Origin: an uncultured Candidatus Saccharibacteria bacterium
Lineage (GTDB): Bacteria > Patescibacteriota > Minisyncoccia > Phycocordibacterales > CAIJYI01
Reading direction: 5' to 3'
Length of the DNA stretch: 20,259 nt
NCBI GenBank assembly: GCA_964428135.1
Contig: CAYRXD010000018.1
Location: 1 to 20,259, forward strand
Shown: positions 1 through 20,259 of the stretch, piece by piece
Numbering within the stretch: position 1 is the stretch's first letter
Layout of the letters: the number at the start of each line of letters is the position of its first letter
Program-made: the position numbers and the translations under genes
The notes under the pieces: generated by a model
The model's input: only the letters and a program-made list of their open reading frames with translations
The model's database searches: none
What the model was told of the DNA's origin: nothing

Positions 1-382
1 TTCCCGCAAACACGGTAAGATGATACGTTGTGTTTTCGTATGAACCCGTATCCGCCCCGAAAACAACCGGCATGATGGTTTCTGCGCCCGGCACATTTTC
101 TTTCTTGCTCAAAAGTTCAAGGTCTTTATTCTTCAAAGAGTCCGTAAACATCTGCGCCACATCCGCCGGCCCCGTCGGTTGCCGCCCCGGAATGATGGCG
201 ATAGTCTTCGAGCCAATCCCTTGCACCGCCCCGAGAATCAATCTTTGCGCTCCCTGTCCGAGCGAGATGATAAGGATAATGGAAGTCACCCCGATAACGA
301 TACTGAGCATGGTAAGCGCCGACCGCGATTTGTTCACGGCAATGCTCTTTATGGCGGTTTTGAAAAGGTGTTTCGGGTGCAT
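1..382 (-). CDS. ABC transporter permease, MacB/FtsX family; N-terminal part only, gene continues beyond window start
   Basis: Not in the ORF track because it has no stop inside the window. Manual translation of the minus frame from ATG at 382..380 is open down to nt 2 (no in-frame TTA/CTA/TCA triplets on plus). It reads MHPKHLFKTAIKSIAVNKSRSALTMLSIVIGVTSIILIISLGQGAQRLILGAVQGIGSKTIAIIPGRQPTGPADVAQMF... This is a basic N-tail, a hydrophobic TM1, then the start of a periplasmic domain, the usual architecture of MacB/FtsX-type permeases. It lies 21 nt downstream of the RhuM gene on the same strand. Confidence 0.7.
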   Translation of the reverse strand, partial: MHPKHLFKTAIKSIAVNKSRSALTMLSIVIGVTSIILIISLGQGAQRLILGAVQGIGSKTIAIIPGRQPTGPADVAQMFTDSLKNKDLELLSKKENVPGAETIMPVVFGADTGSYENTTYHLTVFAG

Positions 383-403
383 GATGTTATAGTCGAAAGT
401 CTC

Positions 404-1405
404 CTACTTCGTTTGTCGCTTCCTTTTAGCGCTTTCAATCGCTTTCAGTGCCGCCTCGTCAAAATCAATATCCTCCGCCGCTTCTCTTTTTTTGTATTCG
501 CTGAAATTCTTTTCGGCGATTTCCGCCGCCAGTTCATGCGATATTTTTCCGGCATCTTTCAGGATGTTTCTGTCGTTGATGATTAAAAATCCGTGAAGTT
601 TTTCCAGCCAATCATTCATCGTCATCGGTATTCGCCGACGCGCCTGTTCCGCGGCAAACACCAAATACTGTTCCACCAAGGCGTTAAGCTGCGCTATCTC
701 TTCCTTGTTGTAATAATTTTTTGCAATAAGAACTTCTTCTTTTGTCGGTTTATTTCCTCTCCAATTCGTCAGCCCGAGATTCTTTTTCCCGCTGTCAATC
801 CGCTCGACGACAATTTCCGCCGCGGTGTTTCCCGTAACAGCATAATGGACTTTATTTTGCACCGTCTTAAAAAACAAAACGCTCTGATCGTCTGCCGGGT
901 CATAATCAACGCTGGTCGCATAAATATCGGTAATTTTTCTGTAAAATCTTTTTTCACTCGCGCGGATGTCCGCGATGGTTCGTTCAAGTTCTTCAAAATA
1001 ATCAAACGGCACATCGGGATTTTTCAGCCGTTCAACATCCAGCACAAAACCTTTCACGATATATTCCGAAAGACGTTTGGTTGCCCACTTGCGGAAAGCC
1101 GTACCTTGAGATGATTTCACTCGGTAGCCCACGGCGATGATGACGTCTAAATTGTAGTATTTTACAAGATATTCTTTACTGTCTGTACCAGTTCGTCGGA
1201 ATTCCCGACATACTGAATCCGAGATGAGTTCACCCTCTTCAAAAATATTTTGAATGTGCTCGGTAACAGTAGATCTGCCTTTTCCATACAAAGTGGCTAT
1301 CATGTCTTGAGTAAGCCAAACGGTATCGCCGTCAAAGCGAACATCAATCTTGACATTCCCGTTCCGATCTTTGTATATGACGATTTGTGAGTTTAGATTT
1401 TCCAT
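404..1405 (-). CDS. RhuM-family protein (Virulence_RhuM domain, putative DNA-binding)
   Basis: ORF track 404..1435. The N-terminus IVIYKDRNGNVKIDVRFDGDTVWLTQDMIATLYGKGRSTVTEHIQNIF matches what I recall of RhuM-family N-termini. Start placed at the second ATG (1405, MENLNSQIV...), because the first ATG (1435) lies inside palindrome P1 and overlaps the upstream ORF. Confidence 0.75.
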   Translation of the reverse strand: MENLNSQIVIYKDRNGNVKIDVRFDGDTVWLTQDMIATLYGKGRSTVTEHIQNIFEEGELISDSVCREFRRTGTDSKEYLVKYYNLDVIIAVGYRVKSSQGTAFRKWATKRLSEYIVKGFVLDVERLKNPDVPFDYFEELERTIADIRASEKRFYRKITDIYATSVDYDPADDQSVLFFKTVQNKVHYAVTGNTAAEIVVERIDSGKKNLGLTNWRGNKPTKEEVLIAKNYYNKEEIAQLNALVEQYLVFAAEQARRRIPMTMNDWLEKLHGFLIINDRNILKDAGKISHELAAEIAEKNFSEYKKREAAEDIDFDEAALKAIESAKRKRQTK

Positions 1406-1418
1406 AAAGTTATTAAAG

Positions 1419-1676
1419 TTATTGCGGCATGACATGAATCATTTTCGTGACACCACGAAAATGATTCATGTGGTGTTTTTGGGGTTCGCTCACATGAGCG
1501 AAGTGCGAATCTATTTTTTGCCCGCTGTTCTTGCAAGATTCTTTCGCCCGCTCAATCGCCGGTAAAAATTTCCCATACTCGGTGTACCCAAGCAATTTAT
1601 ACAAATCCCGCGCACTCCAAAACTCCTGTCCGTGTTCGTTCACCTTTTTTATCTGTTCAAAAATGTTGTTTGGCAT
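1419..1676 (-). CDS. DinD-like / Bro-N-like N-terminal domain protein, probably truncated (85 aa)
   Basis: The N-terminal 65 aa (NEHGQEFWSARDLYKLLGYTEYGKFLPAIERAKESCKNSGQKIDSHF) resemble the N-terminal domain of DNA-damage-inducible protein D as I recall it; full DinD is about 270 aa. The last 19 codons are read straight through palindromes P2 and P1 before a stop, so the C-terminus is unlikely to be native. Confidence 0.5.
   Translation of the reverse strand: MPNNIFEQIKKVNEHGQEFWSARDLYKLLGYTEYGKFLPAIERAKESCKNSGQKIDSHFAHVSEPQKHHMNHFRGVTKMIHVMPQ
1434..1502. repeat. Two adjacent perfect palindromes: P1 16-bp arms (1434-1449 / 1454-1469, spacer ACAC) and P2 8-bp arms (1485-1492 / 1495-1502, spacer CA)
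   Basis: Read directly: ATGAATCATTTTCGTG-ACAC-CACGAAAATGATTCAT and TTCGCTCA-CA-TGAGCGAA. Both lie at the 3' end of the DinD-like ORF and the 5' edge of the RhuM gene. Confidence 0.9.
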
Positions 1677-1688
1677 AAAATTTAAAAT

Positions 1689-2408
1689 TTATTTTTTAAA
1701 TCCAACCCTCGCCTGCTTCCGATGCGCCGCTTTCTCGTCCTTCTCTATCTCCCCGTCTTTCATGTGCAAAATGCGCTCTGCGGTTTCGGCGGCAGAGGTT
1801 TCGTGAGTGATGAGGACGATGGTGCGGCGGTCTTTTTCGTTCAGGTCTTGAAGAATTTCCATGATGGCTTGCCCCGACTTTGAGTCAAGGTTCCCTGTGG
1901 GTTCGTCCGCAAAAATCACTTGCGGATCGGTGACGAGGGCGCGAGCGATGGCGGCGCGCTGTTTTTCTCCGCCGGAGAGTTCCGAAGGCTCGTGGTCGGC
2001 ACGGTGTTCGAGTCCGACATCTTTGATGGCTTTCATGGCAATAGCATGCCATTTGTCTTCGGGAATATCCGAATACACGAGAGGGAGAACGACGTTGTCG
2101 TACACGCTCGTACGGGGAAGAAGGTTGAATGCTTGAAATACAAACCCCATTTTTTTATTGCGGATGCTTGCGACTTCGGATTCTTCATAATCGTCCATTT
2201 TCTTGCCGTCAAAAAGATACTCGCCGGAAGTCTGCCCGTCAAGAAACCCAAGAATGTGCAGGAGGGTTGATTTGCCCGAACCGGAGGGACCCATAATCGC
2301 CACAAACTCTCCCGCTTCAATTTCAAAAGATACGCCGCGGAGCGCGACTGTGGCACTGTCACCGTCTGCGTATTTCTTTTTAAGATTTTTTACTTCAATA
2401 ATGGACAT
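1689..2408 (-). CDS. ABC transporter ATP-binding protein (MacB/LolD/FtsE-like ATPase, no fused permease)
   Basis: Walker [13 protein letters not shown] signature LSGGEKQR, Walker [14 protein letters not shown]-loop ITHE; 239 aa. Confidence 0.9.
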
Positions 2409-2572
2409 AATGGGGATTTATAATTTCTTATTTTACTATGTGCTAATTATAGCTTTTTTGTAAACGAAATAAAATTTGACCCACGGATCAAATAATGTTA
2501 TGTTCTTCTTTGAGAAGTCGGGGGGTACTCTGACTTTGTTCTTTGTTAAAAACTACTACCAAAAGGCGTAAA

Positions 2573-3124
2573 ATGAATACCGATTTAGTACCACGCACAA
2601 AAACGAACACTCTGAAACAATTCTCAGTTCTTCATGAGCAGATACAGGCGTTAGACCTTGAGGCAATCAAATTCAAACTCGTATTTGATTCTCATGGCGC
2701 ACCATGGAGCGTCGAAAAAGTTACGCAGATTGAACTTTTGTATAAACGCTTTCTTGTTTTGGTGGGGAAACACCCCGACAAGCATATCGTGCCTTTTTCT
2801 GAAGATGTCGATGCATTTTGGCATTGCCATATCCTTGACACGGGAAAATATGCGCACGATTGCATGAATATTTTTGGGAGGTTTATACATCACTTTCCTT
2901 ATCTTGGATTGCGGGGTGAAGAAGATTTACAATTTGCACAGAAAAGCTTTGCGGAAACCTGCTCTCTTTACGAACAGGAGTTCGGTGTTTCTCTTACATC
3001 CACAATATCCATGGATGTCGGTTGTACCAATTGCGCCCCGGTACCTTCTTGTAGCGGCGACCCAAGCCCGACAATAGACCAAAAGCGCCCATCACTAAAA
3101 GAACACCTTGCTCAGTTACACTAA
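2573..3124 (+). CDS. DUF1399 / glycine-rich-domain-containing-protein-like (GRDP-like) family protein with Cys-rich C-terminal tail
   Basis: The motif DAFWHCHILDTGKYAHDC resembles the W-H-C-H-x-L-x-P-x-x-Y-x-x-D-C core I recall from plant GRDP / DUF1399 proteins. The C-terminus VGCTNCAPVPSCSGDPSP is Cys-rich. The ORF track starts at a TTG (2543); I prefer the ATG at 2573, which has AAGG 6 nt upstream. Divergent from the ABC ATPase gene. Confidence 0.55.
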   Translation: MNTDLVPRTKTNTLKQFSVLHEQIQALDLEAIKFKLVFDSHGAPWSVEKVTQIELLYKRFLVLVGKHPDKHIVPFSEDVDAFWHCHILDTGKYAHDCMNIFGRFIHHFPYLGLRGEEDLQFAQKSFAETCSLYEQEFGVSLTSTISMDVGCTNCAPVPSCSGDPSPTIDQKRPSLKEHLAQLH

Positions 3125-3166
3125 AAAACGAGTAATCAGGTAAAAACGAAACAACAGTTTAACTTC

Positions 3167-3199
3167 AAACCTCACGATAATCTTATCGTGAGGTTTTTT
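3167..3199. terminator. Bidirectional intrinsic terminator between the convergent DUF1399 and S9 peptidase genes
   Basis: AAACCTCACGATAA-tc-TTATCGTGAGGTTT hairpin followed by TTTTTT on the plus strand. It sits directly after both convergent stop codons. Confidence 0.65.
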
Positions 3200-4094
3200 A
3201 TGCGCCGTGAGGTGTAACGTTCGGGAGCGGTTTTTCTTTTACCAAATAGTCATCAAACCATTGTTTGATAAGATTTTCCGCTTCTTTTTTGTTTTCGGTT
3301 AGCCCGTGATCATTCCCCTCAAACAAAACGAGTCTGTGAGGAATCTTGTGTTCATAAAGTATTTTAGAGAGGTCGACGGAATCAAGAGGGCTTACTCTCC
3401 AGTCAGACAAGCCGTGCATCAGGAGAAGCGGCGTTTTTTTAGGAAAGAGGTGCGCCCAAAACACCGCTGATCTTTTCTTTTTTTCAGCCAAAGAACCGCC
3501 GAACATTGTTTTCATCGTGTCGTTCATGCCCGGTCTTTCTTTTGCGTTTCTTACCAGATTGGAAAGACCGTATACGGAAACCGCCGCCTTAATCCATTTT
3601 ACTTTCGCTAGCGACAAGTAGAGCATCATGCCGCCGCGGCTTCCTCCGTACATGCCGATTTTTTTCATATCAGCCAACGGGTGTGTTTGCAATACTTTGT
3701 ATAAATTCAAAACATCATCCAAGTCCTTCCCCCCGAATTCATCAATTCCTCCGCTTCCGCCGTTACCGGAATACTGAGTGGTAATGACTATATAGCCCCA
3801 CTGTGCCATTCGCGCCATGGGTAAAAATAAGGTTGCGGAATTAATTGAGCCGAATTCCCCCGAGCCGCCGCGGTTATAAATAATACACGGGAGCTTACCG
3901 GGAGCAGGGGTTTTGGGCTCAACGATAAAGCCGACGACTTTATGCCCGCCGGATTTATATACTATTCTCTTCACAACAACATTCTTGCTGTTTTGTTCAG
4001 CTTGTTGTATTGCTACAGCACTATAAACAGCCGATATTTTTTCTTTACTATCTTGAAACAAAATTTCTTCGCTTGAGAGAACGATATTTTTCAT
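3198..4094 (-). CDS. S9-family serine peptidase / alpha-beta hydrolase, catalytic domain only
   Basis: Nucleophile elbow GGSRGG (GxSxG), HGxxD-type Asp (HGLSDWRV) and C-terminal His (NDHGL) in the order typical of the prolyl-oligopeptidase / acylaminoacyl-peptidase catalytic domain. 298 aa, no beta-propeller. Confidence 0.8.
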   Translation of the reverse strand: MKNIVLSSEEILFQDSKEKISAVYSAVAIQQAEQNSKNVVVKRIVYKSGGHKVVGFIVEPKTPAPGKLPCIIYNRGGSGEFGSINSATLFLPMARMAQWGYIVITTQYSGNGGSGGIDEFGGKDLDDVLNLYKVLQTHPLADMKKIGMYGGSRGGMMLYLSLAKVKWIKAAVSVYGLSNLVRNAKERPGMNDTMKTMFGGSLAEKKKRSAVFWAHLFPKKTPLLLMHGLSDWRVSPLDSVDLSKILYEHKIPHRLVLFEGNDHGLTENKKEAENLIKQWFDDYLVKEKPLPNVTPHGA

Positions 4095-4117
4095 ATATTT
4101 TTGTGTTTATTCGTGTC

Positions 4118-5695
4118 TTATTTATTTGTCGGCACAACAACCTGCTCTCCCTCCGAAAGTCCCGAGACGATTTCCACGTATCCATCCGAACCGCGGAGTC
4201 CGGTTTGAACGGGGACATCGGTAACAATCGCGTTTTCAAGCACTTGCGCAAATACTGAATTTTCTTTTCGTATCAGCTGGCGTTGCGGCAACGCCAAACG
4301 CCCTAGTTTTTGTTCTGTGAGAATATCTATATTGGCGGTCATGCCGGATTTAATCCGCGCATCGTTTCCGCGAAACTGAAATGTCGTTTTGTAGGTCGCC
4401 ACTCCTTCAATGAGCGTTTCGGCGGGATCGATGGAAACAATTGTTGCCGGGAATATCACAGTATCGCCATAAGCATCAAGCGTCGTGGAAGCATTGTCGC
4501 CGATATGTATCTTTGCAATATCCGCTTCGGGAATAAATGCCTCGATCTCAAGATTCGATTGTGAAATAATGGAAAAAAGCGGCACATTCGGTGAAACAAT
4601 CTCGCCCTGTTTTATATCCTGCCGGGTAATCGTGCCGGAGATCGGCGCACGAAGAAGGAATTTCGCCGCTTCCGCTTCAAGAGAACGGATGCTCGCTTGC
4701 ACCTGCGCAATCACTGCTTCCTGGACGGAGACGGTGTTTATTTCTGTCGGTGCCTTTTTGAACGCCAAAGTTGACTCTTCAAGGGTCACATTCGATTCAG
4801 CAACGCGAAACGACTGTTCAGCGGAATCAAGTGCGGAAAGCGCGGTATTTATATTCGTTCGCACGGTTGAAATATCCGTTTTGTACCCGTCTATTGCGGC
4901 TTGCGTAATGTTCGAACCGGGTACCGCAACAGAAAGGGCAAGCGCAGCTTTATCCAAGAACGTTTTAATGGTTCCAAGACGTTCTTTTATCGCCGCCAGA
5001 GCGCTCGCGTCTGCCGTCTCCGTTTCCACACCCCAAACGGCAAGCATTTTTTCGATGTCCGCCCGGCTGGTCTCAAACGCGTTTTGGAGTTTGAAGTCGT
5101 TCAAAGAAAGGGTGATTTGAGGATTCGCGCTGCGGGGATTGGTGAAAAACTTGTCCGCTTTATTGCGAATGGCATCGTCTGACTTCGTGTATGCATCGTC
5201 CATTACGGTCAGCAGACTTTTCTTGGTGTTCTCAAACGCGATTTTTGCATTCGCTACCTTGGTTTTTTGTACGTCTATTTCCTCGCTCCGCGTCCCCTGT
5301 TTGAGCTGCCTCAGTTTTGCTTCTTCGGAAAGTAAGCGTGCTTTCGCTTCATCGATTTTTGCCACTGCGTCTGCATTCTCAAGTTCCGCAAGCACGCTTC
5401 CCGCTTGTACGCGGTCTCCGACCTTCACATAAACGCGCGACACGCGCCCGCCCCTCTCGAATGCCAAACTCGCCTCAGCCGAGGGCTTCACCCGCCCGGT
5501 CACGCTCACTTCCTGTTTTATATCCCGCCGTTCCACTGCCACGAACTCATAGACAGGCGGCTTCGGACGCAGATAATGTGCCGCCGCACCCCCTGCGAGA
5601 AGTACTATGACAAGAAATATGAAAATAGCTTTATGGCGGCGAAAAAAGGATTTTGTCATATCTATAATTATGCTCTTTTTCCTCCTCTTTATCAA
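4118..5695 (-). CDS. HlyD-family periplasmic adaptor (MacA-like membrane fusion protein) of a tripartite efflux system
   Basis: N-terminal signal-anchor (FIFLVIVLLAGGAAA), long coiled-coil middle region, C-terminal beta-barrel / lipoyl-like motifs (ISGTITRQDIKQGEIV, ANIDILTEQKLGRLALPQRQL). The ORF-track start is a TTG at 5695; an alternative ATG at 5659 (MTKSFFRRHK...) is equally plausible. Confidence 0.8.
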   Translation of the reverse strand: MIKRRKKSIIIDMTKSFFRRHKAIFIFLVIVLLAGGAAAHYLRPKPPVYEFVAVERRDIKQEVSVTGRVKPSAEASLAFERGGRVSRVYVKVGDRVQAGSVLAELENADAVAKIDEAKARLLSEEAKLRQLKQGTRSEEIDVQKTKVANAKIAFENTKKSLLTVMDDAYTKSDDAIRNKADKFFTNPRSANPQITLSLNDFKLQNAFETSRADIEKMLAVWGVETETADASALAAIKERLGTIKTFLDKAALALSVAVPGSNITQAAIDGYKTDISTVRTNINTALSALDSAEQSFRVAESNVTLEESTLAFKKAPTEINTVSVQEAVIAQVQASIRSLEAEAAKFLLRAPISGTITRQDIKQGEIVSPNVPLFSIISQSNLEIEAFIPEADIAKIHIGDNASTTLDAYGDTVIFPATIVSIDPAETLIEGVATYKTTFQFRGNDARIKSGMTANIDILTEQKLGRLALPQRQLIRKENSVFAQVLENAIVTDVPVQTGLRGSDGYVEIVSGLSEGEQVVVPTNK

Positions 5696-5726
5696 ATCTA
5701 AAAATTATGATATATTCATGTAATCA

Positions 5727-5797
5727 CGGGATGTAGTATACCGGTAGTACGCGCGATTCGGGTTCGCGTAGACCGAGTTCGATTCTCGGCATCCCGA
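5727..5797 (+). tRNA. tRNA-Pro (anticodon CGG)
   Basis: Hand-folded cloverleaf. Acceptor CGGGATG / CATCCCG (7 bp, C1-G72, A73 discriminator). D-stem GTAT/GTAC. Anticodon stem CGCGA/TCGCG with loop TTCGGGT (anticodon CGG, G37). T-arm CCGAG-TTCGATT-CTCGG. CCA not encoded. Confidence 0.85.
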
Positions 5798-5808
5798 TTC
5801 ATTAGACC

Positions 5809-5872
5809 TTATTTTGACAAGCGAGGTCGGAGTGAAAACAAGTTTTCACTCCGACCTCGCTTGTCAAAATAA
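5809..5872. repeat. Perfect inverted repeat with 31-bp arms and a 2-nt spacer, immediately 3' of tRNA-Pro
   Basis: TTATTTTGACAAGCGAGGTCGGAGTGAAAAC-AA-GTTTTCACTCCGACCTCGCTTGTCAAAATAA, no mismatches. No U-run follows on either strand. Confidence 0.9.
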
Positions 5873-5907
5873 AGCGAAGATCTCGACAAAGACGACTCGC
5901 GTTATAC

Positions 5908-5997
5908 TTCTCCCTCCTTCTTCTTCGGAGCAATGCCATTCAATACCAAAAGCTTTTCAAAATCGGCGCGTTCGATGGTTTCTACGCGGATGAGTTC
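5908..5997. repeat. 90-bp direct-repeat copy A: near-identical duplicate of the last 90 coding bp of ftsH (copy B = 7404..7493)
   Basis: Aligned by eye: 5908-5997 vs 7404-7493 are identical except for 1 mismatch near the 5' edge. Similarity ends abruptly at 5997/5998 and 7493/7494. Confidence 0.85.
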
Positions 5998-6006
5998 GGC
6001 GAAAAT

Positions 6007-6327
6007 TTATTCTTCAAGCAGCGTAGGAATATCTTGCGCGGAGTGAATAATACGAATTATTTCTAAATACTTTCCTTTTTGGGTTTGGCGGTAAAAGATG
6101 AGATACTTGCCAAAATCTCTTATCGGCAAAACGCGCATACCATCAATCCGCACATCGGTATCTTTATACTGTTTCCCGACAAACGGCATGTCAGCGACTA
6201 TCTGTGCGGTTTCGATAAATGAGGAAATAAATTTCCCTGCCGCATCTCGATTGTCTTCTGCAATATGCCGAGCATGAACAAAAAGGTCTTGTTCGGCTTT
6301 ATCAGAAAGGTAAAATGCTCGTTTCAT
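6007..6327 (-). CDS. parE: Type II toxin, ParE/RelE family
   Basis: MKRAFYLSDKAEQDL...YLIFYRQTQKGKYLEIIRIIHSAQD matches the ParE/RelE toxin fold signature. Start moved to the internal ATG (6327) to remove a 46-nt overlap with the upstream antitoxin, leaving an 11-nt gap, typical of TA operons. Confidence 0.8.
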   Translation of the reverse strand: MKRAFYLSDKAEQDLFVHARHIAEDNRDAAGKFISSFIETAQIVADMPFVGKQYKDTDVRIDGMRVLPIRDFGKYLIFYRQTQKGKYLEIIRIIHSAQDIPTLLEE

Positions 6328-6338
6328 AAGAGGCGCGG

Positions 6339-6596
6339 TTATTTTTTGATGCTTTTCAAAAGTTTCTGCTCCAATACTTTCCATTCCTTTTCGCCGATTT
6401 TTCGCGATTTCGAACTCACGCCTTCCAGCAAAAGCGCGTGTATGCGGTCTTTTTCCTGCTGTTTGATGTCCTCGCGCACAAGACTCCGAACGTAATCGCT
6501 CGGGGTTCCATAGTGTTCTTCTTTTACGCGCCTCTTAATGTGTTCCTTCATTTCTTTAGGAAGCGACACGCTCATGGTTGCTGTTTTCGTAGTCAT
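6339..6596 (-). CDS. parD: Type II antitoxin, ParD-like (ribbon-helix-helix)
   Basis: TMSVSLPKEMKEHIKRRVKEEHYGTPSDYVRSLVREDIKQQEK matches the ParD antitoxin N-terminal RHH consensus (TSVSL...Y.S.SE..R..LR). 85 aa, immediately upstream of parE. Confidence 0.8.
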   Translation of the reverse strand: MTTKTATMSVSLPKEMKEHIKRRVKEEHYGTPSDYVRSLVREDIKQQEKDRIHALLLEGVSSKSRKIGEKEWKVLEQKLLKSIKK

Positions 6597-6628
6597 AATA
6601 TTTGTGAATTATTGCGATTTATTGTTAC

Positions 6629-6656
6629 AGTATATTCTTTTCCGAGAAATCGTCAA
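6629..6656 (-). promoter_or_regulatory. Putative sigma70-type promoter for parDE (TTGACG-16-TATACT)
   Basis: On the minus strand, TTGACG (6656..6651), a 16-nt spacer, TATACT (6634..6629), about 30 nt upstream of the parD ATG. Confidence 0.4.
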
Positions 6657-6929
6657 ATTACTAGATTCACGTACACGCTCACCGTTTAGCTCTTGTCCGG
6701 CGGTGAATTATTATACCACACTTTTTTGATTTATATGGGGTCCCCATTACCTGACCCCATTACCCACGTCGTCTTCCTCGCGAATGCGGGGAACCAGAAA
6801 ATAGCGCCTAAAATCTGGATTCCGTGTCAAGCACGGAATGACGAGGCGTGAGGAGATCTCTCAGTTACTTGACAAAAGATTTAAAATACGATAGTCTGAA
6901 AAACAGGCATAACTTTATGAGGAAAGGCT

Positions 6930-7298
6930 GTGGAAATATACACCGTACCAAATCCCGATTCGCATGAATGGGGAAAAGAACTCGCTAAAACTTTTACCGG
7001 AGAAACCCCGCTCACGGAAATGGTCTTTGAAATACTAGAAAGCAAAAGAGTCGGGCCATTTTGGATTGTTTTGTCGGAAAAAGAAGAAGCTTTTGTTATT
7101 GAGGCCGCAAAGAAATTCATAATGAGAGAGCCCTCTGCTTGGCTTTTGCAATTTTTTCTTGGAAAAATTATTCATGGGGACGACCACTATATATGCGGGA
7201 GATCGGTTTTTGTTTCCTTCATAAACACAGAGAGTCGGCTACCGACGAATGAAAAAACAATTTGCAGGCTGGCTATATGGGTTGATACAAACAAATAG
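6930..7298 (+). CDS. Hypothetical protein (122 aa), GTG start
   Basis: Open frame with AGGAAAGG SD-like sequence just upstream of the GTG. A TTGACA-17-TAGTCT promoter-like sequence lies about 50 nt upstream. Followed by a strong terminator. No family recognised. Confidence 0.5.
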   Translation: MEIYTVPNPDSHEWGKELAKTFTGETPLTEMVFEILESKRVGPFWIVLSEKEEAFVIEAAKKFIMREPSAWLLQFFLGKIIHGDDHYICGRSVFVSFINTESRLPTNEKTICRLAIWVDTNK

Positions 7299-7319
7299 CA
7301 ATATATTTATATTACAACG

Positions 7320-20259: not shown

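Follow-up and report, generated by a model that had tools for sequence, protein, structure and literature searches.

A palindrome kept by compensatory codon changes inside dinD genes and its bare copy upstream of rhuM in an uncultured Candidatus Saccharibacteria bacterium

Dyad-symmetric recognition sites that lie within open reading frames (ORFs) are familiar from the lac and gal systems, where lacO2 is found within lacZ and gal carries an internal operator. The palindromes described here resemble these auxiliary operators in their symmetry and in their location within an ORF, and possibly in having a promoter-proximal copy a few hundred bp away (at one locus, L078, copies occur at -46 and +204). 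They differ from the lac and gal sites in that the dinD site is kept in frame across a whole protein family and many phyla and changes through compensatory codon pairs. The dinD site also persists as a bare copy after the gene is lost, and its binder is putative.

Palindromes in coding DNA are also known as mutational hotspots. In the quasi-palindromes studied with E. coli thyA and lacZ reporters, a short imperfect coding palindrome has its arms made complementary by templated mutation. Template switching of this kind may explain the 18-nt arms of one of the palindromes reported below. However, such hotspots are mutational rather than conserved, and they do not show the recurrence of one sequence across phage genomes.

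Integron attC and pdif sites are palindromes at cassette junctions, with fast cargo turnover, covarying arms and positions near ORF ends. In contrast, for the dinD-type site no integrase or Xer association was found, the cassettes do not have a site at each end, and the usual position is inside a gene. The palindrome nearest to rhuM (P1) also lacks the features of attC: by inspection of the sequence its arms do not end in RYYYAAC/GTTRRRY, there is no R''/R' core, and the window has no recombinase. REP and BIME elements are palindromes of about 30 to 40 nt located just past stop codons. They are species-specific and multi-copy in each genome, whereas the dinD-type site, judged over single loci of approximately 9 kb, occurs once per locus, and it is found across phyla and inside ORFs.

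The gene dinD is a classic SOS gene. No solved structure of DinD was found, and a literature search turned up no published description of a palindrome inside the gene. The 28-bp form of the motif has no Rfam family and no matching publication was found. To our knowledge none of the LexA, CodY, Rex, parS, Fur and dif motifs fits it.

A variable gene slot with a dinD remnant and two palindromes

The window (the whole stretch of 20,259 nucleotides that was analysed) carries a variable slot in an ABC operon, and all local genes are on the minus strand. The upstream border is an ABC ATPase (1689..2408; PF00005). The downstream border is the N-terminus of a MacB-type permease (1..382; MacB_PCD), which runs off the window and whose start is 95% identical to the permease of the related locus L348. 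Between them are a truncated dinD (Bro-N) ORF of 85 aa (1419..1676), a leader that extends from P1 to the rhuM start (1406..1431), and a rhuM cassette of 333 aa counted from MENLNSQ (404..1405; PF13310, E = 6e-102). The leader can be aligned with that of L345, where it lies between a P1-type palindrome and an unrelated Methyltransf_33 gene. The window encodes no recombinase.

Relatives with an 88-93% identical ATPase carry different cargo in the ATPase-permease interval, which is thus a cargo hotspot. L350 (ATPase 88%) has one intact class-A dinD of 271 aa, and L348 (88%) has one intact dinD of the HFRGVTKM (CGTG) class. L345 and L346 (93%) carry Methyltransf_33 and DUF3800, L347 (90%) carries NYN and two methyltransferases, and in L349 (90%) the slot holds no gene. 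The homology of rhuM to genes 73-86% identical begins at the start codon, and the upstream regions are all unrelated. That P1 might be a part of the rhuM cassette was rejected, since ten loci with RhuM N-termini 81-93% identical share nothing upstream of the start codon.

The first-pass annotation had reported two perfect palindromes at the end of the 85-aa ORF, and both are real. P1 (1432..1471, no strand assigned) consists of arms at 1432-1449 and 1454-1471 around a 4-nt centre; the arms are 18 nt each, not 16 bp as first given, and 6 of the 18 stem pairs are GC. P2 (1485..1502, likewise without strand) has an 8+2+8 structure, TTCGCTCA-CA-TGAGCGAA, and covers codons 59-64 (FAHVSE). As single-stranded DNA, P1 folds at -19.2 kcal/mol (z = -7.9) and P2 at -6.1 kcal/mol (z = -3.5). 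No further copy of either was found within the 20-kb window at up to three mismatches, and shuffles reproduced neither (two matches to P1 in 0 of 100 shuffles).

The minus-strand ORF reads FAHVSE across P2 and MNHFRGVTKMIH across P1, after which it reaches its stop codon. On the plus strand the corresponding peptides are FAHMSE and MNHFRDTTKMIH. That both strands give nearly the same peptide had been pointed out before. The reading is correct; as evidence it is trivial because a palindrome read in a symmetric frame gives this result. The peptide encoded by P1, NHFRGVTKMIH, is close to DHFRGVTKMIK of the full-length proteins of L029 and L348. The E. coli DinD segment given earlier for comparison, HHFVETTKMVVLG, is essentially that of the commoner O157-type allele (SDHFVETTKMVVLGSG) and not that of K-12 (DDHFEEILDMVKIGSN).

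The 85-aa ORF scores 24.7 bits against the Bro-N profile, with a Pfam gathering cut-off of 25.6; full-length relatives score above the cut-off (L029 39.6 bits, E. coli DinD 32.4 bits). Residues 1-67 are 75-89% identical over approximately 64-67 residues to DinD-annotated proteins (E = 1e-34). Codons 1-67 (nt 1-201; 1476..1676, minus strand) have 88.6% DNA identity to the dinD of 271 aa that L350 carries in this slot, and this comparison together with two alignments defines them as the portion homologous to intact class-A dinD. Beyond window position 1476, after K67 and 4 nt from the edge of P1, no homology to full-length dinD is left. The last homologous bases, CCCCAAAAA (PQK; 1476..1484, minus strand), are invariant at the DNA level in class-A alleles, and a remnant of them is also found in the empty slot of L349. 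The window ORF is without approximately 200 C-terminal residues; intact relatives are 265-285 aa long, with LSRYACY and a C-terminal domain.

Judged by these alignments, the 85-aa ORF is a truncated dinD remnant and not an intact family member. This agrees with the truncation proposed in the first-pass annotation, and aligning full-length homologues, as suggested there, places the break after codon 67. Natural short homologues with the same C-terminus, which would have spoken for a genuine small gene, were looked for and not found. Relatives of 70-100 aa are common and all end differently, so a conserved family of short DinD-N proteins was rejected. Three further truncations (L014, L046 and L048) are only apparent, as these are TGA-recoded Gracilibacteria/Peribacteria genes that align over their full length. 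Fragments of the 5' part of dinD that end just past the palindrome occur in the window and in L003, L024 and L069, and L109 has a 3' fragment that starts at the palindrome.

The palindromes had been placed at the point where homology is lost. This is the case for P1. The peptide HFAHVSEPQKS is conserved in the alignment of the ORF with its relatives, and therefore P2 (FAHVSE, residues 59-64) belongs to the gene and is not at the break. The sequence and position of P2 are the same in L002, L003, L008-L016 and L350, and its centre, between codons 61 and 62, is the point of symmetry of the whole family. These comparisons show P2 to be the native in-gene palindrome of a class-A dinD allele of which the first 67 codons survive.

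The 28-nt core of P1 (1438..1465, no strand assigned; ATCATTTTCGTGGTGTCACGAAAATGAT) is 100% identical, including the centre, to positions 4402-4429 of L348, inside an intact dinD; the flanks are unrelated on both sides. P1 has the class-A remnant on one side, and on the other the short leader and rhuM, an unrelated cassette gene. This shows P1 to be the bare site of a second dinD allele (CGTG class, HFRGVTKM), with the 28-bp core alone surviving in the window. When the in-gene palindrome of dinD is defined by its dyad between codons 61 and 62 and by arms CATTTY / RAAATG 12 nt apart, P1 fits fully. P2 fits in its inner 8-9 pairs, and its outer arm is CCC (PQK), as in all class-A alleles. By the same comparisons P1 and P2 are shown as two copies of one dyad-symmetric DNA element native to dinD.

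The palindrome inside dinD and its bare copies

The family was sampled at 80 genome loci with dinD relatives, many of them 265-285 aa long. In nearly all of the 80, a palindrome of 24-30 nt has its centre between codons 61 and 62, and over these loci and E. coli K-12 codons 57-66 form a palindrome that is maintained by compensatory codon pairs. Pairing about this centre averages 10.9 of 14 positions over 60 full-length relatives, and 3.5±1.65 about other centres (n = 46,485). No other centre equals the observed pairing in 44 of the 60 genes. In a gapless alignment of 80 distinct segments, the 13-pair stem is 83.5% paired, whereas sliding the partner by 1-3 columns leaves 32-52%. Double changes are seen in 10 of the 13 stem pairs, and covariation scores 0.429, with 0.216 as the highest value in controls; the sequences are phylogenetically related, so that shuffle statistics overstate significance and the slid controls are the fairer comparison.

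Among 74 distinct 30-mers, exact reverse-complement symmetric codons occur at residues 60/63 in 50, at 59/64 in 46 and at 58/65 in 50. The codon pairs include A(GCT)/S(AGC), E(GAG)/L(CTC), R(CGT)/T(ACG) and F(TTC)/E(GAA), as well as F(TTT)/K(AAA), D(GAT)/I(ATC) and D(GAC)/V(GTC). The choice among synonymous codons covaries with the partner amino acid (TTC/GAA versus TTT/AAA; GAT/ATC versus GAC/GTC), and therefore the constraint is on the nucleic acid and not on the protein. The palindromes, with their halves separated by a slash, encode peptides as different as HFEDILEM (ACCATTTCGAGGAT/ATCCTCGAAATGGT), HFAHVSEM (ACCATTTCGCTCAC/GTGAGCGAAATGGT), HFRDVTKM (ACCATTTTCGTGAC/GTCACGAAAATGGT), HFGGAAKM (CCATTTTGGCGGC/GCCGCCAAAATGG) and HLVEVNEE (CACCTCGTTGAG/GTCAACGAGGAG). 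In E. coli K-12 dinD the palindrome GACCATTTCGAGGAG/ATCCTCGATATGGTC pairs at 13 of 15 positions.

The palindrome is exchanged together with the region that encodes the N-terminal module. The dinD genes of L348 and L350 differ only within approximately nt 61-270, and two E. coli dinD alleles differ only within approximately nt 31-250. In E. coli as in the candidate-phyla-radiation (CPR) lineage, the Bro-N core and the palindrome both fall within the swapped block. In these mosaic full-length alleles no recombination breakpoints were seen at the palindrome.

The P1 core matches a 28-bp consensus, A-Y-CATTTTCGTG-N4-CACGAAAATG-R-T, which has at least 240 occurrences in metagenome and viral collections (at least 120 in each). 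Bare copies number at least 170 in phage and metagenome DNA. In the metagenomes, an exact scan for CATTTTCGTG-N4-CACGAAAATG matched at least 120 stretches. Of 112 metagenome occurrences analysed, approximately 53 are in dinD-like genes and approximately 59 outside them, mostly intergenic in defence or phage contexts. The viral scan, in which the gap was freed to 0-14 nt, also matched at least 120 stretches. Among the 120 viral matches listed the gap is exactly 4 in 119, and 8 are in dinD-like genes. In both scans the matches are selected by the pattern itself; across 81 de-duplicated sequences the information content is approximately 2 bits inside the motif and approximately 0 outside 28-30 bp. 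There is one copy per approximately 9-kb viral locus, as there is one in the 20-kb window. Viral scans for two other classes of dinD palindrome gave 6 and 0 matches.

No recurrent neighbour gene and no conserved promoter element was found beside the bare phage copies, whose contexts are very varied. With neighbouring ORFs called crudely, and with 'viral' contigs that may include host flanks, 91 ORFs next to approximately 61 intergenic viral copies included four tyrosine and two serine recombinases. A phage attP core was rejected as an identity for the motif, an integrase or recombinase being adjacent to 6 of the approximately 61 copies. The motif is also present in frame in an unrelated phage ORF family of approximately 175 aa (DDHFRE[SV]TKMMEF).

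Two relatives of the slot retain palindromes with no dinD gene. L345 has no dinD ORF, and its ATPase-Methyltransf_33 spacer has a decayed P2-like copy. A perfect P1-type palindrome, ATACCATTTTCGTGA-tg-TCACGAAAATGGTAT, follows 20 nt past it, with its centre 38 nt before the start codon, and differs from the window copy by a compensated T>C/A>G pair. The whole stretch of P2, spacer, P1 and leader aligns between the window and L345 despite the unrelated downstream genes. In the empty slot of L349 three palindrome copies can be recognized: the right half of P2 with CCCCAA, one perfect copy of P1 type and a degenerate one.

Bare copies are found 35-62 nt upstream of start codons in the window and in L345, and at this distance from the start of dinD in L047, L058, L078/L082, the L157 group and L175. 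In L047 they form three tandem units, and in L058 and the L157 group the upstream bare copy is accompanied by a degenerate in-gene copy. Other bare copies are just past the stop codons of dinD or hsdM (L022, L120, L078 and L131; directly past hsdM in L078, L082 and L131), and many begin within a few nt of a stop codon. Half-sites upstream of dinD are modestly enriched (0.84 versus 0.49 per locus). A second site flanking the cargo was looked for, and there is nothing after rhuM or DUF3800.

Possible function and origin of the element

The element is perhaps best regarded as a DNA-level recognition site for a symmetric (dimeric) protein, most likely of operator type; this is our tentative preference, inferred from sequence patterns. 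A putative operator-type site is favoured because of the fixed spacing and sharp edges of the motif, its strand symmetry, its repeated placement upstream of start codons whatever the gene, its persistence and compensation in non-coding DNA, and its co-inheritance with the N-terminal module. The P1-type motif has the dyad symmetry, fixed half-site spacing and sharp edges expected of a dimeric operator. The centre of P1 is 46 nt upstream of the rhuM start and within the range of -35 to -62 of the other bare copies, so the operator-like placement suggested in the first-pass annotation is borne out. Against an operator, most dinD genes have the in-gene copy alone, at approximately +183 to +204, which is unusual for a primary operator, and the phage bare copies are single and in very varied contexts. 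The inner 12 bp stay palindromic, which would be unneeded if the constant outer arms alone were read, and hence the operator model needs specificity classes that co-evolve.

A candidate binder would be the Bro-N DNA-binding domain of DinD itself, and each swappable N-terminal module of dinD would then carry its own cognate site. A bare copy approximately 35-60 nt before a start codon would place whatever gene is there, in this case rhuM, under the same control. The 85-aa ORF that reads through both palindromes would be a by-product.

Other explanations account for parts of these data. In the model of the first-pass annotation, a template switch or the insertion of a palindromic element created both palindromes de novo in this lineage and truncated the gene. 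The outer 5-6 nt of each P1 arm (1432-1437 and 1466-1471) are indeed complementary to each other and absent from L348, and the two parts are joined by approximately 10 nt that could not be assigned, among them the outer 6 nt of the P1 arm (CACCACATGA); the arm extension alone could be a template-switch or fold-back product. For the palindromes themselves such an origin is barely credible. P2 is ancestral to the allele and kept in dozens of intact genes, and the P1 core is the intact in-gene palindrome of L348. The tandem P2-type/P1-type layout is common to L345 and L349 and therefore predates this lineage. It is also very improbable that the element acts in mRNA as an RNA hairpin serving dinD, and in the window rhuM, as an attenuator, terminator, processing site or stability element. 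A stable stem-loop is expected for P1, which lies in the likely rhuM 5' leader, and a terminator-like match with a T-run is present on the plus strand. However, this is the sole T-run, and the local genes are all on the minus strand, where none lies past P1; P1 thus lacks the U-run that an intrinsic (Rho-independent) terminator has on the transcribed strand behind its GC-rich stem. The family is also without strand asymmetry. In 61 distinct in-gene palindromes outside class A, G-U-type mismatches are not in excess on the sense strand (25 versus 30 antisense, with 77 non-wobble), and asymmetric bare copies (pair 11) are oriented 6 versus 6 to flanking genes at viral loci and 4 versus 4 at metagenome loci. 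An Rfam 15 covariance-model search gave no match (best E-value 4.5, far below gathering scores). The constant 4-nt gap fits a spacing rule better than a loop. The attenuator or terminator that had been suggested for rhuM is contradicted by the same observations.

A recombination or cassette-junction site, either with a serine-recombinase-like 12-4-12 core or through hairpin-stimulated illegitimate recombination, would make the bare copies scars or empty sites. The geometry of 28 bp resembles the crossover sites of small serine recombinases. The cargo of the slot differs in each close relative (class-A dinD, CGTG dinD, dinD' with rhuM, Methyltransf_33 with DUF3800, NYN with methyltransferases, or nothing), the breakpoints between the window and L348 are exactly at both edges of the 28-nt core, dinD fragments end or begin at the palindrome, and many bare copies abut stop codons, including those of hsdM. 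Still, this reading is unlikely, as the cargo has no second flanking site, the window encodes no recombinase and few of the intergenic viral copies have one beside them. In addition, mosaic full-length alleles break at approximately nt 30-60 and 250-270, not at the palindrome, and the homology of rhuM and dinD cassettes stops at ORF boundaries and not at palindromes. Quite unlikely, too, is a functionless, self-perpetuating quasi-palindrome, in which intrastrand template switching would copy arm to arm and yield double changes without selection, and hairpin fragility would lead to truncations. In E. coli, quasi-palindromes are known to be corrected by mutation at a high rate. The compensatory changes in the dinD palindromes form exact Watson-Crick pairs and do not favour wobble. 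Long perfect arms are found in bare copies (18 nt in the window and L093, 20 in L151, 17 in L195), as arm extension would give; in-gene arms are shorter (up to 14 in CGTG-class copies from the scans of metagenomes and viral contigs, and up to 17 among the 80 dinD loci). Such a process leaves unexplained the recurrence of one 28-bp sequence, bare at least 170 times, in phage and island settings that are unrelated, the sharp edges and fixed spacing of these copies, and their positions approximately 35-60 nt before start codons. It also does not account for the near absence of the other dinD palindrome classes from viral contigs, nor for a perfect P1-type copy in L345 next to a P2-type copy that decays.

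The operator-type reading can be taken one step further. The Bro-N domain of DinD might itself recognize the palindrome, which is written in codons 57-66 of the same domain, with a matched protein and site class in each swappable N-terminal module. The CGTG-class sites in phage genomes and defence islands would then mark DNA that is sensed or regulated by DinD-type proteins. This extension is rather doubtful at present; if true, dinD would be a sequence-specific regulator or sensor of mobile DNA.

For annotation, short 'DinD-like' ORFs that end just past the motif are remnants, and the 28-bp motif, common in phage contigs, is an unannotated one. For the family, compensatory changes of codons preserve the palindrome in bacteria from E. 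coli to the candidate phyla, and it outlives the gene as a bare site. It presents a case in which selection at the level of the nucleic acid, or mutational drive, dictates the pairs of amino acids permitted in a protein. The palindrome of E. coli K-12 dinD gives a directly testable handle on an SOS gene.

Palindromic sequence in class-A dinD and in other genes

Class-A dinD, the allele carrying the P2-type palindrome that encodes FAHVSE, has CCCCAAAAA (PQK) in place of the outer arm of the palindrome. This replacement is found at positions 1476-1484 of the window and in the compared loci L002, L008-L016, L022 and L350, and it is invariant at the DNA level. The codon pair 57/66 remains complementary (TTG/CAA) in six class-A loci. 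In L022 an additional bare palindrome lies 16 nt past the dinD stop codon.

Some dinD genes appear truncated under translation table 11, falsely so, because they contain in-frame TGA codons. These are the Gracilibacteria and Peribacteria genes of L014, L046 and L048, which nevertheless align over their full length and are consistent with TGA being a sense codon.

The 28-bp motif, the P1-type core, is not confined to dinD. A recurrent phage ORF of approximately 160-175 aa, unrelated to DinD, carries it in-frame as DDHFRE(S/V)TKMMEF (L105, L128, L130, L146, L184, L188, L229, L234 and others). Upstream of a Flavobacterium dinD (L047, approximately 210-380) a unit of about 52 nt occurs in three tandem copies, each of which contains ACCATTTT...AAATGTT, and these look iteron- or operator-like.

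Other features of the window

The longest hairpin of the window, at 5809-5872, is a perfect palindrome whose 31-nt arms are separated by 2 nt. It directly adjoins a tRNA-Pro(CGG) gene (5727-5797) and lies upstream of an HlyD-like gene. Two further perfect palindromes are intergenic: one of 17+17 nt with no gap at 14207-14240, flanked by ADP-ribosylglycohydrolase and NAD synthase genes, and one of 14+14 nt with a 2-nt gap at 3167-3196, past the ORF at 2543-3124. The minus strand at 9495-12023 encodes an 842-aa ORF with the shoulder and repeat domains of the Major Vault Protein (PF11978 and PF17795), which are unusual in this kind of bacterium.

Modular alleles and possible exchange of the dinD and rhuM cassettes

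Two alleles of dinD are present in E. coli, represented by K-12 (L085) and O157:H7 (L206). They are approximately 100% identical outside of nt 31-250, whereas within this block the identity falls to about 55%; the block is a swapped N-terminal module. Of the 4,714 genomes that gave a match, approximately 1,570 have the K-12-like form at a query coverage of at least 80%. Other changes were seen in two loci (L207, E. coli Z0117EC0116, and L208, strain H2): one dinD allele is shortened by a deletion, in frame, between two repeats that code for QQA, and in a second dinD the N-terminus is missing owing to the insertion of an element with Icd-like and YlcI/YnfO genes.

The interval between the ATPase and permease genes of the MacB-type ABC operon (383-1688 in the window) is a cargo hotspot. 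Across the window and relatives that are 88-93% identical (L345-L350) this slot contains dinD, rhuM, Methyltransf_33, DUF3800 or NYN, or is empty. In L347 a BanI-type restriction enzyme and a C5 methylase are also present, in the HlyD-ATPase interval.

Differing rhuM genes of 357 and approximately 345 aa occur as a tandem pair at 1220-3580 of L210/L211. In all comparisons the homology of the rhuM and dinD cassettes stops within a few nucleotides of the ORF boundaries, a pattern that suggests ORF-precise gene replacement.

Follow-up and report, generated by a model that had tools for sequence, protein, structure and literature searches.

A 64-nt perfect palindrome between tRNA-Pro(CGG) and an ftsH relic in a Paceibacteria contig: a candidate bidirectional transcript-end hairpin

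Introduction

What purpose, if any, is served by a perfect 64-nt palindrome that begins only a few nucleotides after a tRNA gene? The locus belongs to a complete 20,259-nt NCBI contig of a Patescibacteria/Paceibacteria (CPR) MAG, which we refer to as the window, and the palindrome is the sole outstanding inverted repeat in it. The initial annotation of this DNA offered three functions for the palindrome: an element end or recombination site, a protein-binding site, or a very stable processing or terminator structure for the tRNA transcript. The analysis below leads us to conclude that the last of these fits best, while the element end is unsupported.

Results and discussion

The palindrome and its predicted fold

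An inverted-repeat search of the window located the palindrome (31+2+31) at 5809-5872 (Table 1). It begins 11 nt after the discriminator base of tRNA-Pro and ends 35 nt before copy A of an ftsH 3'-end repeat; the initial annotation had both distances right, and its pairing of tRNA-Pro(CGG) with an adjoining perfect palindrome is borne out by ARAGORN, Rfam and the inverted-repeat search. The stop codon of a relic ftsH is 29 nt from the palindrome and ~62 nt from its centre. All 31 pairs between the arms are Watson-Crick, with no G-U. Folded alone, the palindrome gives an RNA helix of ~30 bp (dG -49.7 kcal/mol), the same on either strand, with a z of about -14 to -16 against shuffles. Since a match to the 24-nt arm core is contained in 0/100 shuffles of the window, the palindrome is far beyond chance. 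The uninterrupted double-stranded RNA of ~30 bp predicted for both strands would be long enough for an RNase III substrate (at least about 20-22 bp).

Table 1. Features surrounding the palindrome, in window coordinates
Feature	Position	Strand	Basis or remark
HlyD-like adaptor	4118-5659	-	gene order around palindrome
Promoter-like site (TTATCA, 16-nt spacer, TATATT, with TG)	5689-5716	+	consensus scan only
tRNA-Pro(CGG), 71 nt, no encoded CCA	5727-5797	+	ARAGORN and Rfam (55.9 bits)
tRNA 3' trailer, TTCATTAGACC	5798-5808	+	last part alignable to relatives
Palindrome, left arm	5809-5839	.	TTATTTTGACAAGCGAGGTCGGAGTGAAAAC; repeat search, folding
Palindrome, centre	5840-5841	.	asymmetric AA; 4-nt loop once innermost C-G pair is open
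Palindrome, right arm	5842-5872	.	31 nt, 100% complementary to left arm
Spacer, relic ftsH stop to palindrome	5873-5901	-	weak hairpin (-8.2 kcal/mol), then UUUAUUUU
Relic ftsH 3' end (copy A)	5902-6002	-	reads ...KKKEGEV, stop 5902-5904
ParD-ParE toxin-antitoxin cassette with promoter	6003-6656	-	83% nt identity to L091 407-1061
ParE	6007-6384	-	Pfam ParE_toxin
ParD	6339-6596	-	name taken from cluster members
About 0.8 kb between ParDE and ftsH	about 6600-7390		
Copy B of repeat, 3' end of intact ftsH	7404-7502	-	repeat search
Intact ftsH	7392-9437	-	Pfam/ORF analysis

On each strand the stem carries TTATTTT on its 5' outer side, is rich in GC in the middle and turns AT-rich toward the loop. 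The 3' flanks, AGCGAAGA on the + strand and GGTCTAAT on the - strand, provide no U-tract after the stem, the best 8-nt window at the palindrome holds four T, and a terminator scan of the window did not list the palindrome among its sites. Of the two features of an intrinsic terminator, the locus thus has the stable GC-containing hairpin just downstream of a transcription unit and lacks the U-tract of ~7-9 nt, so the earlier statement that it is not a canonical intrinsic terminator stands. We also agree that the stem is longer than termination requires, ~30 bp being two to three times the usual terminator stem. TTGACA hexamers can be read close to both outer ends of the palindrome; a promoter role for them was rejected, as they have no -10 element at a usable spacing and are absent from the promoter scan.

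The tRNA-Pro side

Four relatives carry an identical or near-identical tRNA-Pro. Three (L081, L082 and L084) were reached through the closest HlyD homologues (68-72% aa) and the fourth (L088) by a direct DNA search with the tRNA and its trailer. The tRNA matches that of the window at 71/71 positions in L088 and is 96-97% identical in the other three, the sequence upstream of the locus in the relatives is similar to the promoter-like stretch of the window, and the trailers of L081, L082 and L088 (CTCATTATT[T/G]AACC) resemble that of the window (TTCATTAGACC). At that point the similarity ends. Homology to the four loci stops 0-2 nt from the left edge of the palindrome, the palindrome itself is absent from 4/4 of them, and in each a same-strand gene (PAP2, or a TPR gene and then PAP2) lies 8-60 nt past tRNA-Pro. 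The similarity of the palindrome and its right flank to the relatives' trailers is not significant against shuffles, nor is that of a small GGAGTGC/GCACTCC hairpin in the L088 trailer to the palindrome. The absence from four relatives, together with the end of homology at the left edge, indicates that the palindrome is lineage-specific and marks a synteny break, and is not a conserved tRNA terminator. Conservation behind tRNA-Pro in all relatives, by which the initial annotation would have recognised a plain terminator, is contradicted by these loci, whilst its placing of the palindrome at a structural boundary is upheld by the homology that ends there. As the window never returns within the contig to the relatives' post-tRNA sequence (PAP2/TPR), the change is to be read as a rearrangement and not as a demonstrable insertion.

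The tRNA-Pro locus of L088 has further peculiarities. At 5590-5860 there is a tRNA-Pro-like 5' half, with a TGG-type anticodon loop, upstream of tRNA-Pro(CGG), and a 31-nt 3' tRNA fragment lies 55 nt downstream of it; a degenerate upstream half-tRNA is also found in L081 and L084. These pieces look like remnants of past recombination at tRNA-Pro. L088 is also without the entire HlyD-ABC-MacB operon between HisRS and tRNA-Pro. The locus is evidently recombination-prone, in view of the half-tRNA pieces and the missing operon in L088, and the tRNA fragments on both sides lend support to the earlier suggestion that this tRNA flank is a hotspot.

The ftsH side and the ParDE islet

The relic matches the ftsH 3' end of the intact gene at 95% identity and that of the relative L085 at 92%. 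The direct repeat so formed covers 99 nt (5908-6006 and 7404-7502, 95% identical), and the duplicated ftsH 3' ends (~100 nt) bracket an islet whose ParDE unit is transcribed toward the palindrome. In L091 the ParDE cassette stands directly before an M17 peptidase gene; in the window its neighbour is instead the terminal ~100 nt of an ftsH. The initial annotation had put the palindrome at the edge of this islet. A structural boundary does lie there, but the palindrome is outside the duplicated ends. The hairpin of the intervening spacer on the - strand folds no better than shuffled sequence, and the UUUAUUUU that comes right after it consists of the first bases of the palindrome.

The islet looks like either an insertion with long target duplication, a process first described in Helicobacter pylori (Furuta et al. 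2010, PMC2853133), or the result of homology-anchored illegitimate recombination with donor DNA that carried ftsH and cargo. It is like the former in that ParDE and ~0.7 kb, with no mobility gene, lie between ~100-nt direct repeats of the ftsH 3' end, and differs from it in that the cargo is a toxin-antitoxin and not a restriction-modification system and in that the palindrome is outside the repeats. Under either origin, the 30 nt past copy A and the palindrome are the older ftsH 3' flank.

Among GTDB species representatives, the best matches to FtsH come from Paceibacterota (Yonath-, Kaiser- and Nomurabacteria, about 70% identity). Closer relatives are L085 (90% aa), L089 and L090 (same 90% cluster), and L086 and L087 (~80%); the region after ftsH holds no homologue of the palindrome in any of these five. 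The ftsH 3' flank of the closest relatives is variable cargo, often toxin-antitoxin (HEPN/MNT in L085, a ParE-like pair in L089), and then, in L089 and L090, the M17 peptidase; as the toxin-antitoxin pairs differ, we take the flank to be a cargo hotspot. A wider set of 80 Paceibacteria loci (L001-L080) shows tRNA-Ile(TAT) behind ftsH in nearly every case, usually in the same orientation and at times convergent, and tRNA-Pro in none. With respect to tRNA-Pro, the genes ftsH, hyp528 and FA-hydroxylase are oriented as an inversion with breakpoints just after tRNA-Pro and just after ftsH would leave them.

Perfect palindromes at convergent junctions

The initial annotation regarded long perfect palindromes as a rarity of bacterial chromosomes, a view that fails for this clade. 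With a minimum arm of 14 nt and a maximum loop of 10 nt, 81 perfect palindromes occur in about 973 kb of Paceibacteria loci, including another with 31-nt arms (L074 2808-2873, -53.1 kcal/mol), which lies directly after ftsH and faces a convergent tRNA-Ile. In L042 a hairpin with 23-nt arms lies between convergent ftsH and tRNA-Ile and overlaps the 3' end of the tRNA, and the clade often has a long perfect hairpin immediately behind ftsH. When junctions were counted in the window and eight close relatives with gene calls, a perfect palindrome (arms of at least 11 nt) was present at 8/14 convergent junctions and at 2/103 others (Fisher p = 1.8e-7); within the window itself the figure is 3/3. Perfect palindromes are thus associated with convergent junctions across the clade. 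In a survey of 118,019 genomes, bacterial perfect inverted repeats were found to peak 50-80 bp after stop codons (PMC13155455), and both the distance of ~62 nt from centre to stop and the link with convergent junctions agree with this general peak.

The layout of the palindrome sets it apart. An A-run, GC-core and T-run are seen in 83% of 126 perfect palindromes of the clade (arms of at least 12 nt), and the window palindrome is in the minority; among the long palindromes (17-nt arms or more), roughly a fifth likewise have no T-run. In size and perfection, therefore, the palindrome is ordinary for its clade, and it is the layout, with its missing U-tract, that is unusual.

A proposed bidirectional transcript-end hairpin

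With tRNA-Pro on the + strand and ParDE and the ftsH relic on the - strand, the palindrome lies between two converging units. We suggest that it is a bidirectional transcript-end or insulator hairpin between them, and would put the probability of this reading at roughly 0.55. The + strand unit would be tRNA-Pro with its own promoter-like site, and the - strand unit ParD-ParE with the ftsH relic, once the actual 3' end of that gene. We infer that the palindrome is transcribed and that its helix ends or processes the transcripts: RNA from either strand would form the identical ~30-bp perfect helix, which would mark or create 3' ends. The helix could in this way keep transcription of tRNA-Pro out of parDE antisense, and read-through from parDE/ftsH out of the antisense of the tRNA and of the HlyD-ABC-MacB operon beyond it. 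In the relatives tRNA-Pro runs into a same-strand gene, so that no stop would be required there, hence the absence of the hairpin; the rearrangement would have made tRNA-Pro face ftsH, and now ParDE, and it is only in that arrangement that the hairpin occurs.

How the helix would act is a separate matter. As no U-tract follows the stem, the mechanism is probably not the classical release by hairpin and U-tract, and the position of the T-rich run, at the 5' outer end of the stem instead of the 3' end, counts against a terminator. A perfect 30-bp duplex is an ideal structure for RNase III or for blocking exonucleases, and an uninterrupted helix of more than 22 bp is of sufficient length for RNase III. 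We suggest that the helix may serve for double-stranded RNA processing of the RNase III type and/or may block exonucleases and obstruct RNA polymerase, and that a processing site may be likelier than a canonical terminator. Hairpins without a U-tract are reported to have failed to terminate mycobacterial RNA polymerase in vitro (PMC3993855). Canonical termination on the - strand may be performed by the weak hairpin and UUUAUUUU of the spacer, a candidate for the real ftsH/ParE terminator.

Among known systems, bidirectional intrinsic terminators share with the palindrome the position between convergent units, ~60 nt from the stop codon, and the stable perfect hairpin that is identical on both strands, and the palindrome falls into one positional class with seven other convergent-junction palindromes of the window and its close relatives. 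It also resembles the hairpins after ftsH, such as that of L074. It differs from bidirectional terminators in having no A-run before the GC core, no T-run after it and a stem of ~30 bp. Processing stems of the RNase III type flank rRNA, some tRNA and some mRNA units. They are matched by the predicted unbroken helix of more than 22 bp beside a tRNA that needs release from its precursor, with the difference that relatives with the same tRNA lack the stem. We class the palindrome with the known convergent-gene hairpins, among which its very long stem without a U-tract is atypical.

A possible scar of rearrangement

The edge-exact end of homology, which would also fit an origin by recombination, counts against the insulator reading. 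The palindrome might be the scar of a rearrangement junction, its second arm having been copied by snap-back or template switch during the break repair or inversion that joined the flanks of tRNA-Pro and ftsH; or the base of a pre-existing hairpin might have been the breakpoint. Either way it would have no selected function. Besides the homology that stops 0-2 nt from the left edge in all four relatives, the arrangement in which tRNA-Pro faces ftsH, with hyp528 and FA-hydroxylase reversed, is inversion-like in comparison with L081, L082, L084 and L088 and with L085, L089 and L090, and a second perfect palindrome of the window (P2, 1432-1471) is also located exactly where ~90% nt homology to the dinD-like gene of L081 ends. 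The lack of G-U among the 31 pairs, every one of them Watson-Crick, suggests formation at the DNA level; as the ordinary gene-end hairpins of the clade also have perfect Watson-Crick arms as a rule, this feature is of no help in choosing between the readings. Where cargo was inserted in the window, most junctions are without a palindrome, no pre-existing single arm was found in any relative compared, and the strong link with convergent junctions points to function and not to accident. On balance, we consider the scar unlikely.

A possible mobile element

The palindrome could also be a miniature mobile element of the REPIN or MITE type, in which two 31-bp terminal repeats abut; or it could belong to a larger element inserted beside the tRNA, as its end or recombination site. 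We take its form (two inverted units of ~30 nt, a 2-nt spacer, an intergenic position and a hairpin) to recall REP doublets and minimal MITEs, which would favour such an origin, as would the traces of past recombination at the tRNA-Pro locus of L088 and the insertion-like nesting of an L088 palindrome within the loop of another hairpin. In all data searched the palindrome is single-copy. The window lacks a further copy of the arm even with three mismatches allowed, and there is no exact match to the 22-nt arm core in JGI metagenome contigs, GTDB species-representative genomes or IMG/VR, and no similarity to the palindrome in about 1 Mb of related loci, so the MITE/REP-like family that the initial annotation had named as one outcome did not emerge from these searches. 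Nothing beyond chance is common to the palindrome and the other U-tract-less palindromes of the clade, and blastn of 5798-5910 against phage and plasmid collections gave chance-level matches only.

Signs of insertion were sought at the site itself. The flanks of the palindrome (ACC and AGC) contain no direct repeat that would be a clear target-site duplication. The self-complementary TA at 5810-5811 and 5870-5871, inside the arms, could hide a TA duplication, though as such it is indistinguishable from the palindrome itself; the sequence past the palindrome does not resume homology with the relatives' trailers. Pfam revealed no integrase, recombinase or transposase among the 19 main ORFs of the window (the neighbours are HlyD-like, ParE, ParD, FtsH and others), and no repeat of the tRNA 3' end or trailer exists in the 20-kb window with up to three mismatches, an element longer than the contig being possible. 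With no tRNA-derived repeat, no recombinase and no other copy of the arm, the proposal of an integrative-element end at the tRNA is not supported, and we judge a mobile origin of any kind improbable.

Other known structures were considered. An integron attC site was rejected, since the ends (TTATTTT / AAAATAA) are not RYYYAAC ... GTTRRRY and the stem is perfect, with no bulges or extrahelical bases. A protelomerase or hairpin-telomere target was rejected because the AA centre is not self-complementary and the window has no protelomerase gene, and a CRISPR repeat on sequence features. At a permissive threshold, Rfam returned only generic microRNA-precursor hairpin models (12-33 bits, against gathering thresholds of 53-120), and the cumulative GC skew of the contig has no switch.

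A second palindrome and operon cargo

The second palindrome, P2, has 18-nt arms and a 4-nt loop (-24.7 kcal/mol). It sits where ~90% nt identity to the dinD/Bro-N-like gene of L081 stops, after codon 67, and RhuM begins; the start of RhuM is at 1405, with P2 27 nt upstream. Deletion of the 40 nt of P2 would bring the dinD fragment and the RhuM frame into phase. An independent Logan contig (L093, from run SRR12113431) reproduces this at 99.93% over window 298-1742. As to whether P2 travels with RhuM, IMG/VR yielded only a 44% relative of RhuM. RhuM is 80-86% identical across many CPR lineages. The HlyD-ABC-MacB efflux operon (window 1-5659) is interrupted by different cargo in the window, L081, L082 and L084: BanI-type restriction and methylase genes, an NYN protein and further methyltransferases in L082, the dinD-like gene in L081, and an S9 peptidase, an ORF and RhuM in the window.

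It is conceivable that a hairpin-dependent form of recombination carries small cargo (RhuM, toxin-antitoxin pairs and genes for restriction-modification) into and out of conserved operons in reduced CPR genomes with no recognisable integrases or transposases nearby, and that the 64-nt palindrome (5809-5872) and P2, which both adjoin breaks in the homology to relatives, are its products or its substrates. We hold this to be a long shot; if true, it would point to an unrecognised route of gene shuffling in CPR bacteria.

A protein site or an assembly artefact as improbable readings

That the palindrome is an operator or other double-stranded DNA site for a dimeric or tetrameric regulator, as its perfect dyad symmetry and the TTGACA hexamers near both outer ends might suggest, is very improbable: it has no -10 element at suitable spacing, lies downstream of all neighbouring genes and not at a promoter, far exceeds usual operators at 64 bp, and has no conserved counterpart in relatives. 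An assembly artefact in the MAG contig, whether two genome regions wrongly joined (a chimera) or a read folded back on itself, is as improbable. The palindrome does coincide with the synteny break, its 31-nt arms are near common k-mer sizes, and the junction is known from one assembly, the exact HlyD and FtsH products being matched on no contig in a gene-position index. A fold-back, however, would give read-long arms and mirrored flanks, and here one flank is a conserved tRNA trailer and the other the end of an ftsH, stop codon included. The centre, an asymmetric AA, should make the assembly path unambiguous for k above about 33, both halves are similarly diverged from relatives of the same sample series, and the other palindrome-bearing part of the window (298-1742) is reproduced at 99.93% by the independent Logan assembly.

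Implications for the clade

A transcript-end hairpin at this locus would be one instance of a wider habit, as Paceibacteria set long perfect palindromes at most convergent gene junctions (8/14 in the window and its eight relatives). That roughly a fifth of the long palindromes lack a U-tract raises the question of how transcripts end in these reduced genomes. The 3' flanks of tRNA-Pro and ftsH undergo fast remodelling by small cargo.

Other observations

An imperfect 34-nt inverted repeat (76% complementary; 7280-7313 and 9451-9484) flanks the intact ftsH and may be chance. A block of ~8 kb (window 9495-17276) separates ftsH from a 528-aa gene that in L085 stands immediately before ftsH; the block encodes an 842-aa protein with a major-vault-protein shoulder and repeat domains, NUDIX, ADP-ribosylglycohydrolase, NAD synthase and NAPRTase, and looks like an inserted NAD-salvage or ADP-ribose-related island.

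The motif GTAATGGGGTCAG, tandem and partly palindromic, occurs at 6735-6766 in the window and at 10203-10280 and 13226-13237 in L089, with a variant, GGAACGGGG, at about 300-330 in L091. In these different genomes it stands beyond the block of cassette homology, 80-170 nt upstream of genes for ParD-type antitoxins, and could be a regulatory or cassette-boundary site.

L088 contains, at 10675-10800, a nested double perfect palindrome (-74.4 kcal/mol in total) in which a 28-bp outer stem with a terminator-like A-run and T-run surrounds a 20-bp inner stem, and it looks as if one palindrome has been inserted into the loop of another. Four long perfect palindromes with 25-29-nt arms are found in L035 (317-378), L048 (5041-5100), L046 (4073-4128) and L008 (4506-4559). 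The four have conserved outer arms in common, (C)CATCTCCACAA / TTGTGGAGATG(G) in the first three and CCACCTCCACAA / TTGTGGAGGTGG in L008, and their cores are variable. These conserved-arm palindromes lie 1-2 kb upstream of ftsH in L048, L046 and L008, and about 0.9 kb upstream in L035.
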